The translations under genes were made by a program, and so were the position numbers. Below, piece after piece: positions 1 through 64,000 of a DNA stretch of 64,000 nucleotides. How positions within the stretch are numbered: position 1 is the stretch's first letter; every line of letters starts with the position of its first letter. Source of the DNA: Candidatus Woesearchaeota archaeon (GTDB lineage: Archaea > Nanobdellota > Nanobdellia > Woesearchaeales > GCA-2687795). The stretch is from the NCBI GenBank assembly GCA_002687795.1, contig NZBG01000003.1:24557-88556 (forward strand), given 5' to 3'. The notes under the pieces were generated by a model. It saw only the letters and a list, made by a program, of their open reading frames with translations, did no database searches and had not been told where the DNA came from.

Positions 1-376
1 TAGGCCATTCATTAAAAACACTATTAATAAACTCAGCCTCTTCATCATCCTTGGAATTAATCCCCAGCAATATAGCAGACCTGTTCAGCAGCATCAGCCT
101 TTTATACAATGCATACAGCCTTTCCTTCTCTTCATCCTCAAAAAACTTGCACTCATGCATGCTTGCAAGCGAAGCAGTATCAGGCTGCAAAGAGCCCTCT
201 ATTATCTCGCAAAAGAAATCTATCTTCTCAATCATCTTCTTCCTTATATCCCTTAACAAGAAATCATCCTTATCAATGCTGCTCAGCTCAAACTCCATAT
301 CCAGCTTTCCAAAAGCCGGCAGACTATACTTTGTTTTCAGATAATTATACTTCCTTTTAAGATGCTCAGCAGCCAT
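1..376 (-). CDS. hypothetical protein, 3'-truncated by window edge
   Basis: Open frame from the ATG at complement 374-376 runs off position 1 with no stop (MAAEHLKRKYNYLKTKYSLPAFGKLDMEFELSSIDKDDFLL...). It is missing from the ORF track because it has no stop. The + strand track ORFs 51-344 and 109-360 are low-complexity shadows of it. Confidence 0.45.
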   Translation of the reverse strand, partial: MAAEHLKRKYNYLKTKYSLPAFGKLDMEFELSSIDKDDFLLRDIRKKMIEKIDFFCEIIEGSLQPDTASLASMHECKFFEDEEKERLYALYKRLMLLNRSAILLGINSKDDEEAEFINSVFNEWP

Positions 377-522
377 TTTTCTATGTTGCGAATAAGGTTT
401 CTATATTAATATCTTTCTATAGAATCATGCTTCTTTACCAAAAAATTTATAATACAAATACACTGTTTTAAAAGCATGCCACCAGAAAACCTGAATTATT
501 TCTCTAAAAAGCTTCATATAAA

Positions 523-1353
523 ATGAAAACCTCAAAACTAAGGATTGACTATCACTTCCATCCAAACCTCCCAAAAAATAATCAAAGAGCATTAAAGAAA
601 TGCAGATATTGGTGGGAAAAACTAAAAGAAAACAATATCCAATGCCTTATCATAACAGAGCATTCCTATAAAAACCCCAGGAGAGCTTTTGAGCTTATGG
701 ACAAAGCCAGGCCGAAAGGCTTTTTCTGTTTCCCTGGAATGGAATATATCACCAAAGAAGGGATTGACATAATTGTTTTCTCTGACACACCCAAAATTTA
801 CGGACTTGATGAACTGAAACCTTTCAGGCTGAAATATAATGATTTGGTTGACTTTGTTTTATCTAAAAAAAATCTTTTTGCGTTTGTTACCCATCCATAT
901 ATATTAGGGACAACTTCTGTAATACGCAACCTCAACAGAAAAGATTACACAAAAGCAGTGAACTTACTAGGCGCTGTTGAGATATCAAACAGCGTCTATG
1001 ATAATCTGGAAATCATTATGAAAAAAATTCCCTTTAACATAATATTCAAACAAAAGCTTGAAAATATTAAAAAGACAAGGGACCTCCCAAAATCAGATTA
1101 CCCTAAAGATATAAAATTCCTTGCAGCTGGAAGCGATGCTACATATACTCAAGAGCTTGGGAACTGTTTTGAAATAGATCTCCCTAAAAAAGAGGTTCCA
1201 TCAAACATTTTCCAATACGTTGCAAAAAATAAGGGGAAAGGAAGAGTATCTGTAAAAGAGAAAAAACTTAACTTACTATTACTGCTCCAAACTGCATCCA
1301 CAGTATTTAATGAATTCTTAATAAAAGTTATCCTAAGAATTAAAGGTGTATAA
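523..1353 (+). CDS. PHP-domain metal-dependent phosphoesterase (putative)
   Basis: N-terminal DYHFHPN and ITEHS motifs are typical of the PHP fold. 276 aa track ORF. Confidence 0.55.
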   Translation: MKTSKLRIDYHFHPNLPKNNQRALKKCRYWWEKLKENNIQCLIITEHSYKNPRRAFELMDKARPKGFFCFPGMEYITKEGIDIIVFSDTPKIYGLDELKPFRLKYNDLVDFVLSKKNLFAFVTHPYILGTTSVIRNLNRKDYTKAVNLLGAVEISNSVYDNLEIIMKKIPFNIIFKQKLENIKKTRDLPKSDYPKDIKFLAAGSDATYTQELGNCFEIDLPKKEVPSNIFQYVAKNKGKGRVSVKEKKLNLLLLLQTASTVFNEFLIKVILRIKGV

Positions 1354-1357
1354 AATA

Positions 1358-1906
1358 TTAACTTTCCTTCCCGCACTTCTCGCACATCAGCACGCTGTCC
1401 TTATTAGTCAGCTCCTCTGAATACTCTCCGCAGGTCTGGCACACTCCCTCTTTCTCCTTTAAATTGCTGATTGGCTTTCTCTCCTCTTCCCTTAGCTCAA
1501 TCTTCTCCACCAGAATATCAAACAGCTGAGGCTCTATCTTCAATATATCATTCAATGTTAGAATACCAACAAGCCTGTTATCATCCATAACCGGGAGATG
1601 CCTCACATCTGTATCCCTCATCAAAATCAATGCCTCAAAGATATCCTTCTCAGGAGAAATCGAAGTTATATTAGTCTCCATAATGTCCTTAATCTGTTTC
1701 TTCAGAGGATTAAGGCCTTCAGCAACCATCTTCCTCACTATATCCTTCTCTGTCATAATGCCGCTTACCTTCTCCTCCTCTTTAATAATAAGGGCTCCAA
1801 CATCATTATCCTTCATTATCTTTGCGCAGGTTTCCAGGCTCTCAGTAGGTCTGACATAAATCACCTTCTCGGTCATTGCATCGCATACTTTATAGCCTGT
1901 TTTCAT
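1358..1906 (-). CDS. CBS-domain pair protein with C-terminal zinc ribbon
   Basis: Two CBS repeats (VGALIIKEE..., HLPVMDDNRLVGILTLNDIL) followed by CQTCG...CEKCG. Confidence 0.75.
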   Translation of the reverse strand: MKTGYKVCDAMTEKVIYVRPTESLETCAKIMKDNDVGALIIKEEEKVSGIMTEKDIVRKMVAEGLNPLKKQIKDIMETNITSISPEKDIFEALILMRDTDVRHLPVMDDNRLVGILTLNDILKIEPQLFDILVEKIELREEERKPISNLKEKEGVCQTCGEYSEELTNKDSVLMCEKCGKES

Positions 1907-1907
1907 G

Positions 1908-3761
1908 TTAGTAATTAACCAAAACCTCTACATCCTTACCAAATACCCTTTTCAGATCCTCAAATATTGGCTCTTTAATGAACACCTTAGGAGGAATCTC
2001 CACCTTTGACAACGCTTTCTCCAGCTCTTCCAGGCTGCTTTTCTCTATTGTGCCAATACTGCCGTTAGGCTTTATCTTAGCCTTTGAAAGCTCTTTTTCC
2101 TCATGGTCTATATCATGGATAATATAAGCCTCATTCCCAAGCAGGATAACCTCTCCAAACCTGTTTCCATGCTTTACCCTTATCCTTGCCTTCTCCAGTT
2201 CCCTTCCTCTCTTTCTCTGCATATACTCGACCAGGAACTTAATAAACTCCCTGCTCTCCTTCTTTACCTTCTCAACCTCTGGCTTAGTAAGCTTCTTCTC
2301 ATCATAATCCTTCTTCCCTTGGATAATATTATTCAGTATCCTTAAAAACTTCACAGGCACTTTACCCTGGGAAATCAGCTCATTCTCAAATATATTTACA
2401 ATCTCTATATCACTCACCTTTTCTATGCCCTCTAACCTTAACACATCCCTTATCATCGTAACTACAGTATCATAAACATGCACCATGCCTTCTTCCTCTT
2501 TAATCCTCTCTATCCTTGAAAACAATTTCTTAATCATCTTAAGATACTTCTCTGCATCGCTCAGCAATTTATCAATCTCCTTGCCAGTTAACTCTTTCCT
2601 CTCCCCATGCTCTATATCCTTCCTTGTATTAATAACAGCTTCCAGTATGTTAAGATACTTTTCCTCGAAAAGCTTCTCCTTCTTGACAAAGATTTCCCTC
2701 ATCAGCTCAGGGGTTTCCTTAGGCGCTGGAGGAGGAATGCCATACAGCATCAGGGCAGCCTGCGAAGGAGTTAAGATTGCATAATAAATATCTTCCATCC
2801 CTATATCTTTAAGCTTGAGATGCACTCTCTTCAGCATCTGCTCCCCGCTTACCATGAACATATCAATCGCTTCATAGCTTGGCTTGATCTTGCCCATCTT
2901 CAGCAACTGTTTCCATGGCATGAAGATTCCCCTGTCATAGAAAGGCACGCCGTCCCTAAGCAAAGTAAAAATAATTGGGTTTGCTTCCTTAAGCGAATCC
3001 CAGAAATCCGTTAATATATACACCTGGATATTCAGCTTATTCTTAACCCCTGTAAGTTCACCGGCCTCTATGCCCATGCCTATAATAATAGCCCTAAGCT
3101 TATCCTTCAGCTCAGCCCTTGTCATCCTCTTAACATCAGTATCATCAATAACAATCCATACATCAATATCAGACGTCTTGGTAGCCCTGCCCTGGACCAA
3201 AGAGCCAGCAAGAACATAGCTCACAATATATTTCTCAAACTTCTTAAGCACCATTGTCTTATGTATCTCAGCTATCTTAATAGCCTGCAACATTCCTGTA
3301 TCATGTATAGGCGCAGACACAGCTATCAGCTGCAATAATTCATGCTTTGCATCATAACAATTCTGCCATAGCTCAGACAGTATAACCACTGAAGGCACAA
3401 TATTCTTATCAATCTTTTCCGCAATACTCTTAATAATTGTGCCGAGCTTATTCCTCAGCTCCTCTTTTGACATCTTTTTAGAATCAGTATCATCCACAAG
3501 AACAAGCACATTTATCTTATCTTTATCCTGCTCTTTTCCTTCTCCCTGCTTCTTAGGTGGCAGTAGCGCGATTCCTGCTATATACTTGCCGAACTTTTCA
3601 TTAACCTTCTTCTTAAAAATATCCAGCTTTCCCTTTATCGCCTTTAGCTTTTTCTGGACATCCTTTGGTATCTTAGAAACATCAATATCTTTCATCCCTT
3701 TTGGGATAACTTCTCCACTGTTGGTATTAGGCTTTTCTTCTTTTAGATAATTCTTCTCCAT
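1908..3761 (-). CDS. protein with two tandem minimal nucleotidyltransferase domains and a helical C-terminal region
   Basis: Two Pol-beta/MNT-like cores: INVLVLVDDTD and GSLVQGRATKTSDIDVWIVIDDTD. The helical tail is HEPN-like in character. Confidence 0.6.
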   Translation of the reverse strand: MEKNYLKEEKPNTNSGEVIPKGMKDIDVSKIPKDVQKKLKAIKGKLDIFKKKVNEKFGKYIAGIALLPPKKQGEGKEQDKDKINVLVLVDDTDSKKMSKEELRNKLGTIIKSIAEKIDKNIVPSVVILSELWQNCYDAKHELLQLIAVSAPIHDTGMLQAIKIAEIHKTMVLKKFEKYIVSYVLAGSLVQGRATKTSDIDVWIVIDDTDVKRMTRAELKDKLRAIIIGMGIEAGELTGVKNKLNIQVYILTDFWDSLKEANPIIFTLLRDGVPFYDRGIFMPWKQLLKMGKIKPSYEAIDMFMVSGEQMLKRVHLKLKDIGMEDIYYAILTPSQAALMLYGIPPPAPKETPELMREIFVKKEKLFEEKYLNILEAVINTRKDIEHGERKELTGKEIDKLLSDAEKYLKMIKKLFSRIERIKEEEGMVHVYDTVVTMIRDVLRLEGIEKVSDIEIVNIFENELISQGKVPVKFLRILNNIIQGKKDYDEKKLTKPEVEKVKKESREFIKFLVEYMQRKRGRELEKARIRVKHGNRFGEVILLGNEAYIIHDIDHEEKELSKAKIKPNGSIGTIEKSSLEELEKALSKVEIPPKVFIKEPIFEDLKRVFGKDVEVLVNY

Positions 3762-3825
3762 TTACAACCCCCAGATAAGGATATTGATTGGGAAAATACT
3801 ATATAAACTCTTCGATTATATGTAT

Positions 3826-4428
3826 TTATTCTTCAGTGAAATCTTCAGGTGTCTCTTTTAAATCTTCTGCTGTCTTAATAAGTCCCCTGTTAACAAGATA
3901 CTCTCTTGTCAGGATCCAGAAAAAAAGCCCAAGGCTCTTTTTCCCTTTATTATTACATGGCACAACAAGATCAATATTATTTGTCTGGTTATTTGTATCG
4001 CACAAAGCAATAACCGGGATACCTATCTTAATAGCATCCTTAACAGCATTCCTATCCGGCCATGAATCTGTTACCAACACCACTTTAGGCTCTATATAAC
4101 TATCCAGATTAGAATTTGTCAGAATCCCTGGAGGATACCTGCCTGCAAACACCTTAACGCCTGTAAGCTTGTTAAACAGCTTAACTGCTTTCCAGCCATT
4201 CTCCCTTCTGCTCACAATCAGGATATCTTCAGGTGCATATTGTGATAAGAACTTAGTGCAAACCCTTATTCTCTCATCTATCTTTTGTAAATTTAATACG
4301 CTCAAACCATCAGGCCTGGTCTTATAAATAAACTGCTCCATATACTTTGTCCTGAACTTAGTGCCTATATGAATCCCTGACTTAAGGTAAGCATCATTCG
4401 GCACCAAAAACTTCTGTTGTTCTTCCAT
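3826..4428 (-). CDS. rps2: 30S ribosomal protein S2 (uS2)
   Basis: LKSGIHIGTKFRTKYMEQFIYKTRPDGLSVLNLQKIDERI and a C-terminal VPCNNKGKKSLGL pattern, as in archaeal uS2. Confidence 0.9.
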   Translation of the reverse strand: MEEQQKFLVPNDAYLKSGIHIGTKFRTKYMEQFIYKTRPDGLSVLNLQKIDERIRVCTKFLSQYAPEDILIVSRRENGWKAVKLFNKLTGVKVFAGRYPPGILTNSNLDSYIEPKVVLVTDSWPDRNAVKDAIKIGIPVIALCDTNNQTNNIDLVVPCNNKGKKSLGLFFWILTREYLVNRGLIKTAEDLKETPEDFTEE

Positions 4429-4610
4429 TTTATTTATTATTATTTTATGCTAACAACAGTTCAAGAAAATGAACTGCAGTTTTTATTGCCTCATGCAGTG
4501 TTGTATAAATAAGGCTTTATACGTTGGCAATAATATAAGGATTGTATATTTGTTTATAAATGTTTTTGTTTATAACAAACTATAAATAATAGCTAATCTT
4601 CCATCAAAAT

Positions 4611-6419
4611 ATGACCAAACCATACATAACTGATACATCTGTTGTAATAGAAAAGCAGGTCACAAAGTTAGTAAAGAAAAAGGAAATCAAAGGAACCCTT
4701 CTTATCCCCAAGGCTGTGATAGCAGAGCTTGAGAACCAGGCAAACAAAGGCCAGGAAACCGGCCTGATAGGATTAGAAGAACTGCAATTCTTACAAAAAT
4801 TAGCAAAAGAAGATGCCATTAAGCTGGAGTTTGTAGGTGACAGGCCCAACATTTTCCAGATAAAGAATGCCAAAACCGGCGGAGAGATAGACGCCTTAAT
4901 AATCAGCCTTGCTTATGACAACGATGCCATCCTGATAACAGCAGACAAGGTCCAGGCAGAGTCTGCCAAAGCCTTTGGCCTTGAAGTTAATTTTATCGAA
5001 ACCAAGCAGCCCAAGGAAAAGCTGGAGATAGAAAGTTTCTTTGACGAGCAGACAATGTCCATCCATATCAAAGAAGACTGCTTAGTTCTGGGAAAAAAAG
5101 GAAAGCCCGGCGACTGGAACCTTGTGCAGGCTAACAAAGAAATCCTCCCGGCCCAGAAAGTGCAGAACATGGCAAAAGAGGTTGTTGAAAAATCAAGGAT
5201 AGACCCAAAAGCATTCATAGAAATCTCAAGGGAAGGCTCTACGGTTGTCCAATACAAAAATTACAGGATTGTGATAACAAAACCTCCGGTCTCTGATGGT
5301 TGGGAAATAACTGTTGTCAAGCCCTTGAAAAGGCTTAATATTGAAGACTATAAGCTCCCTGAACAAATCTCAGAGAGGATCAAAGGAAAAGCAAGAGGAG
5401 TTATCATCGCCGGGGAAACCGGCTCAGGAAAAAGCACATTAGCGCAGGCAGTGGCAGAGTTTTACATGAACGATGGCAATGTTGTAAAAACAGTAGAAAG
5501 CCCCCGTGACCTGCAGCTCCCAGACCAGATAACCCAATACTCAAAAAACTTTACCTCAAGCGAAGAGATCCATGACATACTATTCCTATCAAGGCCGGAC
5601 AACATAATCTTTGACGAAGTAAGAGACACCCCGGACTTCAAGCTATACACCGACTTAAGATTAGCAGGCTCCAATTGTTTAGGAGTGCTCCACTCAGCCT
5701 CTCCCATAGACGCTATCCAGAGGTTTATAGGAAGGATGGATCTTGGCATGATACCTTCTGTCCTTGACACAATACTATTCGTTGAAAAAGGCAACATAAG
5801 CAAAGTCTTAAGCCTTCAGATGGTTGTAAAAGTACCCACAGGCATGACAGAAGCTGACCTTGCAAGGCCTGTTGTTGTGGTAACAGACTATCTAACAAAA
5901 AAGCTGGAATATGAGCTTTACTCTTACGGCGAAGAAACCGTTGTGATACCAGTCAAAGCCCAGACATCCACACCCAGCCAAAAGCTTGCAGCTTCCGCTA
6001 TCCAAAACAGGTTCAGGAAATACTCAGACGAAGCTGAAGTTGATGTTATCAGCGGCAACAAATGCATTGTATATGTACCTGAAAACATGATAGCAAGGAT
6101 CATAGGCAAAGAAGGAAAAACCATAGAAACCATAGAAAAAGAACTGGGCATCAACATAGATATCCAGGAACTAAAGCCGAAGCAAGGCAAAGGAAAAAAT
6201 GAGGTTCAGTTTGAATCAAAGCTATCCAAGAGTGGAGTTAAGCTCTTCCTTGGCGCAAAGATGCAGAACAAAGACGTAGACATCTATATAGGAGATGACT
6301 TCTTACTAACAGCCAAAGCAGGCAAAACCGGCGTTATCAAAGTCCACAAAGGAAACAAGATCGGCAAGATATTAATGGACGCTCTGCAGATGGGTGAGAG
6401 GGTAAGGCTTGAAGGTTAG
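4611..6419 (+). CDS. PIN domain - PilT-like ATPase - KH domain protein
   Basis: N-terminal PIN-like region, Walker A GETGSGKST, and a C-terminal KH-like IIGKEGKTIETIEKELG. This architecture is known from archaeal COG1855-type ATPases. Confidence 0.7.
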   Translation: MTKPYITDTSVVIEKQVTKLVKKKEIKGTLLIPKAVIAELENQANKGQETGLIGLEELQFLQKLAKEDAIKLEFVGDRPNIFQIKNAKTGGEIDALIISLAYDNDAILITADKVQAESAKAFGLEVNFIETKQPKEKLEIESFFDEQTMSIHIKEDCLVLGKKGKPGDWNLVQANKEILPAQKVQNMAKEVVEKSRIDPKAFIEISREGSTVVQYKNYRIVITKPPVSDGWEITVVKPLKRLNIEDYKLPEQISERIKGKARGVIIAGETGSGKSTLAQAVAEFYMNDGNVVKTVESPRDLQLPDQITQYSKNFTSSEEIHDILFLSRPDNIIFDEVRDTPDFKLYTDLRLAGSNCLGVLHSASPIDAIQRFIGRMDLGMIPSVLDTILFVEKGNISKVLSLQMVVKVPTGMTEADLARPVVVVTDYLTKKLEYELYSYGEETVVIPVKAQTSTPSQKLAASAIQNRFRKYSDEAEVDVISGNKCIVYVPENMIARIIGKEGKTIETIEKELGINIDIQELKPKQGKGKNEVQFESKLSKSGVKLFLGAKMQNKDVDIYIGDDFLLTAKAGKTGVIKVHKGNKIGKILMDALQMGERVRLEG

Positions 6420-6462
6420 AAATCGAAACCCTTAAATATAATCCAGGAATTCTTATAGTTTA

Positions 6463-6537
6463 ATGAGAGAAAATATCGCAAAGCTAAACCTGAATAATTC
6501 TTTGTTACTGTTAGCTTTGCTTCTGTTACTGTTATAA
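6463..6537 (+). CDS. 24-codon leucine-rich leader peptide (MRENIAKLNLNNSLLLLALLLLLL)
   Basis: ATG 6463 to TAA 6535-6537. 10 of the last 11 sense codons are Leu (TTG, TTA, CTG, CTT). TATA-like TTAAATATA at 6432-6440 is spaced for a leaderless start. The ORF lies 92 nt upstream of leuA. It is too short for the ORF track. Confidence 0.6.
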   Translation: MRENIAKLNLNNSLLLLALLLLLL

Positions 6538-6564
6538 GCATTCCAATTCTTCTTGGAAATGCTT
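6536..6564 (+). promoter_or_regulatory. hairpin overlapping the leader stop codon (candidate attenuator/terminator stem)
   Basis: AAGCATTCCAA (6536-6546) pairs with TTGGAAATGCTT (6553-6564): 11 bp with a 1-nt bulge and a 6-nt loop. It is followed by U-rich CATTGTTATCACTTGTTTATTCTCT. Confidence 0.5.
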
Positions 6565-6629
6565 CATTGTTATCACTTGTTTATTCTCTAAAACTTTAAA
6601 AAATCTTTAAGGAGGAATAAAAAAATAAA

Positions 6630-8198
6630 ATGAAACAAAATGTGAACGATGGAAACAGGGTTTATGTATTCGATACTACATTAAGAGATGGTGAGCAAAC
6701 AGGTAGTACAAGAATGAATGCAGACGAGAAAATTCAGATTGCAAGACAACTTGAGATTCTTGGAGTTGATGTTATTGAAGCGGGGTTCCCTATTTCATCC
6801 CCGGAAGATTATAAGGCTGTGGAATTAATAGCAGCGGAAATTAAAGATCCAATAATCTGTGGTCTAACACGAGCTATACCTGAAGATATTGAGGTATGCG
6901 GCAGGGCTTTGTCAAAAGCCAAGAAACCAAGAATTCATACAGGAATCGGAGTGTCTGACATACACATAACGGGAAAATTTGGAGACGAGAAATATGGAAC
7001 CACTTTAGATGAAAAAAAAGAGACAATTATAGAGATGGCAGTTTCTGCTGTGGGACTTGCCAGGGAATATACAGACGATGTAGAATTTTATGCAGAAGAT
7101 GCGGGAAGAGCAGATATTAGTTATCTTTTAACGGTAATTGAGCATGCTATAGATGCCGGAGCAACAACAGTAAATATCCCTGATACTACTGGCTATAGTA
7201 TTCCTAAACAATTCGGTGCTTTGATAATGACTGTAAGAGAGTCTGTCCCAAATATAGGCAGAGCAATAATCAGTGTGCATTGCCATAACGACTTAGGGAT
7301 GGCTGTTGCCAATACCCTATCCGGAATAGAAAACGGAGCTCAACAGGCAGATGGAACAATAAATGGAATAGGAGAAAGGGCAGGAAATGCTCCTATAGAA
7401 GAAATAGTTATGGCTTTGAAGACAAGAAAGGACTATTTTAACAAAGAAACTGGAATAAACACCAAAGAGATATACAGAACATGTCGTCTTGTCTCGGGGA
7501 TCACTGTCCCAATATCACCATATAAAGCTGTTAGTGGAGATAATGCGCACAAACATTCTTCAGGAATCCATGTAGATGGTTTTTTAAAAAAAAGAGAAAC
7601 TTATCAAATAATGGACAAGAGTGATGTCGGTTTTCCAGAAGACAGAGAATCTATTACATTAACATCACGTACTGGGAGACATGGATTAGGTCATAGACTT
7701 GAAGAACTTGGTTATGAAGTTAGTCGAGAAGAACTAGAAGAAGTTTATCAAAGGTTCCTAGGAATTGCTGACAGCAAGAAAATAGTAACCGATGGAGATT
7801 TAGAAGCAATTATGGAAGACAGGATTGCTGAACAAGTTCCTGAAGTCTATAAGTTAGATTATGTTCATGCAAGCGGCGGTAGTGAGCATATAATACCCAC
7901 AGCTACTGTGAGGTTAATTAAAGATGGTGAAAAGGAACCGCAAGAGTCTGCTGATTGTGGTGATGGTCCTATAGATGCTGTATATAATACTATAGACGGA
8001 ATAACAGGCATCAAAATCGAACTAGTTGGGTATAACATAAGTGCAGTAACAAAGGGGAAAGATGCTGTTGGGGAAGTTATCGTAAGAATAAGGAATAACG
8101 GCAATGTTGCAAGAGGCAGAGGAAGCAGCACAGATATTATAGAAGCCAGTGCCTTTGCTTATGTTAATGCCTTAAACAGGTTGCTTTACAGTATTTAG
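6630..8198 (+). CDS. leuA: 2-isopropylmalate synthase (bacterial-type LeuA with C-terminal regulatory domain)
   Basis: VYVFDTTLRDGEQ, HCHNDLGMAVANT, GIGERAGNAP and HSSGIHVDG motifs align along the whole length with E. coli LeuA as I recall it. GGAGG at 6611-6615. Confidence 0.85.
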   Translation: MKQNVNDGNRVYVFDTTLRDGEQTGSTRMNADEKIQIARQLEILGVDVIEAGFPISSPEDYKAVELIAAEIKDPIICGLTRAIPEDIEVCGRALSKAKKPRIHTGIGVSDIHITGKFGDEKYGTTLDEKKETIIEMAVSAVGLAREYTDDVEFYAEDAGRADISYLLTVIEHAIDAGATTVNIPDTTGYSIPKQFGALIMTVRESVPNIGRAIISVHCHNDLGMAVANTLSGIENGAQQADGTINGIGERAGNAPIEEIVMALKTRKDYFNKETGINTKEIYRTCRLVSGITVPISPYKAVSGDNAHKHSSGIHVDGFLKKRETYQIMDKSDVGFPEDRESITLTSRTGRHGLGHRLEELGYEVSREELEEVYQRFLGIADSKKIVTDGDLEAIMEDRIAEQVPEVYKLDYVHASGGSEHIIPTATVRLIKDGEKEPQESADCGDGPIDAVYNTIDGITGIKIELVGYNISAVTKGKDAVGEVIVRIRNNGNVARGRGSSTDIIEASAFAYVNALNRLLYSI

Positions 8199-8209
8199 GA
8201 AAAATAATC

Positions 8210-8233
8210 TTTTTTTATTTTTTATTTTTCTTT
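8210..8233 (+). terminator. oligo-T tracts after leuA
   Basis: T7, T6 and T5 runs begin 12 nt after the leuA stop. Archaeal RNAP terminates at oligo-T. Confidence 0.5.
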
Positions 8234-8282
8234 CTGAACCATTTCCACAACCTATTTAAACCACTTATCTTTATATCTGATA

Positions 8283-8930
8283 ATGAAGAAAAGAACTCTG
8301 CCTTACATAATCAGCATAGCCTTAATCATAATATTTCTCAAGATGCTGATTGACGTTCTGAACAATGGCCCAATCACAAACCTTGACACTCTGCTAAACA
8401 CAAAGCTTCAACTGTTATGGAACCCTTTGCTCAACAACATCATGATATTCATAACAAGGATTGCTGACACCATACCCCTAATCATTTTATCAGTTATATT
8501 ACTGGCAATCTTAATATACAAAAAAAGATTATACCATTCCTTACTATTAGCCTCTGCTCTTATCATTGGAGAAATATTCAAGCAAACCATCAAATTCCTT
8601 ATCCAGAGAGCAAGGCCTGAGAACGCCCTTATACATGCAGAGGGATTCAGCTTCCCAAGCGGCCATGCTACCACAGCAATTATTTTCTTTTCTCTGCTCA
8701 TTTATTTCTTTAAAGATAACATAAAAAACAAATTGTTAAAAAACCTCTTCATAGCAGCAAATATAACCCTTATCTTATTGATAGGATTCAGCAGGATTTA
8801 CCTTGGAGTGCACTGGCTAAGCGATGTTATTGCTGGGTTCTGTTTGGGATTATTTTTAGTAATCTTCTTGAGCCTTATATCTGACAGATTAGGTAACCTA
8901 TATAAAGAAAAGAAGCTTACCTTTTCCTGA
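8283..8930 (+). CDS. PAP2-family membrane phosphatase (polyprenyl-diphosphate phosphatase-like)
   Basis: The three PAP2 motifs are present: KxxxxxxRARP, PSGH and SRIYLGVHWLSD. Multiple TM segments. Confidence 0.8.
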   Translation: MKKRTLPYIISIALIIIFLKMLIDVLNNGPITNLDTLLNTKLQLLWNPLLNNIMIFITRIADTIPLIILSVILLAILIYKKRLYHSLLLASALIIGEIFKQTIKFLIQRARPENALIHAEGFSFPSGHATTAIIFFSLLIYFFKDNIKNKLLKNLFIAANITLILLIGFSRIYLGVHWLSDVIAGFCLGLFLVIFLSLISDRLGNLYKEKKLTFS

Positions 8931-11149
8931 TGATAAAAGACTTCACCCCCCGGCTCTACCAGGAAACCATTCTCGCAACATGCACGGAGAAAAATACCTT
9001 AGTTGTGCTTCCCACAGGCATGGGCAAGACTGCAGTATCGCTTCTTCTTGGAATCCACAGGATGACCATTTATCCTGACTCAAAAATCCTTATACTTTCA
9101 CCCACAAAGCCTTTATGCCAGCAGCATGTGGACACTTTCAGGAAACATATGAAGATTGAAAAGGATAAAGTTGTGTTATTCACCGGTTCAGTAAGCCCTG
9201 AAAAGCGCAAAGAGGCATGGATTAATGCTAAGGTTATAGTAGCAACTCCCCAATCTATTGAAAACGATGTTATCAGCAACAGGATTCCCATGGAAAACGT
9301 TTCACTGGTTGTATTTGACGAAGCCCACAGGGCAGTTGGCGATTATGCTTATGTGTTTGTTGCAAAACAGTACAACAAGACATCAAGATGCCCCAAGATA
9401 CTTGCACTGACTGCATCGCCCGGCTCTGACATGGAAAAAATAAAAGAAGTTTGCAAGAACCTTTACATTGAAGAAATAGAAATCAGGACTGATGAAGATC
9501 CTGACGTCAAACCTTACATCAAAGAAATCAGTGTTGACTGGGTGGGAGTTGAGCTACCGCCAGTGTTTAAGGAAGCGCAGAAGTTTTTATCAGCTTTTCT
9601 TAAAGACAGGATGAAGAAGCTTAAGGATTGGGGACTTTTGAAAAGGCAGAATGTGAGCTATGTGAGCAAGAAAGACCTTTTACAGCTTCAAAGCCAGATA
9701 AGGGTTGACGCTATTGCTGAAAGGAATAATTTTACTTTATGGAGAGCGGTTTCTTTACTGGCAGAAGTTATGAAAATATATCATGGGCAGGAGCTGCTTG
9801 AGACTCAGGGAGTGGCTGCATTGCACAAATATCTTGAAAAGCTGCAGTCTGAATCAAGAACCACAAAGACAAAAGCTGTGAAAAATATTGTCCGCGACCT
9901 TAATTTCAGGTCAGCTTTGATTAAAGCTCAAAGGATGAAGGATGAAAAGCTTGAGCATCCTAAGCTTGTTGAGCTTCAGAGGATTGTGGGGAAAGAAACA
10001 AAAGCCAACAAAGACATCAAAATCATTGTATTCAACCAATATAGGGACAATGCACAGGACATTGAAGAAAAGCTTAACAGCATAAAAGATGTCAAGGCAA
10101 AGATCTTTGTTGGCCAGCTCAAGAAAGGAGATACAGGCCTCTCACAAAAAGAGCAGATTGAAAGGCTGGAAAGGTTTAAAGCAGGAGAATTTAATGTTTT
10201 AGTCGCAACCACTGTTGGAGAAGAAGGCCTGGACATTCCTCTGGTTGACATTGTTATCTTCTATGAGCCTGTTCCCTCAGCCATAAGAACCATCCAGAGA
10301 AGGGGAAGAACTGGAAGGCAGGAAAAAGGCAGAGTGATCATCTTATTTACAAAAGGAACAAGAGATGAAAGCTACAAATGGAGTTCTCACCATAAAGAAA
10401 AAAGGATGTACAGGAATCTCCAAAGCCTCAGGGGGAAAGTTGGCTTTTCATTAGATAAAATTCCTGAAAAACCTTTGCAGGAGTTTGTAAAAGATGAAGA
10501 GAAGATCAAGGTTTATGCTGATTATAGAGAGAAAGGTTCAAAGGTGATAAAAGAGCTTGTTGACTCAGGGTTTAATGTAACCCTTTCAAAGCTTGAGGTT
10601 GCTGACTATGTTCTTTCAAAGAGGGTAGGGGTTGAGTTCAAGAAAGTTGAAGATTTTGTGCAATCTATCATTGATGTGAGATTATTGCAGCAGGTTAAAG
10701 ATTTGAAAAGAAACTTTGAGAAGCCTTTAATGGTTATAGAAGGTGTTGAAGATATTTATTCTATAAGGAACGTGCACCCCAACTCTGTAAGAGGCATGCT
10801 TGCCACGATTGCAGTAAGCTATGGCATCCCAGTGCTTTACACCAAAAGCCCAAGAGAGACTGCTGAGCTATTCAGCGTGATTGCCAAAAGAGAAAACTCT
10901 GAAGACAGCAATGAATTCAACCCTCATGGAAGCAGGAAGCCTTTGACATTGAAAGAACAGCAGGAGTATATTGTTTCATCGCTTCCCGGAATAGGACCAA
11001 CCTTAGCAAAACCTCTTCTAAAAAAGTTCGGAACAGTAAAGAAAATCATCAACGCAAAACATGAAAAGCTGGAAAAAGTAGAAAAAATTGGCAAGCAGAA
11101 AGCAAAGCAGATAAAAGATGTTGTTGAAAAGAGTTACGGAGAAATATAA
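8930..11149 (+). CDS. hef: Hef-type helicase-nuclease (SF2 helicase + ERCC4 nuclease + HhH2)
   Basis: PTGMGKT, DEAH, TASPG and QRRGRTGR helicase motifs. C-terminal ERCC4 region (ADYVLSKRVGVEFKK...ERK-like) and LPGIGPTLAKPLLKKFG HhH. Confidence 0.85.
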   Translation: MIKDFTPRLYQETILATCTEKNTLVVLPTGMGKTAVSLLLGIHRMTIYPDSKILILSPTKPLCQQHVDTFRKHMKIEKDKVVLFTGSVSPEKRKEAWINAKVIVATPQSIENDVISNRIPMENVSLVVFDEAHRAVGDYAYVFVAKQYNKTSRCPKILALTASPGSDMEKIKEVCKNLYIEEIEIRTDEDPDVKPYIKEISVDWVGVELPPVFKEAQKFLSAFLKDRMKKLKDWGLLKRQNVSYVSKKDLLQLQSQIRVDAIAERNNFTLWRAVSLLAEVMKIYHGQELLETQGVAALHKYLEKLQSESRTTKTKAVKNIVRDLNFRSALIKAQRMKDEKLEHPKLVELQRIVGKETKANKDIKIIVFNQYRDNAQDIEEKLNSIKDVKAKIFVGQLKKGDTGLSQKEQIERLERFKAGEFNVLVATTVGEEGLDIPLVDIVIFYEPVPSAIRTIQRRGRTGRQEKGRVIILFTKGTRDESYKWSSHHKEKRMYRNLQSLRGKVGFSLDKIPEKPLQEFVKDEEKIKVYADYREKGSKVIKELVDSGFNVTLSKLEVADYVLSKRVGVEFKKVEDFVQSIIDVRLLQQVKDLKRNFEKPLMVIEGVEDIYSIRNVHPNSVRGMLATIAVSYGIPVLYTKSPRETAELFSVIAKRENSEDSNEFNPHGSRKPLTLKEQQEYIVSSLPGIGPTLAKPLLKKFGTVKKIINAKHEKLEKVEKIGKQKAKQIKDVVEKSYGEI

Positions 11150-11152
11150 AAA

Positions 11153-11270
11153 GGTGGGACAGCTTCCCTGGCTTCCCATATAAAATACAGTACAACCAAG
11201 GACGTTGGCCTGTTTAACTTCTGAGATCGAACGAGATCAGGTGGAACCAAGCCACTATGGCCGTCCTCAC
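11153..11270 (-). rRNA. rrf: 5S ribosomal RNA
   Basis: The reverse complement reads GTGAGGACGGCCATAGTGGCTTGGTTCCACCTGATCTCGTTCGATCTCAGAAGTTAAACAGGCCAACGTCCTTGGTTGTACTG...GGGAAGCCAGGGAAGCTGTCCCAC. It has the 5S hallmarks GCCATAG, CCGAxCTCAGAAGTTAA, AGTACTG-like and GGGAA. The terminal helix GTG(A)GGACGGC pairs with GCTGTCCCAC. Confidence 0.9.
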
Positions 11271-11387
11271 TCTTTAATAATCTGATTTGATTTATAAAAC
11301 TAACGGAAATATAAAACCTCAAACAGTTATTACTCAATCACAGTAAAAATAGAACGGCTTAACTACCCTAATATCTTATTCCCTAAT

Positions 11388-12065
11388 ATGCCACAAGAAT
11401 TAACAGACTTAGTCAGGAATTTAGGGATTAGTGAAAAAACATTCGCTGGTGTGAATAAAGTAGGTAAAAGAATAGAAATCACGCCCTATGATGAATCTCA
11501 TGCAGATTTCTTTACTCATTGTTATAGCAGAGATAATGAAAGTCATTTAGGTTATTTTGTAACAAAAGGTTGGTCTCCATCTATTGAAGAGATGGTAGAT
11601 AAGTATGGTGACAAATATAAAGAATCTGCTGAATATTTAAAAGCAAGAGAAGAAAGACACCAAAACACGCTTAATAGAAATTCAAAAGACAGATATTTCT
11701 TCACTATTCTCGAAGAAGGGAGACCAATTGGATATGCTTCTGTTTCTGAGAAAGAAGAAGATGGTCAAAAGGTAGGGAGAGTGTCTGTCATGATAGGATT
11801 CCAAAAAGATTGTAATAAAGAAAGAGGTACTTTAGCGCTCCGTAAAATGCTTGAAATTCTAGCACAGTGTTCTGATTTTGAAGTCTATGATGGAAAGGTA
11901 GAAGAAAGTAATAATCCATCTTTAAAGATGATGAGGAAAGTCTTTGGTAGCGATATTGAGGTAACAAAAGACTTTGAAAATGTATATCAAACACTGGATG
12001 GAAAACCAGAAACTAGCGTAGTCCAAAGACAGTATTTCAAAAGACCACAGGAATTCTTCTTCTAA
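11388..12065 (+). CDS. GNAT-like acetyltransferase (weak call)
   Basis: Central YFFTILEEGRPIGYASV...GRVSVMIGF...RGTLALRKMLEIL resembles GNAT beta4-alpha3. No stronger motif is visible. Confidence 0.35.
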   Translation: MPQELTDLVRNLGISEKTFAGVNKVGKRIEITPYDESHADFFTHCYSRDNESHLGYFVTKGWSPSIEEMVDKYGDKYKESAEYLKAREERHQNTLNRNSKDRYFFTILEEGRPIGYASVSEKEEDGQKVGRVSVMIGFQKDCNKERGTLALRKMLEILAQCSDFEVYDGKVEESNNPSLKMMRKVFGSDIEVTKDFENVYQTLDGKPETSVVQRQYFKRPQEFFF

Positions 12066-12139
12066 GCAGTCTGATTCTTATATTCCACACAAAGAAAAGG
12101 ACAGCTTTTTAAATAAATAAACCTTTTTATTCCATTAAA

Positions 12140-13051
12140 ATGATCAACTACTTCAAAAAAACCGTAAAAGATGCTGAAATCAAAAGAATCGGCAGATTCG
12201 AAAGAGGCTGCTGGATTGAAGTAGTTGACCCCTCAGAAAAAGAAATAGAATACCTTCATAAACACTTTGGGCTGGACAAGCAGAACCTTATCTCTGGCAC
12301 AGACAAGCACGAAGTGCCAAGGGTAGAGGTTGACAACAAAGATATCTATATTATCCTAAAAATAATCTCCCCTGGCGACAAAAAGGACCTGCACACATTC
12401 ATGATAACCATAACAAGCGATTTTATTCTCACTCTATCAAAATACAGGCCGCAATTCATAGAAAGGATATTTGATAGGAAGATTGAATTCATAACAACCC
12501 AGAAGCTGAAATGCCTTCTGAAATTCTTCAGCATGATAAACAAAGACTTTGAGCGCTCAACGTATAGTATTGTAAGATCAGTCAACACAAAAAAAGATTC
12601 AATCATTAACTTAAGCGAGAAGGATATAAACGCATTGCTGGAACAGGAAAGCATACTAAACAACTTTGTATCTTCATATTATTACATAAACCTTCTATAC
12701 AAAAGAATCATAAAAAACGTGAAATTCTTTGAAGAAGACAAAGATATCATAGAAGACTTAATAATCGAGGCTCAACAGGGTCTTGACCTATGCAGGTCTT
12801 CACTAAGGACAATATCCAACATCAGGAACCACTTTGTTGTATTACTATCCAACAAGCTAAACAAAGTGATTACATTGCTGACAATCTTCACAGTCTTCAT
12901 CAGCGTGCCTGCAGCAATATCAGGATTATATGGAATGAACCTGTTACTGCCCCTGCAGAAAAGCCCTTTTGCCTTTTACTACATCACTCTTTTGGTTGTA
13001 GCAATATGGGTTGGGTTTGTTATATACTTTAAGAAAAGGAGAATTCTTTAG
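12140..13051 (+). CDS. corA: CorA-family Mg2+/Co2+ transporter
   Basis: Signature YGMN (LYGMNLLLP) between the two C-terminal TM helices, with a typical cytoplasmic N-domain. Confidence 0.85.
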   Translation: MINYFKKTVKDAEIKRIGRFERGCWIEVVDPSEKEIEYLHKHFGLDKQNLISGTDKHEVPRVEVDNKDIYIILKIISPGDKKDLHTFMITITSDFILTLSKYRPQFIERIFDRKIEFITTQKLKCLLKFFSMINKDFERSTYSIVRSVNTKKDSIINLSEKDINALLEQESILNNFVSSYYYINLLYKRIIKNVKFFEEDKDIIEDLIIEAQQGLDLCRSSLRTISNIRNHFVVLLSNKLNKVITLLTIFTVFISVPAAISGLYGMNLLLPLQKSPFAFYYITLLVVAIWVGFVIYFKKRRIL

Positions 13052-13077
13052 TAAACACAGTCTCTGTTCCTTAAACA

Positions 13078-14049
13078 ATGTACAAGCTCAAACAATCACC
13101 TGAAGATTTCATTGTAAAAGAAATAAGCAACATAGAGGTAACAGGAAAAGGAGACTACAGCTATTTCTTATTAAAGAAAAAGAATTATAACACACTAAGA
13201 GCCATAGAAAACATTGCAAAGTCTCTAAAGATCCCCAGCAAGTTCATAGGCTTTGCAGGCAACAAAGATAAAATCGCAATAACAGAACAGGTTATCTCTA
13301 TCAAAGCAGCAGGCAAAGAAAGAACAGAAAGGCTTCAGTTAAAAGATCTTAACCTAACATTCCTTGGCAAAGGAAACAAGCCTGTTTCATTAGGCGACTT
13401 AACAGGCAATGAATTCATAATAACAGTAAGAAACCTCACCAAGAAAGAAACAGAAAACCTCCAAAATAAAATAAAGAACAAAAAACTCCTCATACCAAAC
13501 TACTTCGGTGAGCAAAGGTTCTCAAAAAACAACAAATCAATCGGAAAACACCTAATCAAAAAAGACTTCAGTAAAGCAATTGAATTAATCCTCAAAAATA
13601 ACTCTGACTACAATCCTGAAATAAACGAACACCTGTCAAAAGCTCAGAATGATTTCATAGGAGCATTAAGAAACATCCCAAAAAAGCTTCTAAAGCTCTA
13701 TGTTCACTCTTATCAATCTTATCTTTGGAATCAAACAGTTGAAGAATACATAAACAAGAACGGCTTAAAAAACATAACCATCCCAATCATCGGCTTTGGA
13801 ACAGAAATCTATGACAAACAAATCAACGAAATCATCTCCAAAATAATAAAAAAAGAAAACATTGATTACAGGGATTTCATAATAAGAGAACTGCCTGAAC
13901 TAAGCGCTGAAGGTCAGGAAAGAAACATGCTCATAGAACTAACTGACTTAAAGATAATCAGCAAAGAAAAAGACAAAATAACATTAAGCTTTTCTCTGCC
14001 AAAAGGATGTTATGCTACTATTGTTATAAAATTTCTAATAATATTGTAA
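13078..14049 (+). CDS. truD: tRNA pseudouridine synthase TruD/Pus7 family
   Basis: SPEDFIVKE near the N-terminus, AGNKDK catalytic Asp motif, and NYFGEQRF. Confidence 0.8.
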   Translation: MYKLKQSPEDFIVKEISNIEVTGKGDYSYFLLKKKNYNTLRAIENIAKSLKIPSKFIGFAGNKDKIAITEQVISIKAAGKERTERLQLKDLNLTFLGKGNKPVSLGDLTGNEFIITVRNLTKKETENLQNKIKNKKLLIPNYFGEQRFSKNNKSIGKHLIKKDFSKAIELILKNNSDYNPEINEHLSKAQNDFIGALRNIPKKLLKLYVHSYQSYLWNQTVEEYINKNGLKNITIPIIGFGTEIYDKQINEIISKIIKKENIDYRDFIIRELPELSAEGQERNMLIELTDLKIISKEKDKITLSFSLPKGCYATIVIKFLIIL

Positions 14050-14171
14050 ATTTTCTCATAATATAATCTCCTTCTTTCCTTGTTTCATTTAAAAACAGCT
14101 CTTATTTTTGCCCTTTTTATTATGAAAAATCTTTTAATTAACTATATAAACCAAAAAGCAACAAAAAAACC

Positions 14172-15518
14172 ATGCAAAGAAAGCTATTTGACACAGACGG
14201 AATAAGAGGAGTTGCTAACCAATACCCTATAGACCCTGAAACCATGGTAAAGATCGGCAAAGCAGCTGCCCATGTATTCAAAAACAGCAAAAAAAGGCAC
14301 ATAATTCTTATAGGAAAAGACACAAGGATCAGCGGCTATGTGATTGAATCCGCATTAACCTCAGGAATATGCTCATTAGGAGTTGATGTTCTTCTTGTAG
14401 GCCCAATGCCTACCCCTGCGATTGCCCATTTGACCAAATCATTTGCAGCAGATGCTGGAATAGTTATCTCAGCCTCACATAACCCTGCAGAAGACAATGG
14501 AATAAAATTCTTCTCAAGCGACGGCTTCAAGCTATCAGACAATAAGGAACTGGAAATAGAGAAATATGTTTTCTCAAAAAAGGTCAACACAGAGCAAATC
14601 AAAGGGGAACTAATAGGCAAGGCATTCAGAATCAATGATGCAAGAGGCCGATATATAGAATTTGCAAAAAACAGCATAAAAAATAATTCATTATCAGGGC
14701 TAAAAGTAATAGTTGACTGCGCAAACGGCGCAACATACCATATTGCAGCCAAAATATTTAAGGAACTAGGAGCAGAAGTTACTGTTCTAAACAACAAGCC
14801 AAACGGATTAAACATCAACCTCAACTGCGGCGCTCTCCATCCAGAGGTTGTAAGAGAAGCAGTATTAAAAGAAAAAGCAGATATTGGAATATCCTTGGAT
14901 GGCGATGGCGATAGGGTAATAATGGCTGATGAAAAAGGCAACATAATCGATGGAGACTCAATAATGGCAATTTGCGGGCTTCATCTTCTGAAAAAGAACA
15001 AGCTTAAAGACAACACAATTGTTGCAACCGGCTACAGCAACCTTGCTCTTGATGAATTAATGAAAAAGAATGGAGGCAAAGTTATAAGAGCCCAAAACGG
15101 CGACAGGTATGTAATAGATGAAATGAGAAAAAACAGCTATGTCCTTGGAGGAGAGCAGTCCGGCCATATTATCTTCATGAACCAGACAACAACAGGAGAC
15201 GGTATCATAGCAGCTCTGCAGGTATTAAACATTATGAAAAAAACAGGAAAACCCTTATCAGAACTGGCAAAATGCCTAAAAAAATATCCTCAGGTCTTGG
15301 TAAACATCAATGTTAAAAAGAAGATTCTCTTTGAAGAGATGGAAGAGGTCAATGAAGAAATAAAAAAAGCTGAAAAAGAGCTAAAAGGAAGATTATTGAT
15401 AAGATACAGCGGCACACAAAACATTGCAAGAATCATGGTAGAAGGCAAAGATAAGAACAAGATTAATAAACTTGCAAATAAGATAGCAGAAAAGATAAAA
15501 AAAGAAATAGGTGTATAA
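14172..15518 (+). CDS. glmM: phosphoglucosamine mutase
   Basis: FDTDGIRG, SASHNP phosphoserine loop, DGDGDR metal loop and GGEQSGH. Confidence 0.85.
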   Translation: MQRKLFDTDGIRGVANQYPIDPETMVKIGKAAAHVFKNSKKRHIILIGKDTRISGYVIESALTSGICSLGVDVLLVGPMPTPAIAHLTKSFAADAGIVISASHNPAEDNGIKFFSSDGFKLSDNKELEIEKYVFSKKVNTEQIKGELIGKAFRINDARGRYIEFAKNSIKNNSLSGLKVIVDCANGATYHIAAKIFKELGAEVTVLNNKPNGLNINLNCGALHPEVVREAVLKEKADIGISLDGDGDRVIMADEKGNIIDGDSIMAICGLHLLKKNKLKDNTIVATGYSNLALDELMKKNGGKVIRAQNGDRYVIDEMRKNSYVLGGEQSGHIIFMNQTTTGDGIIAALQVLNIMKKTGKPLSELAKCLKKYPQVLVNINVKKKILFEEMEEVNEEIKKAEKELKGRLLIRYSGTQNIARIMVEGKDKNKINKLANKIAEKIKKEIGV

Positions 15519-16293
15519 AATGGATTTTATGAAAGTTGCAATCAAAGCTGCAAAAGCAGCAGGTGAAATCATAAAGAAAAGAGATTTAGGGAAAATAAAA
15601 GAAAAAACAATACCTGGCGACCTTGTTACAAAAGCTGATATTGAAGCTAACGATATAATTATAAAGATAATAAAAGAGAACTTCCCTGAGCATAATATAA
15701 TTTCAGAAGAAATACACTTTGATAATATTCCCTCAGGTTATACCTGGGTTATTGACCCAATAGACGGGACACTGCCTTACACTTTAGGCTTTGACTATTC
15801 TGCTGTATCTATCACATTAATGAAAGACCATGTACCTATCGTAACTGTAATCTTTCACCCAATGTTAAATGAGCTCTTTACCGCAGAGAAAGACAAAGGA
15901 GCCTTCATGAACGGAAAAAGAATAAAAGTTAGTAACGAGAACAGGCTCTCGCATAGTACTGGATATTGTTATTTCCTTAAAACCAACAGGAGCAAAGGTA
16001 TTAAGACAATCTTGCTTAAATTAGCTGATAAAGTAAAGTTCTTTTTTGAGACTGGCTGCGGCTGTTGGGATTTCACTAGAATTGCCCAGGGAAGAACAGA
16101 CTGGTTCACTCATGAGTACCATAGTATTTGGGACCTTGTGCCTGGTGTTTTATTAATAACAGAAGCAGGAGGCAAAGCAACAGACCTAGAAGGCAAGCCA
16201 TTAGACCTATCAAAGAAAAAGAATGCCTGTATCCTATCAAATGGAAAAGTCCATGATCAAATTATCAAAGCCATAAAAAAAGGTGATGAATAA
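15511..16293 (+). CDS. inositol monophosphatase / FBPase-family phosphatase
   Basis: ISEE, WVIDPIDGT and a WD-containing C-terminal motif. Overlaps the glmM stop by 8 nt. Confidence 0.75.
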   Translation: MYKMDFMKVAIKAAKAAGEIIKKRDLGKIKEKTIPGDLVTKADIEANDIIIKIIKENFPEHNIISEEIHFDNIPSGYTWVIDPIDGTLPYTLGFDYSAVSITLMKDHVPIVTVIFHPMLNELFTAEKDKGAFMNGKRIKVSNENRLSHSTGYCYFLKTNRSKGIKTILLKLADKVKFFFETGCGCWDFTRIAQGRTDWFTHEYHSIWDLVPGVLLITEAGGKATDLEGKPLDLSKKKNACILSNGKVHDQIIKAIKKGDE

Positions 16294-17480
16294 TGCAAGC
16301 CATAATCCTGGCAGCAGGACTTGGAACAAGAACATACCCTTTAACCCTAACAAGGCCAAAGCCCCTCCTAAAAGTAGCCAATAAAACAATAATAGAACAT
16401 AACCTTGAACAACTAAAAGGCCTGGTAGAAGAAGTAATCATTGTTATAGGGTACAAAGGAGAGATGATAAAAAAGCTTATTGGAAAGAGCTTTAACAAAC
16501 TAAAAATAACCTATGTCCTGCAAAAACAGCAGCTTGGCTCAGGACATGCTTTAGAGCTATGCAAAAACAAGCTCAAAGACAGCTTCATTGTCATGAACGG
16601 AGACGATATCTTCTGCAAAGAGGATATTGAAAGATGCCTTAAGCACAAATATTGTATTCTTGCAAAAAAGGTTGAGAATCCCTATATCTTTGGCATCTTA
16701 AAAGTTAAAGGCAAGTATGTCTTAGAAATCATAGAGAAACCAAAGAAGTACCTCTCTGCCTTGGCTAACACAGGGCTTTACCGACTCGACAAAGACATCT
16801 TTAATATAAAGCTTAAAAAAACTGCAAGGCAGGAATACGAAATTACCGATTATATCAATGAGCTTGCAAAAGAAAACAATGTTAGCTTTATCAAAGCAAA
16901 AGAATACTGGTTTCCTGTTTCTTACCCTTGGAGCCTGTTAAATGCAAACGAGTTCTTCATTAACAAAATTAACAAAAACGAAATAAAAGGCAAAGTTGAA
17001 AGCAATGTTATAATCAAAGATAAAATAATTGTTGGCAAAGGCACAACCATCAAATCAGGCTCATGCATTGAAGGACCTGTTATAATCGGAGAAAACTGCG
17101 AGATTGGCCCTAACTCTTACCTCAGGAAAGGCGCAACCATAGGCAACAACTGCAAAATAGGAAATGCATGCGAAATAAAGAATTCTATTCTCATGGACAA
17201 CACAAAAGTCCCGCACTTAAGTTACGTTGCAGACAGTATTATCGGTGAGAACTGCAACCTGGGTGCAGGAACAATCATTGCCAACCTAAGGCATGACAAA
17301 GAAAACGTCAAATCAAAAGTTAAAAATGAATTGATTGACACAGGAAGAAGAAAGTTTGGAGCTGTTATTGGAGACAATGTCCATACAGGAATCAACACCT
17401 CAATCTACCCTGGCAGAAAGCTCTGGCCAGGCATGAACACAGTCCCTGGAGAGGTTGTCAGGAAAGACATCACAGAATAA
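16293..17480 (+). CDS. glmU: bifunctional sugar-1-phosphate nucleotidyltransferase / acetyltransferase (archaeal GlmU-like)
   Basis: AIILAAGLGTRTYPLTLTRPKPLL NTP-transferase motif plus C-terminal hexapeptide (left-handed beta-helix) repeats. Confidence 0.8.
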   Translation: MQAIILAAGLGTRTYPLTLTRPKPLLKVANKTIIEHNLEQLKGLVEEVIIVIGYKGEMIKKLIGKSFNKLKITYVLQKQQLGSGHALELCKNKLKDSFIVMNGDDIFCKEDIERCLKHKYCILAKKVENPYIFGILKVKGKYVLEIIEKPKKYLSALANTGLYRLDKDIFNIKLKKTARQEYEITDYINELAKENNVSFIKAKEYWFPVSYPWSLLNANEFFINKINKNEIKGKVESNVIIKDKIIVGKGTTIKSGSCIEGPVIIGENCEIGPNSYLRKGATIGNNCKIGNACEIKNSILMDNTKVPHLSYVADSIIGENCNLGAGTIIANLRHDKENVKSKVKNELIDTGRRKFGAVIGDNVHTGINTSIYPGRKLWPGMNTVPGEVVRKDITE

Positions 17481-17481
17481 A

Positions 17482-19251
17482 ATGTGCGGAATAACCGGCT
17501 ACAAAGGAAAAAGGAATGCCTCAGAGATTGTGATCAAAGGCTTAAAGAAGCTTGAATACAGAGGCTATGACAGCTGGGGTATTGCTATCAAAACAGACAA
17601 TCACCTTAATGTCATCAAAAGGATTGGAAAGATTGGCGATGTTTCTTCTAAAGAATTAAAGCTAAAGAAATCAAGCTTTGGAATAGCGCACACAAGATGG
17701 GCAACCACCGGCAAAGTAACCCAGGAAAATGCTCATCCTCACCTTTCAATGGACAACAAAATAGCTGTTGTCCACAACGGCATCATAGAGAATTATCAGG
17801 AGCTAAAGAAATTCTTAACAAAGCAAGGCTTTAAATTCAGATCAGAAACTGACACAGAAGTAATCCCTCAGTTTATCCAATACTTCATGGACAAAGGCAA
17901 CAGCTTTAATGACGCTGTTATCAACACAATAAAAAAGCTGGAAGGAAGGTTTGCAATTGTTGCGATCAACAAAGATTATGACACAATGATAGGAGCAAGA
18001 AGAGGCTCTCCTTTAGTTCTTGGAGTTGGAAAAGATGAATTCTTCCTTGCATCTGATATCCCTGCTTTCCTTGAATACACAAAAGATGTAATATTCCTTG
18101 ACGATAATGAGATTGTATTCATCAACAGTAAGACTGAAATCAGAAACTTCCAGACAAACAAAAAGGTTGAAAAGAAAACTGAAAAGATTGACTGGGATGC
18201 TAAGGAAGCAGAAAAAGGCTCTTTTCCCCACTTTATGCTCAAAGAAATCCTTGAGCAAAAGGAAAGCATTGCAAGAGCAGTTAACCAGGACTTAGACGAA
18301 ATAAAAAGAATAGCAAAACTGATAAATGATGCCTTTGGAGTCTTTATTGTAGGCTGCGGCACCGCTGGCAAGGTATGCCACACTGCAACTTATTTATTCT
18401 CAAGGATAGCAGACAAGCATGTAAACTTCTCCTTTTCATCAGAGTTTCCAAACTACCAACACTTCTTAACAGACAAAACCCTGATGATAGCAGTATCCCA
18501 GAGCGGGGAAACCGCAGATACACTAGAAGCAATCGAAGCAGCAAAGAAAAAAGGTGTCAAAGTTCTCTCAATAGTAAACGTCTATGGCAGCTCAATGACA
18601 AGAATATCTGACTACAATATCTATGTCAAATCAGGCCCTGAGAAATGCGTTGCATCAACAAAGGTAACAACAGGCCAATTAGCAATATTAACAATGTTAG
18701 CTTATGCATGCGCAGGAAAACTGGAAGAAGGCACTAAACTCATAAAACAGACAATAACAGACATCAACAAAACAATAAACGACTCTTACCTTAAAAAGAT
18801 AAAATCATTAGCAGAAAAAATCAGGGACAATGAGAGCATGTACATAATCGGAAGAGGCCTTAACTACCCCATTGCCCTGGAATCTGCAATAAAACTCCAG
18901 GAAGTAAGCTATATCCATGCAGAAGGCTTTGCTGGCGGAGAGCTTAAGCATGGCCCTCTTGCCTTAATTGACAACAAAACACCCTGCATTGCATTAGTTG
19001 CAAACGATGAAACCAAAGCAGACATCCTTAGCAATGCAGAAGAGGTTAAATCAAGAGCTGGCCTTATCATAGGTGTAGCCCCTGAAAACAATCCTGCCTT
19101 TGATTATTGGCTGGAAGTGCCTGATTCAGGTAACTGCTCGCCTATTGTTAATATTATACCAGTACAGCTGTTAGCTTATTATTTATCTACTCTAAAAGGC
19201 ATTGATCCAGATTACCCAAAAAATTTAGCAAAGTGCGTAAGTGTAAAGTGA
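17482..19251 (+). CDS. glmS: glutamine--fructose-6-phosphate aminotransferase
   Basis: The start is reset to MCGITGY because the N-terminal Cys nucleophile must follow Met; the track start at 17455 is an upstream extension. Two SIS domains, ending in KCVSVK. Confidence 0.9.
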   Translation: MCGITGYKGKRNASEIVIKGLKKLEYRGYDSWGIAIKTDNHLNVIKRIGKIGDVSSKELKLKKSSFGIAHTRWATTGKVTQENAHPHLSMDNKIAVVHNGIIENYQELKKFLTKQGFKFRSETDTEVIPQFIQYFMDKGNSFNDAVINTIKKLEGRFAIVAINKDYDTMIGARRGSPLVLGVGKDEFFLASDIPAFLEYTKDVIFLDDNEIVFINSKTEIRNFQTNKKVEKKTEKIDWDAKEAEKGSFPHFMLKEILEQKESIARAVNQDLDEIKRIAKLINDAFGVFIVGCGTAGKVCHTATYLFSRIADKHVNFSFSSEFPNYQHFLTDKTLMIAVSQSGETADTLEAIEAAKKKGVKVLSIVNVYGSSMTRISDYNIYVKSGPEKCVASTKVTTGQLAILTMLAYACAGKLEEGTKLIKQTITDINKTINDSYLKKIKSLAEKIRDNESMYIIGRGLNYPIALESAIKLQEVSYIHAEGFAGGELKHGPLALIDNKTPCIALVANDETKADILSNAEEVKSRAGLIIGVAPENNPAFDYWLEVPDSGNCSPIVNIIPVQLLAYYLSTLKGIDPDYPKNLAKCVSVK

Positions 19252-19275
19252 TGTTCCTATAACATTAAAGATTTT

Positions 19276-19785
19276 CTATTCTTCTATTATTTCCTTTGTT
19301 TTAGAAATAATCTTCTTAGCTAGTTCAAGCTGTTCTTCATAAAGATTATCTTTAAGTGAAAGGCTTGTCCCATATTGATATTGCTCTCTTACTTCAATAG
19401 TTGTTTGTTCTTTGCTTTCTTCTGCATCCAAAGGTGATATCTTATCTATCATTTCTTTTTCAATATCTATCTTTCCATCCTCAATTAGACTGTTAATTAA
19501 TGCAAATGTACATTCCTGATTTCTTGCTTCATAACCAAACTTTGCTGCAATTGCTAATAAACAATGGTACATAGCATAAAAAACTGTACTTGCACTTATA
19601 TCTGAGAAACTGCCTTCTTTCAGATAGATTGTTGCTTTAAGATAATGGTCTGCTTTGTTTATATATTCTCTAGCTTTTTCTTTGCTAGGATTTACTTTAA
19701 CAAGACCTCTATGAGTATCGGAATCTTTTAGCTCTTTTTCAGCCTTTCTTAAACACCATTCAACCTTGTTCTTTGCATGGCTCAT
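19276..19785 (-). CDS. HEPN-domain protein (putative toxin partner)
   Basis: All-helical 169 aa with a HEPN-like core (VFYAMYHCLLAIAAKFGYEARNQ). Sits immediately downstream of the MNT gene with a 4-nt ATGA overlap. No obvious Rx4-6H motif. Confidence 0.6.
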   Translation of the reverse strand: MSHAKNKVEWCLRKAEKELKDSDTHRGLVKVNPSKEKAREYINKADHYLKATIYLKEGSFSDISASTVFYAMYHCLLAIAAKFGYEARNQECTFALINSLIEDGKIDIEKEMIDKISPLDAEESKEQTTIEVREQYQYGTSLSLKDNLYEEQLELAKKIISKTKEIIEE

Positions 19786-20363
19786 TCTTCAACTAAATCA
19801 ATAAGTTTATCTTCTCCAAAAGCCACAATACCTTTTATCGCACTCAATAAAGCTTTATCTTCTCTTTTTATATTTGCTTTAACATCTTCTTTAGATTGGT
19901 ACATTGGATGTAATTTCTTGATATTTACAAGGTTAATATTTTCCACCTCTTTTTTCACCTTTGGAAACCTTTTCTGGCTAGTTATCAACAAAACATCTAT
20001 ATCATTAACTTCTTTTTTTCTTAGTATAGAACCAAACAATACCGCCACATTTGCATTCTTAATCTTCTTGAGTTCATTAATCCATACCTTTACATAACTA
20101 GGTGCTTGTTCAGCCTCTCTTTTTAGCAGAAATCTAATATAATCTTTTACATAATCATTCCTCATATTTAGCTTGTATATCCTTGCTTTTCCAATCTCTT
20201 TGGATTTCAGTATATTTTCTTTCTCCAGCCTCCTAGCTATCTTAAGAGCACCCATTGGGCTGATCCCCAAATGCTTTCCCATGCTTCTAGCATTATATTG
20301 TTTCTCCGGACTCTTGAAAATGCTCAACACAAAGAGCATCTCATTATTGGTTATATCCTTCAT
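19782..20363 (-). CDS. wHTH - minimal nucleotidyltransferase (MNT, putative antitoxin)
   Basis: N-terminal winged helix (GISPMGALKIARRLEKENIL) and an NTase core LFGSILRKKEVNDIDVLL. Confidence 0.7.
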   Translation of the reverse strand: MKDITNNEMLFVLSIFKSPEKQYNARSMGKHLGISPMGALKIARRLEKENILKSKEIGKARIYKLNMRNDYVKDYIRFLLKREAEQAPSYVKVWINELKKIKNANVAVLFGSILRKKEVNDIDVLLITSQKRFPKVKKEVENINLVNIKKLHPMYQSKEDVKANIKREDKALLSAIKGIVAFGEDKLIDLVEE

Positions 20364-20428
20364 TTAAACTCACAGTTTACATATATAAACTCTAAGTTTA
20401 TATGCCTTTCGGTTTTAAGAAGTCAGAA

Positions 20429-20500
20429 CGCCCCTACCGGGATTTGAACCCGGGCCACAACCTCCGCAAGGTTGCATCCTATCCGCTAGACTATAGGGGC
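20429..20500 (-). tRNA. tRNA-Arg (GCG), intronless
   Basis: The reverse complement GCCCCTATAGTCTAGCGGATAGGATGCAACCTTGCGGAGGTTGTGGCCCGGGTTCAAATCCCGGTAGGGGCG folds as a cloverleaf. Anticodon loop is TTGCGGA. CCA is not encoded. Confidence 0.9.
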
Positions 20501-20601
20501 ATGTTGAAGGATAATCCTTATAGATTTATAAGTTATCTTTACCACCCACTGATGATAAATATAGAAAGATTTATAACGGATGAAATAGTACCATTTTCTT
20601 T

Positions 20602-21672
20602 ATGGCAAGCAATATACAGGACTTGGAAGAAAGGGCTAGGAACCTATATGCAAAAGGATTAGATCCAACTACATTATCCAAATTGCAGGAAATTGATGAT
20701 CCTTTAGATAGGCTATATTGTACGCTTTCAGTATTACTCCAATCTCCTGAATCTCAAATAGCTGATGACATAAAAGGACCTTTACAACAAACTGTTTCTG
20801 ATTCATATGAAAAAGCCATTAAGGAAAAAGAGAGTCTAGAGAAAAAAACAATAACCGATAAGTTAACTGGATTATTTAATAGATTACATCTGGAAAATAC
20901 AGTTTGCAATGAATTGTCCAGTGCATATAGGGATGGCAAGAAAAAATTCTCAGTCTTATTATTTGATATTGACTTTTTTAAGAAATTTAATGATACATAT
21001 GGGCACACAGCAGGCGATACTGTTTTAATATCACTTGGGGAAATTGTTGATGGAATAACTAGACAGCATGATATTCCTTGTCGCTATGGTGGTGAAGAGT
21101 TTGTAGTTGTTTTGCCAGAAACAGATTTAGATGGCGCAATAAAATATGGTTATCATCTAAATAAAGAAATTGGAAATACCAATATTACTTTCACTGATGA
21201 AGATGGTAATGAACAATCAAAATCAATAAATATCAGCACTGGTGTTACTGAGATTGATCAGGATGATCCTGTTTGGCTTCTTTATGGTAAAGCAGGAAGG
21301 GATATGATAAGAAATTATATTGGAAGTGGTTCCGATATTGAAGGAGAAGATGCAGCAGATATAATGGAACAATATCTCAGTATTTTCAAAAGAAAAGAAG
21401 AGGATGGTGATCATCCACGTTCCAGAAGAAAGAAACCTACAAAAAAGCTATTGAAAGAACAGCTACAAGATGTAGGTGATTTTGTTAGAAAATGGTTGGT
21501 AGAAAAGAAAAAGGATAATACCTCTGTTCACGAATCAAATCAGCAAATAGCTTTTGATTATATAATTAAAAGGGCTGATAATCTCCTGTATTTTGTAAAG
21601 AAAAGTGGAAGAAATAATATTGGGTATCGTAAGAAAGAAACTAACGAGAATGTTCTTTATAGAAAGGACTAA
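20602..21672 (+). CDS. GGDEF-domain diguanylate cyclase with a ~100-aa insertion
   Basis: LTGLFNR, FDIDFFKKFNDTYGHTAGD, I-site RQHD then IPCRYGGEEF (nearly identical to PleD RAIDLPCRYGGEEF as I recall it), and a terminal ADNLLYFVKKSGRNNIGY. Confidence 0.85.
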   Translation: MASNIQDLEERARNLYAKGLDPTTLSKLQEIDDPLDRLYCTLSVLLQSPESQIADDIKGPLQQTVSDSYEKAIKEKESLEKKTITDKLTGLFNRLHLENTVCNELSSAYRDGKKKFSVLLFDIDFFKKFNDTYGHTAGDTVLISLGEIVDGITRQHDIPCRYGGEEFVVVLPETDLDGAIKYGYHLNKEIGNTNITFTDEDGNEQSKSINISTGVTEIDQDDPVWLLYGKAGRDMIRNYIGSGSDIEGEDAADIMEQYLSIFKRKEEDGDHPRSRRKKPTKKLLKEQLQDVGDFVRKWLVEKKKDNTSVHESNQQIAFDYIIKRADNLLYFVKKSGRNNIGYRKKETNENVLYRKD

Positions 21673-21876
21673 GCATATAAGGCAATGATTCTTTTATGTT
21701 CAAGTAAGGGATATTATTCACAAACCTACCTCTTAACATCCAGTCCAACCTTTTTCTAACTTTACTTTTTTATTACAGAAAGATATTCTCAGAACAGTCG
21801 TTTAATTCTATAAAATAACCTTTAAACAACAACAAACTATAAAAACAAACATATCCTGTTTCTTAAATGGTTTTAA

Positions 21877-23106
21877 ATGTCTGACATAGCTATACTTCCA
21901 ATCAGGGCTAATGATGGCTTTGCCTTAAAGCTTGAAAGAAACTTCAGGGGCCTTAAAGCCCAGAACATAAAAAGGATTGAAGTAATCAACAGAAGGTTCA
22001 GCGATGGTGAATACAATCCTGTAATAATAGAAGAAAACGTTGAAGAAGGAAAGCCTGAAAAGAAATGCAAACACAAGAAGGTTTACCTTGTATGGACAAT
22101 CACCAACCAGATAACCCCAACTGAAAACTTTGCGAGAGTCCTTCTTTTAGCGGATGCAGCATACAGGGAAGGAGCAGAGGAAGTCAATCTTATAATTGCC
22201 TATCACTACTTCAACCGCCAGGACATTGACCCCACCCTGATCTACTCCCTTCAATCAGAAAAAGATGATGAAAAGAAGGAAAAGCAGATAGACAAACTCA
22301 TGAAGATGATTGGCCAGCCATTCAGCCTTAAAGTTCTAATCAACCATTTTTATCATGCAGGAATAAAGAAGGTTATAACCATTGAAGACCACTCTGACAG
22401 GACCCATAATCTATATGAAGAATCTTATAACTCAAAAGATGTTTACTACAACCTTGACCCTACTCCGGTCTATGCTCATTATATCCTGAACATACTGAAA
22501 GAAGACATTGACATTGGAAAGCAAGGGGAGAACCTCATCCTGTTAGGCCCTGACAAAGGCTCCTGGGAAATGCTTGAAAAGATTTACAACCTTCTTGGCC
22601 TAAAGAATGTAAAAAAGGTATTCTTTGACAAAAGCAGAATAAAGGAGAACGATCCTGAGCAGATAAAGTCTGTTATCAAATCAGAGATGAGCGATGTTCC
22701 TGACTTCAAAGACAAGATAATCATAGGCAGGGATGATATTGGCGATACATTAGGCACTTTTACAAAAAGCCTTGAACTTGTTTATGGGCAGAAGCCAAAA
22801 TATATCTTTGGCTTTATCTCCCATCTGATCCTGCCGTATCCCGAGGCTTACTCAAGGATATACAGGAGCAAGCTAAACCTAGTGGGCCTGAACACCCACC
22901 CCAACCTGATATACCAGTCAGAGATCGGCATACCCCAGATAACAATCCTTGACATCACGAAATACTTTGCAGAAGCAATAATCAAATGCGTTGAAAAATC
23001 AAAACCCGTTGAAGAAGTGTTCAGATTCACCAAAGACAACTTAGACGAAGCAGGCCTTCTTTACAAGATACAGAAGAAAGGTGAGCTTGAGAGGTTTTCT
23101 GGATAA
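21877..23106 (+). CDS. divergent ribose-phosphate pyrophosphokinase (PRPP synthetase)-like protein, paralogue 1
   Basis: RRFSDGEY, IIAYHYFNRQD (compare IPYYGYARQDR), EDHS, GPDKG, DKSR and the PRTase loop IIIGRDDIGDTLGT. There is an insertion after the RQD motif. Confidence 0.65.
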   Translation: MSDIAILPIRANDGFALKLERNFRGLKAQNIKRIEVINRRFSDGEYNPVIIEENVEEGKPEKKCKHKKVYLVWTITNQITPTENFARVLLLADAAYREGAEEVNLIIAYHYFNRQDIDPTLIYSLQSEKDDEKKEKQIDKLMKMIGQPFSLKVLINHFYHAGIKKVITIEDHSDRTHNLYEESYNSKDVYYNLDPTPVYAHYILNILKEDIDIGKQGENLILLGPDKGSWEMLEKIYNLLGLKNVKKVFFDKSRIKENDPEQIKSVIKSEMSDVPDFKDKIIIGRDDIGDTLGTFTKSLELVYGQKPKYIFGFISHLILPYPEAYSRIYRSKLNLVGLNTHPNLIYQSEIGIPQITILDITKYFAEAIIKCVEKSKPVEEVFRFTKDNLDEAGLLYKIQKKGELERFSG

Positions 23107-23199
23107 ATATCCTTTGAAATAGTTTTTTGGTTCTATCGGTTAGAATAATTAGGTTGGAGAAGATAAAAGTATAAAAATAAACAGTTTTATGTTTTATGT

Positions 23200-24576
23200 A
23201 TGTCTGATACTTTAGTAGCTCATATCTTAGATAATGACCAACTTGCTATAAAGCTTGGACAAGAGTTCTGGCGCTCTTTTGATATACCTGGTACCAATAG
23301 AGATAGTACTGTTGAGGATTACTTACTGGCTCATCCTTTGCTGATTAATGAACACTTTAAATATGATGAATATAGGCCTATAGTTGACGCTGTGACAAGG
23401 GAAAGCTTGGCTCATCCAGAGCAAGGTAGATGTGAAGGAAAAGTAGTTTACTTAGTATGGGGCATAACAAGCAGAATAAGTCCTCAAGAAGGGGAATCAA
23501 TGATTAGATATGCTGCTGATGCTTTGTACAGAGAAAGGGCCAAAGAGGTTAATTTAATCACTTACCTTTTCAAAGGCAGACAAGACATGGATCCTGCCCT
23601 AAGATTTAATAAAAAAAGATTTAGTGGAAAAAGTCCAGATGAGGTTAAAAAACTAGAGGAAAAGTTAGAGAGTATAAAAGGAGAATCCTTTAGCTTGGAG
23701 GTTATGCTTCAGGGTCTTTTTCAGAGTGGAATCAGAAATATAATAACATTAAACGCACATTCTTATGAGAGCACAAAACGAGTGTTAAGGAGAGTTTTTA
23801 ATTGGTATAAAGTGTTTGGTGAAGAACATGGATTGCCTAATTCTCCAAGTATAGATAAAATATTTTATGATATTGATTCTATGCCAATATTTGCACATTA
23901 TATTAAGTATAATCTGAGTAGGGTTTTGGATTTTGGTGATGAAGGAGAAAATCTTGTTCTTTTATCTCTAGATAAGGGGGATTGGGGAAGAACTGATATG
24001 GTATATGATCTTTTGGGTTTGAAGAATATGTTAGTATTATATCTTGATAAAGATAGAGAAATACCTGATGATCCTAGTAATTTGAGCTGCCTTATTGATC
24101 ATATAAGAACTAAAGATGGTCGTATAGATTGTAAGGATATAGAAGATGTTAGGCAGGTAACTAATATTTCGGGTAAGATCCTTTTGCTGCCAGATGATAT
24201 AATCAACACAGGGGGAACAATTTTCGAGCCGCTTCATCTTTTTAGTGATGGAATGCCTGAATATGTTTTTGCCTTTGCCCCTAATTCAACTCTACCACCA
24301 AGAACAGGTGTATACAAAAAGATTTATGATAACAGAGTAAATATTGTAACATCTGATTCACATCCAAATCTGCAAACTCATAGGGAAAGAGGAGCTACCC
24401 AGATTACAGTATTAAGCTTTGCAAAATATTTTGCAGATATTATAAGAAGTTATGTGAGCAAATCAAGACCATTGCCTTCTTCATTGTTTACGCCTGGAAA
24501 TCTAGAAGAAGTAGGTAATCTTTATGAGATTGTAACAAAAGGGAGAGAATTTGTTCCTTATAGGATTGGAGAGTAG
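23200..24576 (+). CDS. divergent PRPP synthetase-like protein, paralogue 2
   Basis: Collinear with paralogue 1 (VVYLVWGITSRISPQE, ITYLFKGRQDMDP, NAHS, LDKG). Its PRTase loop ILLLPDDIINTGGT is closer to canonical. Confidence 0.65.
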   Translation: MSDTLVAHILDNDQLAIKLGQEFWRSFDIPGTNRDSTVEDYLLAHPLLINEHFKYDEYRPIVDAVTRESLAHPEQGRCEGKVVYLVWGITSRISPQEGESMIRYAADALYRERAKEVNLITYLFKGRQDMDPALRFNKKRFSGKSPDEVKKLEEKLESIKGESFSLEVMLQGLFQSGIRNIITLNAHSYESTKRVLRRVFNWYKVFGEEHGLPNSPSIDKIFYDIDSMPIFAHYIKYNLSRVLDFGDEGENLVLLSLDKGDWGRTDMVYDLLGLKNMLVLYLDKDREIPDDPSNLSCLIDHIRTKDGRIDCKDIEDVRQVTNISGKILLLPDDIINTGGTIFEPLHLFSDGMPEYVFAFAPNSTLPPRTGVYKKIYDNRVNIVTSDSHPNLQTHRERGATQITVLSFAKYFADIIRSYVSKSRPLPSSLFTPGNLEEVGNLYEIVTKGREFVPYRIGE

Positions 24577-24580
24577 TTAT

Positions 24581-26068
24581 TTAACCACCAACCTGCCTCT
24601 TCACATCCTCCCCAACCTTCTTCCCAAGCACAGAAATAAGTTTACTAACGCTCGCCCTCTTAACATCACCTAAATCCTTAATCCCATAAAAATAAAGCTT
24701 TCTCGCCCTTGCCCTTCCGATGCCCTCCAGCCTTACCAAAGGCAACAGCTGCTCCTTAACACCATACTTGAGCCTTAACCTTAACTTAATCAATTCCTTC
24801 ACCGGAGGCCTTGGCTTCATCAGCTTAGCAATCTCCTCAGCTGCATACAAAAGCCAGTCAGCTCTCTCAAGCTTAACTCTTATCTCACCAGGCCTTATCC
24901 CAAACTCCTCCAGCAAAGTTTCCTCATCCTTCTCATTAACCCATTCCTCAAACACCATTGCAGTCTTAACCGCTCTCTGGAAACCATCATAAAAAGGCTC
25001 ATAACAATTAGGCACACTCATCAGCAACTCATCTGAATGCTTTAACAGAACCTTGTCTATCATCTCCTCATCCTTTACCCTAACGCTCAGCAAAGGCCTC
25101 ATCTCCAAGGTGTTAGACAACACCAAAAGCAATGAAAGCGACCTTGTTTCTTCCTTTGCCCTCTTAAGGCATCCAATAACAAAATCAGCAGTATAAGGGT
25201 CAATATAAAGCTCAGCAACCCTCTTCCCAATAATAGAAGCTTTATACTTATTATTCTCCAGATCAAGGGCAGACTGGAAATCCTCTGAGCCTGCGCTGCT
25301 CTCAATAAACCCCCAATCTAAAAGTAAGCCAATCATCTTATGGATTATCACTCTTAGCTTCTCCATATCCCTGAACTGGAACGCCCAGAACGTCTTCTTA
25401 AAAAATCCGATTATCTCTTTCTCGTCCCTGACATAACCTGTAGCTATCAAAGAAAGCAGATAAGTTCTCAAAGCAGGCTCAACCGCCAGCTTAGAATAGA
25501 TATCCTCAGGCTCCCCTGAAATATACAATTCATGGATCTTCTTCTTATGAGATTCATTATTAGCAACAACAATAGCCTCTCCATGCTCATCATAGCCAGG
25601 CCTTCCGGCTCTCCCAGCCATTTGGTAATACTCCAGCACAGGTATCCAGTCCAAACCTCTTCCACCATACCTTCTAAGCTCTTTAATGATTGCCCTGAAA
25701 GCAGGAATATTGATGCCCATGGCAAGCGTTGGCGTGGCGCAAATAACCTTAACAAGCTTATTCCTGAAAGCATTTTCAATCAATTCCTTCTGCTTCCCGA
25801 CAAGCCCAGCATGATGATATGCAATCCCTTTCTTAACGCACTTAGCAAGCCTCTCGCACTGCATAGTAGGCCTTGACAAAGCCTTTAACACCTGCCTTGA
25901 CAAATCCCCCAGCTCTTTACTTGATTCCTTAATCACCTTTGAAATATCCTCAGCAGCCTTCTCTGCCGAACGTTTAGTATTAGCAAACACAAGGCACTGT
26001 TTCTCATGCCTTAAAGTATCCAGAACAAGGTCTATGGCGCCGTCATTTGTTGGTGTAAGGATTTTCAT
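24581..26068 (-). CDS. Hel308/Ski2-like helicase lacking the first RecA domain (RecA2 + winged helix + ratchet + HhH only)
   Basis: Begins MKILTPTNDGAIDLVLDTLRHEKQCLVFANTKRSAEK and carries motifs IV-VI (ATPTLAMGINIPA, QMAGRAGRPG). Walker A and DExH are absent. The track ORF's first 29 codons (to 26155) read through the tRNA-Ile gene and were trimmed. Confidence 0.8.
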   Translation of the reverse strand: MKILTPTNDGAIDLVLDTLRHEKQCLVFANTKRSAEKAAEDISKVIKESSKELGDLSRQVLKALSRPTMQCERLAKCVKKGIAYHHAGLVGKQKELIENAFRNKLVKVICATPTLAMGINIPAFRAIIKELRRYGGRGLDWIPVLEYYQMAGRAGRPGYDEHGEAIVVANNESHKKKIHELYISGEPEDIYSKLAVEPALRTYLLSLIATGYVRDEKEIIGFFKKTFWAFQFRDMEKLRVIIHKMIGLLLDWGFIESSAGSEDFQSALDLENNKYKASIIGKRVAELYIDPYTADFVIGCLKRAKEETRSLSLLLVLSNTLEMRPLLSVRVKDEEMIDKVLLKHSDELLMSVPNCYEPFYDGFQRAVKTAMVFEEWVNEKDEETLLEEFGIRPGEIRVKLERADWLLYAAEEIAKLMKPRPPVKELIKLRLRLKYGVKEQLLPLVRLEGIGRARARKLYFYGIKDLGDVKRASVSKLISVLGKKVGEDVKRQVGG

Positions 26069-26086
26069 GTTAGAGAAGATAAAAAA

Positions 26087-26199
26087 TGGGCCCGCGGAGA
26101 CTTTCAAACCATCAATGGCTTTTGAACTCCGGACCTCACGATCTCTGCGATGCATGACATATATCAGTCGTGCGCACCACCAGACTATGCTACGGGCCC
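26087..26199 (-). tRNA. tRNA-Ile (GAT) with two introns (anticodon loop 19 nt; T-loop 20 nt)
   Basis: Reverse complement: GGGCCCG TA GCAT AGTCTGGTG GTGC G CACGA CTGATA[TATGTCATGCATCGCAGAG]A TCGTG AGGTC CGGAG TTCAAA[AGCCATTGATGGTTTGAAAG]T CTCCG CGGGCCC A. Removing the bracketed segments gives a 74-nt cloverleaf. Confidence 0.85.
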
Positions 26200-26296
26200 A
26201 TAAAAAATAGATTTATATAGCGATTTATATATTTTTTCGTAACATTTATAAATATTCTATCTGTATATAAAACTTAGCTAAAAAAAGAGGTGCCAA

Positions 26297-26830
26297 ATGG
26301 TCAGAGATTATGAGCTTCTGCCTGGAAAAGACATAGCAAGAATAAAGAAGGAATTAGGAGAACTAAAAGGTTCCGGGCTTTCTGCAGAAAAGATTGAAAC
26401 ATTAAACAGAAATCTAGGCGAATTGATAGATATTATAAAGGTTGCCAGCGACCAGATGAAGCTTGAAGAAACTGACCCTTACTCACACAAGCTTGACCAG
26501 GTCATTGAAAAGCTTGACAAGCTGATTTATGAGAATAAAGAGATAGCCGAAGGCATAATTGCAGTTGCAGACCTAGTAAAAAAACCCAAAGAAACCCCTC
26601 ACCATAAACCGCCTATGGGAACGCAGCCTCATCCAATGCCTCCTCCATTAAACCAGCCACCATCTCCTCAAAATCAGCCGCCTGGCCCAATGCCTCCGTT
26701 ACCAGCCCCATTACCTCCAATAACCCCACCGCCAGGTCCTCAGCAAACAGGTCCTGTTCCAATACCACCTTTACAACCTATTGGAAAACCGGAAAAGAAA
26801 CCAAAAAAACTCTTTGGCTTATTCAAATAA
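26297..26830 (+). CDS. hypothetical protein, coiled-coil N-half and proline-rich tail
   Basis: SD-like AGAGGTG lies upstream. The C-terminal 80 aa are about half Pro (PPMGTQPHPMPPPLNQPPSPQNQPPGPMPPLPAPLPPITPPPGP). Confidence 0.5.
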   Translation: MVRDYELLPGKDIARIKKELGELKGSGLSAEKIETLNRNLGELIDIIKVASDQMKLEETDPYSHKLDQVIEKLDKLIYENKEIAEGIIAVADLVKKPKETPHHKPPMGTQPHPMPPPLNQPPSPQNQPPGPMPPLPAPLPPITPPPGPQQTGPVPIPPLQPIGKPEKKPKKLFGLFK

Positions 26831-26833
26831 ACA

Positions 26834-27049
26834 ATGAACAGATTAATTCTTTCGGACAATGAGATTAACCCCATCAAATTAAGATTCTTTTTATCACATC
26901 TCAGAGCCCCAACCGAACCAGAAGCGCCAGTGCCAGCAAAAAAGCTAAGCAAAGTAGATATTAAGAAGCTACGCAAAAGAGTTTCATCCTTAAAGAGGCA
27001 GATTAGCAAGATTAAGAAGAAAAAGAATACAAAAAGAAAGAAAAAATAA
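26834..27049 (+). CDS. hypothetical small basic protein
   Basis: 71 aa with a Lys/Arg-rich tail, starting 3 nt after the previous stop. No recognisable family. Confidence 0.3.
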   Translation: MNRLILSDNEINPIKLRFFLSHLRAPTEPEAPVPAKKLSKVDIKKLRKRVSSLKRQISKIKKKKNTKRKKK

Positions 27050-27090
27050 AAACAGCAACTTTTATAAATCACAATACAACAATATTTCTA

Positions 27091-27435
27091 ATGAAAACAA
27101 AACCACTTCTTCCAAGCTTAAGAGAAAAAAAGAGATACCTGGTGTTCCAGATATTATCAAGATCCCCTCTTAAATCTTCTGAAAGCGTTATCAAAAGCAT
27201 TTACTCGGGATGCCTAAAATTCTTTGGAGAATTAGGGTTTGCAAAAGCAGCCCCAATGTTCCTGAAAGACAAATACAATCCCAAATCACAGAAAGGTATC
27301 ATAAAAATAAACAATAAATATATAAACCACTTAAAGGCTATACTAACACTTGTAAACAAAGTAGACAAGCAGGATGTTATAATAAGCTCATTAGGGGTTT
27401 CAGGTATACTAAAAAAAGCTGAAAAAATAATCTAA
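27091..27435 (+). CDS. RNase P protein component Pop5 (Rnp2)
   Basis: LLPSLREKKRYLVFQI...GELGFAKAAP...GIIKINNKY...LGVSGILKKA is collinear with Pyrococcus Pop5 as I recall it. Confidence 0.85.
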   Translation: MKTKPLLPSLREKKRYLVFQILSRSPLKSSESVIKSIYSGCLKFFGELGFAKAAPMFLKDKYNPKSQKGIIKINNKYINHLKAILTLVNKVDKQDVIISSLGVSGILKKAEKII

Positions 27436-27450
27436 AAAGGTGATTCAAAA

Positions 27451-28188
27451 ATGCAACCAATGCCGCATCAATTAATGGGTTATGACAGGGCCATAACAAT
27501 GTTCAGCCCTGACGGAAGACTGTTACAGGTAGAATATGCTAAAAAGACTGTTAAACAGGGTTCAACCGCAATAGGAATCGTTTGTTCTGATGGTGTCTTA
27601 TTAGTAACTGACAAAAGGATTGTTGACAGCCTGATCATACCGGAATCAGTTGAAAAAACATTCCAGATAGATGAGCATATAGGCGCAAGCGCTTCAGGAA
27701 TCTTATCCGATGCAAGAGTTTTGATAGAAAACGCGCAAAATAAAGCGCAGCAGCATAGGTTAACATATGATTCTGAGATAGATGTTCTTAGCGTTGTTAA
27801 GGCCATCTGCGACCTAAAGCAAATCTGCACCCAAAGCGCAGGGCTAAGGCCTTTTGGTGTTAGCATTCTAATAGCCGGCGTTGACGCTAATGGCCCAAGG
27901 CTGTTTGAAACCGACCCAACAGGAATCTATTTCCAATACAAAGCAAGCGTTATCGGTGAAGGGGAAACAGAGATCGAGGAAATGCTCCACAAGCAATACA
28001 AGGAAACATTAACAATCGAAGACGCCTTAAAAATAATAATCAGGGCTCTTGCCAAGATTCTTGACAAGAACTTTGATGCTGCCAGGATTGATGCAGCTTA
28101 CATAAGAACAAATGAAAGAAAGTTTAAAAAAATCCCAAAGCTCAGTATAGAAAAGCTTCTTAAAGAAGTTAAAAGGCAAAAAAAGTAG
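27451..28188 (+). CDS. psmA: proteasome subunit alpha
   Basis: YDRAITMFSPDGRLLQVEYA signature. Confidence 0.95.
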   Translation: MQPMPHQLMGYDRAITMFSPDGRLLQVEYAKKTVKQGSTAIGIVCSDGVLLVTDKRIVDSLIIPESVEKTFQIDEHIGASASGILSDARVLIENAQNKAQQHRLTYDSEIDVLSVVKAICDLKQICTQSAGLRPFGVSILIAGVDANGPRLFETDPTGIYFQYKASVIGEGETEIEEMLHKQYKETLTIEDALKIIIRALAKILDKNFDAARIDAAYIRTNERKFKKIPKLSIEKLLKEVKRQKK

Positions 28189-28205
28189 AAATCCTCATTT
28201 CCCAA

Positions 28206-28925
28206 ATGGTTGGAACAACATATGATAAGGAAAGAGTTTCTCTTGACACAGCCAAACTTAGAAAAGAAGGGAAGGATTTTGAGGTATGTGTTGATCCTGA
28301 TAAAGCCCTTAGCCTTAAGCATGGGGAAAATATTGATATAAAAGATGTTCTGGTGGCTGAAAAGATATTCTCTGATGCAAAAAAAGGCCTTGAAGCTTCT
28401 GAAAAGGAAATTGAGCAGGTATTTGGCACATCAGACATCTTTGAAGTTGCTGGGATAATAGTAAAAAAGGGAGAAATTCCCTTAACAACCGAGTACAAGA
28501 ACAAGCTAAGAGAACAGAAAAGGAAACAAATCATACAGATTATCCACAGGAACGGCGTTGACCCAAAAACGCATATTCCACATCCTATAGCCAGAATAGA
28601 AAACGCCATAGAAGCTGCAAAGGTGCATATAGATGAGCATAAGCCTGTTCAGGCCCAGGTACAGGATATTCTAAAGAAAATAAGGATAATACTCCCAATT
28701 AGGTTTGAAATTAAGGAAATCGCCGTAAAAATACCAGCCAGTTATGCCCCAAAATCTTACCCAATCCTGAAATCCTTTGGAAGGCTATTAAAAGATGAAT
28801 GGCAAAAAGATGGCAGCCTTGTGGCTGTAATTGAGCTTCCTGGGGGCTTAGAAGAGGACTTTCATCAAAAACTGAACGCATTATGCCACGGTGAAGTGGA
28901 AAGTAAGGTATTAAATACAAAGTAG
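28206..28925 (+). CDS. SBDS-family ribosome maturation protein
   Basis: KEGKDFEVCVDPDKAL FYSH-domain start, and the conserved position after psmA in the archaeal superoperon. Confidence 0.85.
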   Translation: MVGTTYDKERVSLDTAKLRKEGKDFEVCVDPDKALSLKHGENIDIKDVLVAEKIFSDAKKGLEASEKEIEQVFGTSDIFEVAGIIVKKGEIPLTTEYKNKLREQKRKQIIQIIHRNGVDPKTHIPHPIARIENAIEAAKVHIDEHKPVQAQVQDILKKIRIILPIRFEIKEIAVKIPASYAPKSYPILKSFGRLLKDEWQKDGSLVAVIELPGGLEEDFHQKLNALCHGEVESKVLNTK

Positions 28926-29016
28926 AAAGCTTTAAAAAGAGGCAATTTTTCTCTGATTTTTAAAAAGATATATAAAGGGATAAGGATTTCCATACTATAA
29001 GAGAGAAGAAAAGGAA

Positions 29017-29712
29017 ATGAGTTTATTAAAAAAGGATAAGGAAATAGCAGTTCCAGGAGAAGTGTTAACAAAAGGCGAAGAATATTCTGCTGGTCAAGGC
29101 ACTTACAAAGATAAGGATGAAATAGTTGCTTCTAGATTAGGTTTATTTGATGTAAGGGGAAAAATAATCAGTATACTGCCATTATCAGGCAAATATGTTC
29201 CCCTAAGAGGAGATGTTATAATAGGTGAAGTAGTGGATATATCATTCTCAGGATGGAGGGTTGAGACCAATTCAGCCTATTCCGCTATGCTTGGCGTTAA
29301 AGATGCAACATCAGAATTTATAAGCAAAGGAGCTGATCTAACAGAGTTTTATAATTTAGGAGACCATATTGCAACAAAGATCATAAATGTGACTTCTCAA
29401 AAATTGATAGATTTGACTATGAAAGGCCCTGGTCTGAGAAAGCTTATTGGGGGCAGGATAATCAGCGTTAACCCCTATAAAGTGCCAAGGATAATAGGGA
29501 AGATGGGTTCTATGGTCAATCTAATCAAGGACCATACTAAGTGTATAATCACTGTTGGCCAAAATGGGTTAATATGGATTAATGGAGAGCCAAAAAACGA
29601 ATTAATTGCTGTTAATACAATAAGAAAGATTGAAAGAGAAGCCCATACAAGCGGCTTGACTGACAAAATAAAGGAGTATTTAGAAAAATCTTATAAAAAT
29701 GAAAAGGCCTGA
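29017..29712 (+). CDS. rrp4: exosome RNA-binding subunit Rrp4 (S1 + KH)
   Basis: PGEVL..., an S1 domain (GDVIIGEVVDISFSGWRVE) and a KH domain (VPRIIGKMGSMVNLI). Confidence 0.85.
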   Translation: MSLLKKDKEIAVPGEVLTKGEEYSAGQGTYKDKDEIVASRLGLFDVRGKIISILPLSGKYVPLRGDVIIGEVVDISFSGWRVETNSAYSAMLGVKDATSEFISKGADLTEFYNLGDHIATKIINVTSQKLIDLTMKGPGLRKLIGGRIISVNPYKVPRIIGKMGSMVNLIKDHTKCIITVGQNGLIWINGEPKNELIAVNTIRKIEREAHTSGLTDKIKEYLEKSYKNEKA

Positions 29713-30385
29713 TGGAAGAAATGTTGATGAATTAAGGAAGATAGAGGCAAAGGCCGGCATAATCAAGAGAGCTGATGGCTCTGCTTCCTTTAAGATAGGC
29801 AATACTATTGCTTATGCAGCAGTTTACGGCCCAAGGAACCTTTACCCTAGATTTTTGCAAAACCCGGAAAAAGGAATTTTAAGATGCAATTACAATATGA
29901 TGCCTTTTTCAGGCTCTGGCGAAAGGATAAGGCCAGGCTCAAGCAGAAGAAGCAAAGAGATATCTTTGGTTACTGAGAAAGCGCTTCTGCCCGTGATTAA
30001 CCTTGGCGAATTTCCCAATTCAGTTATTGATATTTTTATAGAATTCCCGCAGACAGATGCCGGCTCAAGATGCGCAGGCATTTGCGCTGCGTCAATTGCT
30101 TTAGCAGAAGCAGGTGTGCCAATGAAAGAGCTTGTTGCAGCTGTTGCTGTTGGCATTGTTAATGGTGAAGTAGTAGTTGACTTAAGCAAGGAAGAAGAAG
30201 ATATGGATGGCGCTGTTGATATACCTATTGCCATCACAACAAAATCTAATAATATAAGCCTTCTGCAGATGGACGGGATGATCAAGCAGGAGGACATCAA
30301 AAAAGCCATAGAACTGGGCAAAAAAGCAAGCCAAAAGATATTTGAGCTCCAGAAAAAGGCTATAAAGGATAAATATAACGTCTAA
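29699..30385 (+). CDS. rrp41: exosome catalytic subunit Rrp41 (RNase PH fold)
   Basis: RPDGRNVDELRKIEAKAGIIKRADGSA and TDAGSR motifs. Confidence 0.9.
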   Translation: MKRPDGRNVDELRKIEAKAGIIKRADGSASFKIGNTIAYAAVYGPRNLYPRFLQNPEKGILRCNYNMMPFSGSGERIRPGSSRRSKEISLVTEKALLPVINLGEFPNSVIDIFIEFPQTDAGSRCAGICAASIALAEAGVPMKELVAAVAVGIVNGEVVVDLSKEEEDMDGAVDIPIAITTKSNNISLLQMDGMIKQEDIKKAIELGKKASQKIFELQKKAIKDKYNV

Positions 30386-30389
30386 TAAA

Positions 30390-31160
30390 ATGTATAACAA
30401 CCTAAAACAGCATATAATCAACTGCATTAACCAAAATATCAGGTTTGATGGCAGAAAGAATGATGAGCACAGGAAGATAACAATAGAATATGATATTTCT
30501 AAGAATGCTGAAGGCTCTGCAAGAGTAAAGATAGGAAACACCGAGGTTATAGTTGGAATCAAAACAGAAGTTGGTTCCCCCTATCCTGATACGCCGGATG
30601 AAGGCACCATAATGGTTGGCGCTGAACTATACCCGCTCTCTAACCCTGATTTTGAAGGAGGGCCGCCAAGCACACAGGCTGTTGAATTAGCAAGGGTAAT
30701 TGACAGGGGCATCAGAGAAAGCAAAGCCATTGACTTCAAAAAGCTATGCATCAAAGAAGGGGAAAAGGTCTGGCTTTTATTGATAGATATATGCGTTATA
30801 AATGATGAAGGCAATTTATTTGACGCATCTTCACTTGCTGCATTAGCTGCACTTAAAAATATGCATTTTCCTGAAATTGATGGAGAAAATATAGATTACA
30901 AAAAGAAATCAAAGCAGGGTTTGAAATTAAATGAAGAGCCATTGTCTGTGACAGTCCATAAGATCGGAGGGAATTATATAATTGACCCTTCAAACGAGGA
31001 AGAGGAATTTATAGATGCCAGATTAACTGCGGCAGCCACAGCAGACGGCACAATATGCGCTCTGCAGAAAGGCGGAGATGATGTGCTCACCGAAGAAGAT
31101 GTTGACAATATGATAACCTTAGCAGTAAAAAAGACCAAAGAGCTAAGGAAATATTTATAA
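30390..31160 (+). CDS. rrp42: exosome subunit Rrp42 (RNase PH fold)
   Basis: RFDGRKNDEHRKITIEYDISKNAEGSARVKIGNT, plus its position after rrp41. Confidence 0.85.
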   Translation: MYNNLKQHIINCINQNIRFDGRKNDEHRKITIEYDISKNAEGSARVKIGNTEVIVGIKTEVGSPYPDTPDEGTIMVGAELYPLSNPDFEGGPPSTQAVELARVIDRGIRESKAIDFKKLCIKEGEKVWLLLIDICVINDEGNLFDASSLAALAALKNMHFPEIDGENIDYKKKSKQGLKLNEEPLSVTVHKIGGNYIIDPSNEEEEFIDARLTAAATADGTICALQKGGDDVLTEEDVDNMITLAVKKTKELRKYL

Positions 31161-31184
31161 ACAAACAAGTTCTAAGATATTAAG

Positions 31185-31439
31185 GTGATTCAGTTGCAGG
31201 AAAAAAGCCAGGAAAAAGATTACACAAGGTTTGAAAAAGCAAGGCTTGTTGGAAGCAGAGCTCTGCAGATCAGCATGGGCGCTCCTTTCATGGTAAAGCT
31301 TAGTGAAAAAGACTTAAAGAGAATCAAGTATAACCCTGTTGAGATAGCAAAGATGGAATTTGAGAAAGGCGTTATTCCTATTGATGTTAAAAGGCCTTTC
31401 CCTAAGCCAGGCTCTAAAGAATCTGCTAAGGCAGAATAA
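31185..31439 (+). CDS. rpoK: DNA-directed RNA polymerase subunit K (Rpo6)
   Basis: [21 protein letters not shown] signature. The track start is GTG at 31185; a TTG at 31194 just after AAGGTGAT is an alternative start. Confidence 0.8.
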
Positions 31440-31513
31440 AGATTTCTTTTATTATTAGGCTTTATTAGAAATGATTTCTTATTATAATAATTATTTCTTT
31501 AATCCAATTCTTT

Positions 31514-31542
31514 CAGCTGAAAAGCTGTTTTTACAAAACAGC
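31514..31542 (+). terminator. two overlapping hairpins with a T-run after rpoK
   Basis: CAGCT-gaaa-AGCTG followed by TTTTT. The overlapping GCTGTTTT-tac-AAAACAGC hairpin is mutually exclusive with the first. Confidence 0.4.
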
Positions 31543-31571
31543 CTTACTAATCTTAGGATGATTTAATCAGC

Positions 31572-31593
31572 AAAGAATTTTGTAAAATTCTTT
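31572..31593 (-). terminator. AT-rich palindromic hairpin downstream of the 31650-32060 gene
   Basis: AAAGAATTTTgtAAAATTCTTT is a near-perfect palindrome about 57 nt past the minus-strand stop. Confidence 0.3.
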
Positions 31594-31649
31594 CTCGCCT
31601 AAAAAAAGCAAATAACAGAAGCAGATAATTAAATAAATAAATAAAATAA

Positions 31650-32060
31650 TTACATCTCTACAAACCCGCCTATAATAAGCAATATACCGCCGGCAACAAA
31701 CACAAAGTCAATTACCTGTCCTATTGCAGGCAGCTGGAAGCTTATCACATTAAACTGGTTCAATAAAGGAATCAATCCAATAGCCAAGACCACTAAGCCA
31801 ACAACTGCACTAACAGCCCTGAGCGTATTCTCCATAGCTTCTGCGATTGCATCCACCAAAAGGAAAATTCCTCCTGCAACGCATAATATCCAAATTGCTA
31901 ACATGGGCACTGCCGGGAGTGAAAATCCTATAACACCAAACTTATTCAGCAAAGGAATAGCTCCCAATGCCAAGAAACCAAGACCCAACAGCAAGGAAAT
32001 AATCTTCCTTGGGCCCATCTGAGCCTTTTTATTAAACAGTAAATTAGTCATTAAAATCAC
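31650..32060 (-). CDS. small integral membrane protein with internal two-fold duplication
   Basis: LGAIPLLNKFGVIGFSLPAVP...AGGIFLLVDA repeats as AIGLIPLLNQFNVISFQLPAIG...AGGILLIIGG. Confidence 0.5.
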   Translation of the reverse strand: MILMTNLLFNKKAQMGPRKIISLLLGLGFLALGAIPLLNKFGVIGFSLPAVPMLAIWILCVAGGIFLLVDAIAEAMENTLRAVSAVVGLVVLAIGLIPLLNQFNVISFQLPAIGQVIDFVFVAGGILLIIGGFVEM

Positions 32061-32167
32061 CTCTTGTTTTATGATATCCTTGATTCTAGGGTTTGGTTAT
32101 ATTTAAAGGTTTTCTTTTCTCATTAAATAGAAATCTTTATATTAACCAAAAAAGTATTTAACCTAAA

Positions 32168-33058
32168 ATGCAACTAACATTCTTAGGAACAGCAGCAATG
32201 GTTCCAACAAAAGAAAGAAACCATTCAGGGTTTTTACTAGAGTTCGGAACAGACGGGCTCCTGTTTGACTGCGGTGAAGGCATCCAAAGGCAGATCAAGA
32301 CAGCAGGCATAAAGCTAACCAGAGTAACCAAGATCCTTATAAGCCACTGGCATGGCGACCATGTATTAGGCTTACCAGGTTTAATTCAAACACTGGGCGC
32401 AAGCGAATACAACAAAACACTTGAGATATACGGGCCTATAGGCACCAAAGAAAGGATGAAAAACATGTTCAAAGCCTTTGTCTTTGACAGAAGAACAGAC
32501 ATAAAGATACAGGAAGTAAAAGAAGGCACAATCCTTGAAAACAACAAGTTCTCTTTACAGGCAACAGAATTAGACCACAAGATCAAAACCCTTGGCTTTT
32601 GCTTCACAGAAAAGGACAAAAGAAGGATAGATGTCAAAGCAGTAAAAAAGCTTGGAATCCCTGAAGGCCCTTTGCTCGGCAAACTGCAGGAAAACAAGCC
32701 AATCACATTCAAAGGCAAAAAGATAAACCCTAAAGACACAACATATTTAGAAAAAGGCAAGAAGATAACCTATATTGCAGACACTTTGCCATGCAACAAT
32801 TCCTATAAGCTGGCAAAAGACTCAGACGTATTGATTTGCGAATCCACTTACACATCCAAGCTCTCCAACAAAGCTGAAGAATACTATCATATGACCGCTA
32901 AACAGGCTGCTTTAATAGCAAACAAGGCAGATGTTAAGAAATTAATTCTTACGCATTTCAGTAACAGATACCATAGCACACAGGAGCTTGAAGAAGACGC
33001 AAGGAACGTGTTTGACAACAGCTTTGCTGCTTATGACTTTATGAAGGTTAAGCTGTAA
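32168..33058 (+). CDS. rnz: ribonuclease Z
   Basis: Metallo-beta-lactamase HWHGDHVLGLPGLI motif, with a typical short-form RNase Z length. Confidence 0.9.
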   Translation: MQLTFLGTAAMVPTKERNHSGFLLEFGTDGLLFDCGEGIQRQIKTAGIKLTRVTKILISHWHGDHVLGLPGLIQTLGASEYNKTLEIYGPIGTKERMKNMFKAFVFDRRTDIKIQEVKEGTILENNKFSLQATELDHKIKTLGFCFTEKDKRRIDVKAVKKLGIPEGPLLGKLQENKPITFKGKKINPKDTTYLEKGKKITYIADTLPCNNSYKLAKDSDVLICESTYTSKLSNKAEEYYHMTAKQAALIANKADVKKLILTHFSNRYHSTQELEEDARNVFDNSFAAYDFMKVKL

Positions 33059-33059
33059 A

Positions 33060-33455
33060 ATGTCCTGCAAATCCAAAGGAATAAACGGAGAAAGAGATTT
33101 AGTGCACCAGTTCTGGGGCTTGGGGCTTGCTTGCCACAGGATTGCTGGCTCAGGCTCTACAAAATACCCTTCTCCAGACCTTATAGTAGGAAACAGAATA
33201 AGAAGATTGGCGATTGAGTGTAAACTTACAAAGGATAACAAGAAATACTTCACAAGAGAAGAAATAGAGGCTTTAAAGGAATTCTCCAGAATCTTTGGCG
33301 CAGAGCCCTGGATAGCTGTTAAATTCAAGAGCTCAGACTGGGTTTTCCTTACTTTAGAGGACTTGAACAAGACAAACAGGTCCTATATTGCTGATATTAA
33401 CATGGCAAAGACCAGAGGATTGCTGATAAATGAGCTAATTAGTCAGAATTATTAG
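33060..33455 (+). CDS. hjc: Holliday junction resolvase Hjc
   Basis: GINGERDLV...AGSGS...PDLIVGN...AIECKLT matches the E..D..ExK nuclease core of archaeal Hjc. Confidence 0.85.
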   Translation: MSCKSKGINGERDLVHQFWGLGLACHRIAGSGSTKYPSPDLIVGNRIRRLAIECKLTKDNKKYFTREEIEALKEFSRIFGAEPWIAVKFKSSDWVFLTLEDLNKTNRSYIADINMAKTRGLLINELISQNY

Positions 33456-33490
33456 AAATATTTTTAAATACACATTCTAATTAATCTAAA

Positions 33491-34003
33491 ATGAGGGTCA
33501 CAAGCAAGATTGTTGAGCAAGTAGTAAGCGAAGCATCAGGGGAGGATGTAATCCCCCTAATTAAGTATCTAAAGGATAAAAAGAACATCTCAGAGTTTAA
33601 GATAGCTGAAAAAATCAAGAAAGAGGTAAATGAGACAAGAAACATGTTATACAGGCTCTATGAAGCCAATTTAGTCTCTTTTATAAGGAAGAAAGACAAA
33701 AAAAAGGGCTGGTATATCTATTATTGGACATTCAACCCTAAAAGAATCAAATATTTGTTCTATGACTTAAAAAGGAAAAGGTTAGATAACCTTAAGAGCA
33801 GGCTGGGAAGAGAAGAAAATAACTATTTCTTTATTTGTGAGGATAACTGTATAAGGCTGGATTTTGAGCAGGCCACAGATTTTAACTTTAAATGCCCTGA
33901 ATGTGGTAAATTAGTTAACCAGGAAGATAATGCCCAGAAGATCAAGAAAATTAAAGATGAGATTGAAAAGCTGAAAAAGGAGCTAAAGAAGCGCTCAAAT
34001 TAA
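33491..34003 (+). CDS. tfe: transcription factor E (TFE alpha): winged helix + zinc ribbon
   Basis: N-terminal wH (ISEFKIAEKIKKEVNETRNMLYRLYEANLV), ICEDNC...CPECG. Confidence 0.7.
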   Translation: MRVTSKIVEQVVSEASGEDVIPLIKYLKDKKNISEFKIAEKIKKEVNETRNMLYRLYEANLVSFIRKKDKKKGWYIYYWTFNPKRIKYLFYDLKRKRLDNLKSRLGREENNYFFICEDNCIRLDFEQATDFNFKCPECGKLVNQEDNAQKIKKIKDEIEKLKKELKKRSN

Positions 34004-34912
34004 CTTTATATCCCTGCACATCCAGCCATAATTTCTTTTAACCTCTTCAATAAACACAGAAGGTCTATACACACCAATCTCTGATATAACAGCTGTAACT
34101 AACCCAAGCTCAATCTTTTCAAAGGCATAATTGCATACCTTTACATTCTTTGGAGGGTTGTTCCATATCTCTTTAGCTTTCCCTGGCTCTAAACCCCCAA
34201 AATCAAAAATGCTCTTATAATCAAATCTCCATGAATTGCTACATACAAACACAGGGATATCATATCTGTTAGCCAATTCCGCAACCATCTCTGAGCCGAT
34301 CTTGCTTATAACCTTGTCTGGCGTTATTGCATCTGCCCCTAAGAGCACTATATCAGCCTCTTTGACTGCTAACCTCATTGCAGAATCAACATAATGGGTA
34401 ACAGGCACCCCAAGCTTGTTAAGCTCGCTTGCTGCAACCCTGCCATGAAGCGATGGCCTTGTCTCTGTATTATAAACCTCAAAACTTCTCCCTTTTTGCT
34501 TTGCCTTCTTTAAGATAGCCATTACTGTTGGAGAATAGCAATGCGTAAAAACCACCATCCCGTTCCCTATTTTGTTTGCCCCAATATCAGCTATTTTATT
34601 CTCAACAGTTCGGAAATGGTCTAAAGCATATTTAACATTGGAATAGAATCCCTCTTTCAACTCTTCTGCATCCTTGCCTTCAATGTTCGAAAGAATATAG
34701 CTTAATGTGTTCCTCATTAAAGGCTCTGTTGCTCTGCTCTTAAACAATTCCTGCCTGGTTTTCTCCAGTTCCCTAAGCAGCCTTGTTTTGGTCAGGGCAG
34801 TTGACTTATCAGCGCATTTCTTCAATTCAAGAACAGCAGCCTTAGCAACATTCTCAGCTCCCTGAATCTTAAGTTCTCTCATGTCCCTGATTTTCCTTTT
34901 AACAAGATTCAT
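33995..34912 (-). CDS. eIF-2B alpha/beta/delta-family protein, probable ribose-1,5-bisphosphate isomerase
   Basis: Collinear with Thermococcus R15P isomerase as I recall it (IQGAENVAKAA..., THCYS, ETRP, GADAI). Function within the family was not resolved. Confidence 0.65.
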   Translation of the reverse strand: MNLVKRKIRDMRELKIQGAENVAKAAVLELKKCADKSTALTKTRLLRELEKTRQELFKSRATEPLMRNTLSYILSNIEGKDAEELKEGFYSNVKYALDHFRTVENKIADIGANKIGNGMVVFTHCYSPTVMAILKKAKQKGRSFEVYNTETRPSLHGRVAASELNKLGVPVTHYVDSAMRLAVKEADIVLLGADAITPDKVISKIGSEMVAELANRYDIPVFVCSNSWRFDYKSIFDFGGLEPGKAKEIWNNPPKNVKVCNYAFEKIELGLVTAVISEIGVYRPSVFIEEVKRNYGWMCRDIKLI

Positions 34913-34978
34913 TTTCTGGTCAATATTTTTATTTATATGTAAAAAGAAAAGATAGGAAAAATGAGAAAAAGAAAATCT

Positions 34979-35191
34979 TTATCTCTTCTTTCTTTTCTTA
35001 GCTGATCTTCCTTTTATGGCTCTTTCTATCTTAAGCTCTTCCCTGATTATCCTTTCAGCTATCTTCTCTATATGCAGCTCTATCCTTCCCATTCTTCTTT
35101 CCATAAGCACTAATATCCTCAAAGCATACACAATAGCTGCTAAAGTACCTATTATTATAGAAAGAGTTACCCCTTGAATATCTAATGGCAT
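34979..35191 (-). CDS. hypothetical single-TM protein with basic tail
   Basis: 70 aa with one hydrophobic helix and then KKRKKR. GGAGG lies upstream (complement of cctcc, 35204-35208). Confidence 0.4.
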   Translation of the reverse strand: MPLDIQGVTLSIIIGTLAAIVYALRILVLMERRMGRIELHIEKIAERIIREELKIERAIKGRSAKKRKKR

Positions 35192-35260
35192 TTTATCAAC
35201 CTCCTTTTTTTAACTGGAACCTCTATAAATAAAGTAGTATATAAAGGTTTTGATTTGTAA

Positions 35261-35427
35261 GGCTTCATCCAAAAAAAAGGTTGCCATCAATTATGCGAGC
35301 TTTTATTGATACTAATAATCAAAGCTGGAAGGGGGTAGTCCCTCAAGGGGAACCCAGCTATTCCTGCTAAATAAGCTAAAAGCGAGCCCGATGGCAACCC
35401 GAGCTATGCGAGTTTTTGGGTGAAGCC
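35261..35427 (+). other. ~165-nt nested-helix element (structured ncRNA or MITE-like insertion)
   Basis: GGCTTCATCC (35261-70) pairs with GGGTGAAGCC (35418-27, one G-U). GGTTGCCATC (35279-88) pairs with GATGGCAACC (35390-99). Internal hairpins are TTGAT..ATCAA, AGCTGG..CCAGCT and TCCCTcaaGGGGA. It is flanked by the direct repeat GATTTGTAAGG at 35252-62 and 35428-38. Confidence 0.4.
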
Positions 35428-35545
35428 GATTTGTAAGGATATCTTTATTTAAGTTAAGAAACCCTGTTTTGCAACACTTCCTGCAGGGTAAAAACAAAAA
35501 CTTTAAATATATCACTATAATAATTTTATCTGGAGGGGTTTTAAA

Positions 35546-35974
35546 ATGAAAAGATTTTTCTCTCAAATAAAGGACAAGTTCAAAAGTTATACAGAAGGCG
35601 AGGAAGAGCCAAGCGAAGAAGGGGAAGAAGGCTATGTTGAATTAAATACTGAAGGCGAAGAAGAAATAAAATCTAAAATCATGGTAAGGCCTTTTGTTAT
35701 GAATGATTTTGAGGATATTAGGGAAATCTTAGATTCTTTAAGGGAAGGCTATACCATTGCTCTTATCAATATAAAGCCTTTAAAAGACAAAGATTTAGTA
35801 GAGCTTAAAAGAGCAGTCAATAAATTGAAGAAAACCTGTGACGCTGTTGAAGGCGAGATTGCAGGGTTTGGTGAGGATTACATTGTAGCCACGCCATCCT
35901 TTGCCCGTATCTACAAAAGCAAGGAAAGCAGCGAGATAACTACTGATACTGAAGAAATAACCAAAGAAGAGTAA
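35546..35974 (+). CDS. sepF: SepF-like cell division protein
   Basis: An acidic linker, then VRPFVMNDFEDIREILDSLREGYTIALINIKPL...KRAVNKLKKTCDAVEGEIAGFGEDYIVATP, matching the SepF core pattern. TATA TTTAAATAT and GGAGGGG lie upstream. Confidence 0.7.
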   Translation: MKRFFSQIKDKFKSYTEGEEEPSEEGEEGYVELNTEGEEEIKSKIMVRPFVMNDFEDIREILDSLREGYTIALINIKPLKDKDLVELKRAVNKLKKTCDAVEGEIAGFGEDYIVATPSFARIYKSKESSEITTDTEEITKEE

Positions 35975-36059
35975 TTTTTTATTTCTTTTTATGATTATTA
36001 TAACATATATTATAATTAAACGAAAAGAATAAATACCCTATCCTAAATTCTTATGTTCT

Positions 36060-36581
36060 ATGGAAGATGCCAGCAAATTAGAGAACCAGTTATGCCCTAT
36101 ATGCAAGAAAAAGACTCTTTCTCTAATAGAAGCTCTGAAAGAAGTGCCCTTTTTTGGAAAAGCATACATTTTCTCAATGAACTGCAGCAACTGCAAATAC
36201 CACAAATCTGATATAGAATGCGCTGAAAAAAAGGAGTCGGTTGTTTATAGCATAGAAATTGAATCCAAGGATGATCTAAACATAAGGGTTGTAAAATCAA
36301 GCGAAGCAAAGGTCAAAATACCTCATGTCATGACGATTGATCCCGGTCCAAGCTCTAACGGCTATATAACAAACATAGAAGGCATCCTAAACAGGGTAAA
36401 ATCTGCTATAGAATCAGCAAAAGAGGCTGAGGAAGACCCAGCTGCAAAGAAAAAGGCAAAGAAATTGTTGAAAAAGCTCAACAAGGTTCTATGGGGAGAA
36501 GAAAAGCTCAAGATAATCATAGAAGACAAATCAGGCAATTCTGCTATAATCTCTGATAAGGCTGTGAAGAAGGAATTATAA
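36060..36581 (+). CDS. ZPR1-type zinc finger protein
   Basis: CPICKKK...VPFFGKAYIFSMNCSNCKY followed by the beta-rich ZPR1 A-domain pattern. Confidence 0.65.
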   Translation: MEDASKLENQLCPICKKKTLSLIEALKEVPFFGKAYIFSMNCSNCKYHKSDIECAEKKESVVYSIEIESKDDLNIRVVKSSEAKVKIPHVMTIDPGPSSNGYITNIEGILNRVKSAIESAKEAEEDPAAKKKAKKLLKKLNKVLWGEEKLKIIIEDKSGNSAIISDKAVKKEL

Positions 36582-36625
36582 AAAAGTAAATTTCTTAAAA
36601 GAAAGAATAATCACTAATTATAAAG

Positions 36626-37402
36626 ATGGTAAAGATTGGTATAATCGGTGGCAGTGGACTGGACAATCCGGACATTCTTGAAGACGCAAAAGAAATAGAA
36701 GTTGATACGCCTTATGGAAAACCCTCCTCCTTAAAAACCGGGAAGATAAAAGGTGTTGATGTTGTTCTGATTGCAAGGCATGGAAGAGGACACGAAATAA
36801 CACCCACAAAAGTCAATAACAGGGCTAACATACATGCATTAAAAGAACAGGAATGCACACACATATTAGCAACAACCGCCTGCGGCAGCCTAAGAAAAGA
36901 GATTGATCGCGGCCATTTAGTTGTCTTAGACCAGTTCATCGACTTTACCAGGCATAGGCCTATTACTTTCCATGATACATTCCCCGGAGGCGGAGGAGAG
37001 AATGCAAAGCATACAGCCATGCCCGAGCCCTTTTCAGATGACTTAAGAAAAGCTTTCATTGAGACTGCAAAAGAATTGGGGATAAAGCACCATGAAAAAG
37101 GCACAGTCATCACTATAGAAGGTCCAAGATTCTCTACAAAAGCAGAATCTAATATGTTCAGGGTATGGGGAGCAGATGTGATCAACATGAGCGTTGCTCC
37201 TGAATGTGTATTAGCAAACGAAGCAGGCATACCTTATGCTGCTGTTGCCATGGCTACAGACTATGACAGCTGGGCTGAAGAAGAGGAATCAGTAACATGG
37301 GAAGAAATACTGGGAATATTCAAGCAGAATGTTGAGAAAGTAACAGAATTATTAACAAACACAATCACAAAAATAAAATTAAAAAAAAAGATTCTCTTTT
37401 GA
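36626..37402 (+). CDS. mtnP: S-methyl-5'-thioadenosine phosphorylase
   Basis: [39 protein letters not shown] and GADVINMS motifs. Confidence 0.9.
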
Positions 37403-37408
37403 GAAAGA

Positions 37409-37495
37409 TTATTTCTTCTTCTTTCTTTTAACAGTTTTTTTCTTAGTGGCCTTCTTCTTTGGCTTTGCCTTAGAACCACAACATCCGCATCCCAT
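37409..37495 (-). CDS. 28-aa Cys-cluster polybasic micro-protein (MGCGCCGSKAKPKKKATKKKTVKRKKKK)
   Basis: ATG at complement 37493-37495 is preceded by GAGGTGA 8 nt upstream and TATTTAAAG about 50 nt upstream. Too short for the ORF track. Confidence 0.4.
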   Translation of the reverse strand: MGCGCCGSKAKPKKKATKKKTVKRKKKK

Positions 37496-37561
37496 TTTTG
37501 TTTTCACCTCATTTAATAATAAGCTATCCCTGAACCTATCCTTTAAATACTTTGTCATTCA

Positions 37562-37987
37562 CTAAACCTCTTCCTTAACATTAACAGTACTCACCATCGT
37601 CAGTGTTTTCTTAATATTCTTATTCTTCCTCAACCCAATAATAAAACCATTAAACTCATCAATATCCTTAAACTTCAGCTTCAGCAACAAATCATACTCT
37701 CCTGTTATCCCAAACACTTCCTTGACACAGGAATTGCTGAAAAAAGATTTAGGCAGATCACTCTCTGTAACAACAAACAAAAACACAATAAAATTCTCAT
37801 CAACAGCCTTATTATCCAGCTTAACAGTAAACCTCTCGATAACACCCTCTTTCTTCAGCCTCTGCATCCTCAGATGAACAGTTGAAGGCCTTAACTTAGT
37901 CAGCTTGGCGATATCTCTAATAGATTTCCTGCTATCCTGCTTAAGGACTTTTATTATCTTAAGGTCTTTTTTATCGAGAATAATCCA
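37562..37987 (-). CDS. Lrp/AsnC-family transcriptional regulator (start codon unresolved)
   Basis: The track ORF (101 aa) has only the RAM domain. The same frame continues upstream through a full HTH (ILDKKDLKIIKVLKQDSRKSIRDIAKLTKLRPSTVHLRMQRLKKEG) to a stop at 37988-37990, with no ATG, GTG or TTG in it. Confidence 0.7.
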   Translation of the reverse strand, partial: WIILDKKDLKIIKVLKQDSRKSIRDIAKLTKLRPSTVHLRMQRLKKEGVIERFTVKLDNKAVDENFIVFLFVVTESDLPKSFFSNSCVKEVFGITGEYDLLLKLKFKDIDEFNGFIIGLRKNKNIKKTLTMVSTVNVKEEV

Positions 37988-38105
37988 TTATATGTCCAAT
38001 TATTATTTAAATCTTTCCAATTTGTCCAGTATTTAGGAATAAAAATGGATAAATTAAGGTTTTCTGGCAAAAGAATATATAAATATCAAATATTCACACC
38101 CAATT

Positions 38106-38576
38106 ATGCAAATAACAAAACTAGAAGAAAAGGACATTGAAGAGATATCAAGTTTAGCTTTAGACTTATACAGGAAGTTCGATGCAATGGACGAAGCTGA
38201 TAAGCTGGACGAACCTAACTTTAAAGAGAAGATGATAGAAGAACTCAAAGAATTCATCCAAAAAGATAACAATTTACTACTCACAGCAACAGAAGACGGA
38301 AAGATAATTGGCTATATTAGAGGCATCATCAAGACAAGACACCCGGAATTTAAGATAAAAAAAGAAGGCTACATACAGGAATGCTACATTAATCAGGAAC
38401 ATAGGAATAAAGGGATTGGAAAATCTCTTGCTAAACAAATATTAAAATGGTTCAACGAGAACAGCATAACTTTCATCACAGTCAGCATATACCATTCAGA
38501 TATTGAAGCAAACGATTTCTGGAAAAAGATTGGATTTATTGAATATAATAAGACATTAAAACTAGGGGGAAAATAA
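38106..38576 (+). CDS. GNAT-family N-acetyltransferase
   Basis: [22 protein letters not shown] acetyl-CoA binding motif (Q/RxxGxG/A). Confidence 0.8.
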
Positions 38577-38577
38577 A

Positions 38578-39999
38578 ATGGATGAAACTGAAAATTATAA
38601 GGTAAAAGACATCAATCTCGCAGAATTTGGAAGAAAAGAGATACAAATAGCAGAAAAGGAAATGCCCGGCCTGATGGCAACTAGAGAAAAATACGGACCA
38701 GAAAAGCCATTAAAAGGCGCAAGAATCACAGGCAGTTTGCACATGACAATCCAGACAGCTGTCCTTATAGAAACCCTAACAGAACTAGGAGCTGAAGTCA
38801 GATGGGCTTCCTGCAACATATTCTCAACGCAGGACCATGCAGCAGCAGCCATTGCAAAATCCGGCGTACCAGTATTTGCCTGGAAAGGAGAATCATTAAA
38901 AGATTACTGGTTATGCACAGAGCGTGCTCTTAACTTTGGAGACGGAAAAGGCCCTAACCTTATTGTTGACGACGGTGGAGACGCTACCTTAATGATCCAC
39001 AAAGGCGTTGACATTGAAAAAGACCCCTCTTTACTAGACAAAGATTACAGCAACGAAGGAGAAGACTTCAAAGAATTAATGGCCTGCCTCAAAGAAGAAT
39101 ACAATAAAGACAAAGAAAGATGGCAGAAAGCTGCAAAAGAAGTCAAAGGAGTCTCTGAAGAAACAACAACCGGCGTTCACAGGCTTTACCAGATGATGGA
39201 AGAAGGAAAACTATTATTCCCCGCTATAAACGTCAACGATTCTGTAACAAAATCAAAATTTGATAATGTATATGGTTGCAGGCACTCTTTAGTAGACGGC
39301 ATCAAAAGAGCAATGGATGTTCTCTTATCAGGCAAGACTGCAATGGTATGCGGCTATGGAGATGTTGGAAAAGGTTCAGCAGAATCTTTAAAAAATGAGA
39401 AGGCGAAGGTTATGGTATCTGAGGTTGACCCAATCTGCGCTTTACAGGCATGCATGGCAGGAATTAAGGTATGCACAGTGGAAGATGCCCTGCCGGAAGC
39501 TGATTTATATGTCACAACAACAGGCAACAGGGACATTATAACAGCAGAGCACATGAGCAGGATGAAAGATCAGGCAATTGTCTGTAATATAGGCCACTTT
39601 GACAATGAAATCCAGGTATCAAAACTCGAAAAATGGCCTGGAATAAAAAAAGAAGAAATCAAAGGCAGCGAATGCCCTGTGCACAGATACACCTTTGAAG
39701 ACGGGCATTCGATTTACTTATTAGCAGAAGGAAGGCTGATAAACCTGGGCTGTGCAACAGGCCATCCAAGCTTTGTAATGAGCAACTCATTCACAAACCA
39801 AACACTTGCCCAGATAGACCTCTGGACAAAAGAGCATAAGTTAGGAGTTTCCATGCTCTCAAAAGAGCTGGACGAAGAGGTTGCAAGGCTGCACTTAGAA
39901 AAGCTGGGGGCAAAATTAACCAAATTAACTCCGGAACAAGCAGAATATATAGGAGTTAAGGTTGAAGGCCCTTACAAGCCAGAACATTATAGGTACTAG
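38578..39999 (+). CDS. ahcY: adenosylhomocysteinase
   Basis: [49 protein letters not shown] and HFDNEI signatures. Confidence 0.95.
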
Positions 40000-40033
40000 A
40001 AATTCAGCATCTTAGCAGAAAAGCCCCTGATAT

Positions 40034-40486
40034 TCAGGCTGCTGCCTCTTCTATTTCTTCTTCTTTTTCTAAATTCTTAAGGATATAATCTAATCTTTCA
40101 ATCTTTTTCTCTATCGCTTCGCAATAATCCATCTTGCCTCTTATCTTCTCAAAAATATCCCTGCATAGAAATTTAATACGCTTTTTAATTGTTATATCTC
40201 CTGGCTTAGCACCCAACCTGTTAAGAAGCTTTATTATTTCTCTTATTTTAAGCTCAATTTCTTCATTATCTTTATCTAACTCTTTTTCCTCTTTAAGCAG
40301 TCTCTTTACATTTATCCTGAAATAACCTTTTGTTTTTCCCCTGACCAAATCAAGGTGTTCTTGCTTAAAACTATATCCCTCTAGCCTTTTTGCCCATATT
40401 ACAAAATGCCCTGGATCATCAGTAAGATCAATGCTTCTTGCTAAGCCATCAATAATATCATGGAGTCTTTTTTTTTCTTCATCCAT
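40034..40486 (-). CDS. hypothetical helical protein, likely co-transcribed with the KaiC-like ATPase
   Basis: 150 aa, charged and helical, 17 nt downstream of the ATPase gene. No recognisable family. Confidence 0.45.
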   Translation of the reverse strand: MDEEKKRLHDIIDGLARSIDLTDDPGHFVIWAKRLEGYSFKQEHLDLVRGKTKGYFRINVKRLLKEEKELDKDNEEIELKIREIIKLLNRLGAKPGDITIKKRIKFLCRDIFEKIRGKMDYCEAIEKKIERLDYILKNLEKEEEIEEAAA

Positions 40487-40503
40487 TATCTTAATTTCCT
40501 CCT

Positions 40504-41202
40504 CTAAACCTCAACAACATCATTAGGGTTAATAACAATCCCTTTTTCAGTTATATCAAAACCAAGAACCTTTCTCACATGCTTGGTTCCTCTCATTTTC
40601 ACTACTTCAATAGCCCTTTTCCTTTTCCCCTTTGTTTTAGCATTATACAAAAAAACCATTGAATCAGCCTCAAACTCCAGTTCAGTTGAGATTGCATTCT
40701 CCATATGGACCAATTCATCTTCCGCAGTAAAAACAGCTGTATACCCCCATCTTCTAATCAGTTCAAAGAGCTTTAAGCAAGCCTGTTTTCTTTCATATTC
40801 ATTCTGATATAACAAGGAGAAAGATGAAATAGAATCTATAACAATCCTTTTGCCTTTAACCTTCTCTATCGTCTCATCCAACACTCCCCCGCCCTCTGCA
40901 ACCAGTTCCTTTACCATCTCCGGGGCATACTGCAACAAAACAAACTTACCGCTTTTCTCGAGTTCCTCAAGATCCCAGCCAAATTGCAGCATATTACTGA
41001 TTATCTGATTCCTCTCTTCTTCAAAGGTAATATAAACGCAGTTCTCATTAAATCCTATTATGCCGTTAACCAGAAACTGAATCGCAAACGTGCTCTTGCC
41101 TGTGCCAGCAGGCCCGCACACAAGATTGATGCTTTTTTCTTTAAACCCTCCCTTGACCATCTTATCAAACCCTGGAATGCCAGTTGGAACTCTTTTTATC
41201 AT
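40504..41202 (-). CDS. KaiC/RadA-like single-domain RecA-superfamily ATPase
   Basis: VPTGIPGFDKMVKGGF..., Walker A GPAGTGKST, and Walker B RIVIDSIS. Confidence 0.8.
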   Translation of the reverse strand: MIKRVPTGIPGFDKMVKGGFKEKSINLVCGPAGTGKSTFAIQFLVNGIIGFNENCVYITFEEERNQIISNMLQFGWDLEELEKSGKFVLLQYAPEMVKELVAEGGGVLDETIEKVKGKRIVIDSISSFSLLYQNEYERKQACLKLFELIRRWGYTAVFTAEDELVHMENAISTELEFEADSMVFLYNAKTKGKRKRAIEVVKMRGTKHVRKVLGFDITEKGIVINPNDVVEV

Positions 41203-41280
41203 AATATTTGATAGTTAAAACCCTAATTATTTAAATCTTTTTAGAAAAAATTAAATAGATAGCTAAATTCACTAATCAAA

Positions 41281-42282
41281 ATGGAAGAAGAATTTGATAT
41301 TGAAACCTATGATACGGAAAATATGTACGATGTTCTAAAGAATTTTCCCAAGCAGATGGAAGAGGCCTCTAAACTGGGAAAAGACATTAAAATAAGCGAT
41401 AAGGTCGACAACATAATAATCACCGGCATGGGCGGCTCTGCCTTGCCTGGAGAAATCCTTAAATCCTTCTTTTACTCTACAAGCATACCTATATTTGTAA
41501 ACAAAGGCTATTCTTTGCCTGAATTTACAAACATGAGGTCTTTAGTGTTTGTTATATCCTACTCAGGCAACACTGAAGAAACAATCTATGCTTACAGGAA
41601 TGCCTTAAGAAAAGGAGCCCATATAATTGTTATAGCCTCTGACGGGAAACTGGAAGAGCTGGCCACAAAACAAAGGCAAATACTTATCAAAGTCCCGGAA
41701 GGCATACAGCCAAGATCTGCCTATGCTTATCTGTTCCTACCCATATTAAATGTGTTAATGAACTCAAAGATAATAAGCGATATCTCCGGGGACATAGAAA
41801 AAACCATAAACACCCTGAAAAAGCCTATCTTTGAAGAAAGAGCAAAAGATATAGCCAGGAAGCTGGAAGGAAAAATACCCTTGATATACTCCTCAGACAG
41901 GTTATATGCTATTGCCTATAAATGGAAGATAGATTTTAATGAAAACAGCAAGGTGCATGCATTCTGCAACATGCTCCCTGAGCTGAACCATAATGAAATA
42001 GTTGGCTACACAAATGTTATAGGAGATTACCATGTTATCCTTATAAAAGATGAAGATGACCATATGAGAATCAGGAAAAGGTTTGATATAACCAAAGAGA
42101 TAATAAAAAAGAAAGGAATATCTGTAACAGAGATCATGCTAAGAGGAGGCAGCACCCTCACAAAGATATTCTCTGCGATTTATATCGGCGACTGGGCATC
42201 TTACTACCTTGCATTAAAATATGAAACAGACCCAAGTCCCGTCAAGATTGTTGAAGACCTCAAGAAAAGGTTAAAGCAATAG
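41281..42282 (+). CDS. bifunctional phosphoglucose/phosphomannose isomerase (SIS family)
   Basis: ITGMGGSALPGEIL, ISYSGNTEET, and a C-terminal pattern like the archaeal PGI/PMI family. Confidence 0.75.
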   Translation: MEEEFDIETYDTENMYDVLKNFPKQMEEASKLGKDIKISDKVDNIIITGMGGSALPGEILKSFFYSTSIPIFVNKGYSLPEFTNMRSLVFVISYSGNTEETIYAYRNALRKGAHIIVIASDGKLEELATKQRQILIKVPEGIQPRSAYAYLFLPILNVLMNSKIISDISGDIEKTINTLKKPIFEERAKDIARKLEGKIPLIYSSDRLYAIAYKWKIDFNENSKVHAFCNMLPELNHNEIVGYTNVIGDYHVILIKDEDDHMRIRKRFDITKEIIKKKGISVTEIMLRGGSTLTKIFSAIYIGDWASYYLALKYETDPSPVKIVEDLKKRLKQ

Positions 42283-42305
42283 AATTCTAAAGAAAGAAAA
42301 TAAAA

Positions 42306-42329
42306 TGGGCCCAACGGGACTTTCAAAAC
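42306..42329 (-). pseudogene. isolated tRNA 3'-exon-like fragment with T-loop-intron-like leader
   Basis: The reverse complement reads ...AGTTTTGAAAG|T CCCGT TGGGCCC A. This matches the tRNA-Ile intron/3'-exon junction GGTTTGAAAG|T CTCCG CGGGCCC A. No matching 5' part is nearby. Confidence 0.4.
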
Positions 42330-42421
42330 TGATTTACCTATTAATTTCTCAATCTAATCTCAACACCTCATATTCTCCAAAAACAAAAGATTTAATTATT
42401 ATAAAAAATGAGGCAATATAA

Positions 42422-43165
42422 ATGAAATTAGATATCTCGAAAGTTAATCTAAGTAGATTTGATATTAAAAGAGAATTAACCTTGCCGCAGGAAATGTCAG
42501 AAAAGTTAGCCGAAGATATAGGAATAATGATAGGTGACGGCCATATTGGATCATATATCTTAAAGAAGAAAGAATATCAGATATATGTTTCAGGAAATGC
42601 TTATTTAGACAAAGATTATATATCTAATCATGTCAGAAAATTAAAGAAGGATTTGTATAATCTTGCCTTTCCAGTTTCAGTTGTTGGAAGAAATAAAAGC
42701 GAAATTAGATTAAAGATTTGTTCTAAGGGTTTAGTAGGATTTTATAATAAGATTATTGGCTTACCTGTAAATAAGAAAGAAAATATAGGAATCCCCGATT
42801 GTATATGGGAAAAAAAGAAGTACTTAACCTCATGTTTAAGAGGTATCATTGATACAGATTTCTCATTATGTTTCAAGAAAGTGGAAAAGTACCCAGTGAT
42901 GCATTTAAAAACGTGTAGCATGAGACTAGTACGTGACTGTAAAAAAGCTCTTCAAAAATTAGGGATTAAAGCTAATTCATATTATAACATCTTAGAATAT
43001 CATAAAGTAACTAGAAACAATTTTGTAACTAATTACTTATATATCAACGGAAGGAAGAAATTAAGAAAAGCTGTTGAAGAGATTGGTTTTCATAGTGACC
43101 GTCTAAATGAAAAAATACGGGCCCACAGGGATTCGAACCCTGGACCTAATGAGCGAAGCTTTTGA
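42422..43165 (+). CDS. double-motif LAGLIDADG homing endonuclease-like protein
   Basis: Motif 1 is LAEDIGIMIGDGHIG and motif 2 is LRGIIDTDFSL. The last 16 codons run antisense into the tRNA at 43118-43248. Confidence 0.75.
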   Translation: MKLDISKVNLSRFDIKRELTLPQEMSEKLAEDIGIMIGDGHIGSYILKKKEYQIYVSGNAYLDKDYISNHVRKLKKDLYNLAFPVSVVGRNKSEIRLKICSKGLVGFYNKIIGLPVNKKENIGIPDCIWEKKKYLTSCLRGIIDTDFSLCFKKVEKYPVMHLKTCSMRLVRDCKKALQKLGIKANSYYNILEYHKVTRNNFVTNYLYINGRKKLRKAVEEIGFHSDRLNEKIRAHRDSNPGPNERSF

Positions 43166-43248
43166 CTTCTTTGCTCACTCCATTGCCTATTAAGAGGCAA
43201 TCGCTCTCTCTGGGGCTTATAAGCCTAACCAGGCTGAGCTATGGGCCC
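43118..43248 (-). tRNA. tRNA with at least two non-canonical introns; probable Lys (CTT), anticodon loop atypical
   Basis: Reverse complement: GGGCCCA TA GCTC AGCCTGGT[TAGGCTTATAAGCCCCAGAG]A GAGC G ATTGC CTCTTAA TAG GCAAT [GGAGTGAGCAAAGAAGTCAAAAGCTTCGCTCATT] AGGTC CAGGG TTCGAAT CCCTG TGGGCCC G. CTCTTAA is the standard Lys-CUU loop, but 3 extra nt (TAG) remain unexplained. Confidence 0.65.
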
Positions 43249-43358
43249 ATAACAGAAAGAGAATAAGATTTGTTTAAATATCTTTCTGCCTTTAATCAGA
43301 ATTATTAACTTAGTTTTCCATAGAAAATCTTAAATAAAGAATCTTTTTTATTTCTTCA

Positions 43359-44009
43359 ATGGCAGTAAGATTCGATAAAAAGAGAATATTTGGTAAAGAA
43401 TACTACTATGGACATAAGTTATCAAATTACTTTAATTATGAGAAGACTAATACTTCAAGAGCATTTAAAAGAATAATATCATTTATTGAAGTAGAAGGGC
43501 TCCAAGGAAAATATTTAGATATAGGTTGCGCTTTTGGATTTTTAATAAAGGAAGTTTCTTGTTTTTTTGATGAGGTATATGGCTGTGATATATCAGAATT
43601 TGCAATAAACAAAGCAAAGAATTATGTTCCATATGCTGACTTGAGAATTGTAGATCTTGATGAATCACTACCACATCCAAAGGAATATTTTGACTGTATA
43701 ACCGCAATGGATGTTTTAGAACACACAAAAGATTTCAAAAAGAACTTTGAAAAACTTATTAAAAGGGTAAAAAAAGGAGGGTATTTAATTGTATCTTCTC
43801 CTATCGATGCATGGCCTTATAGGTTTTTTGGATTTTTAGATAATGATAAAACTCATATTTCAGTTTTGAAAGAGAAACAAATAATTGATGTAATTAATAA
43901 AAATAGTATGGAAATAATCAAAAAGAGTTATTTCAGTCCATTTCCTTTGCTTTATAAGATTCCTTTTATCCCTTTTGAGATTGAATTAATTTTAAGAAAA
44001 AGCTTCTAA
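43359..44009 (+). CDS. class I SAM-dependent methyltransferase
   Basis: Motif I YLDIGCAFGFL, with post-I and motif II (DCITAMDVLEH). Confidence 0.8.
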   Translation: MAVRFDKKRIFGKEYYYGHKLSNYFNYEKTNTSRAFKRIISFIEVEGLQGKYLDIGCAFGFLIKEVSCFFDEVYGCDISEFAINKAKNYVPYADLRIVDLDESLPHPKEYFDCITAMDVLEHTKDFKKNFEKLIKRVKKGGYLIVSSPIDAWPYRFFGFLDNDKTHISVLKEKQIIDVINKNSMEIIKKSYFSPFPLLYKIPFIPFEIELILRKSF

Positions 44010-44014
44010 ATAGG

Positions 44015-44302
44015 TTAATCGACTGTAAATAATCTTGAGTCTCGGTTAACATCAAATAAACCAAGTCTAGCCCCGGCATCCAGCCAGCCATGAGCATAAT
44101 TAATAGCAGCAAACGCTGTAACAAAGTCACCCTTCTCCTTAAAGAACAAAGCATCCTTATAATACCTTGAAGCCATATCTAAGAAATCCTCACCTGCCTT
44201 CTCAAAGTCCACTTTGCCCTTCTTAACCAGCTTAACCTTCTTAATAGCTTTTGAAGTAAGCTTAAGATACTTATCAAGCTTTTTATCAGTAATTTTGTCC
44301 AT
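44015..44302 (-). CDS. small conserved archaeal protein (DUF357-like, tentative)
   Basis: YYKDALFFKEKGDFVTAFAAINYAHGWLDAGARLGL resembles the DUF357 pattern as I remember it. Confidence 0.4.
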   Translation of the reverse strand: MDKITDKKLDKYLKLTSKAIKKVKLVKKGKVDFEKAGEDFLDMASRYYKDALFFKEKGDFVTAFAAINYAHGWLDAGARLGLFDVNRDSRLFTVD

Positions 44303-44303
44303 T

Positions 44304-45209
44304 TTATTTATTATTCAATACAATCTTTTTGAACGATTTATTTATATTATCAAACCTTCTCTTAAGCTTTTCTAATTGTTGCTTATAATTTTCAGTTAAG
44401 TTTCCAATAATATATTTTCTTGTGAATATTTTATATTCATTGTTCATCCTAATTAGTCTTTGTTCCAGTCTTCTTAACTTTATATTCAATATTCTTTTTC
44501 TTTTTTTATCAAATTTGCTAAATTCATAATCAATAGTGTCTTTTCTTATTTCACCTCTGAATTTCCTGTACATTTCTACTCGCAGATATTTCCAAATCAG
44601 ATTAAGCCTGCCCTCTTTTATTAATCTTCTTACACTTACCATGATTTCTGTTGATTTAAGAATCTTTAAAGGCCTAAACCTCGATGCTCTCTTAACAAAG
44701 TCATGGTCCTCCGCGAGCTTAACTGATTCATCAAAGCCATTAATTCTCATAAAAAGCCTTTTAGAAACAAATATACAATATCCAGGTGCATGCGGGTCTT
44801 CTGTAAACTGATGAAGCTTAATATAAATATTAGCTAAATCATGCATAATCTTATCTATCAGGAGACTTGATAATGGCTTGGACCCGCAAGTAGCTAAATC
44901 CAAATATTTTTCTTGCATTTCGTGATAGACTTTCTTAAGAAAATCTTCAGGCAGCTTAACATCCGCATCCATAAAAAAAAGAAAATCTCCCTTTGCAGCC
45001 TTGGCTCCCGCATTCCTGCCAGCTCCCGGCAATCCCCCTTTCACAACCTTCGCCCCATACTTTCTGGCAATCTTGGGGGTATTATCTGTTGAGTTAGCAT
45101 CAGCAACAATAATCTCATAATCCTTAAAGCTTTGGTTCTTTATGCTCTCCAACAACCTTGGGAGGCATTTATCCTCATTTAATGCAGGAATTATAATACT
45201 AATTTTCAT
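44304..45209 (-). CDS. family 2 glycosyltransferase
   Basis: ISIIIPALNE..., IIVADANSTDNT, and a DAD (DxD) in FFMDADVKLP. Confidence 0.85.
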   Translation of the reverse strand: MKISIIIPALNEDKCLPRLLESIKNQSFKDYEIIVADANSTDNTPKIARKYGAKVVKGGLPGAGRNAGAKAAKGDFLFFMDADVKLPEDFLKKVYHEMQEKYLDLATCGSKPLSSLLIDKIMHDLANIYIKLHQFTEDPHAPGYCIFVSKRLFMRINGFDESVKLAEDHDFVKRASRFRPLKILKSTEIMVSVRRLIKEGRLNLIWKYLRVEMYRKFRGEIRKDTIDYEFSKFDKKRKRILNIKLRRLEQRLIRMNNEYKIFTRKYIIGNLTENYKQQLEKLKRRFDNINKSFKKIVLNNK

Positions 45210-45310
45210 TTTACTCTATTTTCCTAAAAAGCAATAAGAGATTAAATAGTTTTTGATTTTTGGCTTTGGCAGGATAGAATAATTTATAAATCAATTAATA
45301 AAACTAAAAA

Positions 45311-46471
45311 GTGATGAAAATTAACTGGGCAATTTTTATTTTAATAATATCTGTTCTAATAAATATCGTCTTATTGATTAAGTTTTTCTTGTATAAATAT
45401 ATCACTTACCCAAAAGCTCTTAAATCCCTTAAGAATGAAATATCATTTAAGGTTCATGTCTTTGTTCCATGCAAGGGATGGAACAAAGAATTAGGCGCTT
45501 CATTGGAATCTATTGCAAACCAAAGGTTTCATAACTATAAACTAATCTTTATTACAGAATCTATTAATGACCCTGCTGTGAAAGAGATAGAAAAAATAAG
45601 GAAAAAATATAACCACGCCGCTCATGTTATTGCTGGAAAGAGCTCTAGAAACTGCCAAAAGAATTTTAACCTGCTTAAGGGCATAGAGGAATATCCCAAT
45701 GCAGATGTTTATGTCTTCTGTGACAGCGATATTATTATTGAAGAGAACTGGCTATTTAGATTGGTCAGGCCTTTACAATCAAGAAAAATAACAGTTACCA
45801 CTTCATTTGATTCTTCTACTCACCGAAGAGAAAATTTGTCATTAGTTTTTAAAAAATTTATAGATGCTTATCTTTATTTTCTTTTAATTGCAACAGGCGC
45901 TGTTTGGGGCGGATCTTTTGCTATTAGAAAAGATGACTTTTTTAGGTTAAAAGTCAATAACTCCTGGGAAAAGTTTTGTGTGGACGACGTCTCTCTAACC
46001 AAAATCCTTCTTAAGAAAAGAAAGAGAGGATTCTGTGTTCCAATCTCAATCAGGCATATAAGAGAAAATACAAGCTTAAGCGACTGGGTTACCTGGCTTA
46101 TAAGGCAAATCATGTTTCTCAAATATTATCTAAAGGGTTATTGGATACTTGCTTTAATAAATTTTACAATTATTTTGATTCCTATTTTTATGCTACCAAT
46201 AAATCTTATAATAAGCTTTTTAACCAATCGCTGGACAATTCATCTTACTATATCTGTTATAATGTTTATGTTTTTATATTTGTATTTTGGGATTATATTC
46301 TTAATAAAAAAGGAGAGAATAACAAAAGAGACTTTAGTTTATTTGTATCCTGTATTATTCATAAATTTGTACAGCCTGTATACAACTCTTTTCAATAACA
46401 CTATTAAATGGGCTGGTAAAGAATATACATTAAATTCTAAGGGAACGATTAAAACAATAAAATTTAAATAA
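45311..46471 (+). CDS. membrane-bound GT2/GT21-like glycosyltransferase
   Basis: N-terminal TM, VFVPCKG..., FCDSD (DxD), GGSFAIRK, and several C-terminal TM helices. Confidence 0.65.
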   Translation: MMKINWAIFILIISVLINIVLLIKFFLYKYITYPKALKSLKNEISFKVHVFVPCKGWNKELGASLESIANQRFHNYKLIFITESINDPAVKEIEKIRKKYNHAAHVIAGKSSRNCQKNFNLLKGIEEYPNADVYVFCDSDIIIEENWLFRLVRPLQSRKITVTTSFDSSTHRRENLSLVFKKFIDAYLYFLLIATGAVWGGSFAIRKDDFFRLKVNNSWEKFCVDDVSLTKILLKKRKRGFCVPISIRHIRENTSLSDWVTWLIRQIMFLKYYLKGYWILALINFTIILIPIFMLPINLIISFLTNRWTIHLTISVIMFMFLYLYFGIIFLIKKERITKETLVYLYPVLFINLYSLYTTLFNNTIKWAGKEYTLNSKGTIKTIKFK

Positions 46472-46491
46472 CTTCATTTATCCCTTTTTTT

Positions 46492-47661
46492 ATGCATTCC
46501 AGAACGCCTCTTAAAGCATTGCAGGAAGTAACAAAAACACCTGACATTCTTATTGAAATAATAAAAGGATTGATTAGAAAGCATATCACAGTAAACTATG
46601 ATTATTATTTTATGAAAGGCGAGTCTTCAAAGCTTAAGCAGGTCAGCATTAAGATAACAAACATGTGCAACCTTAGATGCAAGATGTGCGGCCAGTGGGG
46701 CGAGACTGGTTATAATATAAGAAAAGACTCTGAAGAGCTTAAGAAAATTGTGCCATTGGAAACCTATAAGAAACTTATTGATGATGTAAAAAAACTAAAG
46801 CCTTTCTTTTATATCTGGGGGGGTGAGCCCTTTCTTTATCCGGACATAATGCCTTTCTTGAAATACCTTAAGCGCCAAAAGATGATTGCTGCAGTTGTGA
46901 CTAATGGGGTTAAGCTAAAAGAAACAGCAAAGGACCTTGTAGAAATGGGTCTTGATATGCTTATGCTTTCCTTAGACGGGTCAAGAGAAAAGCATGATGA
47001 AATACGGGGAATGCGTGGCTGTTATGATACATTAGTAGAAGGCATTGAAGAAATAAGGAAAGAAAAAGAAAAGCTTGGAAAGAAGAAACCATATATAATG
47101 TTGTTAAGCACAATATCCAGGTATAATGCTGATAATCTGGAAGAAATATTTGAAGAAGCAAAAAATCTCCTTGCTGATGGTCTTATAATTTATTATTCAT
47201 GGTTTACAACCCCTGAAATAGGCATGCAGCACACAAAGATAATGGAAAACAAGCTTGGATGCACCCCTTTTGCATGGAAAGGCTATGTGGGCAGCTCCAG
47301 TAAAGTTAATACTGGTGCTTTGTCTTCAACTGTATCGAGAATAAAGAAAAAGAAATATCCCTTTTTTTATCTTTTCATTCCCTATCTTGCACCGGAAGAT
47401 ATCCCCAAATATTATGAAAGTCCCAAGAATATGTTTGGTTATAATAGATGCGTGTCACCATGGCTTACTGCAGAACTGATGCCAAATGGGAATGTAGCTT
47501 TATGCAGGGACTATCCCGATTACATAATAGGGAATATAACCCAGGATTCTGTTCTTAATATTTTTAACAGTGAAAAAGCCAAAAAGTTCAGGAACGTGCT
47601 CAAAGAAGAGGATGGCTTGTTCCCCATCTGCGCCAGATGCTGCGGGCTTATGGGTTGGTAG
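46492..47661 (+). CDS. radical SAM protein with SPASM-like C-terminal Cys cluster
   Basis: The CNLRCKMC (CxxxCxxC) cluster, GGEPFLYPD, and C-terminal CRDYPD...CARCCG. Confidence 0.8.
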   Translation: MHSRTPLKALQEVTKTPDILIEIIKGLIRKHITVNYDYYFMKGESSKLKQVSIKITNMCNLRCKMCGQWGETGYNIRKDSEELKKIVPLETYKKLIDDVKKLKPFFYIWGGEPFLYPDIMPFLKYLKRQKMIAAVVTNGVKLKETAKDLVEMGLDMLMLSLDGSREKHDEIRGMRGCYDTLVEGIEEIRKEKEKLGKKKPYIMLLSTISRYNADNLEEIFEEAKNLLADGLIIYYSWFTTPEIGMQHTKIMENKLGCTPFAWKGYVGSSSKVNTGALSSTVSRIKKKKYPFFYLFIPYLAPEDIPKYYESPKNMFGYNRCVSPWLTAELMPNGNVALCRDYPDYIIGNITQDSVLNIFNSEKAKKFRNVLKEEDGLFPICARCCGLMGW

Positions 47662-47671
47662 GCTTTTTTTC

Positions 47672-48802
47672 TTAAGATTCTCCAGAGAGAAAGCTTGTTT
47701 TTGCATCAAGATAATCAGCAACCCATAACATCCCCTCATCACAATAATAAAAAGGATTTTGATATGGTGTTCTGTTATTGTTGAACACTTCCAAGAAATT
47801 CCTATATCTATTGATGAGCGGTGTATATTCTCTAAGATACTTTCCTGCTTTCTGCCTGTCAACCTTGCTGACTACATTTATATAACACAATCCTAAATGT
47901 ATCCAGTTTGTGTTGCCTTCATAATTGGGGCTTATAAGTTTTGTAAGGAAGAATTGTTTATCCATTCTAGAAGCCTTTGTATATTTTAATGGAAAAGGCT
48001 TGTCCAATCCTTCTTCTTCTATTTTTCTCATTGAGCTTTTTATCATTACTTTTGATGTAAAGACACCGCAATAATAAGGGAATGTGTTCGCGTCGCCGGC
48101 CATATACTTTTTTCCTGATAAGTCATCCAGGAAATATTCTCCTGTCCAGAAATTATCTCTTATGTTTTTCTTAAAATTATAATTTTTTAAAGAATTATTT
48201 AAGATTCTTATTTTCTTTAAATCATTATCCAGCATAGCAGCCATTATGTTATCATATAAAGCGGATTTTCTCATTGAATGGTCTTTTATAGAAGAAAAAG
48301 CCCTATCCTTTCTCACAAGACCGGTTTCCTTATCTAATACAATATCATAAAATCTGTTTATTTCTTTGTTTAGAAAATCCTTATACTGATCAATTAAATC
48401 CCTGTTTCCTAATAATCTCAGGCTTCTTACTAAAAACGGCAAAGAATCAGGGGAATATGTTGGGAAATCAAAAGGATAATTATAAGGTGTGATAGTGGTT
48501 GTTACTTTGTTATGCCTGGAAAAGACTTTAAGCGCATACCTCAACGTTGAGTAAACCTTTTTCTTGTAGCCTAAATTTAATAAAGACTCTGTGCAAATCC
48601 CAAAGTCTCTTGTCCAGAATTCTCTGAAATGGCCAGTACTTGTCCTGAAATACTTGTTTTTCCAGCAATCCTCTATAATCTGTTTGCCTATCTCCTGGGG
48701 ACTTCCTTTATATCTCTTTATTCCTGAAAGGATTACCCTCAAGCGCCGCTTGAACATCCTCAATCCTTCCGGGATATATATTAATTGAAGCATGACCATC
48801 AA
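47672..48802 (-). CDS. hypothetical protein, possibly six-hairpin glycosidase / debranching-enzyme-like
   Basis: GHFREFWTRDFGICTESLL resembles the (alpha/alpha)6 glycosidase FWxRD motif. The start may instead be Met16 (48757). Confidence 0.35.
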   Translation of the reverse strand: MMVMLQLIYIPEGLRMFKRRLRVILSGIKRYKGSPQEIGKQIIEDCWKNKYFRTSTGHFREFWTRDFGICTESLLNLGYKKKVYSTLRYALKVFSRHNKVTTTITPYNYPFDFPTYSPDSLPFLVRSLRLLGNRDLIDQYKDFLNKEINRFYDIVLDKETGLVRKDRAFSSIKDHSMRKSALYDNIMAAMLDNDLKKIRILNNSLKNYNFKKNIRDNFWTGEYFLDDLSGKKYMAGDANTFPYYCGVFTSKVMIKSSMRKIEEEGLDKPFPLKYTKASRMDKQFFLTKLISPNYEGNTNWIHLGLCYINVVSKVDRQKAGKYLREYTPLINRYRNFLEVFNNNRTPYQNPFYYCDEGMLWVADYLDAKTSFLSGES

Positions 48803-48825
48803 CTATTATGAGTAAATCAATGAAA

Positions 48826-48924
48826 CGAGCCTGATGGGATTCGAACCCACGACCTATTGCTTACTTCTTCTTAACTAAAGTTGAATAGGAGGCAATCGCG
48901 CTATCCAGACTGCGCTACAGGCTC
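48826..48924 (-). tRNA. tRNA-Arg (CCT) with canonical 24-nt anticodon-loop intron
   Basis: Reverse complement: GAGCCTG TA GCGC AGTCTGGATA GCGC G ATTGC CTCCTA[TTCAACTTTAGTTAAGAAGAAGTA]A GCAAT AGGTC GTGGG TTCGAAT CCCAT CAGGCTC G. Confidence 0.9.
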
Positions 48925-49011
48925 ATATAAACAAGTAAAAACAGTTTTTGTTTTTAAGTTTATCTAATCTAAACCAAAACCTTTAATACATAATAGTTCC
49001 TGAATTACCTC

Positions 49012-50265
49012 ATGGACAAATTACTAACAGAAATCCTAAAAACATTAAAACCCTCTAAAGAAGAAGAATCAGCTTTTATTAGTGTAACAAACAATGTTCT
49101 GAAAAGGCTAAACTCCAGCCTAAAAGACGCAAAAGCAATCCTGGGCGGCTCAGGAGCAAAAGATACATGGTTAAAAGGCTCCCATGATGTTGACATATTT
49201 GTCTTATTCAACTACAACAAATTCAAAGAGAACCATCTCTCAACCTCAGACATCCTTGAAAAAGCCTTAAAAAAGAAATTCAAGGCTATCAAAAGAATCC
49301 CTGGCTCAAGGGACTACTTCCAGCTCAAAGAAAAAGGCTATGTGTTCGAAATAGTTCCAATCCTTAACATAAAAAAAGCAGAAGAATCATTAAACATAAC
49401 AGACATAAGCCCATTGCATGTTGACTGGGTAAAGAAACATAAGAAACTTTGCGATGAAATAAGGCTCACAAAATCATTCTGTAAAGCCCAGCGAGTCTAT
49501 GGCGCTGAAAGCTACATAAAAGGATTCTCAGGCTATCTCCTGGAAATCCTTGCCATCCACTACAAATCCTTCCACCAGCTATTAAAAAGCGCAGCAAAAT
49601 GGAAAGAGCATGATGTAATAGACACTGAAAAATACTACAAGAACAGCAAAGAAGCGCTCAACAGCCTCAACAAGTCAAAACTCATATCTCCCTTGATTGT
49701 AATAGATCCTGTCCAGAAAGAAAGGAACGTTGCAGCAGCGCTGGACGGGGAAAAATTTATCCAATTCAAAGAAGCAGCCAGAAAATTCCTAAAAAAACCT
49801 GACGAAAGCTTCTTTATTAAGAAAGAGCTTGACACCAAGAAACTTAAGCAAAAAGCTGGAAAAGATAGATTCATCCTATTAGAAGCAGAATCATCCGGCA
49901 GCAAGGAAGATATCATAGGATGCAAGCTCCTGAAAGTGTTTAACTATATCTGCAGGCAGTTAACAGGAAACGATTTCAAGATAATAAACAATGGCTGGGA
50001 CTTTGACAGGAAAAGCAAAGCCATTCTCTGGTACATAATCGACAAAAAAAAGCTAAGTGATTCAAAAAAAGTAATTGGTCCTCCAGTAAAAAGTAAGTAT
50101 CATGCCAAAAGATTTAAAGAAAAGCACAAAAACGCATTCACTGAAAAGAACAGGCTTTATGCGAATGTTAAAAGAAAGTTCAGAGAGCCTTCTGCCATGA
50201 TAAAAGGCATAATCAGGGAGGAGTATATTAAAGGGCTGGTAAAGAGAATAAAACCCAAACTATAG
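49012..50265 (+). CDS. cca: archaeal class I CCA-adding enzyme
   Basis: LGGSGAKDTWLKGSHDVDIFVLF nucleotidyltransferase motif and typical length. This fits the fact that no tRNA gene here encodes CCA. Confidence 0.85.
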   Translation: MDKLLTEILKTLKPSKEEESAFISVTNNVLKRLNSSLKDAKAILGGSGAKDTWLKGSHDVDIFVLFNYNKFKENHLSTSDILEKALKKKFKAIKRIPGSRDYFQLKEKGYVFEIVPILNIKKAEESLNITDISPLHVDWVKKHKKLCDEIRLTKSFCKAQRVYGAESYIKGFSGYLLEILAIHYKSFHQLLKSAAKWKEHDVIDTEKYYKNSKEALNSLNKSKLISPLIVIDPVQKERNVAAALDGEKFIQFKEAARKFLKKPDESFFIKKELDTKKLKQKAGKDRFILLEAESSGSKEDIIGCKLLKVFNYICRQLTGNDFKIINNGWDFDRKSKAILWYIIDKKKLSDSKKVIGPPVKSKYHAKRFKEKHKNAFTEKNRLYANVKRKFREPSAMIKGIIREEYIKGLVKRIKPKL

Positions 50266-50305
50266 CGAAACCTTTAAAAAAAGAAGCCCTTTTTACAATA
50301 TAAAG

Positions 50306-50503
50306 ATGATAATACCTATCAGATGCTGGAGTTGCGGAAAGCCAATAGCTCATTTATGGGAAGATTTTAAAGAAAGAACAGAGAAAGGGGAAGACAGGAA
50401 AAAGGTATTAGATGAGCTGGGCTTGGAAAGATACTGTTGCAGAGTTATGTTCATGGGCCAGGTTGACCTTATAGACACAGCAGCAAGATTCAAGAAGTTC
50501 TAA
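50306..50503 (+). CDS. rpoN: DNA-directed RNA polymerase subunit N (Rpo10)
   Basis: MIIPIRCWSCGKPIAHLWEDF...RYCCRVM signature. Confidence 0.9.
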   Translation: MIIPIRCWSCGKPIAHLWEDFKERTEKGEDRKKVLDELGLERYCCRVMFMGQVDLIDTAARFKKF

Positions 50504-50504
50504 A

Positions 50505-51629
50505 ATGCCAGAAAAGGTTTCTGTTATTAAATGCAGTTCTTATAACAAAGAAGAAGTTTATAATTCTGTTAAACAGTCTCTGGATAATATAGGCTTTAGA
50601 TTCAAAGAAAACTCTACTGTTCTATTAAAGCCTAACATCCTTTCAAGTACAACGCCTGATAAAGCAGTCACAACTCATCCTAGTATTGTTGAGGCTGTGT
50701 GCAAACTATTGAAAGAGAAAAACTGCAAAGTAATTATCGCAGAAAGCTCAGGATTCTCCGGAACAACAAAAAAAGCATTTGAGGTCTCCGGAATAAAAGA
50801 GGCAGCTGACAGGTATAATGCAGAGCTAATAAACCTTGGCTCCTCAGCTTTAAGAAAAATAGAAAATAAAGAAGGTGTTGTTCTAAAAGAGCTTTACCTG
50901 CCTGAAATCCTGTTCAAAGTAGATATGATAATCAATCTTCCAAAGCTAAAGACGCACTCTCTTATGCTTTACACTGGCGCAGTAAAAAACCTTTTTGGAT
51001 TCATCCCTGGCGGAAGAAAGCAAAAGTATCATTTAGTTGGAAGTACAAAAGAAAAGCTTGCCAAACTGCTTGTTGACATCTACCAGCTTGCCAAGCCAAA
51101 TCTCACAATAATGGATGGTGTTATTGGCTTAGAAGGAAACGGTCCTGGTGTCTCTGGAATACCTATTAAAACAGGCATAATAATGGTATCAGAAAGCTGT
51201 CCTGCATTAGACATAATAGCTTCCGGCATTATAGGCTACAACCCCTTTGAAATTCCAACCAATAAAGAATGTATAGAAAGAGATCTTGTAGACAAAGAAT
51301 CAATCCAGGTAATCGGAGAGTTTGTGAAAGTTAACTATAAAAAACCCTCACCTCAAATCTCAAAAATTCCAAAATTCCTCTCTAACTTGGCATTCAAACA
51401 CTCAATATCTTACCCCAAAATAAACAAAGAGCTATGCAGGAAATGCAGCATCTGTATTAACTCATGCCCTGCAAAAGCATTGCAGATGAAAGGTTACCCT
51501 GTTCTGGACAAATCAAAATGCATCAACTGCTACTGCTGCCATGAGCTCTGCCCTCATAAAGCAATAACCTTAAAGAAATCAGCAGTTATCAGCCTTCTTA
51601 TAAAGATAAAGGATGCTCTGAAGTTATAG
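50505..51629 (+). CDS. DUF362-domain protein with C-terminal 2x[4Fe-4S] ferredoxin domain
   Basis: CRKCSICINSCP and CINCYCCHELCP clusters. The N-terminal region resembles DUF362. Confidence 0.7.
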   Translation: MPEKVSVIKCSSYNKEEVYNSVKQSLDNIGFRFKENSTVLLKPNILSSTTPDKAVTTHPSIVEAVCKLLKEKNCKVIIAESSGFSGTTKKAFEVSGIKEAADRYNAELINLGSSALRKIENKEGVVLKELYLPEILFKVDMIINLPKLKTHSLMLYTGAVKNLFGFIPGGRKQKYHLVGSTKEKLAKLLVDIYQLAKPNLTIMDGVIGLEGNGPGVSGIPIKTGIIMVSESCPALDIIASGIIGYNPFEIPTNKECIERDLVDKESIQVIGEFVKVNYKKPSPQISKIPKFLSNLAFKHSISYPKINKELCRKCSICINSCPAKALQMKGYPVLDKSKCINCYCCHELCPHKAITLKKSAVISLLIKIKDALKL

Positions 51630-51732
51630 ATGGGGACGCGCTAAAATTCTCTTCGAGAATTCACTGGCCCCCATTTTTCTTGGAGATTCTATCTTCTGCT
51701 GAGAATTAAAGTCTTTAAATCAAAAAGAAAAA

Positions 51733-51846
51733 TGGGGACGCTGGGATTCGAACCCAGATCCAGCGGTATCTTCAGGGTCATTGCCTTTCGACTCATATCT
51801 CCAGTTACTGGAGCCGCTTATTCTAGCCAGGTTATACTACGTCCCC
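51733..51846 (-). tRNA. tRNA-Trp (CCA) with 40-nt anticodon-loop intron
   Basis: Reverse complement: GGGGACG ... AGCGG CTCCAG[TAACTGGAGATATGAGTCGAAAGGCAATGACCCTGAAGAT]A CCGCT GGAT CTGGG TTCGAAT CCCAG CGTCCCC A. The intron CTGGAG pairs with the exon CTCCAG. The D-arm is weak. Confidence 0.85.
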
Positions 51847-51927
51847 TTAGACTTAACATAAAAAAGCTTCTTATTTAAATATCTTGTCAAAAACTTTATA
51901 TATTATAACTGATTTCAGTATAAAATA

Positions 51928-52011
51928 ATGATGGTAAAACAAACCAATTTAATATTGAAAGATTCTGTTTCAGATAGTTTTACCTTTAAATTCTTTTATT
52001 TCTTTTGGTAA
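51928..52011 (+). CDS. 27-codon aromatic-rich leader peptide (MMVKQTNLILKDSVSDSFTFKFFYFFW)
   Basis: ATG 51928 to TAA 52009-52011. 8 of the last 10 codons are aromatic: 6 Phe, 1 Tyr and 1 Trp. TATA-like TTTATATATT at 51895-51904 is spaced for a leaderless start. The ORF lies 85 nt upstream of DAHP synthase. Confidence 0.6.
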   Translation: MMVKQTNLILKDSVSDSFTFKFFYFFW

Positions 52012-52036
52012 GTGCATAGGATTTTCCTGAATGCAC
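52012..52036 (+). promoter_or_regulatory. hairpin abutting the leader stop codon (candidate attenuator/terminator stem)
   Basis: GTGCAT (52012-17) pairs with ATGCAC (52031-36), with an inner AGG/CCT pairing. It is followed by CATTATCTCGACTTTTATTCTCTATAAATTTTTT. Confidence 0.45.
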
Positions 52037-52096
52037 CATTATCTCGACTTTTATTCTCTATAAATTTTTTAACAAAAATCCGGAGGACTAGAAAAA

Positions 52097-53176
52097 ATGA
52101 TAATAAAAATGGAAATGGGAACAGATGAAAAGAATATAAAGAGAGTTGAAGCTAAAATAAACGAGCTTGGGTATGAAGTTGGAGAGATACATGGAACAAC
52201 AAGAACAGTGATAGGAATAAAAGGAGATGTTTCAGAACTTAATGAAGACACTTTCATTCCTCTGCCTGGTGTGGAAGAGGTTATAAGGATAAGTAAACCC
52301 TATAAGCTAGCCAGTCTGGAATACAAAACCCTGCTGAATGGAGGAACTCCTGTATACACAAGAGTTAGTGTTGATGGCATTGAAATTGGAGGAGATAAGC
52401 TTGTAATTATGGCTGGTCCTTGCGCAATTGAAACCAAGCAACAAATAATGGATGCAGCAAAGTCCATTGATAGAATCTTCCAAGAACAGGAACATATAGC
52501 CAGGCCTATACTAAGAGGAGGTGCCGATAAGCCAAGAAGCAGCCCATATTCTTTCCAGGGCTTAGGTGAAGAAGGGCTTGAATACCTGGCTGAAGCAGGG
52601 GAAAGATATAAAATGCCAACTGTAACTGAAGTAGTCAGCACAGAAAAGGTTGAACTTGTTAGCAAATATGTAAAGATTCTCCAGGTTGGCGCCAGAAATA
52701 TGGATAACTTCGAACTGTTAAAAAGTATTGGGCAATCTGGGAAACCGGTTTTACTGAAAAGAGGAATGGCTGCAACTGTGGATGATCTACTACAATCTGC
52801 AGAATATATCCTCGATAATGGAAACAGCAATGTTATCTTATGCCTTAGAGGCACAAAATCCTTTGACAGCGGGAAAAACGGACCTTACAGAAACAACCCT
52901 GATGCTGCATATGCCGTGGCTCTAAGAAAACTTACCCCTCTTCCAACTGGATTTGATCCCAGCCATTCGACCGGAGCAAGGTATGCAGTTAAAGGAGTGG
53001 CTATAGGCGCTGTTTCTATGGGAGCTGATTTCCTTTTAGTAGAAGCTCACCCAAATCCAGAAAAGGCACTATGTGATGGGTCTCAAAGCCTGCATATGGA
53101 AGAACTAAGGGAATTAGTTAATGCAGCTAATGATTTCAGAGGCTTATATAATCACCATTTCAATGGAAAAGATTAA
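52097..53176 (+). CDS. 3-deoxy-7-phosphoheptulonate (DAHP) synthase, type I-beta with N-terminal ferredoxin-like regulatory domain
   Basis: LVIMAGPCAIE, RGGADKPRSSPYSFQGLGEEGL, LQVGARNM, LKRG and DPSH motifs. The ~75-aa N-terminal extension is like that of Thermotoga-type enzymes. Confidence 0.85.
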   Translation: MIIKMEMGTDEKNIKRVEAKINELGYEVGEIHGTTRTVIGIKGDVSELNEDTFIPLPGVEEVIRISKPYKLASLEYKTLLNGGTPVYTRVSVDGIEIGGDKLVIMAGPCAIETKQQIMDAAKSIDRIFQEQEHIARPILRGGADKPRSSPYSFQGLGEEGLEYLAEAGERYKMPTVTEVVSTEKVELVSKYVKILQVGARNMDNFELLKSIGQSGKPVLLKRGMAATVDDLLQSAEYILDNGNSNVILCLRGTKSFDSGKNGPYRNNPDAAYAVALRKLTPLPTGFDPSHSTGARYAVKGVAIGAVSMGADFLLVEAHPNPEKALCDGSQSLHMEELRELVNAANDFRGLYNHHFNGKD

Positions 53177-53202
53177 TAACCTCTTTATTTTTTTATTATT
53201 TT

Positions 53203-53871
53203 ATGCAGGATTCCGACCCTCTGCTTGAAGACCTAGAACAACCACCCTGGTGGAAAGGTCCATTGAGATGGATAATGGGCTTATTTCTTGTCCTTATAAT
53301 AATCCTAATGGCAATACCTTATTACTCAATAAAGCTTGACCCAGAGCCAAAATACACCCCAAACACAGATGAAGTCTTATTTGGCACTAAACTGGAAACA
53401 AACAACTCAATAAAACTGGCTGATATAATTCACTTAGGAGCCTTCATAAAGCCAGGAGACCCAGTTATAAAAAGAACAGCTGATAAAATAGTCTCCCTAT
53501 CCTGCAGCCAGGGAAAAATCTGCCATGCAAAAGCCCTCTACTACTTTGTAAGAGACAACATTCAATATGTAAGCGACCCTATTGGCAAAGAATACATTGA
53601 AGACCCAAAAGAGGTCTTAATGACCTCCGCAGCAGACTGTGAAAGTGGCTCTATACTCTTATCATCAATGCTTGAATCAATAGGCATAGACACTCAATTA
53701 GTATTAATCACAGGCCATGCTTACATAAGGATAAAACTCCCTGATGGGCTAAAAAGATACAAGATTGATGACTGGGTTTACCTTGACTGGACATGCAAAA
53801 GCTGCGAATTTGGAGAGATTCCCTGGAAGAATGTAAGAAAGCAGGCAACTTACCTTGAAGTAGGAAACTAA
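53203..53871 (+). CDS. membrane-anchored transglutaminase-like cysteine protease-fold protein
   Basis: One TM, then AADCESGSILLSSMLESIGI...GHAYI...D, consistent with a Cys-His-Asp core. Confidence 0.65.
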   Translation: MQDSDPLLEDLEQPPWWKGPLRWIMGLFLVLIIILMAIPYYSIKLDPEPKYTPNTDEVLFGTKLETNNSIKLADIIHLGAFIKPGDPVIKRTADKIVSLSCSQGKICHAKALYYFVRDNIQYVSDPIGKEYIEDPKEVLMTSAADCESGSILLSSMLESIGIDTQLVLITGHAYIRIKLPDGLKRYKIDDWVYLDWTCKSCEFGEIPWKNVRKQATYLEVGN

Positions 53872-54167
53872 TTTCCACTAATCTCCTCAACAATCTCCTT
53901 CCCTGACTTCTGTATAACTAAATATTCATAGGCTTTATTTAACAATAATACAGCTCTCGGCAAATCATTAACCCTATACGTATTAGAAGACTTCCATTCC
54001 TTACCCTTCTTATACCTTCTCTCAAGCGTGATTGTATAAAAATAGCTCACCTTATCATCCTTAACCCTCTTCCTGTTATTCCATATTGTCAGATATATAG
54101 AGCCGGACCTAAACTTCTTCTCAGGCAGATGCTTACCCTTAATTTCGCTTAAATCTATTTCAGGCAT
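53868..54167 (-). CDS. hypothetical protein, possibly PC4/YdbC-like ssDNA-binding fold
   Basis: The start is reset to MPEIDL, with a TATA about 35 nt upstream. ...ITLERRYKKGKEWKSSNTYRVNDLPRAVLLLNKAYEYL resembles PC4-like proteins. This is a weak call. Confidence 0.3.
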   Translation of the reverse strand: MPEIDLSEIKGKHLPEKKFRSGSIYLTIWNNRKRVKDDKVSYFYTITLERRYKKGKEWKSSNTYRVNDLPRAVLLLNKAYEYLVIQKSGKEIVEEISGN

Positions 54168-54245
54168 TTTCAGGGTTTCCCTTGTTTTCCGGAAATATAT
54201 AATTCTTACGAAAATCTTATATATTATCAGCATTTTTGCTAATAT

Positions 54246-54422
54246 ATGGGAGACAATAAAGTCAGGATGCCCTCCTCAATGGGAGGACTTACAAGATACT
54301 TTGAAGACTATAAAAGCAAGATAACATTCAAGCCAGGGCATATAATAGTGTTGGTGGTAGTGGTAATCGTCGTAATGATAATTCTGCATACGCAGGGGTA
54401 TGCTTTGTTAGGTCTAAGGTGA
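54246..54422 (+). CDS. preprotein translocase subunit Sec61-beta (archaeal SecG)
   Basis: 58 aa: MGDNKVRMPSSMGGLTRYFEDYKSKITFKPGHIIVLVVVVIVVMIILHTQGY.... It matches the SxaGLxRYfxe...kP pattern plus a C-terminal TM. Below the ORF-track size cutoff. Confidence 0.7.
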   Translation: MGDNKVRMPSSMGGLTRYFEDYKSKITFKPGHIIVLVVVVIVVMIILHTQGYALLGLR

Positions 54423-54426
54423 GAAT

Positions 54427-54768
54427 ATGTTTCCAGGAATGAACCCAAGAAAGATGCAGCAGATGATGAAAAGGATGGGCATTGCCCAGGTAGAGGTTCC
54501 TGCTAACGAAGTTATTATCAAACAGGACGACAAAGAGATCGTGATAAGCGACCCTCAGGTCAGCAAGGTTAACATGATGGGCCAGGAAACTTTTCAGGTT
54601 GTGGGAACTATTAATGAAAGAGCTATTTCTACAACACCTGAAATAAACGAAGACGACATAAAAACAGTAATGGAACAGACAGGCGCTGACAAAGAAAAGG
54701 TAAAAGAAGTTCTTGAAGAGACTAAAGGGGATTTGGCTGAGGCTATTATTAAATTAAAAGAAGAATAA
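54427..54768 (+). CDS. nac: nascent polypeptide-associated complex protein (NAC + UBA)
   Basis: NPRKMQQMMKRMGI, a NAC beta-core, and a C-terminal UBA-like EVLEETKGDLAEAIIKL. Confidence 0.85.
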   Translation: MFPGMNPRKMQQMMKRMGIAQVEVPANEVIIKQDDKEIVISDPQVSKVNMMGQETFQVVGTINERAISTTPEINEDDIKTVMEQTGADKEKVKEVLEETKGDLAEAIIKLKEE

Positions 54769-54772
54769 AAAA

Positions 54773-54874
54773 TGGGCCTGACCGGATTTGAACCGGTGAT
54801 CCCCGCCAAGTCAAGGCGATGTCATAGCTTCTAGTTGCAAAGCAAGGCTTTACCAATCACTAGACCACAGGCCC
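54773..54874 (-). tRNA. tRNA-Val (GAC) with ~26-nt D-loop intron
   Basis: Reverse complement: GGGCCTG TG GTCT AGTGATTGGTA[AAAGCCTTGCTTTGCAACTAGAAGCT] TGAC A TCGCC TTGACTT GGCGG GGATC ACCGG TTCAAAT CCGGT CAGGCCC A. U37 is unusual, so the anticodon call is less certain than the gene call. Confidence 0.7.
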
Positions 54875-54943
54875 TTATATGCATGGATAATTGATTTAAT
54901 ATATAAAAATAACGTAATAATTAAATAGAAAAGATAATTCCTT

Positions 54944-55330
54944 ATGATTATGGCAAAGAAAATTATTCCAAATCCTGGAGCTTTACCTTTTTCAAAAGCA
55001 ATTGTTTATGATTCTAAGTATGTGATGGAGCTTTCCGGGCAGGTAGGGCTTAACCCTGAAACAGGTAAATTAGCAGAAGGTATTGAAGAACAAACTAAGG
55101 CTACATTAGAAAATATAAAAGATGTTCTTAAAGAAGTTTCATGGAATCTGTCTAATATCGTTAAGGTAAGGATATTTCTTGCAGACATGAAAGATTATGC
55201 TAAGGTTAATGAAATCTATAGTAAATATTTCACTAAAGATTATCCTGCAAGGGTTGCGCTTGCAGTTAAAGATTTGCCATTAGGCGCATTGATTGAGATT
55301 GAATGCACTGCTGTTGGTGATTCAGCGTAA
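54944..55330 (+). CDS. ridA: RidA/YjgF-family enamine/imine deaminase
   Basis: ...YPARVALAVKDLPLGALIEIECTA C-terminal signature, and GQVG in the N-half. Confidence 0.85.
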   Translation: MIMAKKIIPNPGALPFSKAIVYDSKYVMELSGQVGLNPETGKLAEGIEEQTKATLENIKDVLKEVSWNLSNIVKVRIFLADMKDYAKVNEIYSKYFTKDYPARVALAVKDLPLGALIEIECTAVGDSA

Positions 55331-55362
55331 TTATTATATAATAATAAGTATTTCTTTGCTAT

Positions 55363-55881
55363 ATGAACAAAGACCTCAAGAAATATCTCATAATATCAGG
55401 AATAGCTCTGCTCTTTTTGCTCTTATTCAAAAAGATTATAGTAATCTCACTGCTTGTAATCTCAAGCTTTGTTATCAGTTATATAATAAACGCCTTTGGC
55501 CTAAAAGCAATCGGTCTGGAGCTGGTAACCCTATCAGCAGTCATCACAGGCAAGATATACGGCCCCTTAATGGGCTTTATCATTGCACTGGTATTAATCA
55601 CTTTCCACCTTATAATGTCAGGCTACCTTGATATATACATCCTATGGATCATTCCAAGCTATGCCTTAGTAGGGATCTTAGCAGGACTTTTCTCAGGATT
55701 CAGCATAACCCAGCTAGGCATAGCTCTCACAATATTGCTGAACTTCATTTACTTATTCTTCACCCTCATGTTTGCTGCCGGAAATCTAACCAAACTACTT
55801 CCTTATTCATTAAGCAATGTAATAATCAATATTATACTGTTCTCAACCATAGCTAAGCCTTTGGTTGGTTTTATTAGCTGA
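55363..55881 (+). CDS. hypothetical polytopic membrane protein
   Basis: 172 aa with about 5 hydrophobic helices. Family not recognised. Confidence 0.45.
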   Translation: MNKDLKKYLIISGIALLFLLLFKKIIVISLLVISSFVISYIINAFGLKAIGLELVTLSAVITGKIYGPLMGFIIALVLITFHLIMSGYLDIYILWIIPSYALVGILAGLFSGFSITQLGIALTILLNFIYLFFTLMFAAGNLTKLLPYSLSNVIINIILFSTIAKPLVGFIS

Positions 55882-55926
55882 TAAAAAACAAAACAATTAA
55901 ATAACTAAATTAAACAATCATCCCAA

Positions 55927-56103
55927 ATGAAAACAATGAAAAAAGACCCAATACCAAAAGACTTGTTTAACATCCTTGCATGTCCTATATGCAAAGCTGA
56001 CTTAACTTATAATAAAGACAAAACAGGCTTAGTCTGCGCTAAATGCAAGGCAAAGTATCCTATTAAAGAAGGTATTCCTATTTTGCTGCCTGCTGAAAAA
56101 TAG
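55927..56103 (+). CDS. Trm112-family zinc-ribbon protein
   Basis: 58 aa: ...LFNILACPICKADLTYNKDKTGLVCAKCKAKYPIKEGIPILLP. This is the Trm112/UPF0434 pattern. Below the ORF-track cutoff. Confidence 0.7.
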   Translation: MKTMKKDPIPKDLFNILACPICKADLTYNKDKTGLVCAKCKAKYPIKEGIPILLPAEK

Positions 56104-56117
56104 TGCCTTTTTCTGAC

Positions 56118-56150
56118 CCACTGGTCAATTTAATTTGACCAGTGGTTTTT
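56118..56150 (+). terminator. perfect 11-bp hairpin plus T5 after trm112
   Basis: CCACTGGTCAA (56118-28) pairs with TTGACCAGTGG (56135-45), followed by TTTTT. Confidence 0.5.
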
Positions 56151-56190
56151 GCCTCTACAAGCCCTGTAACCCTAAAATAATACCTTTTAG

Positions 56191-56204
56191 TTGACCACTG
56201 GTCA
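56191..56204. repeat. third copy of the TTGACCAnTGGTCA palindromic motif
   Basis: TTGACCACTGGTCA repeats both arms of the 56118-56145 hairpin. It lies about 25 nt upstream of a TATATAAA box (56227-56234). Confidence 0.5.
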
Positions 56205-56270
56205 CTGGACAGGTCCCCCCGCGAGGTATATAAACTAACTCTTCTTTCTTATTGGTTGAGGTGATTAAAA

Positions 56271-56399
56271 ATGCAAGACCTAAACCTAGGAAATGTGAAT
56301 AACAGGATATTTGGCTTTACAAAGCAGTTTGAAGATATTGACTTCAGAGAAATATCTGTTTATGAAGATGACTTTTTGGTTGGCAACTTAATGGTTTAA
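56271..56399 (+). CDS. 42-aa micro-ORF (MQDLNLGNVNNRIFGFTKQFEDIDFREISVYEDDFLVGNLMV)
   Basis: GAGGTGAT lies 5 nt upstream of the ATG and TATATAAA about 40 nt upstream. No homology recognised. Confidence 0.35.
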   Translation: MQDLNLGNVNNRIFGFTKQFEDIDFREISVYEDDFLVGNLMV

Positions 56400-56426
56400 T
56401 GCTGAATAGCTTCATATCAACCCTCC

Positions 56427-56464
56427 GTAATCTCGGGAGTTTCCTCTTTTGCTCCTGGGATTAC
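56427..56464 (+). ncRNA. 13-bp hairpin with two G-U pairs (plus-strand specific)
   Basis: GTAATCTCGGGAG (56427-39) pairs with CTCCTGGGATTAC (56452-64). The two wobble pairs would be A-C mismatches on the other strand. It sits between the two micro-ORFs. Confidence 0.4.
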
Positions 56465-56502
56465 TTCAAATAAAAAACCAATAAAAATCATGAGGTGATA
56501 AA

Positions 56503-56640
56503 ATGTTTTTAAAAGATTTGTTCAAAAAGAAACTGTTCATGGAATGGGATGATTATATGGAAAAGGTAAAGTTTATCGATGAATTCCTTTTCCAGCAGAA
56601 AGTGAGAAGGGATAATGTTAGGAACCTAGAGGTTACCTAA
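56503..56640 (+). CDS. 45-aa micro-ORF (MFLKDLFKKKLFMEWDDYMEKVKFIDEFLFQQKVRRDNVRNLEVT)
   Basis: GAGGTGAT lies 4 nt upstream of the ATG. The 3' end overlaps the convergent phosphoesterase gene by 15 nt. Confidence 0.35.
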   Translation: MFLKDLFKKKLFMEWDDYMEKVKFIDEFLFQQKVRRDNVRNLEVT

Positions 56641-57327
56641 CCTCCCAAACTTATACACTTTATCCCCAACAACAAACACTTCAAAGCCAGACAAATCCTG
56701 TTTCAGGTAAGGGCTCAACAAGCTCTCTTTAAGGACGTTTGTCCCTTCTGTCACAAGATTGAAAGAAGGCATTACAACAAGGTTTTTAACCTTAAACTTT
56801 CCCTTAAGAAAGCACTTGAAGAGCTCTCTTCTGGCAGCTTCAGTTATTCCAATCGCGGGATGTTCATGGCCAATGATTATAGTATTATAATCTAGCTTCT
56901 TCTCAAATATAGTATGGCCATGAACTATTAATATTTTATTTGTTAGATAATAATCTTTTACTTCAATATTTCTCTTAACCGCAATAGGCCCAATAACTGT
57001 ATCATGGTTCCCCTTTATCAGGACAATCTTCTCACAATGCTCAGCTAAGAAATCAAGCAGCCTCAAAGTAAGCCTCCATTCCTGTTCAGATATTGTCCCA
57101 AACTCATGCTTAATATCGCCATTAACAATAATCAGCTTAGGCTTAACCTTTGCAAGAATCTTCTTCAGCCTCTTAACCAGCTCATCAAACTGAAACCTTG
57201 GCACCAGCAGCCCCTGCTTATTCAAAGCCTCTTCAAAGCCTATATGGGTATCAGCAATAACCAAAGTCCTTTCCTTAGTAAGATACAGCCCCAAATCAAC
57301 TATTTCTATTCCTGGCAAAATGTTCAT
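56626..57327 (-). CDS. calcineurin-like metallophosphoesterase (Mre11/SbcD superfamily)
   Basis: IADTHIG, NGDIKHE, GNHD, VHGH and GHEHP motifs in canonical order. Confidence 0.8.
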   Translation of the reverse strand: MNILPGIEIVDLGLYLTKERTLVIADTHIGFEEALNKQGLLVPRFQFDELVKRLKKILAKVKPKLIIVNGDIKHEFGTISEQEWRLTLRLLDFLAEHCEKIVLIKGNHDTVIGPIAVKRNIEVKDYYLTNKILIVHGHTIFEKKLDYNTIIIGHEHPAIGITEAARRELFKCFLKGKFKVKNLVVMPSFNLVTEGTNVLKESLLSPYLKQDLSGFEVFVVGDKVYKFGRLGNL

Positions 57328-57440
57328 AAAAACAAGAAAATAAAGCGAAATATAAATAGATTGTTCCTCATAAAGCCTAAGTTGACAGTATGCACAAATA
57401 AAACTAAATGTTTATAAATAGCACTAAATACTCATCTATT

Positions 57441-58319
57441 ATGGAAATCAGAAACGTCCAGAGAACAGGGAATATGCACTATGTATACCTCCCCACGCTT
57501 TGGTGCAAGAAATACGATATATCTTCTAAATCCAAGGTTGGCCTTGAAACGATGAACGATGGCAGCCTGAACATATCCTCTTTCATTGTAAAAAGGCAGG
57601 ATAAATCTGTTAACCTGAACGTTCTTGAACATGACCAGGATGTGCTTATTAAGCTTGTTGTAGCATGCTATATCAACCCTACAAGATCCTTTAAGATCAA
57701 GCTGGGCAAGAAAATCAACATTCCTGAGTTTCTTAACCAAAAGGATATAACCAGTGGCCTTGAGTTTGTTGAGGTTGACGGCCTTAACATTACCTATGAA
57801 TCAAGCATGACTATCGACGAGCCTGATTCTTTGCTAAAGACACTGGTAAGAAAAGTAAAGAACCTCTTGGTTGTTATGATAAATGATTATAACATAAAAC
57901 TAATTAATAAATATGAGGAAGAGATTGACAAAAGCAAAACCCTGATTTACAAAGCAACAATCGGCGCGCTGAGTTTCCATGAAAAAAGTAATCTAAAACC
58001 CCTTGAGTTGCATTATATAGCGCTAATCTCAATGAATCTTGAAGAAATAGTTGACCATCTCAGGTTTGTGGACAAAAATGAAAAGGACTTTTTAAACAAT
58101 GTTCTTGGTATTACCAATAAGATCAAGCTTATCTTGGAAAACTTAAACGAATTTGATTACAAGCAGGTCTTAGAGCTCACGAAAGATATATTAAGGCTGG
58201 ACAATATAACAATCAAGGATGTCAGGACATATGACAAGAAAAGGGTTAAAGAGCATCTTGTCAACCTATCAGAGGTGTTGCTTGACTGGTCTGTTACAAA
58301 AGAGCTTGAAAAGACTTAA
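57441..58319 (+). CDS. AbrB/SpoVT-like DNA-binding domain fused to a PhoU-like helical domain (putative regulator)
   Basis: MEIRNVQRTGNMHYVYLPTLWCKKYDI... is a swapped-hairpin-like N-terminus, followed by a long helical region. The track start at 57408 is probably an extension. Confidence 0.5.
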   Translation: MEIRNVQRTGNMHYVYLPTLWCKKYDISSKSKVGLETMNDGSLNISSFIVKRQDKSVNLNVLEHDQDVLIKLVVACYINPTRSFKIKLGKKINIPEFLNQKDITSGLEFVEVDGLNITYESSMTIDEPDSLLKTLVRKVKNLLVVMINDYNIKLINKYEEEIDKSKTLIYKATIGALSFHEKSNLKPLELHYIALISMNLEEIVDHLRFVDKNEKDFLNNVLGITNKIKLILENLNEFDYKQVLELTKDILRLDNITIKDVRTYDKKRVKEHLVNLSEVLLDWSVTKELEKT

Positions 58320-58362
58320 GACAAGAAAAATATTTAAATGAGTTATTTTTATTCTATAAGAA

Positions 58363-59085
58363 ATGAGCGAAACTGAAGAACAAGGACATGGAAAGGTTCC
58401 AAGGCATATAGCTATAATTATGGATGGGAACAGAAGGTTCAGCAGGAAATTAATGCTCAAGCCCTGGAAAGGCCATGAATGGGGCGCTAAAAAGATTGAA
58501 GATGTGTTAAATTGGTGCAAAGAATATAATATCACAGAATTAACATTATACGCTTTCTCTGTTGAAAACTTTAACAGGCCAAAAAAAGAGTTTGACTTCT
58601 TAATGAAGCTATTCAAGGATAATTTTGACAAGCTGAAAGATGATAAAAGAATATATGAAAACGAGATAAGGATTAATATTCTTGGAAGAATATGGATGTT
58701 CCCCAAAGATGTCCAGGAGAAGATGCAGCAAATCATGGAAAAAACAAAAAACCATAAAAAATATACTGTAAACTTTGCAATGGCCTATGGCGGCAGGTCA
58801 GAGGTAGTTGATGCTGCTAAAAAGATAGCTGAGAAAGTAAAAGAAGGCAAGCTTGACATAAACCAGATCAATGAAGACACATTCTCTAAAAACCTGTACT
58901 TTGACCATGAGCCTGACTTGATAATAAGAACAGGCGGAGAAAAACGAACATCTAACTTCCTGGCATGGCAGGGCGCTTACTCTGAATACTTCTTCATTGA
59001 AAAAGTATGGCCGGAGTTTGAAAAAGAAGATTTTGTTATGGCTATTAATGAGTATTCTAAGAGGCAAAGAAGATTTGGTAAATAA
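58363..59085 (+). CDS. uppS: cis-prenyltransferase (undecaprenyl/dolichyl diphosphate synthase)
   Basis: PRHIAIIMDGNRRF, LTLYAFSVENFNRP, RTGGEKRTSNFLAWQ. Confidence 0.9.
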   Translation: MSETEEQGHGKVPRHIAIIMDGNRRFSRKLMLKPWKGHEWGAKKIEDVLNWCKEYNITELTLYAFSVENFNRPKKEFDFLMKLFKDNFDKLKDDKRIYENEIRINILGRIWMFPKDVQEKMQQIMEKTKNHKKYTVNFAMAYGGRSEVVDAAKKIAEKVKEGKLDINQINEDTFSKNLYFDHEPDLIIRTGGEKRTSNFLAWQGAYSEYFFIEKVWPEFEKEDFVMAINEYSKRQRRFGK

Positions 59086-59127
59086 TTGGTAAGTTTTATA
59101 TAATTCTATAACAGTTTTAAGAACTAA

Positions 59128-59721
59128 ATGAACATCGACATTGTTTTTCCCAATGGAAATGAAAAAAGTTTTATTGAACTAGCTGAAAAGCTGGGCTATA
59201 AAGGATTATGCTTTGTATGCAAGTCCAAGGGCTTTAACAGGAACTTCTTTGAAAAGTTAAGCCAAGAGAGTAGGATCAAGCTATCTTTTGCTCTGCTTGC
59301 AAAAGCTGATGAGCTCAGGAAAGCCAAAAAGCTCTCTGAAATTGTATTTGTCAAATCATCCGATAAGGATAGGAATGCAATAGAAAGAAATAAAGACTTT
59401 ATTCTATACGGCTTGGAATCAGGAGCCAGAAGAGACTTCATCCATCACAGAGCAGGCCTAAACCAGGTTATCTCTAAACTAGCTTACAAAAACAATGTAA
59501 AAATAGCATTTTCCTTCTCTGACATCTTAAACTCTGAAGGCGCAGAGAGGGCAAACATCATAGGAAGAATGATGCACAACATAAGGATGTGCAGGAAATA
59601 TAAGGTAAAAACATTCATTGCCTCCTTTGCTGAAGAGCCCTTCCAAATAAGATCAGCCCATGACTTAATGGCCTTCGGCAAAATTCTCGGCATGGATAAG
59701 CCTTCTTTGTTAACAACTTGA
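59128..59721 (+). CDS. RNase P protein component Rpp30 (Rnp3)
   Basis: ERANIIGRMMHNIRMCRKYKVKTFIASFAEEPFQIRSAHDLMAFGKILGM is collinear with Pyrococcus Rpp30 ([29 protein letters not shown]...) as I recall it. Confidence 0.8.
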   Translation: MNIDIVFPNGNEKSFIELAEKLGYKGLCFVCKSKGFNRNFFEKLSQESRIKLSFALLAKADELRKAKKLSEIVFVKSSDKDRNAIERNKDFILYGLESGARRDFIHHRAGLNQVISKLAYKNNVKIAFSFSDILNSEGAERANIIGRMMHNIRMCRKYKVKTFIASFAEEPFQIRSAHDLMAFGKILGMDKPSLLTT

Positions 59722-59765
59722 ATAATACGAAATCTTTTTATTCTAGACTAAAAATACTAAACACT

Positions 59766-60419
59766 ATGAACCTTTTTGCAATCATTCCCGCGCATAACGA
59801 AGGAAAAAACATTGGCAAAGTAATAGACAATGTTAAAGCCCATACCAAAAACATAATCGTAGTAGACGATGGAAGCACTGACAACACCTATAACACAGCC
59901 AAAGAGAAAGGGGTTATTCTTCTAAATCATATTGTCAATATGGGAAAAGGCTCTGCTATGAAGACTGGTTGTGAATACGCTATTAAACATGATGCTAAAC
60001 AAATAATCTTCATTGATGCTGACGGCCAGCATGATCCCTCAGAAATCCCCAGCTTTCTGGAGGCATTAAAGGATGTTGATATTGTCTTTGGCTACAGAAG
60101 AGATTATGAAAACATACCTTTTATCTTAAGGTTTGGTAACTGGTTTATTAATAAATCTGTCAAGTTTTTATACAACCTTGATTTAAAAGACACCCAAAAC
60201 GGCTACAGGGCATTCAACGCAGGAATCTATGAAAAGATAAAATGGAGAGCACTTGACTACAGCGTTGAATCAGAAATCATTGCTAATATTGGCAAGAACC
60301 ATCTTAAATACAGGGAAATACCCATAAAAACAATCTACAGCAGCAAATATAAAGGCACAACTGTTATAGATGGGATAAAGATTGTTATAAACATGATATT
60401 ATGGAAAATAGGAATGTAA
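59766..60419 (+). CDS. family 2 glycosyltransferase, dolichyl-phosphate sugar synthase-like
   Basis: Start reset to MNLFAIIPAHNEG. VVDDGSTDNT, and DADGQHDP (DxD). Confidence 0.8.
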   Translation: MNLFAIIPAHNEGKNIGKVIDNVKAHTKNIIVVDDGSTDNTYNTAKEKGVILLNHIVNMGKGSAMKTGCEYAIKHDAKQIIFIDADGQHDPSEIPSFLEALKDVDIVFGYRRDYENIPFILRFGNWFINKSVKFLYNLDLKDTQNGYRAFNAGIYEKIKWRALDYSVESEIIANIGKNHLKYREIPIKTIYSSKYKGTTVIDGIKIVINMILWKIGM

Positions 60420-60488
60420 AGTATTTTGTATATAACTTCTTCTAAATGACAAACAAACTTTAAATAACTAATCGGGAGTAATTAAAGC

Positions 60489-61667
60489 ATGTTCTCAAAG
60501 AGCCTGGCCTCTTTTGTTAAAGAACAGATAAAAGAGGGACATAATACAGGCAGCATAAAGAAATACCTAAAAAATTATGGGTATCATGAGACTGAAATAG
60601 AGGCAGCAATAAACTCTATCTACCAGAAAAAGGGCTTTGACTATAAAAAAATAGCAATAATAGCTGTTGTGGTTATTGTAATTATCCTTCTGGCTGTTTC
60701 TTTATTTTACCTCTTAAAGCCGGGAAAAAAAGAAACAAAGCCCGAGATGACTTTAAAAGTTGAGCTCACCAAGAAAGAGCTAATGCCTGGTGACACTCTA
60801 AAATTTAATGTTGATATATCAAGTTCAGGCGTAAAGAGGTATATCCTTAACATAGAAAACAGCATTCTCTACAAAAAAAATGTGATCTCAAAAAGCTCAG
60901 AAAAGATTCAATTCTCAAAAAGAAGCCTGACACAACAAAGCCTGGAACTGCATGACAAGCTAAAGCCAGGAGATTATGAGCTTGAAGTCAAAATTTATTA
61001 TGACAATAAGGTAAAAACCGCAACAAGTGCATTTAGGATTAAGGGAGAAACTGCCGAAGAAGAGACAACTCCGGAAGAAGGCCTGGAAAAAGAATGTCCC
61101 TTATCCTGCGATGACAGCAATGACTGCACAGAAGACAGCTGCGGAGAAGAAACAGGCTTTAAATGCTCAAACACCCTAATCATACCCTGTTGCGGCAATA
61201 ATCTCTGCGAAGGGGGGGAAACAGAAAGGAACTGCGAAACAGATTGCAAAAAGGATAAAGAGGTTAAGATAAAAGGGGAAGAGGCCTTTGAAGGCTTAAC
61301 CATCTGGGAGAAGATTCGTGAAATCGGGAACATAAGCATAACAAACCTCAAGTTCTCTGAAGAGTTCTGCAAAGGGGTAAAACAGGAAACATACAAAGAC
61401 CAATGCTTTCTCAATATTGCTGAAGCAAGAAAGGATATCACCTACTGTGAAAATATAATAAACAACAGGACAAATGGTAACTGCTACTTAGCTATTGCCC
61501 AATCAACCAAAGACAGCCAGCTCTGTGCAAAAATCATCATAACCAGAAGAGATTATTGTTATATGTCATTTGTAAAAGAGGAGGATTATAGCGTATGTCC
61601 TAGGCTTAACAACAAATATCTTAGGCAGTCATGCAACACTCTTAGTAATATAAATAGCAAAGAATAA
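60489..61667 (+). CDS. hypothetical single-pass membrane protein with Cys-rich extracellular region
   Basis: A small N-terminal cytoplasmic domain, one TM (IAIIAVVVIVIILLAVSLFYLL), then about 30 Cys in CxxxC/CC patterns. Confidence 0.5.
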   Translation: MFSKSLASFVKEQIKEGHNTGSIKKYLKNYGYHETEIEAAINSIYQKKGFDYKKIAIIAVVVIVIILLAVSLFYLLKPGKKETKPEMTLKVELTKKELMPGDTLKFNVDISSSGVKRYILNIENSILYKKNVISKSSEKIQFSKRSLTQQSLELHDKLKPGDYELEVKIYYDNKVKTATSAFRIKGETAEEETTPEEGLEKECPLSCDDSNDCTEDSCGEETGFKCSNTLIIPCCGNNLCEGGETERNCETDCKKDKEVKIKGEEAFEGLTIWEKIREIGNISITNLKFSEEFCKGVKQETYKDQCFLNIAEARKDITYCENIINNRTNGNCYLAIAQSTKDSQLCAKIIITRRDYCYMSFVKEEDYSVCPRLNNKYLRQSCNTLSNINSKE

Positions 61668-61716
61668 CTGATAATTTGCGAAAAATATATTATAATGAAT
61701 AATTTTCTTATTCTAA

Positions 61717-64000
61717 ATGCAAGAAGAAACCCAAAAAAGACTTAGCCTGATAAGTCTGCTCAAAAAACAGAAAAAAAGAGTTTATTGGATGGCATTAACA
61801 GTTATCATCTGGTTAGGCGTATTTATAAGAACAAGAAACCTTCCCTTATTAAAAGGCAGGTTTCCTCTTGCTCTTGACCCTTACTATTTCCTGAGGATGG
61901 CCAGGCATATTGCAACGGAAGGCTCAGTTATGGCCTGGGACACTATGAGATATGCCCCTATAGGCCAGGACCCAAGCCATGAAGTTGTTATATTACCATA
62001 TATTATCTCTTATATATACAAGATATTAAAAGTATTTATCCCAACTATTACAATTGAACAGGCTGATATCCTTTACCCTGTGATATTCTTCGCATTATCC
62101 ATACCATTATTTTATCTTCTTATTAAACAACTGTTTAACAGAAATATTGCGCTGCTCTCCTGCCTTTTCCTGGTAGTGCTTCCCTCTTATCTATACAGGA
62201 CAATGGCAGGCTTCTCTGACAAAGAGCCCCTTGCTATGTTCCTCATGTTTGCTATATTCTATTTCTATGTAAAATCCTTCAAAGCCAAAGATTTCAAGCT
62301 AAAACTATTCTTTGCGCTGCTTGCCGGCATAAGCAATGGCCTGATGGGCCTCAGTTGGGGGGGTGTTAAGTTTGTGCTCATGATAATAGCCCTCTTTAAT
62401 CTGATACTTTTTGTATTGAATAGGTTCAGGAAGGAAGACTTATATGCATATATAGTATGGTTAACTCCAGCCCTTGTTATGATGTCCATGTTTCTCGGGA
62501 AATATGGCGGGATCAGGGGCGTACTACTCTCCATCAACACAGGACTTCCTATTGCTGTGCTAATGATACTATTATTCAGCAGATTGGTTCAATTCTATCT
62601 CAAAAATAAAAAACCAGTTAATATCCCACTAAATCTTTCCATTATAGCAATACTGATGGTTTTTGCCTTAACAGCAGGCTTTATACTAAAACCTGACTTC
62701 GTAATCGAAAAACTAGACGAAGTAAAGCAGCAGTTCCTGCACCCAATGGGCATCAGCAGGCTGACACTAACAGTTGCTGAGAACAGGCAGCCATACTTTA
62801 CTGACTGGTGGAGCGAATTCAAATATTACTTCTATCTATTTTTCATTGGCTCAATACTACTGTTCTATACAATAATCAAAAACTTCTCTGGAAAAAAGAA
62901 TATCTACAAGTTAACTCTTGCCTACACCATCTTCATAACAGCCTTTATATTCAGCAGAAGATCCCCCAACTCCTACCTGAACGGAGATAACCTTATCTCA
63001 CAGCTGTTATTCTTTGGCTCTCTGATTTGCTTTGTTCTTATCATCCTTGGCATATTTATTTATTCCTTCTACAAAAAAAGAGAATTATACGATAATATCA
63101 GAAGAATAAACAGGGGTTATCTCTTTATCTTTGTATGGTTCCTCATAATGGTTGTCGCTGCAAGAGGCGCAATGAGGCTGTTCTTTGTTTTTGCTCCCAT
63201 TACCACTATCCTTGCCTCTTTCCTTATATTATCTGTCTTTAGATACACAAAATTAGTCAAAGACAAGGTTTACAAGACTCTTTTATACGCGCTTGTATTT
63301 CTTATCTCTCTGCCTATAATCTTTTCCTCAGCTTCCCTAAGCCTGGCGCAGGCAGGCTACACATCACCCTCCTTCAACAACCAATGGCAGGATGCAATGA
63401 GCTGGGTAAAACAAAACACTCAGGAAGATGCTGTCTTTGCGCACTGGTGGGACTATGGCTACTGGGTGCAGGCTGAAGGAAGCAGGGCAACGATTACTGA
63501 TGGCGGTAACTATTATGCCTACTGGAACCATCTCATGGGCAGGCATGTGCTTACTGCAAAATCATACGAAGAAGCCCTAGAATACCTAAAAGTGCATAAC
63601 ACAACCCATCTCCTCATAATCTCTGATGAAATCGGCAAATACACCGCTTACTCAAGCATTGGCAGCGATGAAAACTTTGATGTTTTCTCCTGGATAGGCA
63701 CCTATTCTATGAACAGCAGAGCTACAAAAATAGAAAACAACCTTACAACCTACTTCTTCCAGGGAGGCACTACCCTTGATGAAGACTTTATTTACAATGA
63801 TAAGGTTTACCCTGCAAAGAAAAGTTATATTGCAGGATTCTTTGTTCCTGTTGACGAGACTGATGAGGATGAGATTGAAATAAAGCAGCCAAAAGCTGTT
63901 CTTTACTATAATAGGGAGAGAACAGATGTTCCTGTTGAATGCATCTATGATGAAGATGAAGGAAAAACAATTTTCAACGAATCTGGGCTCAAAGGCTGCC
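61717..64000 (+). CDS. aglB: oligosaccharyltransferase AglB/STT3, 3'-truncated by window edge
   Basis: The frame from ATG 61717 contains LDPYYFLRMAR and the catalytic WWDYGYW motif (63445 onward, in frame). It is missing from the ORF track because no stop falls within the window. Confidence 0.85.
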   Translation, partial: MQEETQKRLSLISLLKKQKKRVYWMALTVIIWLGVFIRTRNLPLLKGRFPLALDPYYFLRMARHIATEGSVMAWDTMRYAPIGQDPSHEVVILPYIISYIYKILKVFIPTITIEQADILYPVIFFALSIPLFYLLIKQLFNRNIALLSCLFLVVLPSYLYRTMAGFSDKEPLAMFLMFAIFYFYVKSFKAKDFKLKLFFALLAGISNGLMGLSWGGVKFVLMIIALFNLILFVLNRFRKEDLYAYIVWLTPALVMMSMFLGKYGGIRGVLLSINTGLPIAVLMILLFSRLVQFYLKNKKPVNIPLNLSIIAILMVFALTAGFILKPDFVIEKLDEVKQQFLHPMGISRLTLTVAENRQPYFTDWWSEFKYYFYLFFIGSILLFYTIIKNFSGKKNIYKLTLAYTIFITAFIFSRRSPNSYLNGDNLISQLLFFGSLICFVLIILGIFIYSFYKKRELYDNIRRINRGYLFIFVWFLIMVVAARGAMRLFFVFAPITTILASFLILSVFRYTKLVKDKVYKTLLYALVFLISLPIIFSSASLSLAQAGYTSPSFNNQWQDAMSWVKQNTQEDAVFAHWWDYGYWVQAEGSRATITDGGNYYAYWNHLMGRHVLTAKSYEEALEYLKVHNTTHLLIISDEIGKYTAYSSIGSDENFDVFSWIGTYSMNSRATKIENNLTTYFFQGGTTLDEDFIYNDKVYPAKKSYIAGFFVPVDETDEDEIEIKQPKAVLYYNRERTDVPVECIYDEDEGKTIFNESGLKGC

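Follow-up and report, generated by a model that had tools for sequence, protein, structure and literature searches.

The archaeal leuA gene analysed here is preceded by a small ORF that ends in a run of Leu codons, and three other archaeal loci carry small ORFs rich in the cognate amino acids ahead of their biosynthetic genes. On balance, we favour reading these loci as the first ribosome-mediated amino-acid attenuators in Archaea. Such attenuators would occur in two or more phyla (Methanofastidiosa, and that of a DPANN Woesearchaeote and its relative) and would probably have been seeded by bacterial gene-plus-leader transfers. They would then have been rewired to archaeal rules, with a sensor ORF that is leaderless and follows a BRE/TATA promoter, cognate codons that reach the stop codon and a non-hairpin output (unmasking of the Shine-Dalgarno sequence (SD), possibly by a relay of two mini-ORFs, or U-tract/aCPSF1 termination).

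Leader-peptide attenuation is a textbook mechanism of bacteria that depends on the coupling of transcription and translation, and such coupling is present in archaea too. According to a primary paper from 2021, no example of attenuation or antitermination, transcription attenuation included, is known for archaea (PMC8448881). Our literature search in a text-searchable library found no archaeal precedent for leader-peptide attenuation either, and the statement of an earlier sequence-only reading of this DNA, that the mechanism has not been established in archaea, agrees with both. The loci raise the questions of whether archaeal ribosomes serve as amino-acid sensors, which output replaces the bacterial hairpin terminator, and how a regulatory module survives inter-domain transfer across different RNA polymerases. 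With their cognate, putatively leaderless leader ORFs, all four provide short, concrete constructs for genetically tractable archaea.

The leucine leader and its archaeal host

The contig is named Woesearchaeota, and its origin is clearly archaeal. The window, that is the whole 64-kb stretch of DNA that was analysed, contains archaeal-type genes (Pop5, proteasome alpha, SBDS, exosome subunits, Hef and the archaeal CCA enzyme) and tRNAs with introns, and the flanking stretches of the contig encode RNA polymerase L and N, A-type ATPase and Sec61-beta. The source archaeon is uncultured and marine.

The leader ORF (ORF1; Table 1) has 24 codons, 12 of which encode Leu, using five of the six Leu codon types, compared to a Leu share of 9.3% across the window genes. 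Ten of the final 11 sense codons are Leu codons, and 92 nt separate the stop codon (TAA, 6535–6537) from the leuA ATG at 6630; coordinates and counts are as the sequence-only reading had given them. Among the 923 ATG-initiated ORFs of 10–60 codons on both strands of the window, ORF1 ranks first in single-residue density, and the one other ORF that is comparable (9/11 Leu) lies antisense, inside the coordinates of a predicted gene. The residue specificity is clean: Phe, Tyr and Trp are absent from the Leu leader. Its composition is AT-rich like that of the host. Judged by its sequence, the mini-ORF has every hallmark of a cognate leader peptide, within a genuinely archaeal genome, and we consider it likely that it is a functional, amino-acid-responsive leader.

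The TATA box of the leader matches TTTAAATA at seven of eight positions and starts at −32 from the ORF1 ATG. TATA-like 8-mers in 60 other genes peak at −33 to −28, and the spacing that had been claimed for a leaderless archaeal mRNA thus holds against the genome-wide distribution. A sigma-70-like promoter is absent from the Leu leader, and the aromatic leader described below has one 9/12 match, which is under the shuffle mean of 2.1. The architecture is archaeal, as claimed. From the promoter spacing we predict that ORF1 is translated as a leaderless mRNA. The sequence-only reading had also named a possible promoter of leuA itself, TTTAAAAA at 6595–6602. This element does match the TATA consensus at seven of eight positions, but it lies at −35 of leuA, slightly beyond the usual range, and has no conserved counterpart at the three other archaeal loci.

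Four assemblies of the population were compared and found to be identical in the Leu leader, and thus yield no polymorphism signal. An orthologous Leu leader for comparison was not found, the nearest LeuA loci examined being all bacterial.

Table 1. Features of the leucine and aromatic leader regions, in positions of the window.
Feature	Position	Strand	Basis or remark
Archaeal BRE/TATA promoter of leader transcript	6425–6440	+	TATA CTTAAATA at 6431–6438; transcription start predicted
ORF1, putative leaderless leader peptide MRENIAKLNLNNSLLLLALLLLLL (sensor ORF)	6463–6537	+	Read from sequence; rank 1/923 small ORFs
Hairpin A, 10 bp, GCAAAGCUAA paired with UUAGCUUUGC	6478–6520	+	MFE and centroid structures; 3' arm inside Leu run
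Hairpin B, 11 bp, one bulge	6536–6564	+	−10.3 kcal/mol; starts within ORF1 stop codon
ORF2, hypothetical relay mini-ORF MLHCYHLFIL	6559–6591	+	AUG in 3' arm of hairpin B, stop in pyrimidine box; weakly indicated
Predicted SD-masking stem-loop	6580–6621	+	Folding; box, AU-rich apical hairpin, GGAGG
Pyrimidine box TTATTCTCTAAAA, predicted SD partner	6581–6593	+	13-mer TTATTCTCTAWAA; pairing probability
Shine-Dalgarno GGAGG of leuA	6611–6615	+	Sequence
leuA, bacterial-type 2-isopropylmalate synthase with LeuA allosteric domain	6630–8198	+	Pfam, NCBIfam
Multi-U-tract terminator (T7, T6, T5) past leuA	8210–8235	+	Sequence
TATA box TTTATATA of aromatic leader	51895–51902	+	8/8 match under the scoring used; −33 from ORF1 ATG
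Aromatic leader ORF1 MMVKQTNLILKDSVSDSFTFKFFYFFW	51928–52011	+	Phe/Tyr/Trp-rich; upstream of DAHP synthase
Hairpin B of aromatic leader	52012–52036	+	−10.0 kcal/mol, top 1% of background; starts 1 nt past stop codon
ORF2 of aromatic leader, hypothetical, MHHYLDFYSL	52031–52063	+	10 codons, placed as in leu leader
Pyrimidine box TTATTCTCTATAA of aromatic leader	52051–52063	+	Shared 13-mer; pairing
Shine-Dalgarno GGAGG of DAHP synthase gene	52082–52086	+	Sequence
DAHP synthase with N-terminal ferredoxin-like regulatory domain	52097–53176	+	Pfam PF00793 and PF18152; NCBIfam NF006421 above cutoff

Cognate leaders at other archaeal loci and the origin of the genes

Besides leuA, the DAHP synthase gene is the only amino-acid biosynthesis gene among the Pfam-matched ORFs of the window and the genes called in the two flanking stretches. 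The second cognate example that had been pointed out in this window lies directly ahead of it: seven of nine residues in its densest part are aromatic, which places it joint first in aromatic density among the 923 small ORFs, and it contains only two Leu. As the densest Leu ORF precedes leuA and the joint densest aromatic ORF precedes DAHP synthase, we conclude that the leaders have cognate specificity.

Two further loci were found in other archaeal genomes. A second archaeon (L086) encodes an ortholog of the DAHP synthase (56% identity, mutual best match), with RNase P p30 and an archaeal PheRS on the same contig. Its leader combines a TATA box at −32, a putatively leaderless aromatic-rich ORF (MNNKVKRINSFLVFSYFGSFY) and AGGAGG. 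The fourth locus is an aro operon on a contig named Methanofastidiosa, with BRE/TATA at −30, an aromatic-rich ORF (MGKIRSSEMVSKKFYYYFSFRY) and AGGAGG. Across the four archaeal leaders, a near-perfect TATA box lies at −30 to −33 from the ORF1 AUG, which is the spacing of the host's leaderless genes, and a GAAA..TTTAAATA block is common to all. The final sense codon is cognate in each of the four, and GGAGG is also present at every locus. Between the two archaeal DAHP synthase leaders, the aromatic run is kept across 44% protein divergence while the other residues of the peptide differ. A second protein search found no closer relatives of these two synthases. Upstream of ThrRS (L090) no leader was found, and upstream of PheRS (L086) there is a putatively leaderless 37-codon ORF with two Phe only. 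One further candidate DAHP synthase locus (P0124) was set aside as bacterial, with a MinC neighbour and a leader that reads as T-box-like.

The leuA product consists of HMGL-like, HCS_D2 and LeuA_dimer domains (Pfam). It scores above the cutoff of the NCBIfam models TIGR00973 (the leuA_bact equivalog) and NF002086, and below that of the archaeal-type LEU1_arch model. Its nearest homologues in a large protein database are at most 66% identical (the organism's own protein set aside), and those with a source name or an examined contig are bacterial in every case; the matches listed in a GTDB scan are all bacterial and reach at most 56% identity. For the three closest LeuA matches that were looked up, the contigs are GC-rich and the terminators of bacterial type. 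The closest bacterial LeuA loci have Leu-rich leaders followed by GC hairpin/U-run terminators, and a relative of the DAHP synthase from Aminicenantes combines a Tyr-rich leader with a terminator and a promoter of the sigma-70 type. Because the bacterial relatives of both enzymes thus have classical leader-plus-terminator attenuators, leader and enzyme gene were probably acquired jointly in both cases. The terminator past leuA makes leader and leuA a self-contained unit; it is also an example of a strong terminator in the same genome. A pattern scan of metagenomes for TTATTCTCTAWAA followed by GGAGG was uninformative, with no cognate leader or biosynthetic gene among the at least 120 stretches listed.

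Folding of the leader and a proposed translational output

Hairpin B was recovered as the 11-bp hairpin over the stop codon that the sequence-only reading had described, and only 0.8% of 1089 background windows (34 nt, starting at a stop triplet) fold as stably. The whole Leu leader also folds better than dinucleotide shuffles (z = −3.4), as does its post-stop region (MFE −18.5; shuffles −10.5 ± 2.5; p about 0.003). Of the four archaeal leaders, the two in the window have a significant stop-codon hairpin and the two others do not; in the DAHP synthase leader of the second archaeon (L086) it is weak. Whole-leader folds of the aromatic leader of the window and of the L086 and Methanofastidiosa leaders are not significant.

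We modelled the ribosome as a 30-nt mask at each codon from codon 11 through the stop. In these constrained folds, hairpin A is melted by a ribosome on any part of the Leu run, and hairpin B opens when the A-site is at the last sense codon or the stop codon. The proposal that a ribosome on the final Leu codons would cover the 5' arm of hairpin B is thereby supported as far as the hairpin is concerned; the predicted accessibility of the SD, however, is unchanged. It is unaltered by a ribosome at any Leu codon or at the stop, and the SD is still paired with the ribosome anywhere on ORF1. Furthermore, the downstream structure does not re-pair under any of these masks, and mutually exclusive pairings were undetected. 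The fold check for alternative structures that had been suggested for this leader thus gave no simple switch, and segment complementarities were not above those of shuffles.

The GGAGG that had been noted ahead of leuA is a rare motif in this DNA: it occurs within 25 nt of the start in just four of 62 window genes, both amino-acid biosynthesis genes included (p = 0.003). leuA is preceded by an SD as internal cistrons are in the same genome, at a long spacing of 14 nt to the AUG. The SD is predicted to pair with 6586–6595 (probability 0.8–0.98), within and next to the pyrimidine box, and the exact 13-mer of the box has two occurrences only, one in each leader of the window. In post-stop-only folds of the three Woesearchaeota-type leaders the SD is unpaired with a probability of 0.02–0.13, and in full-leader folds with 0.03–0.14 (0.22 in the Methanofastidiosa leader), compared to 0.26–0.69 at five other SD-bearing genes. 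This masking is no better than that of composition-matched dinucleotide shuffles of the spacer (fraction at least as masked: 0.45, 0.11 and 0.16).

Three more specific pairings were considered and rejected. The box as a specific anti-SD was dropped as a statistical claim, as shuffled spacers mask the SD about equally well. Neither the complementarity of the spacer to the SD region nor that of the 5' segment of ORF1 to the spacer beats shuffles, so that a purine-rich ORF1 5' end competing for the box (1:3 pairing) was also discarded; the Methanofastidiosa leader is marginal (p = 0.046). That a stalled ribosome directly covers an anti-SD, as in the mycobacterial model discussed below, is disfavoured by a probability of at most 0.01, in each of the four leaders, that the SD pairs with an ORF1 nucleotide.

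The only modelled route that alters SD access is translation of ORF2. When the ribosome is placed at the ORF1 end, the unpaired probability of the ORF2 start codon (AUG2) rises in the fold model from 0.12 to 0.55–0.62 in the leu leader and from 0.19 to about 0.83 in the aromatic one. With a ribosome on ORF2, that of the SD rises from 0.06 to 0.43–0.46 and from 0.03 to 0.37–0.69, respectively. ORF2 has no good SD, is missing from the Methanofastidiosa spacer and has a length near chance expectation in AT-rich DNA; we regard a real ORF2 relay as unlikely.

As the best explanation of sequence and folds, we tentatively propose that leuA is subject to translational attenuation, with ORF1 as a leaderless first cistron and leuA as an SD-led second one; that the output is mainly translational is, in our estimate, a little short of an even chance. 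The transcript would begin at or beside the ORF1 AUG, and a ribosome would load onto its 5' end. When charged tRNA-Leu is plentiful, this ribosome would pass the 12 Leu codons, terminate and depart; hairpin B would then re-form, and the structured, pyrimidine-rich spacer would continue to bury the ribosome-binding site of leuA. Under a shortage of charged tRNA-Leu, ribosomes would linger on the Leu codons that reach the stop and keep hairpin B open, with more leuA initiation as the most likely outcome. Initiation might be raised by the freed single strand acting as a standby or landing site. Alternatively, AUG2 (6559) of the 10-codon relay ORF would be exposed, and its translation would enter the pyrimidine box and strip it from the SD. 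leuA translation would presumably also shield the transcript from factor-dependent termination.

This proposed mode resembles that of mycobacterial leaderless poly-Cys sORFs or ermC rather than the E. coli hairpin terminator. Like leuL, pheL, trpL and hisL of E. coli and Salmonella, the leader is a short ORF with a cognate run directly before a committing enzyme; a hairpin adjoins its stop codon, the sensing logic would be a ribosome pause at hungry codons, and classical attenuators are present in bacterial relatives of the same leuA and DAHP synthase. In contrast to them, the host is archaeal, the promoter is BRE/TATA, the ORF is predicted to be leaderless, the cognate run reaches the last sense codon, and there is no GC hairpin with a U run. 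Furthermore, a mutually exclusive terminator/antiterminator pairing was undetected, and no Rfam leader matches. In the window, no Rfam leader, T-box or riboswitch family matched at the gathering threshold, and the E-value mode gave chance matches only (e.g. a wrong-strand Phe_leader match with 15 bits, where the gathering score is 55). The logic of bacterial leu/phe/trp attenuators, which the sequence-only reading had invoked, therefore stands for the leader peptide but not for an E. coli-style output.

In the drug-dependent ermC/cat systems, the nascent peptide is sensed and the switch has four segments: once segments 2 and 3 are paired, the SD in segment 4 becomes free. Our model shares with these a paused leader ribosome that opens a hairpin near the leader end and a downstream SD that is otherwise buried. 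It differs in that tRNA charging, not a nascent peptide under drug, would be sensed, and in that a re-pairing of the segment 2:3 type is not predicted. When the 5' arm of hairpin B is masked, its 3' arm fails to capture the box, and the SD is unpaired with a probability of 0.05–0.06 only.

In mycobacteria, translation is attenuated by leaderless poly-Cys sORFs whose Cys codons pair with the SD region, so that a ribosome stalled there exposes the SD directly (Canestrari et al. 2020, bioRxiv 10.1101/834739). The proposed archaeal system would likewise have a leaderless cognate-run ORF as first cistron, a masked SD at the downstream gene and a translational output without a terminator. Here, in an archaeal host, the Leu tract is not paired with the SD, whose predicted partner lies 45–55 nt past the ORF1 stop. 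As this partner is beyond the reach of the ribosome, something such as hairpin B, a standby site or ORF2 would have to act in between. In actinobacteria, leuA is preceded by the LEU element, a conserved pseudoknot with a base stem formed by Leu codons and the SD (Seliverstov et al. 2005, PMC1262725). LEU and the archaeal leader both place a Leu-run ORF ahead of leuA with no obvious terminator and the leuA SD in pairing, whereas Leu codon–SD pairing is not predicted here, the two are unrelated in sequence, and LEU is found in bacteria. For Deinococcus deserti, de Groot et al. (2014, PMC4007540) predicted leader peptides that are translated from a 5'-terminal AUG in mRNAs of tRNA-synthetase and amino-acid genes. 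Translation from a 5'-terminal AUG is predicted for our leaders as well; those of D. deserti are bacterial and predicted to act by transcription attenuation.

Alternative explanations

The alternative that survives best, although we think it unlikely, is archaeal-style transcription attenuation. The same leader would sense Leu-tRNA, and premature termination would occur in the U/C-rich spacer at U tracts with aCPSF1/FttA, with ribosome position or hairpin B setting the accessibility of the RNA. The bacterial relatives of both genes employ transcription termination, and each of the three aromatic spacers has at least one U4 tract. In M. maripaludis, termination efficiency is graded by U4 tracts plus aCPSF1, with about 43% termination at one tract. 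The pyrimidine box furthermore looks like a shortened form of the genome's real terminators. However, the stretch after hairpin B that had been called U-rich is only moderately so (T fraction 0.37), and T runs of four or more are absent from the leu spacer, compared to T7, T6 and T5 past leuA. A scan of both window leaders for a hairpin plus U run found no terminator, while one was found in the bacterial comparator L212, and we know of no need for, or response to, hairpins by archaeal RNA polymerase. Plain loss of ribosome coupling would moreover have the wrong sign, as expression would be lower on starvation, and alternative pairings that could invert the sign are no better than shuffles.

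Two explanations appear improbable to a similar, greater degree. In the first, a ribosome paused on the Leu run would block 5'-to-3' exonuclease decay (of the aRNase J or aCPSF2 type), and leuA mRNA would live longer at low leucine without any RNA switch. In Bacillus, ribosome stalling is known to stabilise ermC mRNA, and ORF1 lies at the extreme predicted 5' end. Stabilisation would also account for the coding features that are kept in the four leaders while RNA structures vary. It leaves unexplained hairpin B (top 1% in two leaders), the identical 13-mer and the need for an SD at the main gene. In the second, the leader arrived with the bacterial leuA by horizontal transfer and has since lost its regulatory role. 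This would fit the bacterial-type leuA, the classical attenuators of its bacterial relatives and the missing bacterial terminator module. With no bacterial LeuA nearer than 66% identity, however, the transfer would be old, and a 75-nt ORF without use would be expected to decay over such a time. Against a relic we further count the host-like AT composition of the leader, the archaeal BRE/TATA exactly at leaderless spacing, and the aromatic run kept in the two divergent DAHP synthase leaders.

Lastly, a chance ORF, or an unrelated small hydrophobic peptide, with leuA transcribed from TTTAAAAA, is very improbable: T-rich DNA does favour codons for Leu, Phe and Tyr, the ORF placed here by gene callers is an antisense one, and the 7/8 TATA match could yield leader-independent transcripts, but chance would have to produce the top-ranked Leu ORF, its clean specificity and a cognate match at four archaeal loci, and a GGAGG upstream of a −35-type start would be useless, yet the motif occurs at all four loci and is rare elsewhere, while the proximal TATA is not conserved at the other three.

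T-rich intergenic DNA generally raises the content of Leu and Phe codons. The antisense ORF that gene callers annotate over the Leu leader is 41 aa long; this spurious ORF is a caution for annotators of such regions.

The leucine leader and its archaeal setting

We found that the elements of the leu leader locus, namely a leader ORF (ORF1), a hairpin over its stop codon (hairpin B), a GGAGG (hereafter SD) and leuA, are present as the sequence-only reading had described them. In ORF1, 12 of the 24 codons and 10 of the last 11 encode Leu, with five of the six Leu codon types in use; the Leu frequency across window genes is 9.3%. Among the 923 ATG-ORFs of 10–60 codons on both window strands, ORF1 ranks first in single-residue density, and the sole ORF of comparable density is antisense and lies inside the coordinates of a predicted gene. 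Hairpin B is equalled by just 0.8% of 1089 background windows starting at stop triplets, and the leader as a whole folds with z = -3.4. The stretch after the hairpin, previously called U-rich, does contain some U but less than claimed, with no T run of four or more, in contrast to the region behind the leuA stop with its T7, T6 and T5. The leuA product is a bacterial-type 2-isopropylmalate synthase with a LeuA allosteric domain (Pfam, NCBIfam), over the cutoff of TIGR00973 and under that of the archaeal-type model. The public ENA annotation of the contig lists the antisense ORF as a gene, probably a false call that hides the leader.

Coordinates of leaders and other features (window positions unless a locus is named)
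Feature	Position	Strand	Description
leu ORF1	6463-6537	+	leader peptide MRENIAKLNLNNSLLLLALLLLLL, read from sequence; stop codon 6535-6537
leu hairpin B	6536-6564	+	11 bp, -10.3 kcal/mol; overlaps ORF1 stop codon
leu ORF2	6559-6591		10 codons; AUG in hairpin B 3' arm, stop in pyrimidine box
leuA GGAGG	6611-6615	+	leuA ATG at 6630
leuA	6630-8198		bacterial-type
Antisense ORF	6416-6541	-	41 aa, antisense to leu leader peptide
Aromatic ORF1	51928-52011	+	MMVKQTNLILKDSVSDSFTFKFFYFFW; joint top aromatic density in window (923 small ORFs)
Aromatic ORF2	52031-52063		10 codons; AUG in hairpin B 3' arm, stop in pyrimidine box
DAHP synthase gene	52097-53176		bacterial-type
L086 leader	L086:126-314		contig Ga0434945_003506; TATA TTTAAATA at -32, leaderless ORF MNNKVKRINSFLVFSYFGSFY, AGGAGG
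L086 second ORF	L086:240-290		MLYIWFFIVKIILLQF; starts 8 nt past first ORF's stop
ORF before pheS	L086:2502-2642		37 codons, leaderless-looking, overlaps pheS start; motif CATTGTTA
Methanofastidiosa leader	L215:1028-1200		contig Ga0496408_006997; BRE/TATA at -30, leaderless 22-codon ORF MGKIRSSEMVSKKFYYYFSFRY, AGGAGG
L084 attenuator	L084:85-260		bacterial; Leu-rich leader (MICTNSLLIYLLLLTSLLSL...), GC hairpin and T7, before leuA
L212 attenuator	L212:960-1105		Aminicenantes MAG; sigma-70 promoter, leader MKSLKIRYSYYYDSYYYKRMGL, terminator
L218 element	L218:2200-2584		T-box-like by eye: AGGGTGGTACCGCG, then terminator-like element
tRNA genes, presumed introns	48826-48924, 51733-51846, 54773-54874	-	99-114 nt
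GGDEF protein	20602-21672	+	diguanylate-cyclase domain, PF00990, E = 6.6e-37
LAGLIDADG protein	42422-43165	+	homing-endonuclease-like, free-standing

The window belongs to an archaeon. Its contig stems from TARA Oceans assemblies, and NCBI labels the LeuA protein 'Candidatus Woesearchaeota archaeon'; the window holds three tRNAs with presumed introns and archaeal marker genes (Pop5, proteasome alpha, SBDS, exosome Rrp4/41/42, Hef, archaeal CCA-adding enzyme and uS2), and its flanks encode RNA polymerase subunits L and N, A-type ATPase and Sec61-beta. TATA-like 8-mers (TTTAAATA) are concentrated at -33 to -28 from the start codons of genes here, the majority of which look leaderless. The TATA of leu ORF1 (CTTAAATA) is at -32, and its AUG is therefore predicted to lie at or beside the transcript 5' end. 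A GGAGG no more than 25 nt from the start was found for 4 of 62 genes, including leuA and the DAHP synthase gene (p = 0.003). In archaea, first cistrons are typically leaderless and internal cistrons SD-led; the match to this pattern speaks for the leader transcript as the mRNA of leuA.

Aromatic leaders and recurrence in archaea

A second cognate leader had been proposed for the same window, and it was borne out by the aromatic-dense ORF before the DAHP synthase gene. Its TATA (TTTATATA) is at -33, a top-1% hairpin begins 1 nt past the ORF1 stop, and GGAGG precedes the gene. The layout is identical in the two window leaders, which have in common an exact 13-mer (TTATTCTCTAWAA) absent elsewhere in the window. 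Apart from leuA and the DAHP synthase gene, no amino-acid biosynthesis gene turned up among the Pfam-matching window ORFs or the gene calls of two flanking stretches. The divergent promoter region of the aromatic leader is common to one of the three tRNA genes with presumed introns, all of which Rfam finds and ARAGORN misses.

The only close relative of the window DAHP synthase (56% identity, mutual best hit) is on an archaeal contig outside the window, and its locus (L086) has a leader as well. A fourth leader precedes a Methanofastidiosa aro operon (L215), which is SD-led and encodes CM_2, DAHPS, DAHPS, DHQS and DHQase/SDH. The cognate run extends as far as the last sense codon in each of the four archaeal leaders, and the remaining peptide is not conserved. 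CTTCATTGTTA is common to the L086 leader and the leu leader. The ORF before the archaeal PheRS alpha gene at L086, whose motif also occurs in two leaders, is unconvincing as a Phe leader, with just 2 Phe codons.

Attenuation through a leader peptide is a classical bacterial mechanism. Leaderless sensor ORFs were shown experimentally in mycobacteria (bioRxiv 10.1101/834739) and predicted in Deinococcus (PMC4007540), and a Leu leader that pairs with the SD is known from Actinobacteria (PMC1262725). For archaea, Blombach et al. (PMC8448881) knew of no example of attenuation or antitermination, and an M. mazei Ribo-seq study noted possible uORFs, nothing beyond. In the full-text literature, which mostly does not cover subscription journals and could miss an older report, we found no leader-peptide regulation in archaea. 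The cognate Leu run, the predicted leaderless start and the four archaeal examples uphold the reading of the leu leader as a leader peptide. Its kind is known but unreported in Archaea, where computational analysis now yields four examples. Of the earlier interpretation, the leader peptide is upheld and the E. coli-like terminator logic is not.

The output step

Whereas the sensing half of the leader is well supported by sequence, the structural case for a switch is weakened by our controls. We modelled the ribosome as a 30-nt mask (an assumed size), set in turn on codon 11 and each later one up to the stop. At every position the leuA SD stays paired (about 0.06 unpaired), and its predicted partner is the pyrimidine box of the spacer, not the codon tract. 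Thus, direct occlusion as in mycobacterial poly-Cys sORFs, where the codon tract itself occludes the SD, is inapplicable and was ruled out. The E. coli-like terminator logic suggested earlier fails as well, as a terminator scan detected no bacterial-type terminator in either window leader. Segment complementarities in the leaders do not exceed those of shuffles. Masking of the SD is about as strong in shuffled spacers as in real ones, and whole-leader structure is not significant for the aromatic window, L086 and Methanofastidiosa leaders. In the Methanofastidiosa MFE fold, itself not significant against shuffles, ORF1 codons 1–11 and the post-stop spacer form a 26-bp imperfect helix including the stop codon, with the aromatic codons in the loop.

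Two features of the window leaders do stand out: hairpin B, present in each, and the low folding energy of their post-stop regions (p about 0.003 and 0.007). In the model, a ribosome that occupies the stop or the final sense codon opens the hairpin. Each window leader has exactly one further AUG, that of the mini-ORF ORF2, which ends 18–19 nt before GGAGG; its length is kept in both despite a 2-nt shift of the shared box relative to the AUG. In the leu leader, opening hairpin B would take the accessibility of this AUG from 0.12 to about 0.6, and a ribosome on ORF2 would take that of the SD from 0.06 to about 0.45; in the aromatic leader the corresponding shifts are 0.19 to about 0.83 and 0.03 to 0.37–0.69. 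More simply, the freed strand could act as a standby site. Regulation would have the correct sign with either effect. We nevertheless regard the relay through ORF2 as unlikely to be real: the SD of ORF2 is poor, the Methanofastidiosa spacer has no counterpart of it, and such a length is ordinary in AT-rich DNA.

The output might instead be premature aCPSF1-dependent termination at U tracts, a possible but doubtful reading: under published U-tract rules, each of the three aromatic spacers has U4 tracts and the leu spacer has none. It is rather improbable that the stalled ribosome stabilises the mRNA. We give similarly little credence to a functionless relic, since both how old the transfer would be and what the two archaeal DAHP synthase leaders have kept in common speak against it. 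A chance ORF with leuA driven by its own promoter is highly implausible: the rival TTTAAAAA (6595-6602) matches TATA at 7/8 positions, but it lies at -35 from leuA, slightly beyond the usual range, a start from it would leave the SD untranscribed, and no conserved counterpart was found at the other leader loci.

Bacterial relatives and origin

The LeuA proteins most similar to that of the window, at 62-66% identity, are encoded on GC-rich contigs with bacterial-type terminators, and their loci have Leu-rich leaders, behind which come GC hairpins and U runs. Among the matches listed, about 11 of the 79 bacterial LeuA loci examined have a small ORF with at least 5 Leu per 7 residues. The attenuators at L084 and before a DAHP synthase relative at L212 are of the textbook type. 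Because bacterial relatives carry leaders and terminators, it is plausible that leader and gene were transferred together and later rewired to an archaeal promoter.

The L212 leader is Tyr-rich (YSYYYDSYYY) and lies ahead of CM-DAHPS-PDH. At L218, the putative T-box-like leader precedes the bacterial DAHP synthase P0124, with MinC among the neighbours; if confirmed, at least three types of RNA-level control would act on the DAHP synthase family. In the window, leuA and the DAHP synthase gene each stand alone: neither the window nor the flanks examined yielded leuBCD, ilv or further aro genes; the DPANN lineage is usually described as biosynthesis-poor. The GGDEF protein, also on this archaeal contig, may be a further bacterial acquisition, and to our knowledge cyclic-di-GMP signalling is no established trait of archaea. 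The LAGLIDADG protein has no obvious enclosing intron or intein.

Follow-up and report, generated by a model that had tools for sequence, protein, structure and literature searches.

We propose, with a probability of about two in three, that the two adjacent genes at 21877-24576 stem from one gene for a divergent, though probably ordinary, PRPP synthetase (Prs), which a lineage-specific event duplicated in tandem along with its promoter. Coordinates are those of the window, the whole stretch of 64,000 nucleotides that was analysed, and the host is an uncultured marine DPANN archaeon, Candidatus Woesearchaeota. Judged from sequence comparison and structure prediction, the pair is most likely the ordinary PRPP source of the cell and not a new signalling system. 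The duplication is supported by the lack of an orthologue of the second gene, by the single copy present in other genomes, by an ancestral promoter shared by both genes and by the identity of independent assemblies. The genes, here called A and B, lie on the same strand with a 93-bp spacer between them, and both open reading frames are present exactly where the sequence-only reading had placed them. The features of the locus are the following.

21877-23106, + strand: gene A, 409 aa, long-form PRPP synthetase, conservative copy
23200-24576, + strand: gene B, 458 aa, diverged tandem duplicate
22237-22308, + strand: family-wide helical insert of A, residues 121-144 (insert map against canonical Prs; AF2)
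23029-23100, + strand: family-wide C-terminal extension of A, residues 385-408 (insert map; AF2)
23788-23853, + strand: B-specific 22-aa insert, residues 197-218 (insert map; AF2)
24091-24156, + strand: B-specific 22-aa insert, residues 298-319 (insert map; AF2)
21770-21876, + strand: upstream region of gene A with a TATA-like box (homology to the L007 upstream region)
23107-23199, + strand: A-B spacer with an oligo-T run and a promoter copy (homology to the L007 upstream region)
20602-21672, + strand: GGDEF diguanylate-cyclase-like gene, upstream neighbour (Pfam GGDEF, 127 bits)
24581-26155, - strand: Hel308-like helicase, C-terminal half, convergent neighbour (Pfam Helicase_C and Helicase_dom4_arc)

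A and B are paralogues that align by BLASTP at 36% identity over 450 columns (E 2e-76). AF2 and Foldseek predict for each of them two tandem type I PRTase-like domains with the Prs topology, in agreement with the earlier description of the pair as collinear and Prs-like. The AF2 models have a pLDDT of 89.5 and a pTM of 0.90 for A, and of 84.2 and 0.87 for B. The best Foldseek matches of both are PRPP synthetases, with target-normalised TM scores of 0.84-0.86 (A) and 0.77-0.81 (B); among the PDB matches listed, PRPP synthetases are found throughout (E 1e-20 and 4e-16, respectively). Profile searches also back the kinship. A passes the Pfam cut-offs for Pribosyltran (32.3 bits, cut-off 26.3) and Pribosyltran_N (31.0 bits, cut-off 25). 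The sole Pfam match of B is a weak one to Pribosyltran (18.5 bits against 26.3), and B has no match to Pribosyltran_N at the 25-bit cut-off. With TIGR01251, A scores 82.5 bits and B 36 bits, both under the curated 113-bit cut-off. These scores and the insert map bear out that the two genes are highly divergent and carry insertions.

Both proteins fall within a discrete long-form Prs subfamily of about 400-465 aa, which we found in 27 genomes of the same archaeal class. The host genome alone has two copies of it, and the 26 other genomes have one each. In the tree, the long form is a clade with 100% support on a long stem of 1.13-1.53 substitutions per site, sister to class I-like sequences of the same order and apart from class III. 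A word-indexed profile search showed a clear gap between the long family (at least 371 bits) and canonical Prs (at most 117 bits), and it returned no long-form members beyond the sequences of the query alignment A1. Peptide patterns derived from A and scanned over the genome contigs found no relative. The family has conserved motifs of its own, GEYxP, KxRxxPNDP and NxHPN.

Relative to a canonical Prs of the same order, insertions follow both the flag region and the RQD motif (24-26 aa at the latter), lie between the catalytic loop and the ribose-5-phosphate (R5P) loop, and extend the C-terminus by 24-27 aa. The extra length had earlier been assigned to insertions after RQD and before the PRTase loop; both sites are right, but the list was incomplete, as it missed the flag region, the C-terminus and the inserts specific to B. 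Shared family-wide are the helical insert in the place of the regulatory loop, the C-terminal extension and smaller inserts. In the AF2 model of A, the helical insert forms helices 121-127 and 131-144 with a pLDDT of about 71-80, and the C-terminal extension forms a helix (386-395) and a strand (397-400) with a pLDDT above 90. The long-form enzyme would convert ATP and ribose-5-phosphate to PRPP and AMP (ribose-phosphate diphosphokinase, EC 2.7.6.1). The helical insert and the extension, each of ~25 residues, probably affect how the enzyme is allosterically controlled or oligomerises, and would leave its chemistry as it is.

We then compared both copies at 26 family-conserved positions, taken as those with a conservation of 85% or more in 35 other members of the family. 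A retains every one of the 26. It also keeps all five residues whose loss, at D171, K194, R196, N200 and T225 of human PRPS1, defines PRPSAP-type pseudoenzymes (PMC12238573); in A these are D226, K252, R254, N258 and T291. The RQD motif of A is R114-Q115-D116, the histidine of its DxH motif is H172, and its R5P loop, DDIGDTLGT, fits the pattern DDxxDTxGT. All motifs previously quoted for A (RFSDGE, NRQD, EDHS, PDKG, DKSR and DDIGDTLGT) were recovered. Its orthologues are 52-55% identical to it and its terminal branch measures 0.43-0.44. A is probably the housekeeping PRPP synthetase.

The upstream regions record the duplication. Gene A is preceded by a TATA-like box, TATAAAAACAAACA, at 21838, and its upstream region resembles that of the single-copy orthologue on contig L007 (local score 36 against 17.4+-2.7 in 2000 shuffles, reached by 0 of 2000). 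In the spacer, an oligo-T run after the stop codon of A is followed by a promoter copy, TTAGGTTGGAGAAGATAAAAGTATAAAAATAAACA, with a TATA-like box at 23170. The spacer is 73% identical to the same L007 upstream region over 96 columns (local score 79 against 18.7+-3.1 in shuffles, reached by 0 of 2000). Both upstream regions evidently descend, by this homology, from the ancestral prs promoter, which would have been duplicated along with the gene. The better-conserved copy precedes B and the more diverged copy precedes A. Independent assemblies, a Tara Oceans scaffold among them, show the tandem arrangement without a single base of difference, and it is therefore not an assembly artefact; because these contigs are identical, they contain no polymorphisms to count for selection. 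An Rfam E-value scan of 20300-26300 detected no riboswitch or structured leader, a tRNA-Arg alone being above threshold.

In the tree, B branches outside the group of A and its orthologues. The AU test marginally rejects a clade of A and B (p 0.031) and rejects more strongly (p 0.007) the grouping of A with the single-copy orthologue P0002, which is the grouping that the neighbouring genes suggest. The tree is thus distorted by rate acceleration, and we dropped the attempt to date the duplication from the branching of A and B.

B has diverged much further. No orthologue was found, and a search of 5.8 billion proteins returned B itself alone. Its terminal branch is 1.16-1.18, against 0.43-0.44 for A, and it keeps 21 of the 26 conserved positions; among the five that differ are a conserved His and the third R5P-loop Asp. 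The motifs quoted for B by the sequence-only reading are all in place (HFKYDE, GRQD, NAHS, LDKG, DKDR and DDIINTGGT). Its RQD is R127-Q128-D129 and its DxH histidine H187; in its R5P loop, DDIINTGGT, the third Asp of DDxxDTxGT is replaced by Asn, and its flag region is altered from the RFSDGE of A to HFKYDE. According to AF2, the B-specific insert 197-218 prolongs the helix after the DxH motif, and the insert 298-319 forms a beta-hairpin directly past the catalytic flexible loop (strands 295-304 and 307-310). This second insert occurs in B only, whereas the regulatory-loop insert is common to A, B and all family members.

These features raise the question of whether B assembles with A into hetero-oligomers as a regulatory and largely non-catalytic subunit, an archaeal analogue of eukaryotic PRPSAP, Prs1 and Prs5. 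Its fast evolution, the changed R5P-loop Asp and His, the altered flag region and the 22-residue insert at the very site of a PRPSAP insert would fit such a role, as would its retention beside a conservative catalytic copy and behind the better-conserved promoter. However, four of the five diagnostic residues, all five of which are lost in PRPSAP2 (PMC12238573), are intact in B (D258, K284, R286 and T337, equivalent to D171, K194, R196 and T225). The fifth, the N200 equivalent, is D290, a change also present in P0002, a sole-copy orthologue, and the flag-region aspartate varies across the family. The sequence-only reading had likened the pair to the eukaryotic Prs/PAP arrangement on the strength of the insertions; these turn out to be a trait of a subfamily that is single-copy elsewhere, and are therefore no mark of a non-catalytic partner. 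We consider a largely non-catalytic B unlikely, though the best placed of the alternatives. Under the preferred reading of a duplicated, ordinary synthetase, B would most likely act as a specialised isozyme, or else be part of hetero-oligomers and remain able to bind substrate, because its catalytic core is kept, five conserved positions have drifted and two inserts have been gained.

We next considered the PRPP supply of the genome. TIGR01251, with which 14 of 14 control genomes score, was run over the whole host assembly (76% complete) and matched just A, B and short PRTases. No normal-length prs was therefore detected there, which answers a check raised earlier, and the idea of a canonical prs hidden elsewhere in this 76%-complete assembly was rejected. 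There is likewise no match above cut-off in the congener G001 (94% complete), which has a single long copy. Eighteen of the 27 carriers lack any Prs homologue besides the long form, among them the host, G001 and the single-contig genome G097, and every checked genome among these 18 encodes PRTases. The host itself carries pyrC-pyrE, apt, a PRK08558-type APRT and a fourth PRTase, and hence requires PRPP. PRPP made by the long form would feed the orotate and adenine phosphoribosyltransferases. That A and B form PRPP is thus supported indirectly, as they are the only Prs homologues in a genome with pyrE, apt and other PRTases.

In the remaining 9 of 27 carriers, including 3 of 3 genomes of the closest outgroup family (f138), the long form stands alongside a canonical Prs. 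The long form has therefore not just taken the place of canonical Prs, and its role may be a specialised one. This coexistence, together with the well-supported clade, set apart by its long stem from class I-like and class III-like Prs of the order, the motifs unlike canonical ones and the replaced regulatory loop, could suggest another specificity, for a diphosphoryl donor such as GTP or for another acceptor, with a task other than bulk PRPP beside the canonical enzyme. We regard this as improbable: conservation in the family extends to the R5P loop, the metal-binding Asp, the His and the catalytic Lys and Arg, and the 18 genomes above have no other candidate source of PRPP.

It is less probable still, and in our estimate very unlikely, that B is a redundant copy decaying into a pseudogene under relaxed selection. 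Its long branch, its lack of an orthologue, its five conserved-site changes and its lower profile scores could be read in this way. Against this, the reading frame is unbroken over its 458 codons, the fold prediction is confident, the catalytic residues are kept (apart from the N200 equivalent) at about 36-40% overall identity, the better-conserved promoter block precedes the gene, and its sequence is identical in several independent assemblies.

The GGDEF gene lies directly upstream of a prs-like gene in the host, in G001 and in contigs L007-L010, and a functional link between the two had been considered conceivable. This adjacency is confined to family f1, where all neighbouring genes are syntenic, and is hardly informative for that reason; it is absent from the long-form carriers outside f1. 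GGDEF genes are frequent at other sites (27 of 41 genomes of the order), and the GGDEF gene of the locus is just 26-30% identical to its f1 counterparts, against 72-88% for the other neighbouring genes. A 205-bp gap and a separate TATA-like box lie between it and A, and A and B each have a TATA-like upstream element of their own. Given all this, and given that PADLOC returned zero matches for A or B, a nucleotide-signalling module of GGDEF, A and B is scarcely credible. Membership of A or B in a defence system was rejected on the same PADLOC result.

On the other side of the pair, the convergent arrangement of prs and helicase is also observed in the long-form carriers G001, L007, G019 and G013, and the same helicase is convergent to the canonical-scoring prs genes of G022 and G034. 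This synteny across several families of the order indicates that the position of prs is old, and we rejected the idea that the prs genes belong to a tRNA-bounded accessory island. The helicase gene is a synteny anchor outside the enzyme system.

PRPP synthetase is a chokepoint enzyme, which makes the activated sugar for nucleotide building. Metabolic reconstructions of DPANN genomes may score it as absent, because the long form falls under curated cut-offs; recognising the long form would restore a PRPP source to at least 18 genomes otherwise seemingly without one. The replacement of the regulatory loop hints that the enzyme is controlled in another way, and the single tandem duplicate is a small natural experiment in paralogue specialisation. 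No major concept is altered unless B proves to be a regulatory subunit. If so, it would be a prokaryotic (archaeal) counterpart of the PRPS/PRPSAP hetero-complex, derived from a tandem-duplicated, atypical long-form PRPS.

The long form shares with class I PRPP synthetases (B. subtilis Prs, 1dkr; E. coli, 6asv; human PRPS1, 8dbe) the two-domain type I PRTase fold, the flag region, RQD, DxH, the metal-binding Asp, the K-x-R-x3-N loop and the DDxxDTxGT loop, the last with the Asn of B. It differs from them in its identity of just 18-22%, its 90-140 additional residues, the helical insert that stands for the regulatory flexible loop and the C-terminal extension. The archaeal class III enzymes (M. 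jannaschii, 1u9y; the ~290-aa genes of G258, G347 and G028) belong to the same reaction family and the same domain, and are present alongside the long form in some relatives. Their motifs, RQDKRF, DPHLHR and DDIISTGHT, are unlike those of the long form, and class III-like sequences of relatives form a separate clade (99% support), the long family being on the class I-like side.

A 2026 pan-domain survey of PRPS, a preprint, places in its relevant sections the Nanobdellati (DPANN) sequences in a heterogeneous unclassed region or inside bacterial class I (PMC13252144). This placement of DPANN sequences agrees with the Prs sequences of the order studied here; CPR sequences are likewise among those unclassified in the survey. 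The long-form clade, its insertions and the tandem duplication are not defined in sections 6 and 8 of the survey or at the terms searched in it, and the long form adds a coherent clade to the region that those sections leave unclassified.

The same sections report pseudoenzyme formation among PRPS for eukaryotes only (PMC13252144). Eukaryotic PRPSAP and yeast Prs1/Prs5 resemble B as insert-bearing duplicates, with inserts at flexible loops, beside a more conservative paralogue. Unlike PRPSAP2, B retains 4 of the 5 residues lost there, sharing its N200-to-D change with a sole-copy orthologue, and most insertions here are common to both copies and to the single-copy orthologues. The PRPSAP inserts (NHRs) lie in or beside the catalytic and regulatory flexible loops and are described as disordered in the passages of PMC12238573 and PMC13252144 that deal with them, whereas the inserts of A and B are modelled as helices and strands.

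Two adjacent genes, A and B, on the same strand of the window encode divergent, insertion-bearing PRPP-synthetase-like (Prs, PRPS) paralogues, in agreement with a sequence-only reading of this locus. They share 36% identity (E 2e-76), which makes them clear paralogues, and are separated by a 93-bp spacer. We consider the pair, with a probability of roughly two in three, to be a tandemly duplicated, divergent yet functional PRPP synthetase. The window is a fragment of an archaeal chromosome, on contig C3 of an assembly of 925 kb whose completeness is 76%. The tandem A-B arrangement is identical across independent assemblies, one of them a Tara Oceans scaffold. The locus comprises:

19276-20363, minus strand: wHTH-nucleotidyltransferase and HEPN gene pair (Pfam Polbeta/NTP_transf_2 and HEPN)
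20428-20501, minus strand: tRNA-Arg(GCG), adjoining that pair; ARAGORN found no other tRNA over 18500-27500
20602-21672: GGDEF gene, upstream of A and B
21877-23106, same strand as B: A, 409-aa ORF
23135-23183: TTAGGTTGGAnAAGATAAAAGTATAAAA non-coding block, upstream of a prs-like gene (7935-7980 and 8305-8350 in the relatives' contigs L007 and L036)
23200-24576, same strand as A: B, 458-aa ORF
24581-26155, minus strand: C-terminal half of a Hel308-like helicase, downstream of and convergent to B

Profile searches supported the Prs relationship. A exceeds the Pfam cut-offs for both Pribosyltran and Pribosyltran_N, and B matches Pribosyltran alone, weakly; on the curated Prs profile TIGR01251 they score 82.5 and 36 bits, both under the cut-off of 113. 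All PDB sequence matches are PRPP synthetases (E 3e-7 for A, 4e-4 for B). AlphaFold2 models built from a 19-sequence family alignment are confident for A (pLDDT 89.5, pTM 0.90) and B (pLDDT 84.2, pTM 0.87). In Foldseek both models matched PRPP synthetases, among them human PRPS1 and the enzymes of E. coli and B. subtilis; TM scores normalised to the target were 0.84-0.86 (A) and 0.77-0.81 (B).

An exhaustive HMMER search yielded about 40 cluster representatives of a long form of Prs that includes A and B, most of 390-470 aa. This long form scores at least 371 bits on the family profile, versus at most 117 for canonical Prs, and is a clade with 100% support whose stem is long, at 1.13-1.53 substitutions per site. 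The clade is sister to class I-like Prs from the window's order; class III-like genes of ~290 aa stand apart. Mapping against a canonical Prs located the additional segments as follows:

A, residues 24-32, 51-60, 181-186, 206-214 and 266-273: inserts
A, residues 121-144: helical insert in place of the regulatory flexible loop after RQD
A, residues 385-408: C-terminal extension
B, residues 197-218: B-specific 22-residue insert
B, residues 298-319: B-specific 22-residue insert, immediately after the catalytic flexible loop

B carries all of A's insert set besides its own two. The insertions appear to be largely a trait of the whole family and do not tell A from B. Two very long proteins from the same search, P0027 (1473 aa) and P0031 (1086 aa), resemble B's phosphoribosyltransferase (PRTase)-loop region in as many as 10 distinct stretches, which suggests repeated PRTase-like modules. 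The long-form prs of the 96%-complete genome G019 (C5:30622-31794; 6596-7810 of contig L037) has one in-frame TGA after codon 350; in its congener G146 the frame is intact (413 aa). The TGA may reflect an error in sequencing, a pseudogene or recoding.

No normal-length prs, nor any further Prs homologue, was detected in the 76%-complete assembly or in a congeneric genome of 94% completeness with a single long copy; the TIGR01251 cut-off was exceeded in each of the 14 control genomes. PRPP consumers in the window's genome are pyrE adjoining pyrC, apt, a PRK08558-type adenine PRTase and a fourth purine-PRTase-like protein. Sampling 251 genomes of the order and 301 of the phylum gave 27 with the long form, in one copy everywhere but in the window's genome. 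In 18 of these, among them the single-contig genome G097, there is no other Prs; the remaining nine also have canonical Prs, and they include all three genomes of f138, a family from another order in which the A clade has its closest outgroup. The long form thus seems to suffice alone in many lineages, and is not merely a replacement. In carriers of three families (f1, the window's own, and those of G019 and G013), prs converges on the same helicase gene, a position taken by canonical-scoring prs genes in genomes G022 and G034, which argues that the long-form gene sits at an old prs locus. Of a Hel308-like protein, the helicase gene encodes the RecA2, winged-helix, ratchet and HhH portion only. 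Relatives in several families of the order share this 495-524-aa form (49-84% identity), so the truncated or split form is old and no local accident.

In the closest relatives the gene order is GGDEF, one prs-like gene, helicase, and a search of 5.8 billion proteins found no B orthologue. The spacer before B is homologous over its full length to the region upstream of single-copy orthologues (73% identity to L007; local score 79 versus 18.7±3.1 in shuffles), and the region before A is likewise homologous, though more diverged (36 versus 17.4±2.7). The duplication thus took in the promoter together with the gene. The spacer contains the TTAGGTTGGAnAAGATAAAAGTATAAAA block, with a TATA-like box ~25-30 nt ahead of the ATG, and downstream of A's stop codon lies an oligo-T run; we infer that A and B are separately transcribed. 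The block, about as conserved across genera as the neighbouring proteins, is probably a BRE/TATA promoter plus operator; its better-conserved version is retained by B, whose protein has diverged more. Both A and B have evolved fast: A is just 56% identical to its orthologue in the L007 organism, against 80-88% for the neighbouring proteins. B branches outside A and A's orthologues, but the same tree data also reject the grouping expected from neighbouring genes, so the tree gives no age for the duplication.

The sequence-only reading is thus partly supported: the divergent, insertion-bearing paralogues held up, whereas the analogy with the eukaryotic Prs/PAP arrangement and a functional link to the GGDEF gene found no support. 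GGDEF-prs adjacency was seen only in f1, where the entire neighbourhood is syntenic. Outside f1, long-form genes are preceded by a class II aminoacyl-tRNA synthetase or other genes. Of 41 genomes in the order, 27 have GGDEF genes at other loci; the four archaeal control genomes have none. Identity between the window's GGDEF gene and its counterparts in synteny is no more than 26-30%, versus 72-88% for other neighbouring genes.

A 2026 preprint surveying more than 35,000 PRPS sequences defined classes I-XII and placed DPANN sequences in a heterogeneous region outside these classes or within bacterial class I (PMC13252144); we found no description of the long-form clade in the portions of that survey consulted. 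The latter placement is echoed by ~320-aa Prs of the order (genomes G035, G038, G025, G010, G024, G004, G016 and G039), which score 390-425 bits on TIGR01251. The ~290-aa class III-like sequences score lower (218-259 bits), and G010, G016, G024, G038 and G004 have both types.

The most interesting reading still standing, that B is a regulatory partner, is much less likely than a functional duplicate. PRPS pseudoenzyme formation is reported for eukaryotes in the portions consulted of the same survey (PMC13252144). Pseudoenzyme PRPSAP2 has replaced human PRPS1 residues D171 (metal), K194 (ATP), R196 and T225 (R5P, ribose-5-phosphate) and N200 (loop) (PMC12238573). Their equivalents, in the order D171/K194/R196/N200/T225, are D226, K252, R254, N258 and T291 in A and D258, K284, R286, D290 and T337 in B. 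Both proteins keep RQD, the DxH histidine and the R5P loop. Across 35 other family members, 26 positions show conservation of at least 85%; A keeps every one of them and B 21, the changes being R to M101, A to L109, G to R113, D to N336 and H to N362. B's one catalytic change, N to D, recurs in the single-copy orthologue P0002, the sole copy on its 175-kb contig. Thus, whereas all five PRPS1 residues are replaced in eukaryotic PRPSAP2, B has replaced one of the five, the N200 equivalent.

What the first reader, a model, noticed from the sequence alone, without database searches (positions are those of the whole stretch)
51895..52096. Phe/Tyr/Trp-rich leader peptide with abutting hairpin upstream of DAHP synthase: second cognate attenuator-like leader
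A 27-codon ORF (51928-52011, MMVKQTNLILKDSVSDSFTFKFFYFFW) ends with 8 aromatic residues in its last 10 codons. It contains all three end products of the shikimate pathway: 6 Phe, 1 Tyr and a terminal Trp. It lies 85 nt upstream of the first enzyme of that pathway. The layout matches the leuA leader: TATA-like TTTATATATT (51895-51904) about 24-33 nt before the ATG; a hairpin starting at the nucleotide after the stop (GTGCAT/ATGCAC plus AGG/CCT, 52012-52036); U-rich sequence including a T6 run; then GGAGG (52082-52086) and the ATG at 52097. Two independent leaders whose codon bias matches the downstream pathway are very unlikely to be coincidence.
Basis: partly seen in the sequence, partly recalled or inferred. 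Interest (0 to 1): 0.88.

Follow-up and report, generated by a model that had tools for sequence, protein, structure and literature searches.

The report
Aromatic leader peptide sensor in archaea
A 27-codon mini-gene ending in a run of Phe/Tyr/Trp codons sits just upstream of the first enzyme of aromatic amino-acid synthesis in a marine Woesearchaeota genome and recurs in 13 other archaeal loci; this looks like the bacterial "leader peptide" trick for sensing amino-acid supply, which I could not find reported for archaea.

Summary
Only 1 of 575 mini-ORFs in the window has 8 or more aromatic residues in its last 10 codons, and none appeared in 100 simulated windows.

The contig is archaeal (marine Woesearchaeota MAG). 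Every other archaeal DAHP synthase locus I could fetch (13, in two protein clades) has a 20-35-codon mini-ORF ending in an F/Y/W run. Each shares four features:
- a TATA box starting 30-33 nt before the mini-ORF ATG, with no Shine-Dalgarno (SD), so the ORF is effectively leaderless;
- a helix whose 5' arm abuts or overlaps the mini-ORF stop codon;
- an 80-300 nt spacer;
- a GGAGG-type SD before the enzyme gene.

In one subclade the stop-abutting helix covaries, and a second helix that crosses it is significant. Bacterial relatives of both the DAHP synthase and the window's leuA carry classical leader attenuators with terminators. The archaeal versions have none.

Best reading: a ribosome-stalling sensor (attenuator) rebuilt for archaeal expression signals. 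Whether it controls translation initiation or premature termination is unresolved. No archaeal precedent turned up in nine literature searches. It is a new variant of a known kind, of high interest.

The parts
51895..51902 (+). TATA box (TTTATATA) of the leader promoter. It starts 33 nt before the mini-ORF ATG, with no SD in between, which implies a (near-)leaderless mini-ORF.
   Evidence: a perfect TATA 8-mer starts at -33 to -30 in all 14 leaders. This is the same modal spacing as the window's ordinary leaderless genes.
51928..52011 (+). Leader mini-ORF of 27 codons plus stop: MMVKQTNLILKDSVSDSFTFKFFYFFW.
   Evidence: Counterparts occur in 13 other archaeal loci.
51979..52008 (+). Regulatory codon run F-T-F-K-F-F-Y-F-F-W. 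It holds 8 aromatic codons in 10 and ends directly at the stop.
   Evidence: In every archaeal leader the aromatic run ends 0-1 codon before the stop.
51933..51984 (+). Predicted stem inside the ORF: GGUAAAAC (51933-51940) pairs with GUUUUACC (51977-51984). Its 3' arm is the start of the aromatic run. Role unknown.
   Evidence: -7.6 kcal/mol, the strongest helix in the leader. The leuA leader has an analogous 10-bp stem.
52012..52036 (+). Stop-abutting hairpin P1 (GUGCAUAGG / CCUGAAUGCAC). It can extend to 52007-52043, which brings in the UGG and UAA codons.
   Evidence: (z = -1.8). Equivalent helices in relatives are significant and covary.
52049..52072 (+). U-rich stretch with two U tracts (CUUUUAUUCUCU ... 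UUUUUU). It contains the 11-mer TTTATTCTCTA (52050-52060) shared with the leuA leader. It is a candidate anti-SD or an archaeal oligo-U termination signal.
   Evidence: the exact 11-mer occurs only twice in the window, once in each leader; it pairs with the SD; that pairing is no better than shuffles.
52082..52086 (+). Shine-Dalgarno GGAGG of the DAHP synthase cistron.
   Evidence: An SD is present before the enzyme gene in all 14 loci, but it is rare among first genes of the window.
52097..53176 (+). DAHP synthase, type I-beta with the ferredoxin-like regulatory domain. This is the regulated gene.
   Evidence: It is 100% identical to MAG07972.1 of Candidatus Woesearchaeota.
6463..6537 (+). 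Sister element: the Leu leader mini-ORF MRENIAKLNLNNSLLLLALLLLLL upstream of leuA (6630-8198). Its parts are TATA CTTAAATA at 6431-6438, a stop-abutting hairpin at 6536-6564, the 11-mer at 6580-6590 and SD AGGAGG at 6610-6615.
   Evidence: (hairpin z = -3.6).

Best explanation
The element is a ribosome-mediated attenuator adapted to archaeal gene expression. Each step below is marked as shown or inferred.

1. Transcription starts about 25 nt downstream of the TATA box at 51895-51902, so the mRNA begins at or within a few bases of the mini-ORF ATG (51928). This is inferred from the conserved spacing.
2. The mini-ORF is translated as a leaderless cistron. DAHP synthase is a second, SD-dependent cistron on the same RNA (inferred).
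3. When charged tRNA-Phe, -Tyr or -Trp is scarce, the ribosome stalls in the aromatic run that fills the last ten codons (inferred, by analogy with bacterial leaders).
4. The run ends at the stop codon and helix P1 begins at the next base. A ribosome on the last 2-3 codons or on the stop therefore occludes the 5' arm of P1. A ribosome stalled further upstream, or no ribosome, lets P1 form. This is shown only as geometry and by folding with ribosome masks.
5. The position of the ribosome thus sets the fold of the 85-nt spacer, and that fold sets how much DAHP synthase is made.

For the output step I favour control of translation initiation at the SD-led cistron or RNA-fold-dependent access to it (about 45%). 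Premature termination at the U tracts 52049-52072, by oligo-U or aCPSF1, gets about 35%. The remainder goes to RNA stability or something else.

The same design controls leuA through a Leu-codon leader in the same genome.
For: 1. The codon bias is extreme and unique in the window.
2. An aromatic-tailed mini-ORF is present in 13 of 13 other archaeal DAHPS loci from two protein clades. The N-terminal peptide sequences differ, but the F/Y/W tail is kept.
3. In all 14 leaders a TATA 8-mer starts at -33 to -30 from the mini-ORF ATG without an SD, and an SD sits at -11 to -20 of the enzyme ATG. Most first genes in the window are leaderless and lack an SD.
4. A helix abuts or overlaps the stop codon in most leaders.
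5. For the stop-abutting helix P1 in clade IIb:
   - shuffle p is 0.02 or less in 6 of 7 leaders;
   - RNAalifold recovers it with 4 of 7 pairs compensatory;
   - its covariation score is matched by only 1 of 500 shuffles and exceeds all slid controls.
6. A second helix, X:X', crosses P1. It is significant (Fisher p about 6e-6), and it becomes the predicted fold in 5 of 7 leaders exactly when a ribosome is placed on the stop or the last two codons.
7. In clade II the gene heads a complete Phe/Tyr pathway operon.
8. Bacterial relatives of this DAHPS and of the window's leuA have classical cognate leaders. An aromatic leader upstream of DAHP synthase is experimentally known in C. glutamicum (aroR; PMC11802643).
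9. The two leaders of the window share an exact 11-mer at the same position.
10. [quoted passage not shown] 2007, cited in PMC7858274).
Against: - There are no transcript, TSS or ribosome data. The organism is an uncultured DPANN archaeon.
- In the window itself the structural evidence is thin. P1 has p of about 0.05. The candidate alternative helix GGAUUUU (52019-25): AAAAUCC (52075-81) has p of about 0.12.
- With ribosome masks, predicted SD accessibility in the window stays at 0.02 in every state.
- SD sequestration by TTATTCTCT is no better than shuffles.
- Pairing between the codon run and the RBS is significant in only 2 of 12 leaders.
- No bacterial-type terminator is present, and a U run of 5 or more is not conserved in the spacers.
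- TATA-like sequences at -38 to -31 of the DAHPS ATG and at -36 to -27 of the leuA ATG could be separate proximal promoters.
- The logic of the switch (which fold means ON) could not be derived consistently across loci.
Confidence: 0.72

Rival explanations
1. Same sensor, different output: true transcription attenuation using archaeal termination signals. The two U tracts at 52049-52072 act as an oligo-U or aCPSF1 (FttA) termination signal. Its use depends on whether P1 or the alternative fold forms behind RNA polymerase, or on how closely the ribosome follows the polymerase.
For: - Archaeal termination needs only U-rich tracts, and aCPSF1 recognises U-rich nascent RNA. In M. maripaludis the terminator motif is two consecutive U tracts (PMC7515710).
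- The window spacer has U4AU2CUCU followed by U6.
- The spacers after P1 are G-poor.
- In clade IIb the X' arm is the most U-rich part of the spacer, and its pairing state depends on ribosome position.
Against: - A U run of 5 or more is absent from the leuA spacer and from many clade II spacers.
- The simplest timing arguments give the wrong sign, namely termination when the ribosome is stalled upstream.
- No tool result links the folds to termination.
Confidence: 0.3
2. The element is an evolutionary relic. The mini-ORF came along with bacterial DAHPS and leuA genes acquired by horizontal transfer and no longer regulates anything. DAHPS would be expressed from a proximal promoter (TATAAATT at 52060-52067).
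For: - The nearest LeuA relatives (62-66% identity) and many DAHPS relatives are bacterial and carry classical leaders.
- TATA-like sequences lie 27-38 nt before both enzyme ATGs.
Against: - A relic would not keep an open frame with an aromatic tail across 14 loci whose leader sequences have otherwise diverged.
- A relic would not acquire an archaeal TATA box at exactly the leaderless spacing.
- A relic would not keep a covarying RNA helix abutting its stop codon.
- The conserved SD would lie upstream of the RNA start of any proximal promoter, and so would be useless to it.
Confidence: 0.1
3. The mini-ORF encodes a functional small protein, for example an aromatic-tailed peptide acting in trans, rather than a cis-acting sensor.
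For: The ORF is conserved and probably translated. Some bacterial leader peptides have trans functions (peTrpL; PMC7298713, listed).
Against: - Only the composition of the C-terminal tail is conserved. The N-terminal two thirds differ completely between subclades.
- A Leu-run counterpart precedes leuA, so the match between codon run and pathway recurs.
Confidence: 0.04
4. Chance ORF in T-rich promoter or UTR DNA next to a divergent tRNA gene.
For: The region is AT-rich intergenic DNA shared with the tRNA-Trp promoter, and TTT/TTC-rich sequence gives Phe in one frame.
Against: Searches give a background rate of about 0.5% per mini-ORF, and the feature recurs in 13 of 13 further archaeal loci.
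Confidence: 0.01

Closest known systems
Classical bacterial leader-peptide transcription attenuators (E. coli trpL, pheL, leuL, hisL)
   Same: A short ORF in the 5' leader of a biosynthetic gene carries a run of codons cognate to the pathway's end products. RNA helices begin right after the leader stop codon. The presumed sensing is by ribosome stalling on uncharged-tRNA codons.
   Different: - The promoter is an archaeal TATA box, not sigma-70.
- The leader ORF is leaderless instead of SD-led.
- There is no GC-hairpin plus U-run terminator.
- The regulatory run always ends 0-1 codon before the stop.
- No terminator/antiterminator pair could be identified in the window.
- There is no Rfam leader family hit.
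aroR leader upstream of aroF (DAHP synthase) in Corynebacterium glutamicum (Neshat et al. 2014, as summarised in PMC11802643)
   Same: A leader peptide with Phe/Tyr codons lies upstream of a DAHP synthase gene, and expression rises when ribosomes stall under Phe limitation.
   Different: The host is a bacterium and the mechanism is transcription attenuation. The DAHPS class and the leader sequence differ. The leader here has a much longer aromatic run and includes Trp.
Leaderless polycysteine sORF attenuators of mycobacteria ('Cys ribulon'; Canestrari et al., bioRxiv 10.1101/834739)
   Same: A leaderless short ORF forms the first cistron. It carries a run of cognate codons and an SD-led downstream gene follows. 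Control is by stalled ribosomes without a terminator.
   Different: In mycobacteria the codon tract pairs with the downstream RBS. Here that pairing is significant in only 2 of 12 leaders and not in the window. Here a separate stop-abutting helix is the conserved element. The domain of life also differs.
Bacterial aromatic leaders upstream of the same FXD-type DAHP synthase found here (for example Aliicoccus MQHIHLTTTQSFYFSYFR; metagenomic MATKIISNNWYWFYYFYAPVCPMLRRT)
   Same: They precede the same enzyme family and have the same kind of aromatic run. In Aliicoccus a helix also starts right after the stop.
   Different: The bacterial versions have sigma-70-like promoters, usually 3-12 extra codons after the run, and clear hairpin plus T-run terminators by direct reading.

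Membership tests
Classical ribosome-mediated transcription attenuator (trp/phe/leu/his type) | Short leader ORF with clustered codons cognate to the regulated pathway, on the sense strand directly upstream of the biosynthetic gene | tested here: met
   Eight of the last 10 codons are F/Y/W, and the ORF ends 85 nt before the DAHPS gene.
Classical ribosome-mediated transcription attenuator (trp/phe/leu/his type) | Conservation of the leader ORF and its codon bias in orthologous loci | tested here: met
   Found in 13 of 13 other archaeal loci and in many bacterial loci.
Classical ribosome-mediated transcription attenuator (trp/phe/leu/his type) | Intrinsic terminator (GC-rich hairpin followed directly by a U run) between the leader ORF and the gene | tested here: not met
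   The scan found none in 51840-52130 or in 6400-6660. P1 is followed by CAUUAUCUCGAC, not by a U run.
Classical ribosome-mediated transcription attenuator (trp/phe/leu/his type) | Mutually exclusive RNA helices whose choice depends on ribosome position | tested here: inconclusive
   In the window only P1 is supported, and the alternative helix has p of about 0.12. In clade IIb, P1 and the crossing helix X:X' are both significant and switch with the ribosome mask.
Classical ribosome-mediated transcription attenuator (trp/phe/leu/his type) | Expression responds to the charging level of the cognate tRNAs | not testable with these tools
   This needs a culture, a reporter or in vitro assays.
Leaderless-sORF translational attenuator (mycobacterial Cys type) | The sORF starts at the 5' end of the mRNA (leaderless) and is the first cistron of the operon transcript | tested here: inconclusive
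   TATA spacing of -33 to -30 and the absence of an SD in all 14 leaders argue for it. The TSS and co-transcription are not measurable here.
Leaderless-sORF translational attenuator (mycobacterial Cys type) | The codon tract (or adjacent RNA) pairs with the RBS of the downstream gene, and a stalled ribosome blocks that pairing | tested here: not met
   In the window, SD accessibility is 0.02 whether the tail is free or occluded. Tail-to-RBS pairing is no better than shuffles there. It is significant only in L155 and L157.
Rfam cis-regulatory leader, riboswitch or T-box families | Match to a curated covariance model | tested here: not met
   cmscan at E up to 1 gave only a chance ROSE_2 hit at 19 bits against a gathering score of 65. 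Nothing was found in L152.

The most novel reading that the evidence does not exclude
DPANN archaea (Woesearchaeota and Nanoarchaeota) regulate amino-acid biosynthesis by ribosome-mediated attenuation, which has been regarded as a bacterial mechanism. The attenuators appear to have been taken over with bacterial genes and rebuilt: an archaeal TATA promoter, a leaderless sensor ORF, a stop-abutting helix that the terminating or stalled ribosome occludes, and an output that does not use a bacterial intrinsic terminator. The output may be a pseudoknot-like P1/X:X' switch acting on SD-dependent initiation or on aCPSF1/oligo-U termination. This would be the first cis-acting leader-peptide sensor described in Archaea, and it has at least two specificities (aromatic and Leu).
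Probability: 0.6. Interest if true: 0.88.

Novelty: new variant of a known kind. Interest (0 to 1): 0.82.

Why it matters
Leader-peptide attenuation is a textbook bacterial mechanism that depends on coupled transcription and translation and on hairpin terminators. Nine full-text searches found no archaeal example.

If these elements work, three things follow.
- Archaeal ribosomes and RNA polymerase, or archaeal translation initiation on polycistronic leaderless mRNAs, can be wired into the same sensing logic by a different structural route.
- It would be a concrete case of a cis-regulatory device crossing domains together with metabolic genes and being re-engineered.
- It offers a simple, sequence-defined handle (codon run, stop codon and P1) for testing transcription-translation coupling and termination in archaea.

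It also gives an annotation rule for metabolic regulation in uncultured DPANN genomes.

Tried and rejected
- **SD sequestration by the upstream TTATTCTCT (hairpin B).** It is predicted (SD 98% paired), but it is no better than dinucleotide shuffles in any of 6 leaders, so it is not used as evidence.
- **Codon run pairing with the RBS (mycobacterial model).** Duplex and full-fold tests are significant only in L155 and L157.
- **Ribosome-mask folding of the window leader.** SD accessibility does not change in any state.
- **Bacterial-type terminator.** None was found. The same scan performs poorly on the bacterial controls, so for those I relied on direct reading.
- **Conserved oligo-U of 5 or more in the spacers.** Not conserved, by direct reading.
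- **Rfam families.** No hit.
- **MAFFT alignment of whole spacers for X:X' covariation.** Register errors made pair counting unusable. I used a per-sequence duplex versus shuffle test instead.
- **Close strain variant L170.** Its leader is identical, so it carries no information.
- **Search for archaeal leuA relatives with Leu leaders.** The nearest relatives are bacterial.
- **Ile-rich mini-ORF 35991-36032.** Judged to be chance or promoter sequence.
- **Genome and metagenome scans.** No close relative of the window's DAHPS exists in GTDB species representatives. The metagenome scan returned mostly bacteria.

Full report
**Observation.**
- The ORF 51928-52011 encodes MMVKQTNLILKDSVSDSFTFKFFYFFW. 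It has 6 Phe, 1 Tyr and a terminal Trp, and 8 of the last 10 codons are aromatic.
- The stop is at 52009-52011.
- The hairpin GTGCATAGG/CCTGAATGCAC at 52012-52036 begins at the first base after the stop.
- A T6 run is at 52067-52072, GGAGG at 52082-52086 and the ATG at 52097.
- The downstream gene is a type I-beta DAHP synthase with the N-terminal ferredoxin-like regulatory domain (PF00793, PF18152).

**Source and surroundings.** The protein is identical to MAG07972.1 of a Candidatus Woesearchaeota MAG from Tara Oceans, and the same contig was assembled from several samples. The contig is clearly archaeal. It carries RNA polymerase subunit N, Sec61-beta, NAC, an archaeal CCA-adding enzyme, Hjc and TFE. 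It also has three tRNA genes with introns. The intergenic region is shared with a divergent tRNA-Trp(CCA) gene that has a 40-nt intron, at 51733-51846 on the minus strand.

**Chance.**
- Among 575 ATG mini-ORFs of 10-45 codons in the window, this is the only one with 8 or more F/Y/W in its last 10 codons.
- In 100 Markov-1 simulated windows none reached 8.
- In about 110 kb of related archaeal loci, 1082 mini-ORFs include only five with 6 or more that are not DAHPS leaders.

**Conservation.** The GTDB scan found no close relative of the enzyme; the best match was 45% identical. Even so, every archaeal locus recovered has an aromatic-tailed mini-ORF on the sense strand upstream of DAHP synthase. 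The loci came from that scan and from contigs encoding homologous proteins.

*Clade I (the window's clade):*

| Locus | Leader peptide |
|---|---|
| L068 (56% identical enzyme) | MNNKVKRINSFLVFSYFGSFY |

*Clade II (Woesearchaeota/Nanoarchaeota; more than 120 proteins at 70% identity or more):*

| Locus | Leader peptide |
|---|---|
| L003 | MKSVNSSLNKNISFSYSFFYFGW |
| L004 | MENIVSSSNVSSFRYFYFWQ |
| L006 | MQNISSSSRLNSFSFSYFYFWQ |
| L152 | MQNISSSSRSNSFSFSYFYFWQ |
| L002 | ...NTPAFFFYFM |
| L154 | ...LVFFSYFYYFFN |
| L155 | ...RYFFWNFAYFFYFG |
| L157 | ...DVFPYFFFYFG |
| L160 | ...DFFSFYFFYFK |
| L164 | ...DWFIYFFYFN |
| L167 | ...LFFNWFYFYFN |

The N-terminal parts are unrelated between subclades and only the aromatic tail is kept. 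That is the signature of selection on codon content rather than on a peptide. In clade II the enzyme is the first gene of a complete shikimate plus Phe/Tyr operon.

**Expression signals.**
- In all 14 leaders (13 aromatic plus the window's Leu leader) a perfect or 7/8 TATA 8-mer starts 30-33 nt before the mini-ORF ATG, with no SD in between.
- That is the modal spacing of the ordinary genes in the window, most of which have a TATA box at that distance and no SD. They are therefore (near-)leaderless.
- In contrast, all 14 enzyme genes have a GGAGG-type SD at -11 to -20.
- In the window, GGAGG before a first gene occurs only at DAHPS, leuA and one other gene.
- The simplest reading is a bicistronic RNA: a leaderless sensor ORF, a spacer, and an SD-led enzyme cistron.
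- Caveat: TATA-like sequences lie 27-38 nt before the DAHPS and leuA ATGs, so proximal promoters cannot be excluded without TSS data.

**RNA structure.**
- A helix abuts or overlaps the leader stop codon in most leaders. Its stability exceeds shuffles for the leuA leader (z = -3.6) and for L004/L006 (z = -3.8). It is borderline for the window DAHPS leader (z = -1.8, p = 0.05) and for L003.
- In clade IIb (L154, L155, L157, L160, L164, L167, L002) the helix P1 has its 5' arm 0-1 nt after the stop and its 3' arm about 55-60 nt downstream.
- P1 beats dinucleotide shuffles at 0.02 or less in six of the seven leaders.
- RNAalifold recovers P1 as the consensus, with compensatory changes in 4 of 7 pairs.
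- On that alignment 89.8% of cells pair, the covariation score is reached by 1 of 500 shuffles, and all slid controls are lower.
- A second helix crosses P1. It pairs X, which lies just inside P1, with X', which lies just after the P1 3' arm. Its complementarity is significant per sequence in five of seven leaders (Fisher p about 6e-6, though the sequences are not fully independent).
- Folding with a ribosome footprint imposed gives a clear pattern. With the A site on the stop or on the last two codons, the predicted fold changes from P1 to X:X' in five of seven leaders. With the A site three or more codons upstream, P1 forms.
- For clade IIb this supports a switch, or a pseudoknot, that depends on ribosome position.
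- In the window itself only P1 is supported. The candidate X:X' pair is GGAUUUU 52019-25 with AAAAUCC 52075-81, and it is not significant.
- The two leaders of the window share the exact 11-mer TTTATTCTCTA at the same relative position: 38 and 42 nt after the stop, and 21-22 nt before GGAGG. It occurs nowhere else in the window, so that stretch is probably functional.
- The 11-mer can pair with the SD, and it is also part of a two-U-tract motif.

**What did not hold up.**
- SD sequestration is no better than shuffles.
- Pairing of the codon run with the RBS, which is the mycobacterial mechanism, is significant only in L155 and L157.
- Predicted SD accessibility in the window does not change with ribosome position.
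- There is no bacterial-type terminator.
- No Rfam family matches.
- A U run of 5 or more is not conserved in the spacers.

**Mechanism.**
- *Shown:* a conserved, cognate, leaderless-spaced mini-ORF; a conserved helix placed where a ribosome at the end of that ORF must occlude it; a conserved SD for the enzyme; and, in one subclade, two crossing helices with statistical and covariation support.
- *Inferred:* co-transcription, translation of the mini-ORF, stalling at F/Y/W codons when charged tRNAs are scarce, and a fold-dependent change in enzyme expression.
- Two features together point to a design in which the sensor reads whether a ribosome is sitting on, or has cleared, the extreme 3' end of the ORF. 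The regulatory run always ends 0-1 codon before the stop, and the helix always starts at the stop.
- I put about 0.72 on the element being such a ribosome-stalling sensor.
- For the output step I give roughly 45% to control of SD-dependent initiation or RNA-fold access. I give 35% to premature termination at U tracts (archaeal oligo-U/aCPSF1; PMC7515710). The rest goes to RNA stability or something else.
- I could not derive a consistent ON/OFF assignment of the folds across loci.

**Comparison with what is known.**
- It works like the bacterial leader-peptide attenuators. For this very enzyme class it resembles aroR-aroF of C. glutamicum (PMC11802643).
- In being leaderless and lacking a terminator, it resembles the polycysteine sORFs of mycobacteria (10.1101/834739).
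- It fails defining features of both. There is no intrinsic terminator, and there is no significant pairing between the codon tract and the RBS in the window.
- Bacterial relatives of the same DAHPS family frequently carry aromatic leaders.
- The closest LeuA relatives (62-66% identical) are bacterial, with Leu leaders and hairpin plus T-run terminators.
- A crude NJ tree places archaeal clade II next to leader-rich bacterial clades, and clade I on a separate long branch.
- This suggests, without proving, that the genes came from bacteria and that the leaders were kept and rebuilt with archaeal signals.

**Novelty.** Nine full-text searches and targeted reading found no report of leader-peptide attenuation in archaea. 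The library is incomplete, so this is absence of evidence. I rate the element as a new variant of a known kind, of high interest. It rests on strong comparative support, not on experiments.

Noticed in passing
window 51733-51846 (-): tRNA-Trp(CCA) with a 40-nt intron lies divergently next to the aromatic leader, which itself ends in a Trp codon. The default ARAGORN run missed it. It was found by Rfam and by aragorn -i. The intron contains CUGA and AUGAG motifs that could be box C/D-like.
   Followed up: partly
window 6463-6629 and 52050-52060: The Leu-run leader (MRENIAKLNLNNSLLLLALLLLLL) upstream of leuA has the same architecture as the aromatic leader. The exact 11-mer TTTATTCTCTA occurs only in the two leader spacers, at the same relative position.
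   Followed up: partly
window 20602-21672 (+): A protein with a strong GGDEF (diguanylate cyclase) domain (PF00990, E 6.6e-37) sits on an archaeal contig. To my knowledge c-di-GMP signalling is generally regarded as bacterial.
   Followed up: no
L152 12289-15606: A 1105-aa fusion of EPSP synthase, shikimate kinase, dehydroquinase and shikimate dehydrogenase directly follows DHQ synthase. This is the same order as the eukaryotic AROM protein. Other clade II loci have partial fusions.
   Followed up: no
L152 9790-10000 and L006 2698-3000: These two leaders carry an extra 120-200 nt structured insert with long GC-containing hairpins between the mini-ORF and the SD. It has no Rfam match. L006 additionally has three tandem copies of a unit of about 20 nt (aaaaccaataaatcaaaaat) just before the SD.
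   Followed up: partly
window 48826-48924 (-) and 54773-54874 (-): Two more intron-containing tRNA genes, Arg(CCT) and Ala(TGC), that the default tRNA scan missed.
   Followed up: partly
window 35991-36032 (+): An Ile-rich mini-ORF (MIIITYIIIKRKE) lies upstream of a ZPR1-like gene. It sits in AT-rich promoter-like sequence and has no pathway match, so it is probably chance.
   Followed up: partly
window, upstream regions of most genes (for example 12140, 49012, 50306, 58363): Most genes have a TATA box about 25-33 nt before the ATG and no Shine-Dalgarno, so this Woesearchaeota genome appears to use mainly leaderless mRNAs. SD motifs appear mostly before internal operon genes.
   Followed up: partly
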